Positions 1 through 64,000 of a DNA stretch of 64,000 bases are shown piece by piece. Location: positions 6,326,001 to 6,390,000 of the forward strand of contig NC_087252.1 in the NCBI RefSeq assembly GCF_037042905.1, in the 5' to 3' direction. Source of the DNA: Lytechinus pictus. Its lineage: Eukaryota. Every line of letters starts with the position of its first letter. Position 1 is the stretch's first letter. The position numbers and the translations under genes are program-made. The notes below the pieces were generated by a model, which was given only the letters and a program-made list of their open reading frames with translations, ran no database searches and was not told the origin of the DNA.

Positions 1-299
1 TGTATTCATCACTCGTATTGCCAGAAAATAATTTTATCACTCGTATATAGACCTAAATAGCATATACGACATACCGCTCCTCTTTAAAACAGGATATATG
101 TGTCGGTTGCTGTATATCTAGGCCCTTTTGCTAATAGTTATAATTGGCAATGTGTGCTTGCCAGAGGTTTGCCAGACAAAGTGACAGTAAAATACATAGA
201 TCACAATAAAGAATGCATTTTGGAATTGAAAATGACATATGTAGTATATACCATTAAAAACAACCTCGCCAGAATTTATCGTAGAAACAATTGAGTACT

Positions 300-1481
300 G
301 TGGTGGGTCGGTATAGGAGAACAAGGGGGCGGGCTCCGGTGTTCCGGGCCTTCATACCCTTATTTTTAGATTGTTTAAAGGTTAAACAGTTATGGAAGGA
401 GGTCATCAAAAAGCTTCATTTAAAGGAAGTTAGGATTGATGATTGGAAAACAATTTTCATCGGTCTATCTGGTAAATGTGTGAGAATACATGCAATAAAC
501 TGTATAATCTTTCTGCTAAAACATATAATTTTTATTTCTAGAGGAAAGGGCGAGCTACCATCCGTACAAAGAACAACAGATATGAACAGAAACGAAGAAT
601 ATAATATAGCCAAGAAAACAGGGAATTTGGGAGTACACTTAAGAAAATGGGAACAAATTGGTGCATTTCTTTGACTTTTCATTTATCGTATTCTATTTTA
701 TTTTATTTTATTCCTTTTTTCAATGATACAAAGTTACAGATCGACAGACCGGAACGGATGTGCTACCTGTTGTATGATGTGTGTGCGTGAGGGTTTTTGT
801 GTGCGTGTTTTTTTTTTTTTTTTTGGGGGGGGGGGTTGTATGTTTGTGTGGTAGAGAGTGTGGGGTGCGTGGGTGAGTGAAAGATTATTATGTAACCTTC
901 CTCTTAAGGATCATAGAGTTTCATGAAAAAAGTAGTTTATTTGATTTGACATAATTTTGATATTAACATGATATAAATATTGAGGTAGTTTTATTCTATA
1001 TTATGTACTTTTTTGGGGGAAAAAATTATAAGAGTTTTCATATTTAAAAAAAATATATATATATATATATTCGGGTTAAAACTTTACGGTTTGAAGAAAT
1101 TGTACAGTTATATTGATTTGAGATAATTTTGATATGAATTTATATGCTCTTATTGTATTTTTTTAAATTTTATATGAGATACTTAGTTTGTGAATAACTT
1201 GTTTTGCGATATTTGGAATTTTGTCGATTGATATGGGTTTTTTCCCTTTGCTTTCACATTGTTATAGAAGAGAAATTTGGCAGTTTAATTTCATTTGTAA
1301 TCATTTAAAAATATTTGTAATCTCATTGATATTGATATATTTATTTGTTTGATTGTTTATTGATTGTATACATGCAAAGAATCTTTATTTATATGAATTG
1401 TGATTGTAAACTTATTGATTTGAAAGAGGAAGAAAATAAAATATTATTCAAAACAAAAAAAAAATCATTAAAAAAAAAAAA
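300..1481 (+). mobile_element. 5'-truncated L1/Tx1-like LINE remnant (ORF2 C-terminus, T-rich 3' UTR, A-tail)
   Basis: ORF 291-674 encodes LFLDCLKVKQLWKEV...INCIIFLLKHIIF...EYNIAKK...KW, resembling the C-terminal Zn-knuckle region of L1/Tx1 ORF2. AATAAA at 1435-1440 is followed by A-rich runs to ~1481. The 5' boundary is approximate. Confidence 0.6.
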
Positions 1482-2158
1482 CCCTTGGATGTCCTACAAG
1501 TTTATTACTTAAATAAATTGGGTTTCTATTTTCGGGCCCAATCGTAGACCCCCTCCCCTTCCGGGCCCTTTTCTTATGCTGTGAGAACACTCCGAAAATG
1601 ATCTATTAACAAAAGATAATTAACTCTCTGCACGCTGAATTAATTTTTGGGGGATAATAATGACAATAATTGTTTCCATGCTATTTTCTTTAATTCAAGA
1701 TTTCCATATTGTACCATGGATACTTATTATTATTATTATAATATAAATGTTATCTAAGAACTATTGCCTTTTATTAGCTTATCTAATTTGAAGGTAGGGG
1801 AGAAAACTAATTATTACGATTGTTGAATCTAATTATACGAATGTGCAATATTCCAACATCAGCGCGCAAAGGTTTACAAATTATCAGAGAGGTGCAAAAT
1901 TAAATTTCGAGAAAACGAAAATAAAATGTATCTTTTAAAAGACACTCAGATTTTTTTTTTCATTTAATTCATTCTGTTTTTTTTTTACCATTGAATATCG
2001 ATGTGATTAGATTTTGTTTTAGAGTGTATCCTGAAACTTGAAAAGAATGCACGAAACTGTAATCAAAAGTTGTAATCATGCATCTTTTGTGAATTTGAAA
2101 TAGGTCCTTTGGTGGGGTGGCAGTGAAGAACCCCAAATTTGTATACATTTTTTTTAAC

Positions 2159-4507
2159 ATTATTTATTTATTTATTTATTTAAAACGGTTTAATTCAACA
2201 AGGGTGTCTATAGCGGCTGAAAAGCCGAATTGCATTACCCTTTACAATCATTTACATAAAAAATACAATCAAAATCAAACAAAGAACAACTGAATTTACA
2301 CGAATTCTACATCTTAAATACACTTATATCACGATATAAATTAAATTAAATAATAAATTGATACTGATACTGATAGTACATGCATTTGTTGTAAAATGTT
2401 GTTAAAAAATCGTACAGATTAATTAAAAATTAACATCTGAATGGCAAGACTCGTTTGTTTTCTTTCCCGTAATAATCCTGATTAAAAATGTTATAATGAA
2501 ATAATAGTTGTTTACTCAAAGCAAAGGACAGAGAGAGTTACAATGGAAATTAGAAAGAGAGAGAAATTGAGCGAAAATCAAAGAGAGAGAAATGAGGGGA
2601 AAGAGGGAGAGAGAAAGGAGAAAAGCAACGAGGTGAATTGAGATAGTAAAAAAAGACAGATTGTCATAAAGAGAGATTGCGAGTGTACAACAGATGGATA
2701 CGTTATTGATTGATTGCACTTCCTATATAAAATTTGAGAATTTACAAAACAAAAAAACGTAACTCCAGTCATGTAAATGAACCTAATGTACAGCTACAGA
2801 GGCCTGTGAAATGGATCCTGTAACCAAGGGCAAGACAAAAGAACGTAAAACAGTCTTAACATATGAATTCTTAGCAAAGCGTCATATATAAAAATTAAAA
2901 AGAGGCATAGAAAGTAGAGATAGATAGATAGATAAAAGGCTAAGTATCTAAGGGATAAAATGGAGAAGGGTAAAGCAAGAAATGGAGCTAGGAAGAGAGA
3001 GAAAGGAAAGAAACAAAGAAAGAAAGAAAGGGAGCTTAAGAAGGAAAGAATGAAAGAGGGATAGAAAGAAAGAAAAAAAGGAAAGAAAGAAAGAAAGAGA
3101 AAATGGAGGAGAGAGAGAAACGAAAAAAAACAGAGAGAAGAAAAAAATTAGTAATTATTAAAAGAATTAAGTTAATGAAAACTGGAAGAAGAGAGGGAAA
3201 GAAAAGAATGAAATAGGAAACCAAAAGAAAAAAAAACGAAGAACAGACAGAAATGTAGACTGAATTAAGAGAGAAGATGAAAACTTATTAAGTGGATAAA
3301 AAAAAAAGACTAAAGGAATTCAAACGTATAAAGGATGAGGGAATTAGAAAGACGCATGCACTGCAAGCTGATTCACAACATGTGGTTGAAAATATATTAA
3401 TTACAGTGAGAATTCAATAGTCGGATTAGATATGGCAAAGGACTATTTCTATGCCTAACAGTTTTACATTGCACTTCGGTATATTTGTTATTGTTTCTGA
3501 GATTCTTAGAGTGTGATTCACCGCGTGTTTGGGGAAGCCAATGTCTGAACCTCGCGCTAGGACCCAAGAGTCTCTGCGCGAAGCTGAGACAGAGGCATTC
3601 CCTGCGGTGACTCAGTTTTGGCAAACGGCACCGCTGGAGAGCATTCTCGTAGGAAGTGTACTGAAATCCTAGAATCATGCGACACGCGCGCTTCTGAATA
3701 CGTTCAATTTGAACAACTTGGGTAGAAGTTAAGCCCGAGCTCCACACGGGAGCGCAATACTCGAGCACCGGTCGAATGTAAGAAACATAGATTTTAACCA
3801 AATCGTCAATTGGCAGTCGAAACCTGATTAGATTTCGCAGCATGTGCAGTCTCACGTTTGCCTTCCTTACCATTTCATTTACATGTGAAGACCATTTAAG
3901 ATCACTCTGTATATTAACCCCTAGTAACTTTATACAATCTGTTTGAGTAATTTCTTGACCCTCAATTAATAAAATTATTGGCAGAGGAGGGTTACGCATG
4001 AACGTTACTGTCATACTTGAACATTTCTTGGGATTCAGTTTCATATTATTATTGAGAGTCCATTGTTCTAACTCGGTCACACTTGATTGGATATTAGATG
4101 GAGCGGACGATTTTCTACTCTCCAACAATGTGAGGTCATCTACATACTTCCAGTAGGATGGGGGATTAGGACTGTTGCACGCATCGTTGATTATTGCAAG
4201 GAAAACAATGGGGCCAAGTCTTGTCCCTTGTGGAGCACCTGTATTAACTTCTAGCCAATCAGAGAAAGATGTGCGATACTTTACGCTCTGTTGTCTGTTG
4301 TTCAGAAAGTCCGCTATCCACGCGATAGCGCTCGGGCGGACGTTCATTTGAAGCAACTTGGCAATGGCTATGTTGTGGTTAATCCTGTCGAACGCTTTGC
4401 TAAAATCAGTTGTAACAATCGTGGTGATCATTTTCGACTTTTCTGCGTTACTGTGGATCATCTGAAGTAAATCGATCAAGTAGTGCGAGGTTGAGATTCC
4501 CTTCGTG
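2159..4507 (-). mobile_element. 5'-truncated CR1/L2-group non-LTR retrotransposon
   Basis: RT-encoding ORF 3397-4479, then a long pyrimidine-rich 3' UTR on the minus strand ending in an (AAAT)n-type tail at ~2159-2180. Boundaries approximate. Confidence 0.75.
3397..4479 (-). CDS. LINE reverse transcriptase (ORF2 C-terminal part, 5'-truncated)
   Basis: Motifs DFSKAFD, GAPQGTRLGP, YVDD, NNMKLNPKK, KLLGV, IRPVLEYCAPVW and IERIQKRA are typical of CR1/L2/Jockey-group RTs. No internal stop over 360 codons. Confidence 0.9.
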   Translation of the reverse strand: MIDLLQMIHSNAEKSKMITTIVTTDFSKAFDRINHNIAIAKLLQMNVRPSAIAWIADFLNNRQQSVKYRTSFSDWLEVNTGAPQGTRLGPIVFLAIINDACNSPNPPSYWKYVDDLTLLESRKSSAPSNIQSSVTELEQWTLNNNMKLNPKKCSSMTVTFMRNPPLPIILLIEGQEITQTDCIKLLGVNIQSDLKWSSHVNEMVRKANVRLHMLRNLIRFRLPIDDLVKIYVSYIRPVLEYCAPVWSSGLTSTQVVQIERIQKRACRMILGFQYTSYENALQRCRLPKLSHRRECLCLSFAQRLLGPSARFRHWLPQTRGESHSKNLRNNNKYTEVQCKTVRHRNSPLPYLIRLLNSHCN

Positions 4508-7500
4508 TTTTAAGTTTTTTAAGTGGTTTTTAAGTGGTTTTAATTTCTTTTAGCCTCATTTTTTTTTCGTTTTCCTGTAGAAGTTAATCTTGTCGTTTTG
4601 ACTTTTTTTCATGCCATATTTATGCCGTACTTATTCATTTATTTAGAAATCAGAGTAAATATGGTTGGGTTGTTTATTCGCTGAGTATGGTTTATTATAA
4701 TATCAAAACTTTATTTTTTGTTTTCAGTTCCTTTTTGGGCTGTGTATCAAGGTGCCAATATAAATGATGTATTATTTTAGGAAAGTTTAGAAGTCAACAA
4801 AAAAGAGTAAAGTCTGTGGTGAAGAATATGACCTGAGTCAGCTTTCAGCATCTCCTTCTCACTTTGTCTCCAATCAAAATGTTTCCTGTCACTTAATTAA
4901 CGATCAAAACAAGCTGAGAAATTTAGCTCTTTTTTACTTCAAAAGCCCAGGAACTTTTCTCCAGGGCCCCAACCTAATTTAACCCCCGCCCGAACTCGCC
5001 CCCTTTTCATCTACTCTCCCATGGGACAATTTCATTACTTTGAAAACAAAATTAATAATGGGTCATGGGGTCACGGTGACTCACGTAACATTAAGGGAGC
5101 CTCATATTGATATCTTTATTCCGCTCATAAATATGTAGGCCCCACTGTTGCATAAATAAATGAAATTGATTATATTGACGATATTGATGAGCAGTGCACC
5201 CTCTTCATTATTATCATCATAATAGATAATCATAATGATGATGATGATAATAATAACAACAACAACTATAATAATAGTCATGGAAACAGGTATTATAATA
5301 ATGATTAAAATGATAGTGAAACAATATTTTTATTTATGATGATGTCGAGGGAAAAAAGAAAGAAAACGGAGGGAAAAAAGGAAGAAAGGAAAGAAGACAA
5401 ATAAGTAGGAGAATAATGATAATGATAATAAAATAATAATAAGAAGAAGAAGAAAAAGAAAGAGAAGAAGACATAATTTAGCTCGCATTATGTCGACTCA
5501 TAAGGACTTAATTTGCGATACACTCTAGTTACTAAATCTTAGGGTTCGTTTTCATAAAGAGTTATATTTTCAATCTTTTTATCACAGATGAGATTGTGGA
5601 AATAAATGTATAAAGAGTACTTAAACCACTTAGTTTATTTAAGAAATGTAATTATATCGTGATTATAGAACGAAATGTAAGCGATATGTACACGAACAAC
5701 ATTTCCCTCAGCATATTATCATTCCTGGCGGTCTGTGGCAATTCTAATTAACCCAACACTACCCAAAATTCATAGAGGAGACGTTCAAATCATACTATCA
5801 ATTTTCAAACTTGTTTTTTCTTCACACTGTTAAATCTTTCATTTTGAGCAAGATTGTAGACGTGGCATACCCGAATAGCTTTAATTGTGTGTAAATTAAA
5901 ACGAGACAAAAATCGAGTTGGTTATCAGCCAAATCTGAGGATTTTGTTCAATAGAAGAGCTTCCTGTTCAGGGATAAATCAAAATGAGGGTAGGATAAAG
6001 CCGCCCCTTGATTTGACGGGGTGTCACCCCCGTTAAAGGGGGACTGTCCTCAGTGGAGGTCACTACACAGTTTAGGGGTCTCAAACTATGTGCTGTAGAC
6101 TAGTCTTGATACATAAACCTTTGATGGAATGATGTAAGATGTGATAATTTTAGTATCAATTATTATTATTATTTGACAGTGTTTGATGTCGGTCAGAAAA
6201 TGAGAATACTGAAAAAATGAACTCAGATCCTTTTGTTCATTCTTGTACGATTGTTCTAATTTTGACAATCGTTATACTGAGTTTATATACTGCACGACAA
6301 CTGTGTGTGTAGCTGAAATGTTTTTTTTATTATTTTAAACACTCTTACAACTTTTTCAAAACTATTTTAATGCTTAAACTTTTTTCAAACAATTTAATTG
6401 TTTAACAGCTTAATTTTTAAACTTTTGAAAATAGTTATTAGTGTGTCAGGCTTAAACAACATGCTTGAAATGTTAAACAACGTTTTATAACAGATGTTCA
6501 TTGCTGCTATTGTCTCTGTCTCTATGTTGAAAATAATATGATTCAACAAATGAAACGAGTTTTAAAAAATCGTGAATAATAAACCATATCCCCCTAAAAA
6601 ACCACGAAAATATAAAAATAAAGATAAATATTAATGATAATCCGACATTATTCGCAGGGAATTTGTGGGTGAGATGTGAAAGAACGGAGTGAGGGAGAAG
6701 GGGAGAGAGAACTTTTGAGAGGGGGTATAGAGAGAGAGAGAGAGAGAGACGTTGGGCCGCGGGGGGGGGGGGGTTGAGAGGAAGCGGGGGCGAGGCGATA
6801 GATAGATAGGGAGAAGCAAGAAATCATAAAGTTTATTTCCTCATACATGTATTGATCAATGCCTTTTGGACAGAATCCCAATATGTGGTAACATCATAAA
6901 CCTCAATCTTGGCAAAGAATCGTTTGAATACAAACAAGTACGTGAGACAAACAACTTCTAACGGATTGCGAATTAAAATTATTAAATCAGATTATGCCAT
7001 AATCATTTATTCTCGATAAAGTCGCTATACCTATAAAATCATTCATAGAAGTAATATGCCACAAACATTTTATTTCATAAAATATCTTTCCACTTATCTG
7101 TCAGTGAAACTTGTTTTTAATCAAAATATGATGATAGATATTGATCAAATTTACAGAAGGGACGATTTAAATGAATATTTATACTGTATATATTTTTTTT
7201 ATAAAAACATATAACACTCTTAAAAAGGTTTGGCAAAAAGGCGAAATTTTTAACCATCACTGGGCAACATATTGTCCACACAACTATTGGTTAAAATCTG
7301 TCCAAATTGGATAATAAAAACTAATAATTGGGTAATAAATTTGCTCAATTGGATAATAATTGCACCAATATATATTTTTACCGACATACATTACCCAACA
7401 CAGTGGACAGTATCTTGCCCAATATTTGAAGCGTGTATGGTGAAATTTCCGTTTTAGCTCAAAATATTGGAATTAGCTTGAACATTAAGGTCGTGAATGC

Positions 7501-9501
7501 CTAGGGGCCTAGGGTGAAACTGGATCAGGCGAATTTGGTTGGTAATTATTATTGAAATCGAATCCAAGAAAGGATTATTTGCATGTTACGATACTGTAAA
7601 GAATTGTTATTGAAAAAAAAAAAAACGATATGTGTCCAAAAGCATCGCTTTCAAAACTTTGAAGTTTCCGCATACATTTTCTCTTTTCTTTAGCTTATTT
7701 CCCCATTATATTCCTTGACCCGAAAATTGGAAAATCACAGAGGGCGTTCCACCCCCCCTCCCCCTTATTTCATGCTTTGTTGACCTGACTCCTTTTGCAC
7801 TCACAGTTGTGCATGGTAGACTCTGCTTTATCATAATGGCGCCATAAAAATGATTGCGAAATTCAATGATGCAATAACCGACTTAAATTGCTGGTCCCCA
7901 ATTGCAACACGATGAACATGCTCGTGATTCTGGAAGGTTCTTACTTATTATGGTTCTTTCGATCATTGTCCAACTGATTATTTTTCTTTTATCAATGATA
8001 ATGGAATACAGACATGCAGGCCTATATACATGTAGGTACACCCCCCCCCCCCTCCCGCGGACCTCCCTTCCGACCCCTCGATATTCGCGAGTTGAAGTGG
8101 TTTACTCGTTAATAAACAAGTTTCTTTTCTTTGGTTTACTCGTGTTAATAAACAAGTTTCTTTTTTTATTAAGAGACCTAAATACTTCCTTCCTCTCTAT
8201 ATACAGCGGTATAATTTTTGTGCACGGATTAATTATCTGGGGATAATTTGGTCAGTCTGTTTTGTGATAATCCTGACATAGGCATTAATGTGTTAATCCC
8301 GATTCACTAAGACAAGTCATAAAACAATCAGCTACAAGAGAATGGGGGGGGGGGTGGCATGATTTTAGGGGGTGGATCTAACCCATACTGGACTTATCGG
8401 GAAAAAAAATATGCTACCCGCATGTTCAATAATATTATGGACGTGGAGTGTGTATTTCCAAATGAATGTCGTACTATTTATAAATCGAAACCAAAATCAG
8501 ATACGATGGGATTTACTCATCTGATCATGTGACAAAAAAAAATCCATTGTGTCGTTGTGAAAAACAACTTATGATGCCAACGCTGGCTTTGTGCCATAAT
8601 GACACGTAGTATACTATGAGTAGAATGTTCGACAGCAAGATATGATTATTTATTGATATGTGTGTATTTTTTCCACGTCATCTTCTTCTTTACTGTGATT
8701 ATAGGCCCTACAACATCTGCACGTGCCTTTTCGGGGTATTTTTTTCATTTCGCCTTTTTGTTATGACTTGATATACCACCCCGCCCTAATTCAGCGACCA
8801 TAATGTGACGCAAACAATAACATATAATTTTCTCACAATGCAACCTGCCTTCATTCACGTTGCACTCCAATGGTTGTATAAAAAAAGATATTTTCTATGC
8901 CGAGAATTGTTACCACACCCTCTAAATAAATCGAATTTCATTGATTCTGAGACACTAATGCAATGTTCCAGTTTGATGACGCAACGATAAAAAAAAAATC
9001 AGAAATGGATGCACAGTTCTTGCGTTCTGTTATTAAATCTCATTCAATTTGGAATTTATCTGTACAAACAATGAATGAAAAGAGACAGTATATAGTCAAT
9101 TCTACAAATTAAATGATTGTTGGATTCGATTGTTACGGGTGTTTGGTTTGGATTTTATCTGTTTTTTATATATAATTTGTTTAAGGGCGCAGTGTCATTT
9201 TAATATTTTGGCTGCATGTATTTTATTTTAGTAAACTTCTATCATTTTTACTATTATATCCTCGTATATTATACATGTACATTATTTATACCGTTTTATT
9301 CATTTTATTCAAACCACGTATAATTAAGTAGCTTTTTCAAAAATCTGTTAAAACGGCCGCCATAGAGCAAATGTGACTGATGTATCAATATTAATAACTG
9401 CACTCTTTCTTCTAATTAGAATTTCTACATTATATCTCCATGTAGTGTTATATTGGCATTGGAGAATAGGCCTATTATTCAGATATTGCCTACCTAGAGT
9501 T

Positions 9502-9640
9502 TGAATATAACTTTTCGTTTCCCCGACGGAGTTATATTTTTTCCAAGGGATTATATTTTGCCCAAAGCGCGCAGCGCTGAGGGAAAATATTCTCCCGAGG
9601 GAATGATATAACTCCGGAGGGGAGTTGAAATATTATTTAT
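9502..9640. repeat. Palindromic non-autonomous element fragment (Crypton-like hairpin)
   Basis: Imperfect inverted arms (cggagttatat...atataactccg) around the loop gcgcgcagcgc. Confidence 0.4.
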
Positions 9641-12121
9641 TAAAAAGATTCGAATATACATAACCTACGTAATATATCCTGCTATTTTATAGCCCTACAC
9701 AGATTGTATATTGTTCTTGTCACCCACTCCCGCCCTTATTCATTCATTTTGTCATTTCCCGTGCAAAGAGAACAAAGACATTCATAACAAAACAGCGGTC
9801 TCTCTGGCTTGACTTAACCTTAGAATATCCTCATTGTCAGGGTTAGAAATACTTATTCAAGGGTGCTATCATTAACTGAGTTTAGCCATAAACCATTATC
9901 AAAACCAAAGATTAACCTAGTATACTTGTATGGACGACCGTGACTCATACCTCAAATCAGTTTCTCGGTATTTTGGTTAGCAAACTAAACATACAACAAA
10001 AATAAGCCGCCCCCCTCCCGTCAAAATGACAAATTTGAATAACTGGTTTTAAACTTTGTTAGATTTAAACGTTTTTGTATGGAGAGTAACTATCCCGAAA
10101 AACAGTTTGATTTGGGGTAGACATGCAGGAATAGGCATATAATATCTGAGAGAATAAAAATAATCATTAGTAAGAATTTATACGGATTTGAATCCCAAAA
10201 CCAGATGTGTGTGTGTGTGTTTTTTTTTTTTACTTAATGGCATTTAATCGATCCTGGGTTTGCATGACTTATTTAGACTGAGGTTCCGTCTTTGTGTTTA
10301 GTCTCTAAACACTCATTAAGAGCGAATTTCAGGTTGTACGTTGTCCCCTTTTCGGTAGGGAGACTTTTTGAGCAGCGCACCAATGTTGCAGAAAAACTAT
10401 TTTGTCGAAAACTCATTTCCTCTTTCACACCAACAGTTTTCAAATTCACGGTAAGTTCACACATTCACTGACAACGCAAAAAAAAGGGGGGGGGGGGGGA
10501 ATGTATTATGCATGTATGTATATCGCACCGCGCTCAAACAATAAGCACCACAATATGTAGACATTTCTTGTCAAGAGAAAGAGCCCTCTTTTCCCTCACT
10601 GAGTATACATGTACATGCACCTAATGTAGGCCTATATCATTAAATCAACAGTTTGCCAATGCCAAGCATTCATTGTTCAACTACCACCTGCCACAACAAT
10701 CTTTTATCAACGGGCTACTGTATTAATTGAATAAATGATTGAAGTGCACATATTAGTTACATTCACCTGTGATAATACATCTATTCCTAGTATAGGTAGA
10801 ATATTGACAGACCTATTTACCAATGCATTCAAATTAAAATTATTACTACTTTTAAACAAAGATTGTACTTGAAAATCTGAAAGCTTGCCAGGAATTGCCA
10901 TCCATAGCAACAAGTAATTATGTAGCTAGTTCAAATAAAGTGGTTGAATCAGTTGGTAAAAACTAACAATCCTTCTGGCAAATTGTCAATTGAATTTTGT
11001 TGTTTTTTTAGGTCACATAAAGATGTCTCGCCCAATGAAAAATGTGTAATGGATTGCAATTCACATTCTTCTAGGGCAAGTACTGCTTCAAAGTTCAATG
11101 CAATGAAGATACAATAAAAAATGACAATTGATTGAATTACAAGTATTCTTAACAGGTGAATGGAACTATGCCAATACACATCCAAAAGAATCGGTACACA
11201 CACACACACATAACCCCACCTCACACACACAACATACATCAGAGAGTTTTAGATTTGTTCAGGGATTCTAGTACAACACCGCTTGATTAAAAAAAAAGGG
11301 GGTCCCATTCTGTACAAATTTGTTCTTTTCCAATTAAATAACACGATTTAAGTCGGATAATAAATCAATAACAAGTTTTTGTTTTTGAAATAGGGTCTAT
11401 CATCTGAGCTCACTCAAACTTTGACTTGGCAAAGTGTTTGAATATTGGTCTATGAATCAATGTAGAACTAAATTTCAATCACCCAAGCATTCACGTTTAT
11501 TAAGGAACATATAATGATAACAACATTAACTTGTAAATTTAATATTTGTCATTTGATGTTTTATTATTTTTTTTCCATCTAGAAATAAATATTTTCTCCA
11601 TTCATGATTCAATTATTTTACACAAGTCTGTATTGTCTTTGGCATGATTTCAACAAAAAAAGTCACACCCGACAAACAGACAGTCTATACAGAATTTCAG
11701 TACTTTGGCATTATAAACACACATTCTGGAAATTCACAGCATATTTTTCTTCTTAACAAAGGGCTTAGATGAATGGCAGAGTCCGATACCTGTTACCAAC
11801 ATTCACAAAACATAAAAAAAGGATTTAAAAAAACAACGACTAATGCACATATTGAAAGATGTCATGACATTGTACAAATTGATATTAAAAATGTGAAAGA
11901 GACATATGAATCGAGTGCCATTTAAGCACTATTCCATAATCTCTTATTCCAAGATACAAAAACAACATCAAATCAACCACGCAGCATCAGTTATTACAAG
12001 CACCAAAAAGAAGAATATTTTAAAAATCTATAAAAACCATTAAAAATATGAGAGCCCAAAGGGAGTCACAACATTTGCACCATAGGGAATGAGAGTTTGA
12101 AGGGGGAGGGGGGATGGGGGG

Positions 12122-12476
12122 CTAAGCCTGGGCTGCCACGGACTTGTTGACCCATCTGTATTGTTCCTGTTTTGGTTGACGGACCCACACCTTGTTCTGA
12201 GGGCGGTGAATGACTCGGGGCGTGTTGGCTGCATTCCTGCTGAAAACAAACTGAGAGTTCATCGTCTTGCGACCGCCGTTCGGCCGGAGGTTGTCGTTGA
12301 AGACGGGCTTGGGGCTGGCAGGTTGAGAGGGAATGTTGGCGAGTTGATTTGCATTTTTGTTATTGTCCTGTTGGAGATTGTTGGCATTGTTTGTTGAGGA
12401 CACAGGAGTTGATGGTCGGTTGTCCGTTTGTTGGTTGAATGTAGCTACTTCACAAACGGTTCCCCTCTCTCCAAAT
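12122..12476 (-). CDS. BTG4: BTG3/BTG4-family antiproliferative protein, coding exon 2 of 2
   Basis: Acceptor ttccttgtacgtAG at 12477-12478. The phase-2 join gives VSCR|FGER. C-terminal EQYRWVN resembles the BTG3/4 D-R-x-H-W-[VI]-N tail. Stop at 12122-12124. Confidence 0.85.
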
Positions 12477-12908
12477 CTACGTACAAGGAAATAAAATACG
12501 AATATATTATTACTCATAAAATCAACAAAATTTAATTTAATCAGATAAAGACTAAGATACATTTATAAATCTGATTTGCTGATATTGTGATGAAATCTCA
12601 TTGTTGATTGATTTAAAGTTTCCATTATGTTTTTTTTATAATTCTGTTTCACCGTACTAAATAAGATGTTGCAAAACAAGAGTGGAATTGGAAGCTACAA
12701 CATGTAGACCTATGTTGAAACAGATTTTATGTGTAGATTTTTTATGTGTTCTCACAAATTTGGAAAATTTTGTGCAAATCCAGAACGCATAATTTTTATT
12801 TCTTATTTGTGTAAGGCAGAATTTTTCCCTTTTTTTTCTTGGTTGCAATGAAATTTGATTGCAACTCTCATTGACATTGCTGAAGAAAAATATGTGAGGG
12901 CAACTGAC

Positions 12909-13219
12909 CTGCAACTAACTTCCATAGGATCGACCCAAAGAGTCAATTCTGCAGGCAAGTTGAGGTGATTGTAATGGATTCCGCAGTCTTTGGCAGTCTT
13001 ACTGATGACACTGTCCCTGGGCTCGTTTCGGCTGACACGAATGCAGCGATACGCTTGTCCTTTCGAGGGCTTGTCTTCGTACCAGTGATTTCTGAACTTC
13101 TCAACAAGAGTCAACGCTAACTTCTCTGAGAATTTACTTAACTGTTCAGCTGTCAGGCTCGTGTTTCTCTTCACGATCCTCGTCAGAAATACAACTGCTG
13201 CGGCTATTTCGTCCTTCAT
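12909..13219 (-). CDS. BTG4: BTG3/BTG4-family (maternal B9.10/B9.15-like) protein, coding exon 1 of 2; BTG/Tob domain; full protein 221 aa
   Basis: MKDEIAAAVVFL...HWYEDKPSKGQAYRCIR (box A)...LPAELTLWVDPMEVSCR (box B). 311-nt exon with donor AG|GTCAGT at 12907-12908. BTG3 versus BTG4 orthology is not resolvable by eye. Confidence 0.92.
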
Positions 13220-13619
13220 GTTGTCAGCTATGTCTGCATGAATGTGAAATCTAACTCCAAAAGTATCAATCCCAGTGCAAAGTTCCACGTAGTCTCTCCG
13301 TGTAATGTATCAAAATATTAAGGCCTCGGGCTCGCTGGAACGAAATTCCTTTGTTGTGTCAAGCTGATCAAAATCGCAAATTGCGCTAAATCTTCGAATC
13401 CTTCAAAAGGCAAATTTTGACTGTAGTGAGATAAAGACAGGATGAACAGCTTAAGATGACTGGTTAGGGCTGTTTGGAATGTCTTTTTAGAAGAACGACG
13501 AATAATCTGCAACGTATTCGTGACTCATTCTTAGAACACAAATTCACGGAAGACGAACGCGAAGCGAGTGAGCAAGCTATGACAACAACTCACAACAACA
13601 GCTGAGCAGCTCCGCGCGT

Positions 13620-13745
13620 TGTGTGTAACAGTAAATAAAACGTCATATTGATCACGTGCGAAGCTTGCCCAATCAGAACTCAGGGAAGGGGCGTTCCCAC
13701 GCAAAAAGTGTAAACAGTTACCATGACGCATGCAAATTAACACCA
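13620..13745 (-). promoter_or_regulatory. Putative BTG proximal promoter: transcription-factor motif cluster
   Basis: GTAAATA 13631-37, ACGTCA 13640-45, TCACGTG 13652-58, CCAAT 13669-73, TTCCCACG 13694-13701, TGTAAACA 13709-16 and ATGCAAAT 13730-37 all lie within ~110 bp, 400-520 bp upstream of the ATG. Confidence 0.55.
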
Positions 13746-14884
13746 AATATGGAAAATATAAGCGCGATGGCAATGTGATGCCGCTAGGGGGAGACATAAA
13801 ATAAAGATGAAATACGAGGCTAAAAATAGACCTCGTTCTGGGGGATTTCCCTGCCTTCGGAATACGTAATACCACCCATCAAGGGGTCTGAACCAAATTT
13901 CACAATTAGGGGAAATACAATTCAGACGTGCTTCTTTATGACTTTGCTAAGGATAATTTTGAGCTGTCACCAGGAATCAATGTACTAAAAAATCTGTGTA
14001 TGTTTGTTTTGGTCGATACGTATGTTAGAAAGACCTTATTTTGAGAACTGATAAGCCTGAAGGGCACGTTTGAAGTGATCCTCACGAAAGTAAATACCCT
14101 TGTACTGTTGTAGTGTTTTTAGATGAATCATTTAAAAAATATAGAAAACACAATCGAGCTTTGACCTAAAACACAGGGCTAATAAAAACCTTGGTATTTG
14201 CTGTCAACATGTATTTATAATTAGATTCTGATTTAGCTTATTGAATGTTTTGACTCCAATCCTTTCTCCTACCCCCCTTCTCTCCCTCTCTATCTCTCAG
14301 TCTCCTTCTCTTTGTCTCTTTCTCTCTCTTTTTCACTCCCTCCCTTCCCCCATGTTTTTCTTTGTTCCTATGAAACATTTCTTTTTTCTTTTGTCTAACA
14401 TTTATCTGGACATTTATATTGCATAATGGGTAAACACATGAAATGGATTTCCTTGAATTTTTTACAGAGAAAAATCTGGCCAAATATTTTAGAATGTTAC
14501 TGTGTGCATGCATATGTAAGCAACTGTATTCCTAATATTAAAGTGGAAGGTCACCCTGATGAAAAGGTGGCGGTAGAAATAGCGTAAAAAATAATAATAA
14601 ATATTGGTGAAAGTTTGAAGAAAATCCAACAGAGACGAAGAATGATATTGGCGTTTGATTTGTGACATCATAAACAGGCAGCTGCCCCATATGTTACAGT
14701 TATGTAATATAAAATGCAGAAATTTCAAACTTTAAATGGATTGTGATAACTTAACGTTTTCTTCTTTTAGAAGCGGGTTCAAAATAAATTATCTGTTGAT
14801 ACACTGAAGGTACAATAAAAACCACTTTCATTTTTTTTTTTGAAAATGACATTTCATTAATTTTTTTTTAAATTAATGATACAT

Positions 14885-15049
14885 GTAGCCTATCCATTAT
14901 GCATCAGGCTAGCGGCAAACTACTGAAGGGCGAGGGCGAAGCCCGAGCTCCGCCCTCGCCTGACGGTTTCCGGCTTCATCCTCGTCCGTCAGTCTATTTC
15001 ACGCGATCAGTAACTTGCCCACTAGCCCTGCGCATATCAGATAGGCCAT
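14885..15049. mobile_element. Small palindromic MITE nested in the 14542-15590 element
   Basis: Ends gcctatc.../...gataggc, internal GC hairpin ggcgagggcg...cgccctcgcc, and atgatacatg repeated at both junctions. Confidence 0.5.
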
Positions 15050-15147
15050 GATACATGGGAAGATGCTCGCATAAGAAATCACAAATAAAAAAATTCTCAT
15101 TCTAATAACTTTTTTAATTTTGATGGATTTCCTGCAAATTTTCTTAA

Positions 15148-15532
15148 AGAGAAATTCCAGTAGTTGCAGTAAACACTGATTTCATGAGAAAGTCTGTAAA
15201 ACCAGGCTTAATTGTCAGTATATCATCCAGGATCTAGATCTGGTACAGTTACATAAACTGAACTTTGTGAAATCTTGAAATCTATGCTGAAAAATGTTCA
15301 GACTGAACTTCCCCAACACAGACAAGCGCACGTGGGACAGTGTATAATTATTGCTTTGAGTGTCGGGCCCGACGCTCTACCCGAATCCTGTGCTTATTTG
15401 CTGATTTCTCAGCAATTACACAATTTCTTCCAGAATCCTTTGGCACACGCGTTTTATTTATACAAACAGACACTTTGGTGGTCATTTCATTGGAACTCAT
15501 TTTGATATCGTTACCAAAACTAGCATTTACCT
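15148..15532 (+). mobile_element. Kolobok-like MITE (family also at 29731-30122, inverted)
   Basis: TTAA at 15144-47 and 15533-36, AG..CT termini, and extended similarity to the reverse complement of 29731-30122. Confidence 0.75.
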
Positions 15533-15850
15533 TTAATTATTTTATCTGATATTTTTAAAATAACCTTTTTCGTCAGGGTGAACTTCCCCTTTATTCAATA
15601 TGTACTTACTACCATACCTTAAGTTCAGCAGAAAATGTTCATCCAGAAACACAAGGCAATATAATAAAAATATAACTTTTAATTCCTACTGTACAAACAC
15701 AGAACATACTTTGATAAATAAAACGTATACAGAATGCTGGAACATATTCACTCCCAAAGCAGAGTGTATAAAACTCACTCACACATGTGTTGAGTATTAC
15801 ATGTACTTCACTCACTTATTGCAAAAAGGTATTAGGCTTGCTTATAGACC

Positions 15851-16873
15851 AATATACAAATAATGAATGTTTATGAGTGCAATGGACACACTACCTCATG
15901 AGGTGAAAGATGAAATGATCCATTCAACGAGGTGTATCCGAGTTGAATGGATCATTATTTCATCTTTCACCGAATGAAGTATTCTGTCCATTGCACGAAT
16001 GAAAAACATTCATTATTTGGTTTATATGACACCTAAAAAAATTTTTTTTCCATATGAAATACATTAATTTCGATGCAAAACATGCTCACGCAGTGCGAGT
16101 TCGGTCTGTTGCAGTGATTGTTACGTCATTACAACATGCGTACTGCTGGTGTATGAGCTGCAGTCTCGGTGCACGAGTGCAATGGACAAAATCGTATGGA
16201 CCCAAAATTGCACGATGAATGGATCCAAAATTGCACGGTTGATGACGTCATTGCAAAATGGGCTGAATGAACGATATCAAACAACCAATCAAATCACAAG
16301 GATCTATATAGGTGTCATATAATATACAAATAATGAATGTTTATGAGTGCAATGGACAGACTATTTCATGAGGTGAAAGATGAAATGATCCATTCAAAGA
16401 GGCATAACCAAGTTTCAAAATGGATCATTTCATCTTTCATAGAATGAATTATTTCTAAATACGACACCTAAAAATAAAGCATTGTCATTTGACACTGATG
16501 AATGTGGATGCAAAAGTGCAATGTAGCTGAGCGAGCGCGGTCTGTTAATTGCCATTTGTCACGTATATACATTACATTTTAATTTTTTCCTCAAATTGTA
16601 TATATGTTTTGCACCACTGTATTTTTGTTTCGAACAGAATATTGGCAGATACAAATGATGTTCAAATAAATTCAATTCAATTCATTACACGCTGTAAACA
16701 CAAAAAGTTTTTACGTACTGTGCCACACGCATGCAATGGACAAAATCGCATGAATCCAAAATTGCACGATTTGGATTCAAAATTGCACAAATGAAGATGT
16801 CATTGTAAAATGGGCTGATTGATTATTAAACATTAAACAACCGATCAAATTACAATGATCTAAGTGTCATATA
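15851..16873 (+). mobile_element. Two head-to-tail copies of a Crypton-like non-autonomous element (15851-16320, 16321-16873)
   Basis: Both copies start aatatacaaataatgaatgtttatgagtgcaatggac. Copy 1 has the hairpin atccattcaac...gttgaatggat and the inverted pair tatatgacacc/ggtgtcatata; copy 2 has degenerate versions. Confidence 0.65.
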
Positions 16874-17317
16874 AAATATTTTGTAATAAAATGATTTGGG
16901 TAAAGGGGGAGAATGGAAAAAAAAAGAATGCCGAGAGTTCGAGAGAAATCGTACAAATACAGGCTGTCTGGAAAAAATGAGATCAATAAGTTGATGTTAT
17001 TTTCAAATTGGCAATTTGGTGAATACATTTTGACAAGAGGTATGATTAGAATGACTCCAACATTTGTCATGTAATTAATTATAAGAATTTGTTGGTTATC
17101 GTTGGTGAAGTACCTTTCCTCATATGGTGGAATTCAAAATATAACATAGCCAGCATATTGTTATATGTATTCTTAATAGTACACTTGCAACAAATATGCA
17201 ATTTACTCGACAAAAACCTATTAACAATCTTCCCTTGCGTTGTCTATTACTTTCATTAATAAGCAAATATACTCAAAATGTACACTTTGATATGAATTCA
17301 TTGTTAACTGACCAGTG

Positions 17318-18150
17318 CAGTCCTTCACGTTGATAATTTCGTGGAGCTCAATAAATCGCTCTCCTTATTTTTTCCAGGAGCTCAATTGAGCTCCTCAGAA
17401 TCGCTCTCCTTGAGGAGCTCAAATCAATTCAATACAATACATGTATGATAAATTGTAGATTTTTCTTAAATTTTTTAAATTGTAAATACAATAGATGTGT
17501 AGCTATTATTCTGTGGTGAAACAAGGCCTGGGTCAATACGTTTATAAAATATCACGCTCCTGCTTAAAAAAAAAACTTAAAGAAAAATACTGTACAAAAA
17601 ATTTCTAAAATTTCACATTTTACATCTTAAATCCATGAAATGGCCATCTATTTTCCATAATTCCTTGAAATTATTTTGATTTAGTTGAAGACTATTAGTA
17701 AAATGAAGAATATTAAGCTCTTTCTTAAATCTGATTGATGATGTTACGATCGGTAAATATTGTAGTCCCACATGTAGACTTCCATGGTGTTGCAACATTA
17801 ACTGAAAAAGATCGTTCGATCGTTTTGATCGTTATTGATCGTTTTACACTTGGTCAACACCATGAAAATCTACATATGGGACTACAATTTTTACCGAGTT
17901 TAACATCAAATCAGAGTCAGGAAAGAGGTGAATATTCTTCATTTCTTCGGTAGTTTCTAACTTAATCAAAATAATTTCAAGGAATTATGGAAAATAGATG
18001 CCTATTTCATGAATATAAAGATGTAAAATGTTAAATTTCAGTACCTTTTTGTGAAGGTGTTTTTTTTTTTTTTTTTAGGAGCGCGATTTTTTGTTCTCAT
18101 TTTTTTTAAGGAGCGCCGGCGCAATCGCGCTCCTCAAAAATGAAGGTCTG
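17318..18150. mobile_element. hAT-like non-autonomous element with 6-bp TSD
   Basis: TIR CAGTCCTTCA / TGAAGGTCTG, ccagtg duplicated at 17312-17 and 18151-56, subterminal GGAGC/GCTCC repeats. Confidence 0.6.
17588..18043. mobile_element. Foldback MITE (~200-bp imperfect arms) inside the hAT-like element
   Basis: Arms such as catctattttccataattccttgaaattattttgatt / aatcaaaataatttcaaggaattatggaaaatagatg are reverse complements. Confidence 0.75.
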
Positions 18151-18397
18151 CCAGTGGCAAGAACATGTGATAATGAATTAAAATATTTATTGACAATCAA
18201 TGAGAATAATCTATTATCATCAAACACAAAGATCATAAGTGGAATGATGTACTACTATGTCATTTGTAATAGACCTAGTACGAATGTAGTCCTTGAAATG
18301 CAGCACGGGTAACATCTGCTCTTATAAATCCAGAGTGGTTTATGCTGCATTATTACATGTAAAGAGTGCTAATAATCAGAGACTTGCAACAATGTAA

Positions 18398-18678
18398 AGG
18401 CTTGGTCCCACTGCACTTACAGATGCAGAGAGAATGTAAAACGGAAAAGAATCTTGCCATCCGTTGGAAAATGTTATGTATCCGTTGTGTACTGTATGCA
18501 TATGCGTTTCATACGCTCTATATCCATCGAGCATCTCTGTCCAAGTTATTTCACTGTTCGCACATTATGTCCATTGTCTGGAGCGGGTGGAAACGGATGG
18601 AGCCACCGCGAAATTTTGCTTGTCCGCTGTATCCGTTATGAGTACGTTTTGTGTCCGTCGGCCAGTGGGACCAGGCCT
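18398..18678. mobile_element. PIF/Harbinger-like MITE
   Basis: TIR AGGCTTGGTCCCACTG / CAGTGGGACCAGGCCT, flanked by TAA and TGA, with internal ATCCGT repeats. Confidence 0.65.
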
Positions 18679-19334
18679 TGAATAAGAGGTGCTATTAATA
18701 CAAGCAAGTAAGATCTTTACAATTATTCTTTTCATTTCCCTATTGATTATGCTTAAGATATTTTCAATATGGAAAATAGAATTGAGTCATGCAATTAAGA
18801 CATATCATCATCATCATCATAATTCCTTTCAGGATTTACTTCAAATTTTACCCAGGGGTGGATGGGGGCACTACCATTACAAGGTGGCCCCAAAAGCCTG
18901 TAAAAAGTAGAAAGGGTATTAAAATTGCCAAAATGAGGGAAAAGGGGAATAGTTTTCACCACTGTCATGACAAAAAAAAAGTATTTGAGGCATCATTTGG
19001 GAAGAGAAAATATGATCAAACACCCTGCGTAGGTACTACTCTGAGATCAAAATTCTATGCAGAATCTGTCCCATAATTCAACCCTAATTAATATTTTGAT
19101 GACGAGACTTGCATTGAATTCATAGAACGTCTTTTATTTACTGGCTTGCTTCTTTGGTTTTTATGTGCAAATTGAAATTAGTGTAAATTTACATGGTTCA
19201 AGTTACAAACCAACACACTTAAGACTGATTTTATTTTGGTACTCTATTGCAATATGACACACCGGTGCTACTAATTTGAAACCGTTTAGAACCCGTTTCC
19301 AAGGGGATTCTAAGGTTGTGACATCACACTTCTA

Positions 19335-20063
19335 TCAGCTAACAAACCCTCTCGAGAGGTTTGTCATCGCTTCAACAGCCATAGCCATTCTATCGTCTTC
19401 CAAACCAGGATAACGGCTCCTTATCTCATCTTCACTCGTCATCAAGCTCTTCACATTATCTATACCCTGAGGTGAAAGGTCACCGCTACCAGGTTTCTTC
19501 GGAGTTCCTTCTTCGCCGCTCCTCTCCTCCTCGACATCAACGCCCTGCAGCTGCTCAATAGGAAAGACATGAGTCTGGTGATCGGTTCTAAGCTCCTGAT
19601 GATATTGCACCTGAGAGAGTGGATATCCACCGGTCTCTAATGTCACCTTTGACCCTGACCTTGTCATCGACGACATATCTTGGATGTTCTTCGCGATGGC
19701 GTGAGCACTGTCCTGATCCTGCACAATGTTATACAACCCTGTCTCGTTGGACTGGACAGGTCTTTCTTTGGCACCGATGGCGCTGTTCAGGTCTTCGACA
19801 TCGAAGACTCTCCTCCCGGATTCGTTTGCGTTTTTCAGGTCCAGGGTGTAATCCACGATGATGACTGATCCTTGGGAATCTTCTACATATTGCACCTTGC
19901 TGGGTTCAAAGTTCACTTCATCACAGAACCTTTTATTGCTTGGTTCGAGGATCTCTTCCTCCGGTGAAGCTGTCTTGCTAGCCTCAACATTGACTTTCTC
20001 AGGGGAACCCTTCTTTCTTCTCTTGGTCCGTCCCTTCCGTGGTGACCTTCGTTTCTTAGTTGC
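19335..20063 (-). CDS. HINFP: HINFP coding exon 10 of 10 (729 nt; basic NLS-like stretch and acidic low-complexity tail)
   Basis: Acceptor tatcctcAG at 20064-65. Phase 0 matches exon 9. Open to the stop at 19335. Confidence 0.8.
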   Translation of the reverse strand, partial: ATKKRRSPRKGRTKRRKKGSPEKVNVEASKTASPEEEILEPSNKRFCDEVNFEPSKVQYVEDSQGSVIIVDYTLDLKNANESGRRVFDVEDLNSAIGAKERPVQSNETGLYNIVQDQDSAHAIAKNIQDMSSMTRSGSKVTLETGGYPLSQVQYHQELRTDHQTHVFPIEQLQGVDVEEERSGEEGTPKKPGSGDLSPQGIDNVKSLMTSEDEIRSRYPGLEDDRMAMAVEAMTNLSRGFVS

Positions 20064-20407
20064 CTGAGGATACAAAAAGAGCATGTTCAACTTCCAAAAT
20101 GTCAAATGTTTAATAATCTCATGAGGTTAAACAAGTTTCTTTATTGTCAATGGTAAATATAGTATTTCATAACATGTACCTATGGTAACAGATGTCAACG
20201 GAAGTGAAACAATTGCCACTGGGGACAAGTAGCCTTTACAGACAGATTCTATAACATTTTAGGTGGCCACAAAATACAGGTTTTCATTACAGGTAGGTGG
20301 CCACTATGGCAGGTTTAACTGGATATGATTCTACGATAGTGCCCCTTCAAAGTTACGATTTCAAAATTGAGTTTGAATTGTAAAATCTAGCATAACTTCC
20401 GACTCAC

Positions 20408-20645
20408 CTTTCCTTTCTTTGCTTCTTGTGTGGTAGATGACTGGTGATTGGCAGTTACTTCCTCAGGGATAGTCTTCAGGGATGTGGAAGTGGGTGTGGC
20501 TGTGGGTGGGACAGTGGTTGGGGCTGAGGGCGGGGCTGTGGGTGGGGCATTGATGGAGGTATCTTGTAGGAACTGTTGTGTGAGTTCAATGCTCTCGTAG
20601 CGTACCGTCTGTAGCCTCAAGAACCCATCCTCATGCTCCCTATAC
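20408..20645 (-). CDS. HINFP: HINFP coding exon 9 (238 nt)
   Basis: [25 protein letters not shown] is the conserved HINFP C-terminal region. AG at 20646-47, donor GTGAGT at 20407. Confidence 0.93.
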
Positions 20646-20892
20646 CTGTCAGAATTGAAACAAGTCAATAATGTCAGTCATAACCTGGGCTTTCCTGTTA
20701 TATAGGAGTTAGCAAATGATGATGGGGCTGATTTCTATGATTAATTGCATTGATTATCATATATGATCAATTGTAACAGTGAGTCCTAAAAATCAAAGGG
20801 TTTAGAAGCTTTAAGTTGCTGGGCCTTGAATTAATAGAACATTTGGTTGACAAGTTGATCACATGATAAATTGTAGTATTTTTCATAAAAAT

Positions 20893-21177
20893 ATAACAAT
20901 AAATAAATAATATAGGACTTCTATAGCGCACGTATCCACCTTGCTAGGTGCTCAAGGCGCTCCTATATTACCCCGGCTAAGCTGGTCTACCGATTCCGGT
21001 GCTCACAGCTTTTTGAGGAATTATTTCCTGCCGGTACCCATTTACCTCACCTGGGTCGAGTGCAGCACAGTGTGGGTAAATTTCTTGCTGAAGGAAAACA
21101 CGCCATGGCTTGGAATCGAACCCACATCCTTCAGATTGAAAGACGAGAGTCTTAACCACTAGACCACGATGCCCCCA
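20893..21177 (-). mobile_element. tRNA-derived SINE
   Basis: Minus strand shows A box TGGTCTAGTGG, B box GGTTCGATTCC, central core ACTCGACCCAGGTGAGGTAAATGGGTACC, and a LINE-like tail GCGCCTTGAG...GCGCTATAG followed by TTAT repeats. Confidence 0.85.
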
Positions 21178-21349
21178 CTATATCAAGGTGTGGTGCTCTG
21201 TTTTTTTTTTGCTTACCTCTAATGCAAACAGCTTTTACTTACAGCCACAGTTAGCATTATCACTAGCTTGAACTTTTCTTAAAGTGCCCATAATATATTA
21301 AAAAAGCTGAGCAGCCCAATACGTTGAGGGCGACAAACAGGAAACTTAC

Positions 21350-21474
21350 CTGAACCTGACGTGACCAGAGGGCCACTTGAAGCGATGCTTCTCTTTAAGA
21401 TGATTGGTTAATGCATGACCTCTTGCGAACTTTGATTGGCAAACGTGACACAAGTATCGTTTCTCCTCCAAGTC
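21350..21474 (-). CDS. HINFP: HINFP coding exon 8 (125 nt)
   Basis: [45 protein letters not shown] flanks; phase 0 to 2. Confidence 0.93.
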
Positions 21475-22050
21475 CTGAGAAAAATCAGCACAAGATTACA
21501 AGACAAACGGTAAGAAATGGAAATTTCAATGGAAGTATCAATATCATATTAATAAAGTACAGGCACCACAGCCCCACCCAATGCCTTAAATACTGCCTAA
21601 CCTCCTGCCCCACCCAATCCAAACATCCAATACTAATTAGTCACAAGTATTAGACTTTTATTTTTTTTTATGATCACAGACAAATCTAAACAGTTACTGT
21701 TTGAATTTTCACATAGTGTATAGGCATTTGTAATCTTTTCATTACTAAACCTTGTTGATTTACGATTTGAATTTCATTGTAAAAAAATATATTTCAATCA
21801 ATTGATTATTGCAAGGAATCAACATTAAAAAGCTTCAGCGGGTTCCCTTTTTCATTTTCACATATTATGTCTTTGTTGCTTTATATTGTAAATTTTTCTT
21901 GTATTTGAAATGAAAAAGAATAAATGCAATCAATCAATCAATAAAAAAATTACATACTGAATCTACACCTGATGAGATGCACTCTAAATATGCTGAGAAT
22001 AGGTGTATGCGTTGTCAAGGCATGCTTTCAAATTTTAATGGTATACTTAC

Positions 22051-22189
22051 TGAATGACACTTCCTGAAGTGTGTTCTGAGTGCGCTCAGTGTCTTAGCAG
22101 TGAATGTACAGCTTTCAATATCACAAGAATACGCATCACCAGCATTATGACTCTCCATGTGTCTCCTCATATCTGTCCTTGTTTTGGCT
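22051..22189 (-). CDS. HINFP: HINFP coding exon 7 (139 nt)
   Basis: AKTRTDMRRHMESHNAGDAYSCDIESCTFTAKTLSALRTHFRKCHS; GT-AG flanks; phase 2 to 0. Confidence 0.92.
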
Positions 22190-22215
22190 CTGTCAAGATA
22201 AGAAAGTCAATACAT

Positions 22216-22439
22216 ATAATATAATATAATATAATATAAAATAATATAATATAATATAATATAATATAATATAATATAATATAATATAATATAATATAAT
22301 ATAATATAATATAATATAATATAATATAATATAATATAATATAATATAATATAATATAATATAATATAATATAATATAATATAATATAATATAATATAAT
22401 ATAATATATGATATATGATATGATATGATATAATATAAT
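22216..22439. repeat. (ATAAT)n microsatellite grading into (ATATG)n
   Basis: Directly visible pentanucleotide array. Confidence 0.97.
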
Positions 22440-23367
22440 CTGGCCTTGTGAGAGATATAACATTTATAGCCTGGAGTGCAACTGCATAGCTGAGTCAAAG
22501 ACGGGGGCAATATGACTATACAGAGAATAATTAATGTTGTAAGTCCCTAAAGTAGGTATTCAAAATTATCTTTATTAACAAAATTAGACACTTGGAAAAC
22601 AAATTTTCCCCATCTTGAAAAGTTCACAATATGGAATGCAAGTATGTATGTTCTAAAAATAATTATAAAGCATTTATAAAAAAACATGTGAAATCTGGCA
22701 TAAAAACACCCAGAGTGCGCAAAATATTGTTGACATTTTTTTTACTTTTGTCCTTCCCATTCAAAACATAGATTGAAACTGGTTTCCATATGGCAGAAAC
22801 AAGGGACATTGCCCTAATAACTTTTTTACTCGAGGACCACTTTGACTCTCAGATTTTTTTTGAGGCCCACCAACCAAAATTTTAAGAAAACATCAATTTT
22901 GATGGAAAATATGTTTTGTGAAAATTTGAACACAAAGCTCTGAAGCACATTCGAAACAAACAGTTTGAGAAGTAATCTGCATTCACAATTGTCCGGTAAA
23001 TGGGCAACAATTAAACTACATACAAAATATGCATGCACATGACGTTCACATCAAAGTTAGATCGAAACCATCATTAGTGTGCATGTGCATGCTTTGCAAC
23101 ATGCATGATACCTAAGCGTGCTTCAGTTTTGTTTGACCCACGTAGACTGATTGAAGATACCATGTTCAAACAGGCCTGTGAAATATACTATAGTTTTTCT
23201 CCTATTCTTTTTCTCCCCGTGGAGCTTCTCGCTGCCAACCTGAGAGAGCTTCACGGCCCACTGGTGGGCCGCAGCCCAATGTTTGAGAAGCGCTGCCCTA
23301 ATGAATAACCCCTTCCTATCGTTATTGATGACAAATATTGTTATTGATGTAATTGTTGAATACTTAC

Positions 23368-23488
23368 GCATGGTCGCAGAGTTCACAGGAAAAAGGTCGA
23401 TCTGAGGAATGTCTCCACTGGATATGCTTCTTCAACACAGAGGGCGCCGGACATGTCATGTCACAGAAAGGACACTTGTAGTGATTCA
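23368..23488 (-). CDS. HINFP: HINFP coding exon 6 (121 nt)
   Basis: [44 protein letters not shown] flanks; phase 1 to 2. Confidence 0.94.
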
Positions 23489-24015
23489 CTAGAAATAATA
23501 ATGCAGAATGATTAATTTGATTCAATTTGATGTTCATGGCACATTACTCAATTTCATAAGGACTGGTGCTTTTACAAAAATTTGAGTAAAAAAAAATAAA
23601 CAAAATGGAAATAATTCTGTTAAGAAATGTAATTCAGATATACACATTCAGAGGGAGATGTCTCTATATGCTTGAGTTGGGGGGGGGGGGGTCTCCAACC
23701 ACAACAGAGATGATTTGTTTTTGCTTTATGTAAAGTAATTCATGCTATCCGCCAATGCGAGTTTAAAACCTATCAAATCGTTGGACATGTATACTTTAAA
23801 TGCCAAAACCTTGACAGCATCATTTCCATTTTGTGATCAACTGCAACTTCATGTGCAAATATATATCAACAGAAAAATTAAAATTCTGTGGTGACAGCAT
23901 TGCTTTCATACAACTATTAAACCAACAATTAATGTAGGGGAAAGACATGGTAGAATACAGGTACAGGTATTTCAAAACTAAATTGATAAAACTAAAAGAC
24001 ATGATAAATTCTTAC

Positions 24016-24093
24016 CATGGTGTCTCATATGGTCTCTCAACAATCTTTCAGATGCAAAAACTTTGGAACAATGAGAACACTGGAAATTAGGCT
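24016..24093 (-). CDS. HINFP: HINFP coding exon 5 (78 nt)
   Basis: [27 protein letters not shown]2H2 finger; GT-AG flanks; phase 1 to 1. Confidence 0.94.
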
Positions 24094-24135
24094 CTGAAAT
24101 TTGAAGAAAAAAAAATTAAATCAGCATTACCAGCT

Positions 24136-24319
24136 CATCACCACCATCATCATCATCATCATCACCATCATCGTCGTCATGATCACCACCACCATCATTG
24201 TCATCATTATCATCACCATCACCACCACCACCACCGTCAACATCATCACCACCACCACCACCGTCAACATCGCCATCATCGCCATCATGATCACCACCAT
24301 CATCATCATCATCATCATC

Positions 24320-24353
<34 letters not shown>

Positions 24354-24538
24354 TCATCACCACCACCACCACCATCACCACCATCATCATCATCATCATC
24401 ACCATCATGATCACCACCACCATGATTGTCATCATCATCATTACAATCACCCCCCCATCATTATCTGCATTATGATTGATCTGCATTAGCTTATGATCAT
24501 CGTCAGACATTAGCGTCATCACCACCATCATCATCATC
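24136..24538. repeat. Compound (CAT/CAC)n trinucleotide microsatellite
   Basis: Directly visible; lies in a HINFP intron. Confidence 0.95.
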
Positions 24539-24680
24539 GATATCCTACTGCTCCACCTCATAAAAATCTTCACTCTTCTAATATATAATGATCTGATGAG
24601 CCCTATTAATGGATTTATTGTTTACTTTAGTCAGCCCACCTGTGCACTTTGAAACACCTGTATAAAGCGCCCTAAAAATG

Positions 24681-24834
24681 TTATCATTATTATTATTATC
24701 ATAATTATTATCATAATTATTATCATCATTGTTATTATTATTATCATTATTATTATCATTATTATTATTATCATAATTATTATCATCATTGTTATTATTA
24801 TTATTATTATTATTATCATTATTATTATTATCAT
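24681..24834. repeat. (ATT/ATC)n trinucleotide microsatellite
   Basis: Directly visible. Confidence 0.95.
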
Positions 24835-24885
24835 AAGTTTCCTATCATGATCCATGAAGAAGCACCGAGAATGACCTATACATAC

Positions 24886-25038
24886 CATCTAGTATACCCT
24901 GGCGATGAATGTGATCGAAGAACTTGGTTCTGTTGCTGAACAGACCACCACATTGACTGCAACCAAATCTCTTTTCCTGAGAATGACATCGGAGATGATC
25001 CCGGAGCTTGTACTTATCCTTGGTCTTCACCTGGCAAT
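24886..25038 (-). CDS. HINFP: HINFP coding exon 4 (153 nt)
   Basis: DCQVKTKDKYKLRDHLRCHSQEKRFGCSQCGGLFSNRTKFFDHIHRQ; GT-AG flanks; phase 1 to 1. Confidence 0.95.
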
Positions 25039-25199
25039 CTGAAAGAAATGAGTCAGTCAATGACTGAGTTTTCCTATCTCAACTAATGTTACCTCCAGTT
25101 AACTTTGCCAAAGTCGAATCTTCAAGGCCATACAATTTTTTTACTAAGGAGAAATTTAACTTTAATAGAACAGGCATAAAACACATGCCTTGCATAATA

Positions 25200-25437
25200 C
25201 AGAGATGCCAACCTAAAGGGATGGTTGTCAGGAATATTTACCATATTTGTCAGGAACAAATGGGAGTTTCTCAGGAACATCCCGCGAAGTAGCATCGTTT
25301 ATACAGGGATGCCACTAGGTGTCCTCCAAAAATACTGAAACTCATCGCGGGCCGGGACAGTGTCCAAGAAAAAAAAATTTAGGGGGGTCCACCTTTAATT
25401 TTGGGATGGACACATGTCACAGGTAAAAAATTGGACA

Positions 25438-25475
<38 letters not shown>

Positions 25476-26499
25476 AGGAGGGGGGTCTGCCCCCTCCTCA
25501 AATTTAGGGGAGGGAGGGGGGGGAGGACCAAGTGGCTTCTTACCTTGTTGTGATCGATGACTTTGAAGTCAATTAGGTTTGAAAAACTGACGGTAGTTAG
25601 TTGTGTGTTTCTCATAGAACGCTAGACCAAAAGCTTCAGTCTCTGTATTTTGGTTGTTCAGCTGAACCGCGTTGGCTCCACTCACCAATACATAGACTGA
25701 AGAGTTGTTGGCCCGTACATTAAGACAACGTATCAGCTAACCCAGGGAGCTCTGGGCTAGCTGATACGTACTTAACCCAAGGAGCTCCGGCCCGCTTTTC
25801 GGGCCGGAGCTCCCCGAGTTCCGTATCAGCATGCAGCAGTAACGTTAGATCTAACATTCGGCGGAAACCTGATTTTCGGATCGTTTTTGGTACATCAAAT
25901 GTCACATTATGAAAAAATAATTACATCCAAACTTACGAGAAAATATATAAAATTCAGAAACATCGTACCTTAGACCGCAGTTACCGCTAATTCCTTTCAA
26001 ATGATGATCAAAACTTAGTCATCCTCGATTCCTTCGTTGGTCATCGTAAGTTGCCATCTTGGATGACGTCATCATTTTTACAGTCGTATTTACCAGTCGC
26101 TATTATACCGCGATTCGTGCCGCTGATTTGTGCTTGTCTATGTGCGTGCGTTCGGAACTTGTCGCTCGCATTGATAGGCCAGGATATCGATAATTCTAAT
26201 CAGAAAGCCTTGATAAAAGCATAACTCAATGAACGTAGTAGGCAGTGCGCGCGTTTATAAATTATAGTAGAGAAACTCCCGTTGGTTTACCGTTGGCCAC
26301 ACACACGCTGCATGCACGATACATGTATACACAATACACGCACAATACACAATACACGCATATATACACATGCACAGCAAAGCAATACACATGTATTGTA
26401 GTTGTTTTTTCCGTAACCTTTTTATTGTTGCCGTAACACCGTAATTGGAGGAATAAAATCGGAACAAATACGGCGAATCCGTAACGGTTGGCATCTCTG
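25200..26499. mobile_element. hAT (Tip100-like) non-autonomous element
   Basis: Perfect 14-bp TIR CAGAGATGCCAACC, cataata duplicated at 25193-99 and 26500-06, CCGTAA repeats near the right end. Confidence 0.75.
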
Positions 26500-27086
26500 C
26501 ATAATATTGACTTATGATAAGTAATTCAATATGCAATTTTGCCTGTATTTTTAAATTTTAAATGTTTTTTGTTTGGCCCATAGGTCAATTCCTGCCCTAA
26601 AATGGCAAGAATTTAGGGACTATTAAGATTAGTTCAATGTAAAACACACAAAAAGAGTTCCCAGTTGAAGGAAAAATTGAGATAGTGCCTTTTTTTTGCA
26701 AATGTCAATTCCCTCTACTGGTTTGCTATAATGAATGTATTTTTTATACTAGAGTAGGACATTCGAACCTGCACTATGCCTATATGTTGAACTTCTACAC
26801 TCCCTTAGTTTCGGACAAACAACAGATTCTATGTCAGTGTTGAGTTTGGAGTACAATCTAACAAAGTTCTTTACTTGCAGAGTAGGCCTGGGAGTAAACT
26901 CGAACGACCGTAGCATTTGATCAGTTTATCAACAATCAGCAACCGAACACTACTTTTTACACAAATCAAATGTTCGCCAGATGTTGATTACTGATATTAA
27001 GTTCTCCCTGTTTTTCCTAGCAAACAATGGTATGGCAAAAAAGGCTCATCATCACAGGTGAACTGCAGAGTACACTCTGTACATAC

Positions 27087-27183
27087 CTCTCCACCTGCAT
27101 TCTAATACACCATGTATAGGCTCCTCCATCTGACTGTGCATCTCAACATGACAGTAGAAGAAATCTGGATTGTTTGTCACAAA
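27087..27183 (-). CDS. HINFP: HINFP coding exon 3 (97 nt)
   Basis: FVTNNPDFFYCHVEMHSQMEEPIHGVLECRWR; AG at 27184-85, donor GTATGT at 27086; phase 0 to 1. Confidence 0.9.
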
Positions 27184-27537
27184 CTACAGTAGAGAAAGAA
27201 AATAAAATTGATGAAGTAATCTAATCTGAGAAAATGTGCCAGATAGAATGCAGCTCTCAAGGAGTTATGTTTTAAATGTTCGGTGCCGATTGGCATCAGA
27301 TTTACCCTTATGTGGCTGAGAGGGGGTGGGTGTTGATTCAGCCCCCATTCGATCAACATTTTTCATAAGAACAATAAAATGTATTTTAAAAAATACAATT
27401 TGACACCATTTTTTTTTTTCATTTACATACATTTGATCAGAATCACGCAAGGGCCTTATTTACAGATTTACAGCCAAATCCTAATTTCAAGCATAAATTA
27501 AGATAACAAATTCTTATAGAATAACATAAAATGATTT

Positions 27538-28606
27538 CCTGACTCAGTCCGTACTAGCAGGGAGAAGCTCTGGATGAGACGACTTCGCACCACCCAACCT
27601 CATGGGCTGAACATCCAAGAGGGGAACGACTGATTTTTCTTTCCTATCCACTTTCAATTTATATATACATATAATTTTTCCCCTCAGCTCTTTTGAATAG
27701 TTACATTATAGTTTCTTACTCTACTTTCCTCCCATATCTCATACAAGCTCAGCTCCAATTTTTCCTTCCTTATTCAGGCGATATAATAATTATTATATAT
27801 ATATATATATATATATATTTGTTTTTTCTCCACTCACCTCTTTTAGATTTACCACATTTGCTTATTTACATGTAAACTATGGTTTCTTCATAATACACCC
27901 CCTCTCTTCTATATTTGCTTTTACCTTTTTAGGCAATTTGCTTCCTCTTTTTCACATATACAGGTTTTTTTTCTTTCCTACTATATAGTCTTATGTTTTT
28001 TCCCGTCACACCTAGCGGATTACCATATCAGTTACACCATATGTGTATATATTTATATATTTTTTCATATACATTTCTTTTTTGGATATATTTATATACA
28101 TATCACTTATAGATACATATTTACACTTACCTTCTTCTCTTAGTTTGTTTTATGCTTTATCATATATACTTATATGTCTTTTGCACATTATCAGTTGTTC
28201 CCCATTCTTTTTCTTCTTTTTTTTCCCCCACTCTTATGCACCAGTTTATTAAGCCTTTCTTTGTAACCTGTTTGACCCACCTCTCACTAATTCTCTAGTT
28301 ATTCATCCCTCTATCACTGTTTTGTTCCAGATCCTGTTTGATGTTGCCTGCCTCATTATCTTAATCCCTCTTGGCCTTACTTGCACTAACTTCCCTTTGT
28401 GTCTGCCTACTCCTTTTCTTTCATCCCCTTCACTAACCTGATTGGTCTTCTCTACTCACTAATGCCCCTTTTGTCTCCTTGTTTCTAGTGTTGCTGTAGC
28501 TTGTTTGTGGTCTATATTATGGTTGTTCCACTTTATATGTTTGTCATTTTGCCTCCGACGAAGATTCTGCTAGGATCGAAAGCTTAGGCCCCTTTTTGAC
28601 TTTATA
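27538..28606 (+). mobile_element. 5'-truncated Penelope-like retroelement
   Basis: 27538-27633 encodes PDSVRTSREKLWMRRLRTTQPHGLNIQEGND*, matching the RE..W...L.T..P.GLN C-terminus of PLE GIY-YIG endonucleases. Hammerhead-like motif at the 3' end. 12-bp TSD ataaaatgattt at 27526-37 and 28607-18. Confidence 0.85.
28551..28589 (+). ncRNA. Minimal hammerhead ribozyme-like motif of the Penelope-like element
   Basis: gcct-CCGACGA-a-gattct/gct/aggatc-GAAA-gctt-aggc: stem I, a CUGANGA-like box, stem II, GAAA, and palindromic AGCU in place of stem III. Confidence 0.65.
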
Positions 28607-28910
28607 ATAAAATGATTTAGTGAAATTTCATATGAAACGCCTTAGAATATAATTCTCTACCATCATGGAAATTTTGTCACAATCACCCAGGCAATCCACA
28701 AACCATGTGACAAATCTAAAAATACCTCTGGACAAGTATTGGTTCAAAAAATCTTGCTCAGAAGGTACATTTCATGAACAGTAAACTTCAAACCTCTTTT
28801 GTCATTGAAATTGTGCTCCCCTGATTCAGCTAATTTTTTTATAAATTTTGACAGGTTATTAGAATTTTTAGATAATAATGGCTGGCTCGTGTTGGGCTTT
28901 GAGCTCTTAC

Positions 28911-29134
28911 CGTGCAGTCGTCCCAACTACATACAAAAGAACTTGGGACTTCAGGGATGATGTTTCTACTGTGGGGTTCCAGCTGACATGTTTCTATTTT
29001 GCACCGTTCTCTTTCTACAGTCCCAGCCCATTTGATCCGTGTATGGTAGCCATGGAATAACAGATGCCTGAGCAGAGCTCCCGATCCTTCGTTAGTCACG
29101 TATCCACAGTCATCCCACTGGCATTGGTAGTCAT
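28911..29134 (-). CDS. HINFP: HINFP coding exon 2 (224 nt)
   Basis: YQCQWDDCGY...LLRHLLFHGYHTRIKWAG...SRNIIPEVPSSFVCSWDDC; GT-AG flanks; phase 1 to 0. Confidence 0.93.
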
Positions 29135-29730
29135 CTAACATAAATGAGAGAAACAGTACTTAGTGATGATTTTAAAATAAATTCTGGTACCTGAACGACA
29201 GAAAACAAAACATTCACAGAATTGAACAAAACTTACAAGAATTATAAAAATTATAAATAAATGGTATCTGCCAAATGTTTATTTTTGGATCTAAATAAAA
29301 ATTCTAGCGAATGATTTATACTTAAGGATTGCTTCCAACCATTTCCTATCAAAAATTGTTTTCTATACTACAACTCAAACTTAGCTTTAAAAAATGAAGG
29401 AAAACAAACTTGACATGCATATTCTACAACACAAGGGAGAGGGGATTCTTTATGTCATATCAATTTGTATCTTTATGGAAGAAAAGTACCTGATCAAATA
29501 ATACCAATCATCAAAAATATTTCTGCCTTGTAATATTACCAAACCAAACTCTCAATAATTTTTTGAAATAATGCTTGTAATTTTTTAAAGCTTTCTCTTT
29601 GTCTTCCATGTCTGGGTACACTTCTATTCTATGATTTATCTACCGTTTACAAGCACATTATTACTCAAAATAACAGTCCTTCTTTCACAATTATATACTT
29701 TATATGCAATGATGGATGAACTATGATTAA

Positions 29731-30122
29731 AGATAAATTCCAGTTGTGGGAGAACGATCTCAAAATGACTTTTTACAGAATTTAATATAATGATCACCAA
29801 AGTGTCTGTATGAATAAAAAATATGTGCCAAAGGATTCTGGAAGAAATTGTGTAATTGCTGAGAAATAAGCAAAATAAGCGTGGATTCGGTCACTTCCGT
29901 CGGGTCTTTATTCCAGCAATAATAATACACTGTCCCACGTGTGCCTATCTGTGTTGGCGATCTTCAGTGTGATCGTTTTTTAGCTAGATATTATGATTTC
30001 ACAAAGTTCAGTTTATGTAACTGTACCAGATCTAGATCCACAATGATATATCAATACTTTATCTTGGTTTTACAGACTTTCTCACGAAATCAGTGTTTTA
30101 CTGCAACTACGTTCATTTAGCT
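29731..30122 (-). mobile_element. Kolobok-like MITE (same family as 15148-15532)
   Basis: TTAA at 29727-30 and 30123-26, AG..CT termini, shared internal sequence. Confidence 0.75.
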
Positions 30123-30560
30123 TTAATGCATATAGTTGGATTTACCTATTTTGTTGAATTTTTAAAAAGTACTAGTTATTTAATATTGCATTATTTCTTA
30201 TATCTGTTTCAAGTGTATAATTCTGGGCAATTCCATAAAATATGTACCTCCAACCCCCCATATGTGGGACCTTCATGAAATTTTTTGTCTCTGATTTCTT
30301 GGTCTTGGTCAGTTTACGAAGTGAAGTAGGACTTGAGAAAAGTAAAAAAAGGTTAATCATGGAATTGCCCTTCTGTATACTTTGGCAAGCCTTGTAATAA
30401 TTATGAATGCAAAAGAAATTGAAACAAATCTCATAAGAAATTCATTCAGCTGAAGCCGGGGTAAAATTAACATTATCATGTTAAGCAGTCTGGCCCGCTG
30501 GAACTTGGAAAAAAAAATATGGGAACGTGGGTAAATACATTATTATCATGACTGGCTTAC

Positions 30561-30744
30561 CAGTATCATCTATGTCGACATCAGCAAGACATTTCTCGAT
30601 GGATAGTGCACTAGCAATGAATTCTTCAGCATGGTTCATCAGATGTTCAGTGAAGGCTTGTGTAGTCTCTAACACTGAACTGCAACCATTCCATTCACAT
30701 TGTAGCTTCAATTGACGCCGCTGGTTTCTCGGTACGGGAGCCAT
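30561..30744 (-). CDS. HINFP: HINFP (histone H4 transcription factor / MIZF) coding exon 1 of 10; joined CDS 2088 nt = 695 aa
   Basis: MAPVPRNQRRQLKLQCEWNGCS...F.EHL..H matches the HINFP N-terminus. Donor G|GTAAGC at 30559-60; acceptor at 30767-68, upstream of the ATG. All ten exons join in frame. Confidence 0.92.
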
Positions 30745-31762
30745 TCTAACAAGGCCTCAATTACATCTGAATAAAATGAAAGACTCTTATTAGTTCTCAA
30801 GATTCAAGATCACCGTTTCATGTTAAAATCCAGCTCCCAAGGCAAGCAAATCACCCCCATTTGCAGAGCACAAGTCCTACATGTAACATTGTAGATTGTG
30901 CTACAATCTAGTTCTTATGCCCCTGATTGAGGACCACATGGTGTCTGAAGCCACACTGAAAAGTGTCAGCATAAAATAGGCTAATTTCAGGGTGGTGGCA
31001 TATTTTTTCAGGAAAAAAATATTTAAAATATTGATTGCAAAATAATAAATATTAACAATCAATATTCAAACTTTATTATTTAATAAATAATAATTTTAAT
31101 CTAAAATGGCACTTTGTAACATAGGTCATAGCTCATTGAAGCTACGTCATATCGAAGCGGTTCAAGGGTCAAGCCTATTGTATTTGTGGTGTTTAAGAAT
31201 AGATCGAGGGATCTACACAAGATTGGTCTGGTATTTGGTAAGAAACCTCTCATTTTTCATATTTATACTTATAGTATACTATTACTATACTAAGTAACAG
31301 CTTTTTCGCACCTTCATACACATTCATTGTCATTAATTAGGTGTATGGTCTATGGACTATGAAGGTGTAGACCCCTATAGATAAATAAAATCCAATCATA
31401 TAAGGTTTAGGAGTAGGATCAGGGTGGCTGTCGCGAAAGGAATTCTTTCCCATTAATGTAATAATTAATTATCATTTAGACTTCATGCCAGTCCATGAAA
31501 TGAATGAAATGCGCGGCATTGATGAGTACCCTCCCGATCCCGCCCGCTCCCCGGCCCCGCGGGCGTGGGCTTGACGCTCAACTCCAAGGATGCCAGCGGT
31601 GGCGCGAAATCGCGACAACACTACGAACACCCAAATCAATTTAAAACAAAGCCATAGATTATAAAATATAAAACCAAAAAGTGATGACGACGATAACAAC
31701 AACATTATTTACAACAAAAATCAAACAACCAAAGAAACGTAAAAATACAAGTAACTGCTTAC

Positions 31763-31860
31763 CTGAGCTGAGTGAAGGGATTTCCCTCTCTTGTTTCTTC
31801 ATTCATTCACGAGTGATATGAATGTCTTTCTTCGATCGATCGAATGAGGGCGACACTGCA
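31763..31860 (-). other. HINFP: Probable 5' non-coding exon 1 of HINFP (5' end approximate)
   Basis: Strong donor CAG|GTAAGC at 31761-62, CpG-containing context, and a TGACGTGA motif just upstream (~31873-80). Confidence 0.55.
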
Positions 31861-33048
31861 CTCGGGCTTTGGTGACGTGACTTATCTTGAGGTTTGCCCA
31901 TCATTTTATGCTAAGTTTGCTAGTTATAATTTCGTTGAAATTAAATCCAAGTTAGAGATCATATACTTTTTGTGGGAAAAGAAGATGGTATTTCCGATAT
32001 GAATTCATGAAATAATAAGTAGCTTTGAATGAGACTACATTAATTAATTGAAATAAATATTCATATCTGAATGGTACAATAGGAATGGGAAAGGGTATAT
32101 ATTTTGATTGACCCCCCCCCCACAATTTCTCTTGCTCAAACTGGTGACAGTTTGAACAAAATCTAACAAGCTGTTCACACAGGGCATTACATATTTATAA
32201 CTTTGAAAGTCAAAATCTCTCTTATTATCAGTGTTCATCAAACATTTAATATCTTTCCCTCTATTTTTTGCAAATATCTAAATTTGTCATCAGGGCAAGC
32301 CTACAACCTACAAATTTTGTAATTCTCTTGTTTCTTTCACCATGTTATATTTTCTTCTTTCACACAAATCACTTTAACACAATCCCTTTCATCTCAGCCC
32401 CCCCCCCCCTTCTTTGACAATAGGATTTTAATCCACTAGGTCTGCAAGCATGTGGTCTAATTCCCAGATCGTCTAATACCATCAGGGTAAAAATAACTTA
32501 GTCCACTGTCACTTTGGGTCTAATTGCCATTTGGTCTAGCCTTCACTTGGTCTAATATCCACTCAGTCTAATTCTCATTTAGTCTAATAACCAGATTGTC
32601 CCTTTTTTTTTCTTTGCCTACTTATTAATTTGCACTTAATTTGCAATTAACATATTGCTTTTTTTTAATTTATTTTAACAATCAAAATTCTCTTAATTGA
32701 ATTTCACTGTGTATCACATACCTTTGAAATCTCATGTAACTATATTCTTCAAATTTGCTTGATATCCAAAGTCTATAAATACCGATGACTATCTATGATT
32801 TTCAGGCTGAGGACGGGTTGATTTCCTTGAAATATGTTCCGTTCATTAAATTGTGATTTTCTATTATTTTTCTTTTAAAACTACAGTTTCCAAGTTAATT
32901 AATATCATGTTGTTCCTTTGGTAATTAAATTTGGTTCATAAATACATCATCTAATATCAACTGGGTGGTGTTAGACCAAGTCTATAATAGATGAAAATAT
33001 ATGTATAGGCTTACTGATAATTAGACAAAGTGGTATGGGCTAAAAAAC

Positions 33049-33358
33049 GGCCCGTATTCTGAAGTCTGGTTTATCTTAAACTCAGGTTTAAAGTTGTGGT
33101 TTAATTATGGCCAGCCAATTGTTACATAAATTACTAACGGTAGATATATCATATTTCAGCTCATTTGGCTCTCAAATCATTCATAATTGTCCAGGAAGTA
33201 TAAATAGATGATTGTCTTCACCATCGATGAATCAGGAAAAAGCACAGTAAACATAGGAAACATACAACTTAATAAAATTTTGATACTTTTGGCTTCCCAT
33301 ACTTACACCACAACTTTAAACCTGAGTTTAAGTTAAACCTGACTTCAGAATACGGGCC
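33049..33358. mobile_element. Harbinger-like MITE with ~50-bp TIRs
   Basis: ggcccgtattctgaagtc...aaactcaggtttaaagttgtgg and its reverse complement at the right end. Confidence 0.8.
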
Positions 33359-34326
33359 TTAAAGGTTTAAATGAACTTATAGTCAAACTAAAAATTATTT
33401 ATAGACCATGTATATATGAAGGGACAAAACGGAAAGTAGACAGAGTGCAGTATAGAGTAAACCATACAGGAATTTATCCAATACAACTACAATAAACGTA
33501 ATAAAAGCAATGGACACGGCTTTCATCCCAAATAAAAAGTTATATATTGCGTGTATTTTCAAAGCAATATTAAGTGAAACATACATCGACATTGTCACAA
33601 AATAAACCCAAAATACCATGCAAATGAGCAAAATTAATTATTGATCAAACAGGCTAAAGGATGTAGCCAATAGCAGAATTCATACAATTCATTTATAAAA
33701 CAAATGATGCACAGATTCAAGTTTGCAATGTCGTTGGTGATACAGGGATCTCGGCTATTCAGATTGGTGCCCTGTGCTTGTGGCACTAATGTAAATACCC
33801 TAAATTTTACTTTTTCGCCACTACACACTCCTCTATGCATAATAATTAGAACATATTGTGAAAAGGGCAGAGCCGAATTTCTGTTACCATTATCGTTATT
33901 GAATTTTATTATTTTTCACATGCATGTATACGGAATGAGGATGACATCTTCAAAAAATTAGATATACAAAATTTTGAGGTGGATTAATGTACCTCGGCTT
34001 TAATTTAAATACAGGCCTACAATTTTAACATAGCAAAATAATTTTTCATGCATTCAATTATAGATATTTAACATTCCATTTAATCAAAATGTCGTAATTC
34101 ATCCCTCTATTCTCATAAAATCTTCCCTACAATATCTTATAGATTAGTTTATTATCCATATTCCATAACATAATTTCTCATCAATTTGATATCATACAAG
34201 AGTGTCTATTCGTATACATAGACATACTTACTAAACTCCATCCTTATCATGTACACTTCACACACGTTTACCTATCCATGTTAGATTTTAATAAGTTATA
34301 CTCCACAAGGCCGAAGACCCTAGCTA

Positions 34327-34496
34327 GGTGTTTCATAAAGCTGTTTGTAAGTTACAAGCCACTTCACGCTCAACTGGTGATCCCTTCTTAAGTGCTAAAT
34401 CAACATCAATGAAAATTTGGTGTGTGTCCTTTACCACAAGAAAGGACCACCAGTCAATCATCAAGAAGTCACTTACAAACAGCTTTATGAAACACC
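34327..34496. mobile_element. Short MITE
   Basis: TIR ggtgtttcataaagctgtttgtaagt / acttacaaacagctttatgaaacacc. Confidence 0.75.
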
Positions 34497-35310
34497 CACT
34501 TGATACTTTGCTACATGTACCGTATATCATTCAAAGAAACAAGCTGGAGCACTAATATAAAAGATCAAGCTAGCAATTAACATCAACCAGTTTGAAAGAT
34601 TACCTTTGGTCAAAACAGTTATAAAATCCCAGAATACAATACATGTTTAAGTTTGAATCTTATTTTATCAGCCTACAGTGTAAGAAAGAGTGTCATGCAC
34701 TAAAAACTCAGTAATAACATAAACTTGTAAAGGCATGTTCAGATATGGCACAAAGAACTGTCAAAAAGAAACCACTAACATACTTTTGTGAAGAAAGTCA
34801 ATGAATACATATATAGGAGATAGGAAATAAATGTCACAGCAAAAAAAAAATTCTTGGAGGGGGGATGGGGCGGTGGCCTTGGACTCATAAATCTCTTCAA
34901 TTGGATATTCTTACAATTATTATTATATAATATTATTCAGTTCTGTTGTGCTTTAAAAAACATGCAAGGAAACATAATTGCCCCATATCTGAACAACCCT
35001 TTACACCGTTTTACTTCAGTTCAGCACTTGGAACTAATATCTGTGCTAATATACATACATACATATATATAGCTCTATAAAAATACATGTACAAGTATGA
35101 CTTTATTCTGAAATGATATACAAAAACTACATATAAAAATGTCCTCTAAACTTATGTCTCCTCAGCAGTTTGTATTGACAAAATCCCTTTCAATGAAAAT
35201 GGAATAATCCAATAGCATGCAAGGTGTTTTCAATGTTAAGAAGCCTGAAGCTGGGTGAATCCATCAAACACATTGAAGGGATGTTATGAAGCATTTGGTT
35301 GTGAGGGACC

Positions 35311-35329
35311 TCATGCACTGCCAAATGAT
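35311..35329 (-). CDS. RABAC1: Candidate alternative terminal coding exon of RABAC1 (adds SFGSA*)
   Basis: Acceptor catttgcAG at 35330-31 follows a long pyrimidine tract on the minus strand. It is in frame with the donor GT|GTAAGC at 36964-65. Confidence 0.45.
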
Positions 35330-36961
35330 CTGCAAATGAGTAGTGAGAGAAAAGAGAGAAGGAAAGAGGGAGATGAAGAGCCAGTGGGAGAGAGGAACAG
35401 AGAAACAGAGAGAGAGGTAGAGAAACAGAGTCAGAGAGAGACAGAGGGAGGGATAAATAGAGAGAATTTAGTAAAGAAAAAGCAGGGGGAATATAAAAGG
35501 AAGGAAAGACATTATTACCTTAGAATTCCATGAAGAAGGAATGGATTTTTTTTAAACATGCAATGATTAAAGGAATGTGACAAAATTTAATTGGCTAAAT
35601 AGAGCATGAGAAATTATTACTATAATGAAATCTACAATTTCTCTGTACAGTTGCAACACACACATATTTCTATAGCAAGCTGATTAATCAAAATAAATGG
35701 GTCACTTTAATTTACTGTTGGTGGTGGTGTTCAGTGTTTTGAGAGCATAGTGAGAAATGGAAATGGTTAAAGCAGGATATATAACATGATTATATGTAGG
35801 GGGTTTCATCAAGGTTTGCCGTCTCACAGATCGGACGACTTTTTTTATTTTAATTGGCTTGAGAAACACAGTTCATATTGTAACTGTCAGACAAAACAGA
35901 CTTCGTCGGATAAATAGATTTGACAAATTCATGAAATGCTCTGCTGGGCTTCAAAACACAAATTATTTTGATTGATTGCACTGGCTAAAATGAATGAGCA
36001 ATTAATCATGAAAATTGTTTGACTATTGACAGGATAGCTGTTATGGGACCCTTGGGTAAAGGCTTGGAAGAGATTAAGATCAATTTCAATAGAGTACCAA
36101 AGAGTGACATCATCAATTTCTTCTTTTTTGTTGTATTTTACCATTTTTAGTACCATATTTTGCTTGAGCATGATGAAACAACCCCACAACCCAAATTTGG
36201 TGGGAATCGGTCCACGGGGCCCCAAGATATGACCTCATGAATACATAATTAGCCCCAATGAGTTCAATGTATTATTGGCCTGGTTCTAAATGTTATGTTA
36301 TGAACCAGGCCAATGATACATTGATTTCAATGAAATGATATCAATCCATTAGACAATGCAATTAGTATTTTATCAATCATTTGCAAACAAAGGTAGAAGT
36401 TATTCATGCATGCAAAGGGTTTTACATGAAATTGGACTGCTATTCAATATGAACATTATCTAGATCATAATAGTTATTTTCACATATAACTAATAATTGC
36501 CAAGTAAGCCTATTCTCAAAATATATAAATTTACATGTTACATGATGTAAGGTTTGCTATCTTCTTCTAATTGTACAACATGATTAACATGAGCATAAAT
36601 ATCAGGAAAGCCATATTTGTTACTGTGTTGAATCACTGTGACTCTTATTACATTTCTAAATATAAGTATGTATACTGAAAAACATAATAAACATCAAATA
36701 ATAGAATTTCTAAGAACAAAATTAAATTCATAATGATCTTTAATTCAAAGAGGCACTTTGTAAAATTCATTTGATTCCATTCATTTGATACAAATAGTTG
36801 GCAAAAATAATATTTGAATCTTTAGGCAGTTAAAAGATATTTTGAATAAAGAAACATCTTAGCATCATTGAGTACACTATTGATAGCTCATAAGCTCTCA
36901 TGGGATTAATTTTTAACCCTGCATGTGATAGCAAGTGAGGTTTAAGTTGTCATGGGGATGC

Positions 36962-37047
36962 TTACACTTCTTCCATTTGTATATCATCTAGTTGATCTTG
37001 TGGGTTGTAGAAAACGGCATGTAGCATGATGAAAAAGAATGAGGCAC
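36962..37047 (-). CDS. RABAC1: RABAC1 coding exon 5 of 5
   Basis: GASFFFIMLHAVFYNPQDQLDDIQMEEV*, the PRA1 LHA motif, acidic tail and terminal Val. AG at 37048-49. Confidence 0.9.
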
Positions 37048-37897
37048 CTACAAACAGAACCAAAAAAATAAGACAGTATTATTACTTTGACTAAGAAATA
37101 ATATGTGACCTGCCACCCAGAACCAAAAATAAGTCAGTCATCGGGAAACGGTAAAACTCCAAAGTAGTAATTTGGTCTTCAACAAAGGGGATAAAAACAG
37201 AATATAAGCTTATATAAAAGAATATTTCTTTTCCTTCACGCTGTCAAAATTTGAAATTAAAAAGTAAGATGAAAGTTGGGATATGGGAGTTTTTTTTACA
37301 CCTCTTGTAAGTTTTACTGAGATTGCATTTCATTGTTTTCTCTTTATTCTCTGATTCTCTCAATGAACAGACCAGTTCAGAGTTACCTCATGGGCAATTT
37401 TGATCAAATTACCTTAAATTCTTTCATTATGATAGGCAGACTTCAAAGCAAGATATTATGTAAGCATTCCTATATACATAGCAGGATGCATATATTGCAT
37501 AGACCAGGTGATTAGAATAGCACACAAATGAACACTCTATGAAGGTTTTTGCTGCATTTCTACTTTGAATTCATTAGCATGTTGTTATATAACTTGGCCA
37601 ACTGTGAAATACTAGTCGCTAGTGGATGCAAACTCTTGTCTTGTAATCCTGTGTTGGCATTGACACAAAAGGAGAGAATTATCTATTTTGTTTTCATAGA
37701 TGATCTATTTGAAACAAAGAAAAGGAATTTGTGTTCGGTAATATTCTTTCATAAATGATTGGATCAAGTTTTTCTTTGAAGTAATATATTTTCTGATAGA
37801 TGACCTATCAGAATGAAGGAAAAGGACAGTTTCTCTTGTGGAGGCTTTTTTCACACTTTTTTTTTTTTGAAAGGGGGAATCTATGAGAATTACATAC

Positions 37898-37999
37898 CTA
37901 AAACCCAGAAGACTGCCGATCCAGCCCCCGCAAGGAAAAACAAGGGAATAGATAGGACTGCCACGGCACCATACTGCTGTACAAGAGTCAACTCATAAC
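37898..37999 (-). CDS. RABAC1: RABAC1 coding exon 4 (102 nt)
   Basis: YELTLVQQYGAVAVLSIPLFFLAGAGSAVFWVL; GT-AG flanks; phase 1 to 1. Confidence 0.94.
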
Positions 38000-38099
38000 C
38001 TGATCAAAATAAGATAATTGCAGTATATATATGTTAACATAATTCAGAATTCTGCACATGACCTAATATTTCTGATGTTCTTAGCAAACATACAATCGA

Positions 38100-38263
38100 G
38101 GCTCCGTTACACAAGGTTTGCAATCAATCGCTAAATACCAATGACCATTGACCAATCGTGATCATCGTTGCATGCGCACTCTGTTTAAAATATTGACTGG
38201 GAGCCAATGAGTGCGGTTCTTTCATATTTGCAATTCATCGCAAACCTTTGTGTTACGGAGCCC
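38100..38263. mobile_element. Short Harbinger-like MITE (related fragment at ~62815-62930)
   Basis: TIR ggctccgttacacaaggtttgc / gcaaacctttgtgttacggagccc. Confidence 0.65.
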
Positions 38264-38515
38264 AGAATTAAATTAAAAATATATTTTCTGATGGCTTGTT
38301 CAAAATTTTTGTATTAATTATGTATTTCCCTTCAACTAGTCACCTTGGTCAATATAATCCAAGGCACTTTTACAGTTGAGCTTTTGAAAGTTTTCATGTA
38401 AAAAAAAATGCACATAAATCTCTGACCTGTCCAAAATAAGGCACATCTTACAATAAAATATAGGCAATATTCACAGATAATATTTTCAAAGCAACAAATG
38501 AGGATCAAAACTCAC

Positions 38516-38613
38516 TTCCGATCTTGAGTCTTTTGCTCTGATTTTTGACATTGATCCAATAAAAGGCTCCAAAGATACCACCAAGAAAGATGATAAGCAT
38601 GGGTGATGTCATT
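38516..38613 (-). CDS. RABAC1: RABAC1 coding exon 3 (98 nt)
   Basis: IMTSPMLIIFLGGIFGAFYWINVKNQSKRLKIG; GT-AG flanks; phase 2 to 1. Confidence 0.92.
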
Positions 38614-38746
38614 CTGTATAATAAAAAAAAAGAGAAAGAAAATAATATCACAAATTACTATATAGACACAATTGGTTGATTTTAAACACATCAAGCAAGC
38701 AGTATACAGCAAAAGAAAGTGTTCAGGATACAGAAAAGACAATAAG

Positions 38747-39554
38747 TAGGGACAGTGATTTTCCATTTCAAAAAATTGCCTTTTCCGTTTCAGAAAATCT
38801 CAAATTCCGTTTCAGCATGTCAGAAAACGGAAATTCCGTTTCCCCATAGAATTTGTACACACGGAAAACTGACAATTCCGTTTACACATTGAATAGCAAA
38901 ATCACAACATGCACACTCACACTGGTCAAAATTAGTATCTGCTACTGTACCAACAACACAATAAAATCCGTTCTAATCGGATCTATGCGGGTGCATGAAA
39001 TATTTTTACACACCCATTTTGCATGTATACATCCTCACCTTTCATATTATTAGCATTATTTCACGGTGAAATGATATTTCATCGATAATTTGGGGGGTTT
39101 TTGGACATCGTTATCATCAATCAACGGCTTTTGCCAATCCGCCATCTTGGATTTTAAGACCACGATATCGTGCTGTTACATCTTCAAACGTAGAGGGCAG
39201 CAACACACGACCGTGTACATGTAGTTGAACGATATGTGTGCATGTGAAGCCCAACCCGGCCGGCCGGGTACGGGTACGGTGCGGGGTACAATCGAGTGTG
39301 CTGATGTCGAGTGCAGTCACGATGTGTGAATTGTCATTATAGTAGCGAAGTGAGATCGTGTTTTCTGGGGTTTTTGGGCCATTTAATATTCTCATTTTGT
39401 TGTGATTTTGGAGTAATTTCTGTTGCTATTCTGTGTATTTTGAGGGAAAATACGTTTTCCGTGATTTTCCGTTTGAAATGCCACTTTCCGTTTCAAAAGG
39501 CCCTTTCCGTGAATTCCGTCCGTTTTCCGCGATCGCGGAAAATCACTGTCCCTA
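38747..39554. mobile_element. hAT-like MITE with 6-bp TSD
   Basis: Perfect 18-bp TIR TAGGGACAGTGATTTTCC, aataag duplicated at 38741-46 and 39555-60, subterminal TTCCGT repeats. Confidence 0.85.
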
Positions 39555-39712
39555 AATAAGCAAGGGAAAAAGCCTTTTGTAATTATTTCTGTAGCCACTC
39601 CTTCTACACTCTACAATAGCTGAAAAATAGGAAAGAATGGAAATCATCCCTACATTTCTGGAAATTCTGGCATGATTTGAGTCAATGTTACAATTTAAAC
39701 TACAATACTTAC

Positions 39713-39922
39713 ATGCAGTAGATAGCAAGGATGATGAAAACAAAGAGATAGTTGCTCTGGAAATGCTCAATATTTTTGACCACCCTGGTTCCAGCTACAG
39801 TGACTGATGTGGGCTTGGTGAACCGAGATGTGCTGATAAATTGGGACCATGGTTGTATGGTTTGACGACGTTTTGAAATCCATTCTCTTGCAGACGACCC
39901 TGAAAGGTTCATTGCTGCCATG
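39713..39922 (-). CDS. RABAC1: RABAC1 coding exon 2 (210 nt)
   Basis: AREWISKRRQTIQPWSQFISTSRFTKP...RVVKNIEHFQSNYLFVF, the PRA1 signature. AG at 39923-24, donor GTAAGT at 39712. Confidence 0.95.
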
Positions 39923-41604
39923 CTGTATGAAAAAAAAGAAAGTAGATTGCTGATTGCTTAACCCTAATTAGGCCGGGGTATTTTGGGAGATCATACGAGC
40001 TCTCGGCCCTCAACCGCGCGTTCGCGCCGATAATTGGCACGTAGGTTGCCTGGGACATAATCTTCAAAATTATAGTAATTTGATGCAAATTGCTATTAAT
40101 TAATCATGCTAATATATGCAATTAGTATGCAAAATCATACTTTTTTGCATATAACTCCCTAAATAACGCTCCAGATGTCCTGATTTCTGGTGTAGGAACT
40201 CTTTGTTGTTTTCATAGCAAATGTATGGGTCATTCCACGGGGTTGGGGCAACAGCACTTTTTTGTGTTCCCTATGAATTGTTGGCTTTATCCTGAAAATG
40301 TGTTTGGCGTTTGGATGTTGCAATGTGGTTTTGTTGGAAGGCAGTTATGTAAGCAATTACTTGATGCAGAAATAAAAATGTTGAACCTCAAGTATTTTTG
40401 ATGGTGAGACTTTAAATGATGATGTCCAGACTCTTTTTTGGGGTACCAAGTGTGACATCCAAAATGGTAATTTTCAGTTGAAGATATCTAATTAAAAGAT
40501 AAACTTAGTCAAATTCAAATGGCCATGATTGATAAAGCAACATTTGTTTAATAACAAAACAGTAATGGGATAGCAAATGAAAAGAGGCTTCATATCATAA
40601 ATCATTCCTACAACATCGCATACCACCGTTACATGCGATGTCCGCGTTTATTTTTTTCTGTAACGGCGGTAAAGTGGTAAATAACTAAAAGTCAGAAATC
40701 ATTCTTTCCAAAGTTATGTGTCAGAAATAAAGGGCAGGCAGTAAGCAACTTTTCATCAAAAGATTAGCTTTGAAAACCAATGTTAATGTCATGTAAATTA
40801 ATCGAAGTTCGCCGATGTTTTGGGCGATGTCCGGGCCAAATTTGTAACGGTGGATCACATTTCATCGCGTATGTAAAAAGGAGAGACCGGAGAAGAGACC
40901 GTCGTTGTATCAGACGGACGGGATGTTAGCCGAAATCCACGTGCACATGAACGGCTATGATATCGGGTGTTTTGCAGCATTGCAATTGGGAATCTTCCTG
41001 CAATGTCCATGTAACGGTGGATTGGATCTCCACGATGTTTTCCCTTTCAAAGCGACGTAAGTACGGAGATTTATCCCGATACTCGTATTTTTAAATCAGT
41101 TAAACCTTATCTTAAAAATGTGAAACTATATTATCATGCAGAAAGTGTTTTTAAGTTTGAAAAATCTCGCTAATTTTCCATAATCTTTTACTACAGTCCC
41201 ACATGTATCTTTTCGTGTAAGTGAAATATGTGATTGAGACATCGCCGTGTTTGTTCCAGATTTGCTAAACGGCCCCAAAGAAATAATGTTTTTATTACTG
41301 TGATTCCATGCAAACATGTTTTGAATGTTAGCTGACATGATTCAATCGCAATTTAGTTGATTTTTTTAAACACCGAAATATGTTATTTCAATAGGCCAAT
41401 GGATACTCAAAACCGCTGATGATCATGCTGACATCTCAGATTTGGTACAAAATCTCGCGGCTTTCTCGCCTTGTTTAAATTGGCTCCTACTGATTCTACG
41501 TAATATGGGTATCAAAGACCTGATGATCAAATTTGAATTTCCCCCAAAAAATGAGAGTTTAGAACCAGTGGCAGCGCCACGGGGGAGGCAGGCCCCCCCC
41601 CCCC

Positions 41605-41652
<48 letters not shown>

Positions 41653-42620
41653 GTCAGCTGATCCCAATCCGAAAGGGGGGGGGGGCAAAATAATTTTTAT
41701 GTTACTACCCCCTACACATAGTACATGTGCTTTGTGTATGATGAAGCATGGCCATAATCCAATTACTAGTCATTCTTGGCTGTAGGCCTAACCTTCCCAA
41801 AACTTTTCATCTTGTTGAATGTTATACTTTTCAGCACATTCTTTTTTTCTCTCAATATTTTTTCAATATTTTGTATTTTGATGTCTATATATTAAATTGT
41901 AAGGAGAAGGGGGGGGGGGTTTGTTTTATCAGAAAGCAAAACTGTGTGATTGTTTTCAATGTGATTTTTTTTTATTGCAATATAATGAGATTTTTAAAAC
42001 ATGTACAAGTGAACAAAAGAAAATGTGACACAATCAAGTTTTTTTCACAAGAGTTTATTTGCTGTATCAGAAGGTAAATTGCAGATTCGAATTCCATTAA
42101 TTCATTTAATTCCAATAGAACATACATATATTATGTAATTGCTTGAACAATTAAACTTCAGCGATGAAAATTAAATAAGATGGTTATAAAAAACTAAATG
42201 GAATTGTCTAGATAACCACCCTTGATTAGAATGCAGAATAGAATTAGATTAAATTAATCCATTGAGAAATGAAATTGAAGTACAGATAATTTATGAAAAG
42301 GTAATGGGCAAGTAATTGTATTGTGAAAACAAAGTAGAACACAACAACACAAATACAAAAACCTTCTATAAAACGTAACTTTATATTTAATTTATGAACT
42401 ATGAAATGATGAATTCTATTTGCTATGAAAAAATACAAAGTGAAGGTTCCTGTGTATTTTGCAAGAACAGATCAGATTCATTGTCCCTAGTAATCCACCC
42501 CCTTTAATGAGAAAATGTCAAGACATAAATAACTAAATGATTTGATATAATATAAAAAATATTTGCTTATTGCTTAAAAAATATAGTCAAACTTCCAAAT
42601 ACTATTTTTCTCAACTACAG

Positions 42621-42785
42621 GTAGCCTCTGTTCAAGGTGAAAATGTATATCTTCAGTACATGAAGTGTCAATCTGGTGACCTGTACTCCTGGCCTGATGG
42701 CGAGGCACAATTCTACCTCCATCCACTTTGTGACATTGACAGAATCCTCTTCCAAACTTTCTTATTGGGTCACCAGTCTTCTTGA
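42621..42785 (+). pseudogene. Remnant coding exon inside the Sola2-like element
   Basis: Acceptor tttttctcaactacAG, then VASVQGENVYLQYMKCQSGDLYSWPDGEAQFYLHPLCDIDRIL, resembling the V..M......Y.WP...I segment at the C-termini of some transposon proteins (from recall). Confidence 0.4.
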
Positions 42786-43731
42786 AGTTCATAAACTTGT
42801 AACCTGAATGAAGAGAGAAATATTGCATGTTAATTTTAATAGTCAGGTTTAGTGTACAGTGTAATACATTTTTTTGCATTTGCCAGTAAGAAGTTTACTG
42901 AAGAGTTCTTGCAGTTTTATTTTTGAACATTAGAATAGCTTAGTACATTTTACTTTCTTGCTTACAACTCTGTTAAAAAAACAGAAGATATAAAGGTGGT
43001 GAGTTTTTTTAATTTAATTTGTCCACTAAGTACTTTACAATTGTCCTTTTCGCATGTTGAAACTTAATGTTTTATCTAATGTATGTAAGTTCCAGTGATG
43101 ACATGATTATATTTTAATTAATGTCACTTCTACACTACCATTTTGAGGACATGATGTCCATGTAACTGAGGTAAAACAAATTAGAGCTAACAAATTGAAC
43201 AAGTTTATATGTGTAAGGTATAAATGCGTTGTCCATGTCTATGCCAACTTTGTCTTGTTTTGTCTTGAAAAACCATAGCTTAGAAGAACTAAACTAGTAC
43301 CTTTTCCCTACATATTTTTTACCTGAATATTGTATCAAAGGTATCAAAAAATTTTATAATTGTGTATGAATAAAAAAAACATTTTACCTGTTCATTGATA
43401 TGAATTACAGAAGCTTGCTTGTAGATGTTGTATTTCTACACTTGAGTAAGATGAGTTAACTTGCATTTAGTGTGTTGATACTAGAAAAATATGTCAAATA
43501 TTCAAGTAATGCTATTCAATATGACCATTACAAGGACATGATGTCCGTGTAACAGAGGTATCTACATTTGAAAGTAATATCTTGAAGGAGATATTTCAAA
43601 GTAATAAAAGATTTGGAGATCGTAAGATAGCACTGTTTCGTTTTTTCCCCTTTAGAAAGAAACATAAATGTTTCCAGAGACAGACGGAAGTGGAACCTTG
43701 AGGATTAGTATGATTTTAAATGTCAATATTG

Positions 43732-44506
43732 AATAATTTTGTACATTTTTCCTTGTTTAAACTCTAATTTAAAGTGCTTTTACTTGCAAAGAATTTGACA
43801 TGCAAAATGTTTTTCTTCTAGTGTAATCAATTGAACTTGTGCAAATATTCTAAGGCAGAAAGGGTAATTTGGTATGTAATGACCATTAATGGATCTTAAC
43901 TTACAATGCTTCAAATTATACCTCTGTTACAGAGACATGATGTCCATGTAACGGTGGTAACACCAAACAAAAATAGAAGGTTAGGCCAGAGAGAGTAGTT
44001 GAGTTTTTCCAAAGAGAATATTCCATTCTGTTGAGGCATGACTTCTCTCAACTATTTAGTTCTACATGCCATCATAAATTGAATTTTCTTGACTGGTGAG
44101 AAAAAAGAACGACACATAATTTGTCAATAATTTTGTAAATTTTTCTTTGTTTAAACTCTAATTTAAATTTCTTTTATTTGCAAATAATTTGACATGCAAA
44201 ATGTTTTTTTTCTAATATAATCAATTGATCTTGTGCAAATAATTGAAGGCAGAAAGTGTAATTTGGTATGTGATGACCATTAATGGACCTTAACTTACAA
44301 TGCTTCAAATTATACCTCTGTTACAGAGACATGATGTCCATGTAACGGTGGTAACACCAAAAATAGAAGGTTAGGCCAGAAAGAGTAGTTGAGTTTTTCC
44401 AAAAAGAATATTCCATTCTGTTGAGGCATGACTTCTGTCAACTATTTAGTTCTACATGCCATCATAAATTGAATTTTCTTGACTGGTGAGAAAAAAGAAC
44501 GACACA
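43732..44506 (+). repeat. Tandem duplication of a ~394-bp unit
   Basis: 43732-44116 and 44126-44506 align throughout; their 3' halves are nearly identical. Confidence 0.92.
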
Positions 44507-45928
44507 GAACATGGCACTGGTATACACACAGAGCATCAAGTTCCATTTATTGATGCTAAATCTTTCAAAATATATATGCCATGTTGGAAAATGTGGAATA
44601 AATTGACTAAAAATGTTGTTAGCAAAATATTTATTAAGAGGAATTGAGATCAACCCTTTTATTTTGACAGTAGGAGAGTATAGTCTAAGTAAGGATGATA
44701 AATGATGTCCGTGTAACGGTGGTATTTTGCCAAATCTTGTTTCGCAACTTACTCAAATATGCAGGGTGGTATGAAATGCCTGTAAGTGGATTTAGTTGAA
44801 GAATTGTCCCATGAAACATATAAGAAAAAAAACTTTTCATTTATTACATTTCTATTTTTTGACCCTGATGTCACAATTTTTGCCCCAACCCCATGGAATG
44901 ACCCGTATGTGAAAAAATTGCAATATTAGATCAATTTCTTATGTAATATACTGTTTTTTGCAATTTCTTATGTATTTCTTTTTTTTACCTTTAGTTTTTA
45001 TATATATTTTTTATATAATACAAAAACGATACTGATTGAGGTGTCATGAAAAAGTATATTTTCTGATTTTGCAACACAAAAGTTTTAGTTAAAATGAAGT
45101 AATGGTGAAAAGCAAACAATGGCTGAAAATCATTTGGCACCCAGCAGAAAACTAAAGTCATGAACTTGTAAAAAAATTATGATAATCATTTTGCATCTTT
45201 GGACAAGATAAAATCTGAATTTTCTTGCCACAATGCAAGATCAAGCCTTCCAAGACAAAAATTATTTTAGGAAACTCGATAAAAAGTCACTGTGATAATC
45301 ATGCCAGGGTACCACCTCATAAATAGGCTAATCAAGCCGGAAAATCATGACAATAAAAAAATCACATGGTTTAAATTGTTGGGCTTGCTTGTTGATTGGC
45401 CCAAAGATTGAAAAATGGCAATGGATACTCCCTAGTTCTTCACTTTTGAACTAATTTCTCCCTCCCCCACCTCCTTTCTCGCCTCATCTTCTTATCCCCG
45501 ACCACATTTTTCTGCTTTTCTCACTCTTCTCTTGTTCCTCCTCCCTTCTGACCCTGTCCAAGCCTGAGATTGTCTCAGACAATGACAGAGATCTAGAAAC
45601 CGTTCTCAATACCATCATAACTAGTTTACTGGAATAAGTGGAAACTAGTTCAGTCATGTTAATTAGAGGAAACTAGTTTAACGTGTAATGAGAGCGGTCT
45701 TGGAAGCGATCTTCCAAACCGGTTCAGAAAACCACCTCGCGATTTGTTTTGAGAATAAGTGAGGACACAGCCAAAGCCGCCTTTGGGAACAATCTTCGCA
45801 CATTTTCGAGCGCGCTAGTCGCGCTACTCCACACACTGTGACTGCATTAACTGTAATGTGGAATGACCACGCCAAGGTTTCAAATTTCGCGCGAAACATG
45901 TCACCCCACTGAGAGTGTTCCCATAATA

Positions 45929-48900
45929 GGGGAGACTGGGGTTAGTTGGAACATTTTTGACAAAAATGGCTGTAAAATCGAAATTGATTTTATTCGAGAA
46001 ACAATCAATATATCAGCTTGAAGCATATATCTAAGGGCTTCAAATGTACCCCATAAAATTTTTAACTCTATTATGGTTACTGAAAAAATCCACCTTGAAC
46101 GAGACCATTGCAAACGTTCCAACTTACTCCAATACGGGGTAAGTTGGAACATAGTATGGGGTAAGTTGGAACACTGCATGGTCAATTAAGAATTATACTA
46201 AAACTACTTAAAACTGTAATATTACATGGTTTTAGCCTATTTGCTTTATTTTATTCGAGTTCAAAATATTAAAGTGTGGATTCATTGAACTTTAAGTTTT
46301 CTATTATACAGCCACTCACGCAAGCAGACTGTGTTGTAGAATTCCGCATATTTGGGTGCGTTTGATTTTACATGCAATTAAGTGTACTATCAGCAATTTC
46401 ATGTACTTCTGCATCAAATCTATAAGACAAAAGATAATTGTTTATATTTTTTTCATTAATTAATTATGCAAATAAGCTTATAAAATTTGCCCTAAATTTG
46501 TTTTTTTTTGGGTATGTGCCTTTAACTCTATTTATTAAGCTAGTAGAATGCTAATTTTTGGTGAGAGTATCAATTTTCACATTTATAACAAATATCCACC
46601 AAAAATTGCAAAAGATATAATTTCTTATGCATATTTTGTTTGTTTTATTTGTATTTTTGTTCTTTCGAACCTTTGTTTTTTCCGATGAACTTTGTCGGGA
46701 GTCTTTTGCGATTATGAATAGCATAAAATGAATCTATTTGAACCAACAAAAGTAAAAAAATAATCATACATTTATGACTTTTGGTTGAAAAACACAATTT
46801 GCATTGACCTTGTACATGGAATCATGTTTTTGAACAATTTTGGGTCCGAACATGCACATACAAAATGTTGCGTAATTTCAAAACCGCGCACACAGTCACA
46901 GGCATCGCAAATTTGGTCTCAAATGATGCGCAAGACTTGAAAGTAAAAAGTCAGCGAGCAGTGTAGTAAAAAAATTTCACGCGACGGCGTAGTGACGAAA
47001 TTTCTTGAGGGGGGGGCTCAAATTGACCCCCCCCCCCCAGTTTGATAAGGGTTAATATTGCATTAGGTGCCTACAATAGGCCTTAAATGCACACTCAGAC
47101 CTAACTAATAAACAAAACAAGCATGGTAATACAATACATGTTCAGAAGAGTGTGAAATACTTAAAGTTGAATTAAGAAGACGATTCCAAATATTGAGATA
47201 TTTACATTAATAGCAACCTTACAACCCCCCAAACACTAATAGGTGATTCGACCCCCCATTTTCTTTTTTCAAAATAGTGAATTTAAACGATTTATCCCTA
47301 CCCATTTTCCCTGAGTTCGCTCCTGCAATGCCTACCGAGACGGGTGTTCTTTGAGTGTGACGTCACCGGGGGGTATTCGGTCCCAGTTTAGTAAACAAGG
47401 CAGTGCCGTTTTGTGTACTACTATGGAATAACTGCAGTTGAAGTTGTATCTGCGAGCCATAGAACTTGCAAAGAGGAAATGATTAAAATATTTGTGGCCG
47501 TACTATTATTCCAAATATGTGAATTCCCTCAGAATGATACCATAGACCCTAAAGGAATAATTTCAAGGTGAATAATATGAAATTTGATCGAGATCTTCTC
47601 ACCAGTCGATAACGTAGCAGACGTGTTATTATGACATATTTATCCGCGTGTGACGCGGCTCTTGCAAAAAAACACAGTTGGTTGCGGAATTGCTTTGTGC
47701 CGACCGGCCGCCCGCTCCGGCGCAGCTAGCTGTCGAGCTACCGTACCGTTCTTGTTGTCTTCAACCATAGAGATGTATACTAATTACTATATATCTTTCT
47801 GTCTTCAACTCACTTCCGAATTGCGTTTGTATGTGTGACGGTGACCCCTAGCGTAATTAAATATAGAAAACAACTCAGAAGGCCGAGAAAGAATACTATA
47901 CGTTTGGTTCAAGATTGTTCTGTGGAATGAGCTATGAGTGGAAATGATCCAGAGGATATAAAAGTGGAGTCAAAGACAAAAGAAAAGAAGAAAAAACGCC
48001 AGGGGATCGCTGCACGGCCATGAACTAAGTCGACATACCAGACCATAACAGTACACTCAAATGCCTGGGTGTTGTGTGTACTAGTATTATGCGTTCAGCG
48101 CGCGCTGAGCTAGCCGCCGGAATTACTTTCCAGCTACTCACTTGATTGAACATCGTGATAAAATAAATGAGAAATAGTGAAAATATCATTCAATAACTCA
48201 CTGTTTGCTATCTTACATCATGATTGAAGAGTTCATGGTGGTTATTCATACTGTTTTTTATACAGGGAAAGTAAAGATTTGTACATATCAGTCCTATTTG
48301 TTTGATTTGAGTTGCTTTGAAAAAAAATTGTAAAATATCTTTCTCTCTCTGCATAGCATTTCTGTATGACATTCAGGCACCTCTTATACTAAATTCCCCC
48401 CGGTGACGTCACACTCCGAGTGACTTTTCTGTACACTCGTCTCTCGGGCTCTGACAGGTGGCTAATTTCATAGACTTTCAAAGCAAAATATCGAGAAGGC
48501 AGAGGATTATTGTGACATGCTATGTGTTTGAACAACTTATATATACTATATATTGTATGTAGAACCTATATTTATGGAAACTCACCCCCTTCTTAATTCA
48601 ACTTTAATGTATTTTTTTTCTCATATCCAATGTTTTTATTCATAATTATGTTTGGGGTAAGTTGGAACATGTTCCAACTAGCCCCTTCAATTTTGTTCCA
48701 ACTAACCCCGGAGGCCCATTTGACGTTTATAAGCTTACAGCACAAAAAAGGGACTTCACCATGGCATATTAATAAACTCATTTTGTAGCTTGGTATAAGT
48801 GTCTATTATACCCCCAAACTGGCCAACTTGATCTATAAAGTTCTCTGAGATAATTAAACAGTTCTGAAAGAGAAAAAAATTACTCAGAAAATCAAAAACC

Positions 48901-49076
48901 AAAAATTCCTTTCAAACTTCACCAGGCTTGTGGCACATGTGTTGTCTGTAATATGGTGGATGGCTGTTGATAATGAAAATAAATTGAGGGCAGTATTGCA
49001 GAAATTTGTTTAAAGACGTTAAAGAAAATTACAATGTTTCAACTTACCCCGTGTTCCAACTAACCCCGGTCTCCCC
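45929..49076. mobile_element. pogo/Tc1-mariner-like MITE split by nested insertions (arms 45929-~46270 and 48608-49076)
   Basis: TA|GGGGAGACTGGGGTTAGTTGGAACA ... TGTTCCAACTAACCCCGGTCTCCCC|TA, with repeated GGGGTWAGTTGGAACA motifs in both arms. Confidence 0.8.
47165..48603 (+). mobile_element. Kolobok-like non-autonomous element, copy 1
   Basis: 15-bp TIR AGTTGAATTAAGAAG, TTAA at 47161-64 and 48604-07, internal inverted motif GAGTGTGACGTCACCGGGGG. Confidence 0.88.
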
Positions 49077-49080
49077 TATA

Positions 49081-50935
49081 GTGCTCAACTACACCAAAAG
49101 CTTCGGTCTCTGTTATATTGGTTGTTCCGCTGAACTCCGTTAATGGTTGGCTCCACTCACCAATTACAGAGACCGAAGTTCTAACTCGATCTGTAAGGGG
49201 ACTCAATGGCCATATGTTTATTGTATTAAGTTCGGATAAACCAGGAAGTGGGAATTGCGCGACAGCCGAATTAAGTCACTGTTTTTCCCCCTTTTTAAAG
49301 TTGAATTAAGAAGGGGGTGAGTTTCCATAAATATAGGTTCTACATACAATATATAGTATATATAAGTTGTTCAAACACATAGCATGTCACAATAATCCTC
49401 TGCCTTCTCGATATTTTGCTTTGAAAGTCTATGAAATTAGCCACCTGTCAGAGCCCGAGAGACGAGTGTACAGAAAAGTCACTCGGAGTGTGACGTCACC
49501 GGGGGGAATTTAGTATAAGAGGTGCCTGAATGTCATACAGAAATGCTATGCAGAGAGAGAAAGATATTTTACAATTTTTTTTCAAAGCAACTCAAATCAA
49601 ACAAATAGGACTGATATGTACAAATCTTTACTTTCCCTGTATAAAAAACAGTATGAATAACCACCATGAACTCTTCAATCATGATGTAAGATAGCAAACA
49701 GTGAGTTATTGAATGATATTTTCACTATTTCTCATTTATTTTATCACGATGTTCAATCAAGTGAGTAGCTGGAAAGTAATTCCGGCGGCTAGCTCAGCGC
49801 GCGCTGAACGCATAATTAGTACACACAACACCCAGTCATTGAGTGTACTGTTATGGTCTGGTATGTCGACTTAGTTCATGGCCGTGCAGCGATCCCCTGG
49901 CGTTTTTTCTTCTTTTCTTTTGTCTTTGACTCCACTTTTATATCCTCTGGATCATTTCCACTCATAGCTCATTCCACAGAACAATCTTGAACCAAACGTA
50001 TAGTATTCTTTCTCGGCCTTCTGAGTTGTTTTCTATATTTAATTACGCTAGGGGTCACCGTCACACATACAAACGCAATTCGGAAGTGAGTTGAAGACAG
50101 AAATAGTAATTAGTATACATCTCTATGGTTGAAGACAACAAGAACGGTACGGTAGCTCAACAGCTAGCTGCGCCGGAGCGGGCGGCCGGTCGGCACAAAG
50201 CAATTCCGCAACCAACTGTGTTTTTTTGCAAGAGCCGCGTCACACGCGGATAAATATGTCATAATAACACGTCTGCTACGTTATCGACTGGTGAGAAGAT
50301 CTCGATCAAATTTCATATTATTCACCTTGAAATTATTCCTTTAGGGTCTATGGTATCATTCTGAGGGAATTCACATATTTGGAATAATAGTACGGCCACA
50401 AATATTTTAATCATTTCCTCTTTGCAAGTTCTATGGCTCGCAGATACAACTTCAACTGCAGTTATTCCATATGAAGGAGTACGTGCATAGTACACAAAAC
50501 GGCACTGCCTTGATTACTACACCGGGACCGAATACCCCCCGGTGACGTCACACTCAAAGAACACCCGTCTCGGTAGGCATTGCAGGAGCGAACTCAGGGA
50601 AAATGGGTAGGGATAAATCATTCAAATTCACTATTTTGAAAAAAGAAAATGGGGGGTCGAATCACCTATTAGTGTTTGGGGGGTTGTAAGGTTGCTATTA
50701 ATGTAAATATCTCAATATTTGGAATCGTCTTCTTAATTCAACTTTAAGGTTATTTTTTCCCGTTTTTGGTGCATTTCAGGTCAAAACAGAATTTTTTTGG
50801 GCCCAGTTCTTTTTTTATGAAATAAAGAAAAAAATTTATGAGCCCCATCGGGGCTGCACGATAGCGAGCCGTCTGTGTACGAGGAGAAATTAAAAAAAAA
50901 TGTTAAAGAACTCCTCGAAACAGACAGCTGTCTAT
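49081..50935 (+). mobile_element. Unclassified MITE family (CCAAAAGCTTCGGTCTCTG end), interrupted by Kolobok-like copy 2; other copies at ~25622-25700 and ~55980-56260 (minus)
   Basis: The terminal sequence is shared by three loci, and 50880-50930 matches the reverse complement of 56115-56175. Confidence 0.55.
49299..50743 (-). mobile_element. Kolobok-like non-autonomous element, copy 2 (inverted relative to copy 1)
   Basis: Near-identical reverse complement of 47165-48603, with its own TTAA flanks at 49295-98 and 50744-47. Confidence 0.88.
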
Positions 50936-51249
50936 ATATAACAACAATACTGCTTTACGTGAAGTAGTTTCGAAAACCACTCTCGGTGATCAAATGAAAT
51001 GCCATGGCATGGGAACGCGAGAAAAGCCAAAGGCAAATAATAAGTTTACGCCGCCATCTTCCCCAACGTTACGGACGCGAGCGTAACGTTGGGGAAGTAC
51101 AATAAAAAACAAGATGGCGGCGTAAACATATTTTCAGTGTCCAAAACTGGACAACTCTCCCCTTTTGGACACTGAAAATGTACCCCAAAACATCTCTTTT
51201 TGCTCATTCTAATCATATGACAAACGATTCATCATTGATATAATGTTGT

Positions 51250-51549
51250 GAAACCTCTGTACTTGTCCTCTCATAAAGAGAACACCTCACCTTGTGATAG
51301 ACTCTATAAAAGTGAGAATATAAGTGAAATAAGTACTAAAGTAATGAGGGAATTGTACGTGTGTGACATCACAGATCTTGGTTGCATTGCCAATGGGAGG
51401 ATCTACATGGCATTAGTGATCTCAATTTTCAAATGCTCATAACTTTCTTATTATTCATTCAATCTTCCTCAAACTTTCAACAATATGTTTCTTTGATTTT
51501 TCTCTTTGATATGGATTCAGCTGGTTTCAAGGGTTTCATTCTCCTTTAA
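51250..51549. mobile_element. Right end of a Kolobok-like MITE
   Basis: Ends gggtttcattctcct|TTAA. The ctcataactttcttatt...caaacttt block resembles 15095-15143 of the 14542 element. Confidence 0.45.
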
Positions 51550-53884
51550 CTTTGTCTTTGTTGTGTTAGTTCCAAACTTGTTTCCTGCTGAAGTGAAGAT
51601 AAAAATAGTGAAGTGAACTAGTTTCCAGTAGGCCATGATGTAGGCTAAACCAGTTTTAGAAAGTATAATGAGAACGGTGTCCTAGATCCCATTCAAGTTT
51701 CAACGTGAATGGAAACATGAAGCCGCGCCTCGGATTCGAGGAAGGAATTCCGCAGAACAGAAGAAAGCTCTGCACTGCACTGCCGGCTGCCGAGGTTAGC
51801 GATGCCACATCATTTTAAAATATTTACTGTATACATATGTTGTGACCATTCATTTTGAAGCTTGTGACCTGCTCTTTGCAATAAGACTACGTTTTTTTCT
51901 TAATTTATGCAAATAAGGCAAATATCTAATTAAATATGCACGCATATCATTAAAAATGTCTGCCGCTCATGCGGAATGTGCATTTGCCTTTGTAATTTCA
52001 CCCATGCTAGTGAGTTTGAGGCAATTAACCACCAAAATATGTCAATTGGCCCATTCTTTGATTAAACCAATATAAACTATTAAAAAAACAGTGTTTCATA
52101 TAGTTAAATATGCAAATTTAAAATGCCAAAGATCCTATATGTAAATGAGGTTGTGATGCAATGATACGTATATTGTAAACATGTATGTTAAAAATATTTC
52201 TATTCAAACTACATGTATGAGGTAATTAACCACCAACAATATATATGTCAAGTGGCCCATTCCTTGATTAAAAACTAGTATAATATATAATTCAAACAAA
52301 ATACATGTATTAAAATATGCAAATTTAAAGGCATATGCAAATCAGATGATGCAATATAGTATACATATTGTATATGTTACAATGATGTTTGTTCTTGTGT
52401 ATGGGCCATTTCATTACAAATAAATTGGATACAAATGTAATCAATGATATGATGTTCAATTGCACAAGAACAAATTCATAGAATATTACATACATGTATC
52501 TTCCACAAAAAAATGGTAAATATGCAAATGAGATGAATATGTAATTAACAAGTCAAGAGCAGAGGTACTTCACTTGCCCAGCTGCATCCATTATTACCCT
52601 CACAAGATTTATGCTTCTTCATGCTTTGTATCCATGTATATATTTGTGTAATGCAATTTGATATCATTTTTTATTAAGTACTAATACTGTTATGTTTTCT
52701 TTTGTTTATATGTGTTGTAATGTGAAAATGGCTACCCCCATTGGGTTGCATCAGGCTATTTAAATTTGCTGTAGTTTGGTGAACAATGGCTATTGTTCAA
52801 AGTGTATTCAGGTATGCATTTAAGCATCCCTGGATATACTTGGCTGGGTTGATCTCTTGACCAATCAAGAGTCAGTTGGGGGTAGCAATAATGTACCCCC
52901 AATAGCTGTAGGAGGTTTTCTTTTGAAGCCAGCTAGAGCACAAATTTGGCGGGAAGAGGGCAGAAGAGATTGAGCTTTTGAAGAAGAAGGTTGTCTTCCC
53001 GTGTTAGTTTCAGTCAAAGTACAAGTGAGTTAATTATTATTGTTATTATACTACTGTATACTTGTAAACTTTGTGTGATCATGTATTTTACTCTTACTAA
53101 ATAATTATTGATGCCTATGGGATTACTTTATATGAATTTTTAATATGTAAACTGACATATTTTATGCCTCTGAAGTTAAGATTTTTATAAATGTTTTTAC
53201 ACTAATATGCGACTGTAACCACTTACCGTCAGATCTGTTTCATGATGTTGATTGTAGTTTGTTTTATTTTCCCTTTAGCTCAACATAACAATACTGTAAT
53301 TACCAGAGTGCATTAAACCAGAGATACTGAGAGGTGTGGGCGGTGAGTTATTTTAATTGGATCGTATTGCAATAAAACCTGTCTTTTTATTATGTAATAT
53401 GCAGGAATTGTTTTTTTGCATTTTTTATCCAAACTGCAGTTTAGTTATGGATGATATATATGTATATTTTTATCAACCCTTATGTGTGAAGCAAGAATAA
53501 AGAAATGTCATATTGAGACTTATAATCATAATATTGTATAAACTATTTATTGAAATAATTGTAAATTATCACATGGAATAAATGTTTTACATGGGTCATA
53601 TGATGTTATTTTATCAATATGTATTTACATTGTATTTTTATTATTTATGTCTCTGCAGCGAGGCTGTCTTTCATGGATTAAAATACCTTTACCACTGCAA
53701 ACCAGTCTGAAATTGGCTTTCTTTCATATGTAATAGCTCTATACAATTCAGTTCATGCTGTTAACATTCTTGAAATAAAATACCATTGTTGATTATTATC
53801 ATTATGCAAGAAACCTGCCTGATCACCGATCAATGAATCGGTTAATGGTACTATATCACACGTATCATCTACTAAATAAAAATA

Positions 53885-54084
53885 GGGTCGGGATTGGGTG
53901 AAGGTAACAAAAAATAAATAAATAACAAAAATTAGCGTCATGATGGGGGGGGGGGGACTAGGGGCCGGTATGGTTGGACACAGGTCAAGGTAGCTATAAA
54001 AAAAAATAATAAAAAAAAAAAAAGGGGTTGGGATGGGGGGGGGGGGGACTAGGGGCCGGTATGGTTGGACACAGGTCAAGGTAG

Positions 54085-54120
<36 letters not shown>

Positions 54121-54175
54121 GTTGGGATGGGGGGGGGGACTAGGGGCCGGTATGGTTGGACACAGGTCAAGGTAG

Positions 54176-54224
<49 letters not shown>

Positions 54225-54500
54225 GGCTGGTAGGGTTGGACAAAGGTCAAGGTAGCTAAAAAAAAAAATAATAAATAAATAAAAATGGGGTCGGGATGGG
54301 GGCCAGGGGCCGGTAGGGTTGGACAAAGGTCAAGGTAGCTAAAAAAAAAAGGGGTCATGATAGGGGGAGGGGCCAGTAATGTTGGACGACTGAAATGTAG
54401 CTAGAAAAAAAAATTAAGGTCGGGATGGGGGCATGGACCAGTGAGGTTGGACGAGTAAAGGTAGCCAAAAAAAATGGGGTCGGGGCAAGGGCCAGTCACG
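53885..54500 (+). repeat. G-rich/A-run minisatellite, ~60-95-bp units
   Basis: Repeated GGG...ACTAGGGGCCGGTATGGTTGGACACAGGTCAAGGTAGCT(A)n, degenerating towards the right. Confidence 0.9.
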
Positions 54501-55380
54501 TTTGGGGTACATGTAACATAGGGCCCCCCCCCCCCAAAGAAAAAAAAATTGGGTCGGGGTGAGTAATGGCAATTATGGGTGAGGGGGCGGGTTGTAATGC
54601 CACGCAGGGGCCTGGGGCAAATTATGGAAGGGGTAAACATAGATCTATAGTAAATTGGGCAAAAAAAAGATGGGGCCTTGGGTCATAATCAGGGTTTAAA
54701 AGGGCAAGAAAGGTCCATCAATATCTGTTACATAATCACCAAAAACCAAACACCCCTACTCAACAGACTACAGTCTCCGCATTGACCCTAAATTTTCCAG
54801 ATTGAGGACAGTGCAAGCCGCAGTCTTTCCCGCTGGCGGTATTTTGCGGTTTACTAATTGGCAACAAGATTGGTATCATTACAAAGCTTAGAATTCAAAG
54901 AATCTTATGATGCTGGGAGTTTTTGGTTTTTCATGTGTAGGGGTACGATAAAGGGGTCAAAACATTCATGTCATCATCAAATCCACTCACACGTATTGCG
55001 AGGTTAGTATTAGTATACTAACCTTGCACCACGAACCGCGTTTGGCAGTGGATTTCTAACTAGTGGGTCGTGCGTGCTGGGATCTCACTTCTTGGGTCCA
55101 CAACACACGACTTCTATGGCTTGAATTTTCTGTGCGCGGCGGCATGTAATGAACCCTGGCCTAGGGTGCATCAAATCACCATATCAACAAAATCTCAACA
55201 CATCATGATCAAATCAGATTTTTAAAGACAATTTCAGAGCAAAAGTACTAAGCTAACGATTCAAACTGCCACAAACACTGCTGTAAGTCAAAATATTGTG
55301 TGTCACATGATTATGACAGGGGCAGTACTTTCCACATTGGGCTTCTGCGATTCAAAATGGCCGCGCGCATCATCCGATCA

Positions 55381-55911
55381 GGTAACCCAGAGAGCTCCCG
55401 CCCGCACAGCGGGCGGGAGCCCAGAAGCTTACCGTGTATTTTACCATTGTCACCGGACTAGGGTGATTTATGGTCTAAATATTTCTCCAAATGAATTGTG
55501 AAAACGGAAAGTATACATATACCACGATTATATGGATGAAGGTCTAACGAGTGGCAGATTCCTGACATCTGGGCACAGTCTGGAACCTCAAAAAAACAAA
55601 AGTTCTCTCCTTCTACCCAGTCTAGATCGGCCATTTTGTTACGATTTTTAACAAAAATGGCCGATCGAGACGGGGTAGAAGGAGAGAACTTTTCGTTTTT
55701 TTGAGGTTCCAGACTGTGCCCAGATGTCAGGAATCTGCCACTCGTTAGACCTTCATCCATATAATCGTGGTAATTGTATACTTTCTGTTTTCACAATTCA
55801 TTTGGAGAAATATTTAGACCATAAATCACCCTAGTCCGGTGACAATGGTAAAATACACGGTAAGCTTCTGGGCTCCCGCCCGCTGCGCGGGCGGGAGCTC
55901 TCTGGGTTACC
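55381..55911. mobile_element. 531-bp foldback MITE, superfamily unassigned
   Basis: ~260-bp arms are near-perfect reverse complements starting GGTAACCCAGAGAGCTC; GATCA duplicated at 55376-80 and 55912-16. Confidence 0.92.
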
Positions 55912-56411
55912 GATCAGGCAGGTTTCAAGACACATTTCAAGTGCAAAATATTAGGCGAATCTAACCTCAAATCAGAATGTAAAGTGAGAATTTCGTATTT
56001 TAATTTGATAATCTGCGGATTTTTGTGGGTCAGAGTATTACTGAATGAATATTTAAAGACTGGAAAAGAGTTTTCTGAGACCATGTTTTACACGGGGGCA
56101 GAGCATACCGTAGACAGCTGGCAGCCGTCTGTTTCGAGGAGTTTTTTAACATTTTTTTTTTTTTAAATTTCTCCTCATACATCTGTATTTGGTGAGTGCA
56201 GCCAACGGAGTTCAGCTGCATGAACAACCAACATAACAGAGACCGAAGCTTTTGGTCTAAGCATACCGATGCAAACGCGCGGCTGGTTTGGCATCGCTAC
56301 CGAGGTGTCCCGATGCCGAAGACTTCGGCATCGGGACACCTCGGCAGTGCTTTGACGTGACTCAGTTGTTGACTTGTTCGTCGTTGCGCTGAGTGACGAC
56401 GTAAAACTTAC

Positions 56412-56530
56412 CCAGTGTTTTGTAGGACAGCGGGCACGTCAATGTTTCCTTCTAATTTGATGTCGCTCATCTTACTTTCAACTTCACTCTCTGTCTCTGG
56501 CTCTAACACAGGCTTTTTCTCTTCCTCCAT
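56412..56530 (-). CDS. RABAC1: RABAC1 (prenylated Rab acceptor 1, PRA1) coding exon 1 of 5; joined CDS 615 nt = 204 aa
   Basis: MEEEKKPVLEPETESEVESKMSDIKLEGNIDVPAVLQNTG. Donor GG|GTAAGT at 56410-11; phase 2 matches exon 2 at 39922. A second possible ATG lies at 56470. Confidence 0.75.
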
Positions 56531-57054
56531 TTACAGGAAGGTAAACAATACAAAAATGTATGACGGAAAAAGGGCGATGTCAAATTCTCTGCCAACGCAA
56601 CAACTTGACGTTCAGATCAGTAGCTAATTTTTTTCAGGCTTTCTTGAACTTTTAATATTTTGTATATGACTTTAGATATATTAGTGAAAATTATATTGTG
56701 CAAATAAAACATTTTCAAATCTCATGTAGCATTTATTTTGTTCTCTTTATCCACGACTAACTTTTTCTTCAAAAGTAAAATTAATTATACATTTTTATCA
56801 AATACTTGCATGCCTTGGAGTAAAGCTAAGTATTTGAAAACTATATAAAACTTGATGCTAGATGGCGCTAATGCTGTAATTTTATTGGTCTTTCTGCACG
56901 CTGTTCATTATTTTATTTAATATTAGTTTTATTTATTTATTTATTTGATAATTAATTTATTTATTTATTCATTCATTCTTTCATTTATTTATTTTCACAG
57001 ATTAATTAGATTTAGATTTTTCCCCTTATCGAATAAATGCCACTTTTTTTCCAA

Positions 57055-57440
57055 AATATGCCCCCTCACGAACGTGTTCTGTGCCCCTTTCACCTGAGAA
57101 GGACCCGTTCTATGTCTGAGCAAGTGCTCCCTTGTAATAAGTGCCCTTTCTCGAATCAGTGCCCCTTAATTTTTACCCAAGAAAAGTGCCCCTCACGAAC
57201 ATGTCCTGGGGCCCCTTTCACCTGAGAAGGATCCGTTTTATGCCATTTGCAAGTGCCCTTTAGCCATCTTATTGGTGCCCTTTCTAGTGCAGTGCCCCTT
57301 AAGTTTTACCCAAGAAAAGTGCCCCTGGAACATGTCCTGTGTCCCTTTTACCTGAGAAGGACCTGCTTTAAGTGTTATTGTGGCCCCCTCTGCCTTCTCC
57401 TATAGGTGCCTGTTCTTCGTATCAGATAAGTTGCCCTGAA
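57055..57440 (+). repeat. ~130-bp tandem repeat (about 3 units) rich in GTGCCC, probably the interior of a MITE
   Basis: cacctgagaagga and ttttacccaagaaaagtgcccc recur at ~130-bp spacing. Confidence 0.75.
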
Positions 57441-59919
57441 ATACATTTTTTCTGTATCCAATGAGCACCCGGTTTCTTTATTTAGCGCCTATTGATCTGC
57501 TTCATTCTGCAAGCGCAGGCCTAATGAATGAAAAACTTGTAAAAATAATCCTAAGTTTCATGAGTCATGTGAGTGGGGATAGATAAGTCTCTTTTTTTTA
57601 TATTTGTTTTAAGATCATGGCCGGACCGAAATTTTGAAAACTCAATTTTTACTGCACTAGAGATTTATGACAAAATTCACCAAAAGTATGCACAAAATCC
57701 ATCAATATTCACTTAACAAAATGCAAATAAAAAGCACCTCAATGATAAGCTCGGTCGCTTTGCTCCCTCGCTTTTAATTTTTTTCCGAAAGTCTGCTCAT
57801 GCTCCCCCCCCCCCGCGAAAAAAAATTTCTGCATACGGCCATGTTCAATAGTGCCCTTTTAGAAAGAAAAGGTGCCCTTTTTCCCTGTGCCCCCCACTTT
57901 CAACTTCGCTCTGCCGCCCCAGGTATACGTATTGAATTACAATAGGCCTATTTGTTTAGTGTAAAATACAAGGTATACCCCATATGAAAAAAAAAATGTT
58001 ATCAAAGCTTAAACCAATCCGAAGCCATCGAAGTCCAAGGCTGTAGACTCACTTTATTCATATTGTTTGAATATTTTATGCTCTATCATAGAAATATGCC
58101 ATATGGCAAAGTAACCTTCAATGTCCTAAAAAAATGTAAAGATTTTAAGGCCTTTTTCGAAATTTCACTCATAATGATAATTTTTTCAGGTGATATTTTT
58201 ATGTTGACTTTTCTTACTAGGGTCTATATTGAAATATCAAAAGACGCATTGGAACCATAGGGGGTCCTTGTAATATAGGGGCTACATAATAACAGGATCA
58301 GTAGGGGGCACCCGGCCGCGCTTCGCGAAGATTTTTTCCCCTTAAGTATTAGTGAAAAATATGTAGAGAAAAAACGAATTAATGGAAAGGGAGAAACGGG
58401 AATTAATTAAGGAGGAAGGTGAGCATAAAAGGAGCGGTCTGGGTCATTTTAATTCTATGATTAGTAGGCCTTCCATTTTTCAGTGGAGAAAAACAAAATA
58501 TAACATCACATTTTGGAATTAAGTAATTATCCTGACGCCGCTTATTTTTGGCGATTTTGCGGGCGATTTTGTAGGCCTATTCTTGTGCCCCCCATTCCCC
58601 GCGCGGCGAACGGGTATAAGAATGAAAATACGGAACAATTTTTACTAAACTTGTAGAAACTATATTGGGGAAATCTTAAATTGTGATTGCCTGACAATCA
58701 TAAGCCCGCATAGTTGCAATAATCATAATTTGGTAACGTTACCAGATTGGTAACCAATCTTTGTGTCTTGTACGTCCCCCGGCCTCCAAGTCAGGGCCCT
58801 GGGAAAGGTTTTAGACTGGGGGGTGCTGCATGATGTAAATTTGACAGGCAAAAAAAAAAGGGGGGTGGGGGTGGTTCACTGCAAATTATAGGTCATTTTG
58901 CTTACATTTCTGATCTTGTTTATATACCTACCAGCCTATGGAGAGAATAATACACGCGGCACCCCCGCTTCCCAGGGCCATGTTCCCATACAGTGGCATA
59001 ATTAATTCGAAGAGGCCATGCAGACTGTTCGCGGCAAGATTATAAGAAAAAGCTGTGAGCGAGTGAAACGAGCAATTTTATTTTATTTTCTAATACAAAT
59101 GTTGTAGTATAATACCAGTAAAAACAAAAATCTAAGATTTTGATTGCTTTTGACACAAATTCATAAATATTATGATATGCCTCAATTTTTCCCTTCACTC
59201 TTAACTTTTTTTTCTGGGGGATTAAAAAAGGAGGAAGAAGAAAATCAGTCTCAAAGGCATTCTAAAATGACGCGCTTTGACTTGATCATAGTGTTTCTGT
59301 AAACCTTATAAATTCTATTGAACAAATTATAGATTTTAGACTCTTGCATTTCTGTAGGGCCTACAGTTATTTATTTTGAAGCTCAAGTGGCAAAGGAATT
59401 GAGAATTAAAAGTTTTATCAATTTCTTAAAATTAAAGCCTTACCGATGACACCAGGTAGCTTGAATTCACCCCCCCCCCTCAGCTCTCACTCCGTCTCTC
59501 TTTTTCTTTTTTTTTAATACACGCTCTCTAAAAAGTCACTTTAAAAAAATGTGTGCTTCTTTTGGAACCAATTAAGGGGCAGGGGCTATATAGTGGAGCC
59601 AGTTTTTTTTACCTTTCATTCGATTCATCTGCATCCCTTCCATTTTCCCTCTCTCTTGCTCGAAATTTTCTTCTTGCTTTGATTATATTCCTTATTCTAA
59701 CTTGTGGCCATGCCCCCTTTCTGACTCTCATTTCTGCTTATCAGTTGCATTGTAGGCCCATTTATTCCTCATTTGCTTTTCACCATTATGAAGTAAATTT
59801 AACATTTTTTTCTTCCTCCATCCCGTTCAGTCTTTCTATAATTTCTTTCTTCTTGATTTTGTTTGTAGCTACTGCATAGGGGAGGACCCAAATATAACAG
59901 TTGTGTTTTGTTTACAAAC

Positions 59920-60081
59920 TTTGTGTGACACGTGGAAGGTGATCTCATAACGATCATTGTGACGTAATATTTATTTCTAGACGCGCGTGCGTAATTCGTT
60001 AACATGCATCGGAAAGAACCCGAGCTGCGGCAGCTGACCTCGATTCCGTTAGTTCTTTTTTCATTTTTATTGTACAACTAA
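59920..60081 (+). promoter_or_regulatory. Probable TBCEL promoter and 5' non-coding exon
   Basis: CACGTG (~59929) and TGACGTAA (~59959) in a CpG-rich patch, followed by a GTAAGT donor at 60082. Confidence 0.4.
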
Positions 60082-61778
60082 GTAAGTGCAACTCAAAGTA
60101 ATCGATCTCTTTGCTCTAGACTTAAACACTGTTCCTTTTCTTTCACTGTTTCAGCTTCAGGAGTTTCAGCAGAAGGACGTAGACTGTGTTGCCGGCTGCA
60201 GCGGAGGGCTGAGAGTTATTTATGCCAGAGGTCTGGGTGGGTTGCTGCATGAATTTTCGCTGTGTGCATGTTAGAATAAATTTTGATCCGAAGTCGAAGT
60301 TCACTCTGACTTAGTAAAAAAGCTCAATCACTAAGGGGCTAACCAAAAGTCAGTTATTTTTACTGAATATCATGGACATGTTCTGTGTTCTTCATTGGTG
60401 GTTAGATCTATATCTTTTTCTAGTTCTCCTTTTTTTTTGTAATTCCTTTTTTCTTTCCTCTTTCAAGTTTCATTGTTATTGTGTTTTCTTCAATTTTCAT
60501 TTTCAATGATCGAAGCCAGGCCGAGAATAAAAAAAAGTAACCCAAAATTACTTAGTATAATTATTTTCTCGAAGTTAAGGCCTCAATTTGTGAAAATACT
60601 GGCAAAACTTCTGCAAATTTTGTTACCTTTTGCGTCCGCTCTGAGAAAATCGGAACTTCTCGACAAGCTTTGAACAAGAAATCACCAGTTTGCAAGCAGA
60701 GACAGAGTGCTGAGTAAAATGTGATGCTGTACTGCAACTAAAGGCTTGCAGTTCTCCGGTGAACGGTGGAATTCAGCACAGAAGAAGAAGAAGATACCAA
60801 CCAAAATTATGTCATTTTAAACTTCATTTGATAAAATTATCTTACCTTTGTCTGCTTGATTTATTTTCTAAAGCTTTGCAAAACGATCGTGTGCAAATTA
60901 AGGTCACACTTTTTTATGACACTTTTAGCTGAGCACGCACTAGTCGATCGTCATAGAATTTTGAGATTGCGATATCAACGAAACCTGTGACCTACTTTAC
61001 AATTCCGTCTAGCGAATTTGACTTTGGGATTGTGCGTTCTGTTTGGTATTCATGATTTTCATTAATTTTGTGTGAACTGTAAGAAATTTTTTATTGAAAA
61101 TCATGATAATTTTAAAAACGTGCGCAAATTATGGTCACCCCATCACACCTAAAACTGATTTGGTGTTGAGCGGCATGGGTAGAGGTGCAGTGCTAGTAAA
61201 AAGGAAAACAAAGCTTACAGGATTTGGGAATATTTGAATTAGATTATAATTTCAGTTGTAGACCTACTGGACAAAGAAAGGGCTTCTGCTGTTTTTGCAA
61301 ACTCCAAAATGAAGTCATCACAATTGACTGCATGGAGATCACTTGCACCTACTGCAGCAAAAAAGTGCAGATAAAAATTGCAATCACTGACTACTCGCAG
61401 GATAAACTGAAGACATTTGACAAACCTGATGCCAGCCTGTCCTCTGGAGGCAAGATGAAGAAATATTACATGATGAATTTCAACTATGCAAGGCTTTAAT
61501 TTCAATGTGAATATTCTGAGAAAGCTAAAATAAAAAAAGAATAACAAACGTATTACCATCACTGAAAACTTGTTTTTTGGCCCTGGCCTAAACTGCAACT
61601 GTGCTGCTTAGAGCTGTCAAGTGTCAAGCGCCATTTCCTCAACTTTTTTACCAGGGAATCAGCAATTCCCTGCTTTGACCGCTTATGCAATTGCAATAAT
61701 TTAGACAATTTTGGTGTGACCAAGTGTGGCCTAATTTTGATTTATAATTTTGTTTGCCCTTACAGTATATGAGGGACG

Positions 61779-61920
61779 ATGGCTGAAAAGGAAGGAGAAT
61801 ATAACTCACTGATCGATGCCATATTGACCAAATATGGAAACATGGAATCTGGTCTTCATGATATGGGAGATGTTAAGGTCTATTTCAGTGCTCCTGCAAA
61901 GAAATCAAAACCAACGCAAG
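61779..61920 (+). CDS. TBCEL: TBCEL (tubulin-specific chaperone cofactor E-like) coding exon 1
   Basis: MAEKEGEYNSLIDAILTKYG..., with an S[LF]..[AV]...KY motif and no CAP-Gly domain. Acceptor at 61764-65, donor AAG|GT at 61921, phase 1. Confidence 0.8.
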
Positions 61921-62613
61921 GTAGTACTACTACTCTTTCTACTTCAAAAAAAAATAATGATGACAATATTGGATATACGTAATTAACTTTGCATATTAAA
62001 CAAAGCAATTATCGTTTTCATCATTATCATTTTATATCATTGCTTTTATCATTTTTTATTTTCACGGATTATTTCACTTTTTTGTGTGAAAATGAAAATT
62101 CTAGTGATAAAAAAAATTATAATGATATTGATAATGATCATAATTGATGATAATCATAGCTATGATATGAAAATGATGATGATGGCAATAATGAAGAGGA
62201 TGATGATTGGTTTTGATGTTGATTAGGATGATATTGATAAAGATAATGTCTCTTCAGGGAAAAAAAAGTAATGTGGCTCAGTGCTTATTTGACCTACCCC
62301 CCCCCCAAATATGCCTCCGAGAGCCCTTAACCTGTTAAATACTGAACTTTGTCATTCCCATAGACTTTATACAGGTATAACCCGGTTCCAGATGGCAACA
62401 GGTTAACTTATAAAAATGTGCCCCTGATTCAATGTAAACTGTGATATTATATTGCAACTTTGGCTGGTTAGCTAAAAAAAGGTAGTCCGTAAAGTTAAAT
62501 ATCAATTTTCCACGCCCCCCATGATCTCTCTCTCTCCTGTTCTCTCTCCCTCTCCTTCCATTTGTCTCTCTCAATCATTCATCCATACTCTCTCTTTGAA
62601 CTCCATTATTCAG

Positions 62614-62762
62614 ATGACACAACAGATCTAAAGCTACCTAATATCTTGGTCCTGAATCGATGCAAGATCCAGAGAGCTGGAGATGAAGAAAAGCTGGCTG
62701 AACTCTGTAAACGTGTTCAAGAGCTTGACTTAGCTGAGAATGCTCTAGACAACTGGCAAGAG
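62614..62762 (+). CDS. TBCEL: TBCEL coding exon 2
   Basis: LKLPNILVLNRCKIQRAGDEEKLAELCKRVQELDLAENALDNWQE matches the TBCEL LRR start. Donor GTAAGG at 62763. An alternative in-frame acceptor would start at 62626. Confidence 0.92.
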
Positions 62763-63287
62763 GTAAGGTAGTCTTTTCATGAATACCACAGACACACTGG
62801 TCAAACCAACTCCAGGGTCCGTAGTTAGCGATTAATTGTACGTTTGATTTTTACGATTGATTGTACATTGTGGTCAAGAGAATCAATCGTAGAAAAATGT
62901 TATACGATGACTGCTAAGCTTTGTGTTACTGGCGACTGATAGACCAAATACATTACCATAACCTATGACATAGCTTGTAAGGTCGGTTTGGAGTTGGTTC
63001 TATTGGTTTAGCTGTAAGCAGAAGAAAGCTTTTTGAGAGTTAAATGATATTTGAAAACGGATCAAATAATTAGCTGACAGTTCGGAAGGGGAGGATTGTT
63101 AAGTTGGTATGCACAATTTCTTTGAGTGTGATGTAATTCTGGCCAGTGGCCATCCTTGAGAACAACACTGGATACAAAAATGTTGATTTATTTTTGGTTT
63201 TCTTGCATGAAAGTTCAGTTGATGGACATGCAAAAATGGAAAAATAATTTGATTCATTATTTTATTTTCATGAATTTCTCTGAATAG

Positions 63288-63487
63288 GTTGTGAACATCA
63301 CCAGTAAGCTTCCGAGTTTAGAGTTCATCAACCTCAGCTCAAATCCATTACACCTGGCCCCACCCCTAGAAACCCCCTTAGCAACTGCAGGAAGTCTAGT
63401 CACTATGGATAATGTACAGCGACTGGTTTTGAATAATACCAAACTATGTTGGGAATCTATACATAGTCTTCTCACTGTTATGCAGAG
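63288..63487 (+). CDS. TBCEL: TBCEL coding exon 3 (gene continues beyond the window)
   Basis: LPSLEFINLSSNPL...VQRLVLNNTKLCWESIH leucine-rich repeats; AG at 63286-87, donor GTAGGT at 63488. Confidence 0.92.
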
Positions 63488-63501
63488 GTAGGTACATATA
63501 A

Positions 63502-63728
63502 GTAGACTAGAGATGGAATTGAGGCCGGCCTCGAGGCTGAATTTTACAAGCCTTGGCCTCAATTGTTAAGTCACATGTATGGTAGACTGTAGAGATGGAA
63601 TTGAGGCCGGCCTCGAGACCGAACTTTACAAACCTTGGCCTCAGTTGTTGAGTCACATGTATGGTAGACTGCAGAGATGGAATTGAGGCCGGCCTCGAGG
63701 CCAAATTTTACAAGCCTTGGCCTCACTT
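63502..63728 (+). repeat. ~82-bp tandem repeat, about 2.7 units
   Basis: AGAGATGGAATTGAGGCCGGCCTCGAG...TTTACAA.CCTTGGCCTCA occurs three times. Confidence 0.92.
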
Positions 63729-64000
63729 GTCGCGTCCCATGTATGCATTATAGATTCTGTGAGACTGTGTCTCAGAACTCCTATATTCAATACAGATTTT
63801 TGGTTTGAAGTTTTCTCTTTTTCAGTATTGATGTCAAAATCCAGTTTGTACACCAATTATTTTATTTGTTCATTCAATTGAAATATCTATACCCTTATCA
63901 CTGTAGTATTGGAATAGCTGTAATGAATGAATTATTGAATTGGTCGGAGGCTGTCCACCAAAAAGTAGTTCATAGAAACCAATCTAGAGGTACATTTATG

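What the first reader, a model, noticed from the sequence alone, without database searches (positions are those of the whole stretch)
43130..44725. Regularly spaced array of ~41-bp palindromes inside a Sola2-like transposon
Seen: an imperfect palindrome (best copy tacctctgttacagagacatGatgtccatgtaacggtggta, 43919-43959) recurs with cores at 43147, 43534, 43933, 44327 and a half copy at ~44698. The spacings are 387, 399, 394 and 371 bp. Only one spacer pair is an obvious duplication; the others look unrelated by eye while the palindrome stays conserved. Inference: the motif is under constraint, for example as a periodic transposase or accessory-protein binding array, or as recombination sites that add ~390-bp cassettes. 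It resembles a repeat-spacer array, but in a eukaryotic DNA transposon.
Basis: partly seen in the sequence, partly recalled or inferred. Interest (0 to 1): 0.72.

Follow-up and report, generated by a model that had tools for sequence, protein, structure and literature searches.

The report
Nucleosome-spaced motif lattice in a transposon
A gene-less jumping-DNA element in an animal (sea-urchin) genome carries a conserved two-part DNA word about every 194 bases at one end and every 388 bases at the other, counted from its tips, which suggests docking sites for its transposase laid out to fit between nucleosomes rather than a CRISPR-like cassette array.

Summary
The array is real. It lies in the non-coding right arm of a 4,678-bp non-autonomous TIR transposon (25-bp TIRs, 4-bp target duplication, a transposase-like last exon; Sola2 not proven). 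Units 3 and 4 come from one tandem duplication of about 394 bp whose breakpoints are mid-spacer. Three of four public runs show the four-site form, with the same spacers. This rules out cassette-adding recombination sites. Right arms are 18-20/21 identical while flanks are at background; spacers keep only faint homology. The conserved unit is a bipartite word, not a hairpin, and it also occurs at the left end. New here: the eight independent sites lie 194, 410, 599, 775 bp from the left tip and 200, 571, 970, 1357 bp from the right, a 194.5-bp lattice (0 of 20,000 random placements; found post hoc; weaker with the second box). Promoter nucleosomes in sea-urchin ovary are reported 193.4 bp apart, but bulk values are 218-250. 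Best reading: docking sites for the transposase or a partner, spread by duplication and kept in nucleosome register. Binding is untested. The scan earlier noted evenly spaced palindromes in another genome's transposon (e1-7359146), not this motif.

The parts
40223..40226 (+). Left target-site duplication (GTAT)
   Evidence: Same 4 bases at 44905-44908
40227..40251 (+). Left terminal inverted repeat, 25 bp
   Evidence: 24 of 25 identical to the right TIR
40419..40427 (+). Left site L1: first box only (ATGATGTCC), 194 bp from the left tip
   Evidence: This 9-mer occurs 6 times in the element and 0 times elsewhere in the window; weakest site
40621..40671 (.). Left site L2: inverted pair of second boxes with one first box between, first box 410 bp from the tip
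40824..40853 (+). Left site L3: first box and second box 10 bp apart, 599 bp from the tip
41002..41020 (+). Left site L4: full half-site, 18/20 identical to the right arm of P3, 775 bp from the tip
42621..42802 (+). Remnant last coding exon of a transposase-like protein; frameshifted near 42758 in the window, open in the copies of runs X2 and X9
   Evidence: 24/39 identical to P0002; one extra base behind 42758 in X2 and X9; 'transposase C-terminus' is recalled, no Pfam hit
43133..43173 (.). P1: palindrome with intact right arm and shortened left arm (11/20 paired)
43520..43560 (.). P2: palindrome (14/20 paired)
43732..44116 (+). First copy of the tandem duplication (second half of spacer 2, P3, first half of the next spacer)
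   Evidence: 93.8% to second copy over 388 columns; differences listed
43919..43959 (.). P3: best palindrome (16/20 paired)
43899..44109 (-). Better-conserved block around P3, bounded by minus-strand acceptor-like and donor-like words; unexplained
   Evidence: 3 differences in 211 bp inside vs 16 in 174 outside between the two copies; X9 6/181 vs 73/826; splice words
44117..44125 (+). 9-bp junction between the two duplicated copies
   Evidence: joint 44125 to 43732 seen only in run X15
44126..44506 (+). Second copy of the tandem duplication, containing P4
44313..44353 (.). P4: identical copy of P3, made by the duplication
44702..44724 (+). P5: half-site only, 200 bp from the right tip
   Evidence: 19/20 identical to the right arm of P3
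44880..44904 (-). Right terminal inverted repeat
   Evidence: contigs of X1 and X9 end within 2-4 bases of this tip
44905..44908 (+). Right target-site duplication (GTAT)

Best explanation
The element is a non-autonomous, internally deleted cut-and-paste transposon. Its 20-bp bipartite word (a 7-bp box and an 11-13-bp box) is a binding site for the cognate transposase or a partner protein supplied in trans; head-to-head pairs would bind dimers. In the right arm the sites multiplied by tandem duplications of about 390 bp; the window holds the latest one. Selection kept the word while the spacers decayed. Sites at both ends sit at multiples of about 194 bp from the tips (left 1,2,3,4; right 1,3,5,7 and, after the duplication, 9). 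The most likely reason is that they lie in linker DNA of phased nucleosomes, one site per nucleosome on the left and one per two on the right, so the protein can load on chromatin and pair the ends. Shown: anatomy, constraint on the word, duplication history, the lattice as a sequence pattern. Inferred: the binding protein, nucleosome phasing, and any role in transposition.
For: Word confined to the two arms of the element: 11 vs 0 and 6 vs 0 hits. Arms 18-20/21 identical, flanks at background. Arms vary within a consensus independently of their partner: P3 left is 18/20 to P2 right but 16/20 to its own partner, and P5, L3, L4 have no partner, which fits a protein site and not a hairpin. None of the 29 listed between-run differences in 42900-44125 falls in P1-P3 (P about 0.05; only 40 of 174 substitutions and 12 of 70 indels were shown). 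Lattice: mean cosine 0.94 at 194.5 bp with phase zero at the tips, 0 of 20,000 uniform placements, 9 of 20,000 when only the left sites are randomised; holds without the weakest site or with a fifth left site (34 and 7 of 6,000 with the right fixed). Left spacers are unrelated to each other (10 pairs, largest z 1.6), so duplication does not explain the left spacing. The newest duplication kept the period (chance about 0.03 under an assumed log-uniform length). Promoter nucleosomes in S. purpuratus ovary average 193.4 bp apart (10.1101/2025.05.12.653534, section 6). Reiterated subterminal motifs are protein-bound in CACTA and Harbinger elements (PMC2613891, PMC9710019 passages).
Against: No binding or nucleosome data were seen. 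The lattice was noticed post hoc on eight sites of one family; left gaps range 176-216 bp; measured on the second box it is not significant (368 of 6,000; 1,511 of 6,000 with the right fixed). Other sea-urchin repeat lengths are longer: 218 bp gastrula, 240 bp sperm (PMC12961432 passage), about 250 bp on gels of ovary chromatin; 190-200 bp is also a common animal value, so the match is not specific. Faint spacer homology means duplication history alone can explain the right-arm regularity. No clear GC phasing at 194.5 bp (0.26-0.35 across ten bins). No autonomous parent or full transposase was found.
Confidence: 0.45

Rival explanations
1. Ordinary subterminal binding sites whose right-arm spacing is only a relic of old tandem duplications of a 390-bp unit; the shared 194-bp register with the left end and the tips is coincidence.
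For: Residual homology S1-S2 (1 of 400 shuffles; first half 4 of 5,000, and 2 of 1,172 and 5 of 1,060 real window segments) and S0-S2 (3 of 400); P1 and P2 share the same shortened left arm; a young duplication of the same size is present. The second-box version of the lattice test is not significant.
Against: The homology held in only 6 of 10 scoring schemes and in 2 of 6 spacer pairs. It does not explain why unrelated left spacers give half the right period, why both ends start at 194-200 bp, or why a non-homologous duplication again measured about 394 bp.
Confidence: 0.32
2. The word is bound by a host factor (for example a Myb-type or other transcription factor), or acts in a spliced antisense RNA that starts near the right tip, and regulates expression or silencing of the element instead of end pairing.
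For: Minus-strand donor, acceptor, donor, acceptor words alternate through the right arm (44752, 44499, 44298, 42820); the block between acceptor and donor is better conserved than other spacers; P3 folds at -16 to -19.5 kcal/mol as RNA. The second box resembles a Myb-type site (recalled, not tested).
Against: Two donor and two acceptor words in 1.75 kb have a chance of about 0.05; the putative exon has stops in all three frames near its start (read); half-sites cannot form hairpins; the word has 0 hits in 59.3 kb of host DNA in the window; no Rfam family reached its threshold. No RNA was examined.
Confidence: 0.15
3. The palindromes are recombination sites at which about 390-bp cassettes are added, as in integrons or CRISPR arrays.
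For: Repeat-spacer look; unit number differs among copies (five sites in the window and X15, four in X1, X2, X9).
Against: Breakpoints of the one added unit lie 173-223 bp from any palindrome; the added DNA copies its neighbours; all four runs cover 28-30 of 30 bins with the same spacers and no joint or loose end among those shown indicates a new spacer at a palindrome (38 loose ends were not shown); no spacer matches elsewhere in the window.
Confidence: 0.02
4. A neutral old tandem repeat with no constraint on the word.
For: Faint spacer homology.
Against: Arms 86-95% identical next to flanks at background; the same word at the opposite end with variable box spacing.
Confidence: 0.04

Closest known systems
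CACTA (En/Spm) subterminal repeats bound by TNPA, e.g. soybean Tgmt* (PMC2613891, passages read)
   Same: Asymmetric ends with few sites on the left and more on the right; a bipartite word (7-bp plus 10-bp sub-motifs there, 7 plus 11-13 here); direct and inverted copies forming palindromes; kept in deletion derivatives.
   Different: CACTA repeats are dense (24 in 732 bp, 4 in 159 bp); here sites are 176-400 bp apart with unrelated DNA between and reach 1.36-1.75 kb inward. Termini and TSD length differ (3 bp there, 4 bp here).
Harbinger3_DR Myb-like protein and its 9-bp subterminal motif (PMC9710019, passages read)
   Same: An accessory protein binds a reiterated subterminal word and recruits the transposase.
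   Different: No Myb-like gene was found here, the TSD is 4 bp, and the passages read describe no long regular spacing.
CENP-B boxes in human alpha-satellite dimers (PMC8997354, passages read)
   Same: A transposase-derived protein binds a site every other nucleosome-sized monomer; sites lie between positioned nucleosomes; dimers can loop two sites.
   Different: That is a homogeneous centromeric satellite bound by a domesticated protein; here the spacers are mostly unrelated and the array is in the arm of a mobile element, anchored to its tips.
Sola2 superfamily (PMC3627910, passages and supplementary alignment S10 read; the defining paper was not held)
   Same: 4-bp TSD, short TIRs, families known from sea urchin (names ending _SP in the alignment).
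   Different: Diagnostic transposase core is deleted here; the passages read mention no internal motif array.
IS607-family ends (PMC6188088, abstract read)
   Same: Several transposase dimers load on multiple subterminal repeats, unevenly on the two ends, to pair them.
   Different: Bacterial serine transposase, no TIR or TSD, no chromatin.

Membership tests
Cut-and-paste TIR DNA transposon (non-autonomous) | Terminal inverted repeats | tested here: met
   25 bp, 24/25 identical
Cut-and-paste TIR DNA transposon (non-autonomous) | Target-site duplication | tested here: met
   GTAT on both sides
Cut-and-paste TIR DNA transposon (non-autonomous) | Dispersed multi-copy family | tested here: inconclusive
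   No genome held. Contigs of X1 and X9 stop within 2-4 bases of the right tip, as expected when flanks differ, and variant contigs coexist; no copy count
Sola2 | 4-bp TSD | tested here: met
   feature per PMC3627910 passage, whose examples are AT-rich; GTAT is 3/4 AT
Sola2 | G-rich first bases of the termini as given in the defining paper | tested here: inconclusive
   Termini begin GGG; the rule is recalled, the paper was not held
Sola2 | Sola2-type DDD transposase core | not testable with these tools
   Core deleted; only a last exon remains. Its one credible relative P0002 is an unnamed fragment; the published alignment stops 19-196 residues before the C-terminus in the animal sequences; no Pfam, PDB or Atlas assignment
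CACTA-type protein-bound subterminal repeats (works-like) | Word reiterated at both ends and absent from host DNA | tested here: met
   11 in element vs 0 outside
CACTA-type protein-bound subterminal repeats (works-like) | Dense clustering within a few hundred bases of the tips | tested here: not met
   Sites 176-400 bp apart, up to 1,751 bp inward
CACTA-type protein-bound subterminal repeats (works-like) | Binding by an element-encoded protein | not testable with these tools
   Needs the autonomous parent and a binding assay
Integron or CRISPR-like repeat-cassette array | New units inserted at the repeat, with foreign and copy-specific spacers | tested here: not met
   Mid-spacer breakpoints, local copy, same spacers in 4 of 4 runs
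Integron or CRISPR-like repeat-cassette array | Known RNA repeat family | tested here: not met
   2 Rfam matches, both far below gathering score
Foldback (sea-urchin TU type) element | Long inverted arms built of tandem repeats | tested here: not met
   TIR is 25 bp; no long inverted match between the arms

The most novel reading that the evidence does not exclude
This transposon family encodes its chromatin layout in cis: transposase or partner docking sites are set on a nucleosome-repeat lattice measured from both tips, one per nucleosome at one end and one per two at the other, and the arm grows or shrinks only in whole dinucleosome steps. That would be a sequence-readable ruler for how a transpososome assembles on chromatin.
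Probability: 0.35. Interest if true: 0.75.

Novelty: new variant of a known kind. Interest (0 to 1): 0.52.

Why it matters
Subterminal binding repeats are well known, but they are described as dense clusters near the tips. A sparse array at nucleosome-scale spacing, anchored at both tips and kept through a fresh duplication, would show a transposon shaped by the host's nucleosome spacing. It makes an open question directly testable: how do transposases pair ends that are wrapped in chromatin? Shifting spacers by half a period against a whole period, or mapping existing sea-urchin MNase data on the family, would answer it. If the lattice is coincidence, the element is still a clear case of a binding word surviving while its spacers decay.

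Tried and rejected
Half-site pattern scans: 4 metagenome, 0 viral and 2 prokaryotic-genome matches, all single hits with no further similarity. TIR-word scan of viral contigs: 17 loci, none with a second box or a BLAST match. Protein route: 4 hits at E 0.001 or better, of which 3 were repetitive and unrelated and only P0002 aligned residue by residue; three homologue searches gave nothing new; viral loci none; phage records none; Atlas best scores under 0.9; PDB best E 1.9; the model of P0002 had mean pLDDT 42.7 and was not searched. Rfam: nothing. Tandem Repeats Finder did not list the array. Inverted homology between flanks: 16 comparisons, smallest p 0.04. Helical phase rejected: the gaps are 36.9, 38.0, 37.5 and 35.3 turns of 10.5 bp (arithmetic). 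Hairpin or cruciform role rejected as the general function: no partner arm at 4 of 9 sites and no co-variation. A likeness of the palindrome core to steroid-receptor and p53 elements was considered from memory and not pursued: lone first boxes at the left end do not form such elements. Coding exons inside spacers: no convincing frame among 69 of at least 35 codons. Net length conservation across P1-P2 in X9 (831 vs 826 bases with 63 gap letters) is suggestive but was not tested. Only 41700-44125 was laid on runs, so the left end, P5 and the TIRs were seen only through overhangs. Literature searches that found no description of such spacing; most subscription papers and Repbase are outside the library, and bioRxiv supplements were closed (Supplemental Table 2 of the MNase preprint was not seen).

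Full report
Observation. Pairing between arms is 11, 14, 16, 16 and 5 of 20. The word is specific to the element: ATGATGTCC 6 inside and 0 outside, TGTAACnGnGG 11 inside and 0 outside.

The element. It spans 40227-44904, with 25-bp TIRs (24/25 identical) and the 4-bp duplication GTAT. A plus-strand exon at 42621-42802 is 24/39 identical to one unnamed protein fragment, P0002, the only credible hit of 4 in 1.84 billion representatives. Its reading as a transposase C-terminus is recalled; no library named it. It is frameshifted in the window and open in the copies of runs X2 and X9. The array starts 330 bp after its stop codon, so it lies in the non-coding right arm. A 4-bp TSD agrees with Sola2 (PMC3627910 passage), but the diagnostic core is deleted and the defining paper was not held. 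That the host is a sea urchin rests on earlier notes for the same genome, not on a test of mine; the window itself shows an animal-type, intron-rich sequence with a BTG-family gene.

History of the array. P3 and P4 come from one tandem duplication, 43732-44116 and 44126-44506, with 19 substitutions, one 4-bp indel and a 9-bp junction. I laid 41700-44125 on 4 of 20 listed runs, one for each organism code. All four cover 28-30 of 30 bins. The duplication joint appears only in X15. In X1 an 810-base contig and in X9 a 585-base contig run from P3 on for 400 and 402 further bases, against 398 expected to the tip without the duplication, and X2 shows the start of the last spacer directly after 44116. 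The older form therefore has four sites, 387, 399 and 371 bp apart (P = 0.0015 for uniform placement). X1 matches copy 1 at 43774 and 43783 and copy 2 at 44014 and 44047, which fits a later contraction, though other histories are possible. Breakpoints lie 173-223 bp from the nearest palindromes. Spacers are the same in all runs. This is not cassette addition at the repeats.

Constraint. Right arms of different units are 18-20 of 21 identical; the next 20-bp windows are 1-10 of 20. Of 30 local spacer comparisons only the two duplication pairs score high, and S0-S2 slightly exceeds its shuffles. Lenient global alignment finds faint homology for S1-S2 (1 of 400 shuffles) and S0-S2 (3 of 400) and none for the other four pairs; the S1-S2 first-half signal holds in 6 of 10 scoring schemes. 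So the right arm probably arose by old duplications, but the word has been kept while spacers reached near saturation. Of the between-run differences shown (40 of 174 substitutions, 12 of 70 indels), 29 fall in 42900-44125 and none in P1-P3 (P about 0.05, with a biased listing). Arms vary around a consensus without co-varying with their partner, which points to a protein site, not a hairpin.

New observation. The two boxes also occur at the left end, singly, as an inverted pair and with box spacings of 1, 10 and 15 bp. Distances of the first box from the nearest tip are 194, 410, 599, 775 on the left and 200, 571, 970, 1357 on the right with the duplication removed (200, 571, 965, 1364, 1751 in the window). 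These fit a 194.5-bp lattice with phase zero at the tips: left multiples 1-4, right 1, 3, 5, 7. Mean cosine is 0.94; 0 of 20,000 uniform placements reach it with the period searched over 120-520 bp, 3 of 20,000 with free phase, and 9 of 20,000 when the right array is fixed and only the left is randomised. It survives dropping the weakest site, adding a fifth left site or using site centres (0 of 6,000 each; 34, 7 and 25 of 6,000 with the right fixed), but not when measured on the second box (368 and 1,511 of 6,000). It was found post hoc. Left spacers are unrelated (10 pairs). A preprint on S. purpuratus ovary gives 193.4 bp between promoter nucleosomes (10.1101/2025.05.12.653534, section 6), but about 250 bp and a 400-bp dinucleosome on gels (passages); a review gives 218 bp for gastrula and 240 bp for sperm (PMC12961432 passage). 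The match is suggestive only.

Mechanism. Most likely (0.45) the word docks the transposase or a partner, and spacing is held in nucleosome register so that sites stay in linkers while the ends are paired. Next (0.32), the same sites with spacing left over from duplication. Third (0.15), a host factor or an antisense RNA: minus-strand splice-like words alternate through the arm (chance about 0.05) and bound a block that is better conserved than other spacers (3/211 vs 16/174 between the two copies; 6/181 vs 73/826 in X9). This block is unexplained. Cassette addition (0.02) and neutral decay (0.04) are rejected.

Comparison. It works like CACTA subterminal repeats, which are also bipartite, palindromic and asymmetric but dense (PMC2613891 passages), and like the Harbinger Myb-protein motif (PMC9710019 passages). 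The spacing recalls CENP-B boxes in every other satellite monomer (PMC8997354 passages). Seven library searches found no description of sparse, nucleosome-pitched sites in a DNA transposon; the library lacks most subscription journals and Repbase. The scan has one similar note from another genome, 25 evenly spaced palindromes in an 11-kb transposon (e1-7359146), which I could not check; look-ups by sequence and by relatives returned nothing.

Verdict. Real, constrained, not a cassette array. A new variant of transposon subterminal binding repeats, with a tip-anchored 194-bp lattice that is statistically clear in one family but functionally untested. Interest 0.52.

Noticed in passing
window 45926-49079 and 47160-50748: An element with 28-bp TIRs and reiterated 17-21-bp subterminal repeats (45926-49079) is interleaved with a near-perfect 1.45-kb inverted repeat (47160-48607 and 49295-50748) whose loop holds the element's right end. 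Simple nesting cannot give this; it looks like an inverted duplication or inversion next to a transposon end.
   Followed up: no
window 43899-44109 (and 44293-44499), minus strand: Block around P3/P4 bounded by strong acceptor-like and donor-like words, conserved about as well as the coding exon, with stops in all frames; with a donor word at 44752 and an acceptor word at 42820 it may outline a spliced antisense RNA that overlaps the last coding exon.
   Followed up: partly
window 43207-43299, run X15 record 13: A low-depth contig carries a piece of spacer 1 joined at 43299 to the TIR of the neighbouring element family (45926 type), i.e. an insertion of that family into a copy of this element.
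   Followed up: no
window 41567-41700: GC-rich segment with poly-C, 41-base poly-T and poly-G runs that looks like the end of another small element; run X9 has it joined to the same neighbours, so it is part of the family, not private to this locus.
   Followed up: partly
window 41236-41245: A possible fifth left site: a variant first box on the minus strand about 1,010 bp from the tip, 40 bp off the lattice.
   Followed up: yes
window 12803-13309, minus strand: BTG-family coding exon (Pfam PF07742, E 1.9e-39).
   Followed up: partly
window 3397-4509, minus strand: 370-codon reverse transcriptase frame of a LINE remnant (PF00078, E 1.2e-23).
   Followed up: partly
window 28839-29159 and 19335-20126, minus strand: Probable exons of a zinc-finger-like host gene (likeness to HINFP is recalled; no Pfam hit).
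   Followed up: no
window 51033-51126: Long imperfect hairpin around 51040-51125 that contains the only other GTAAC-type word with a GG tail seen near the element; probably unrelated.
   Followed up: no
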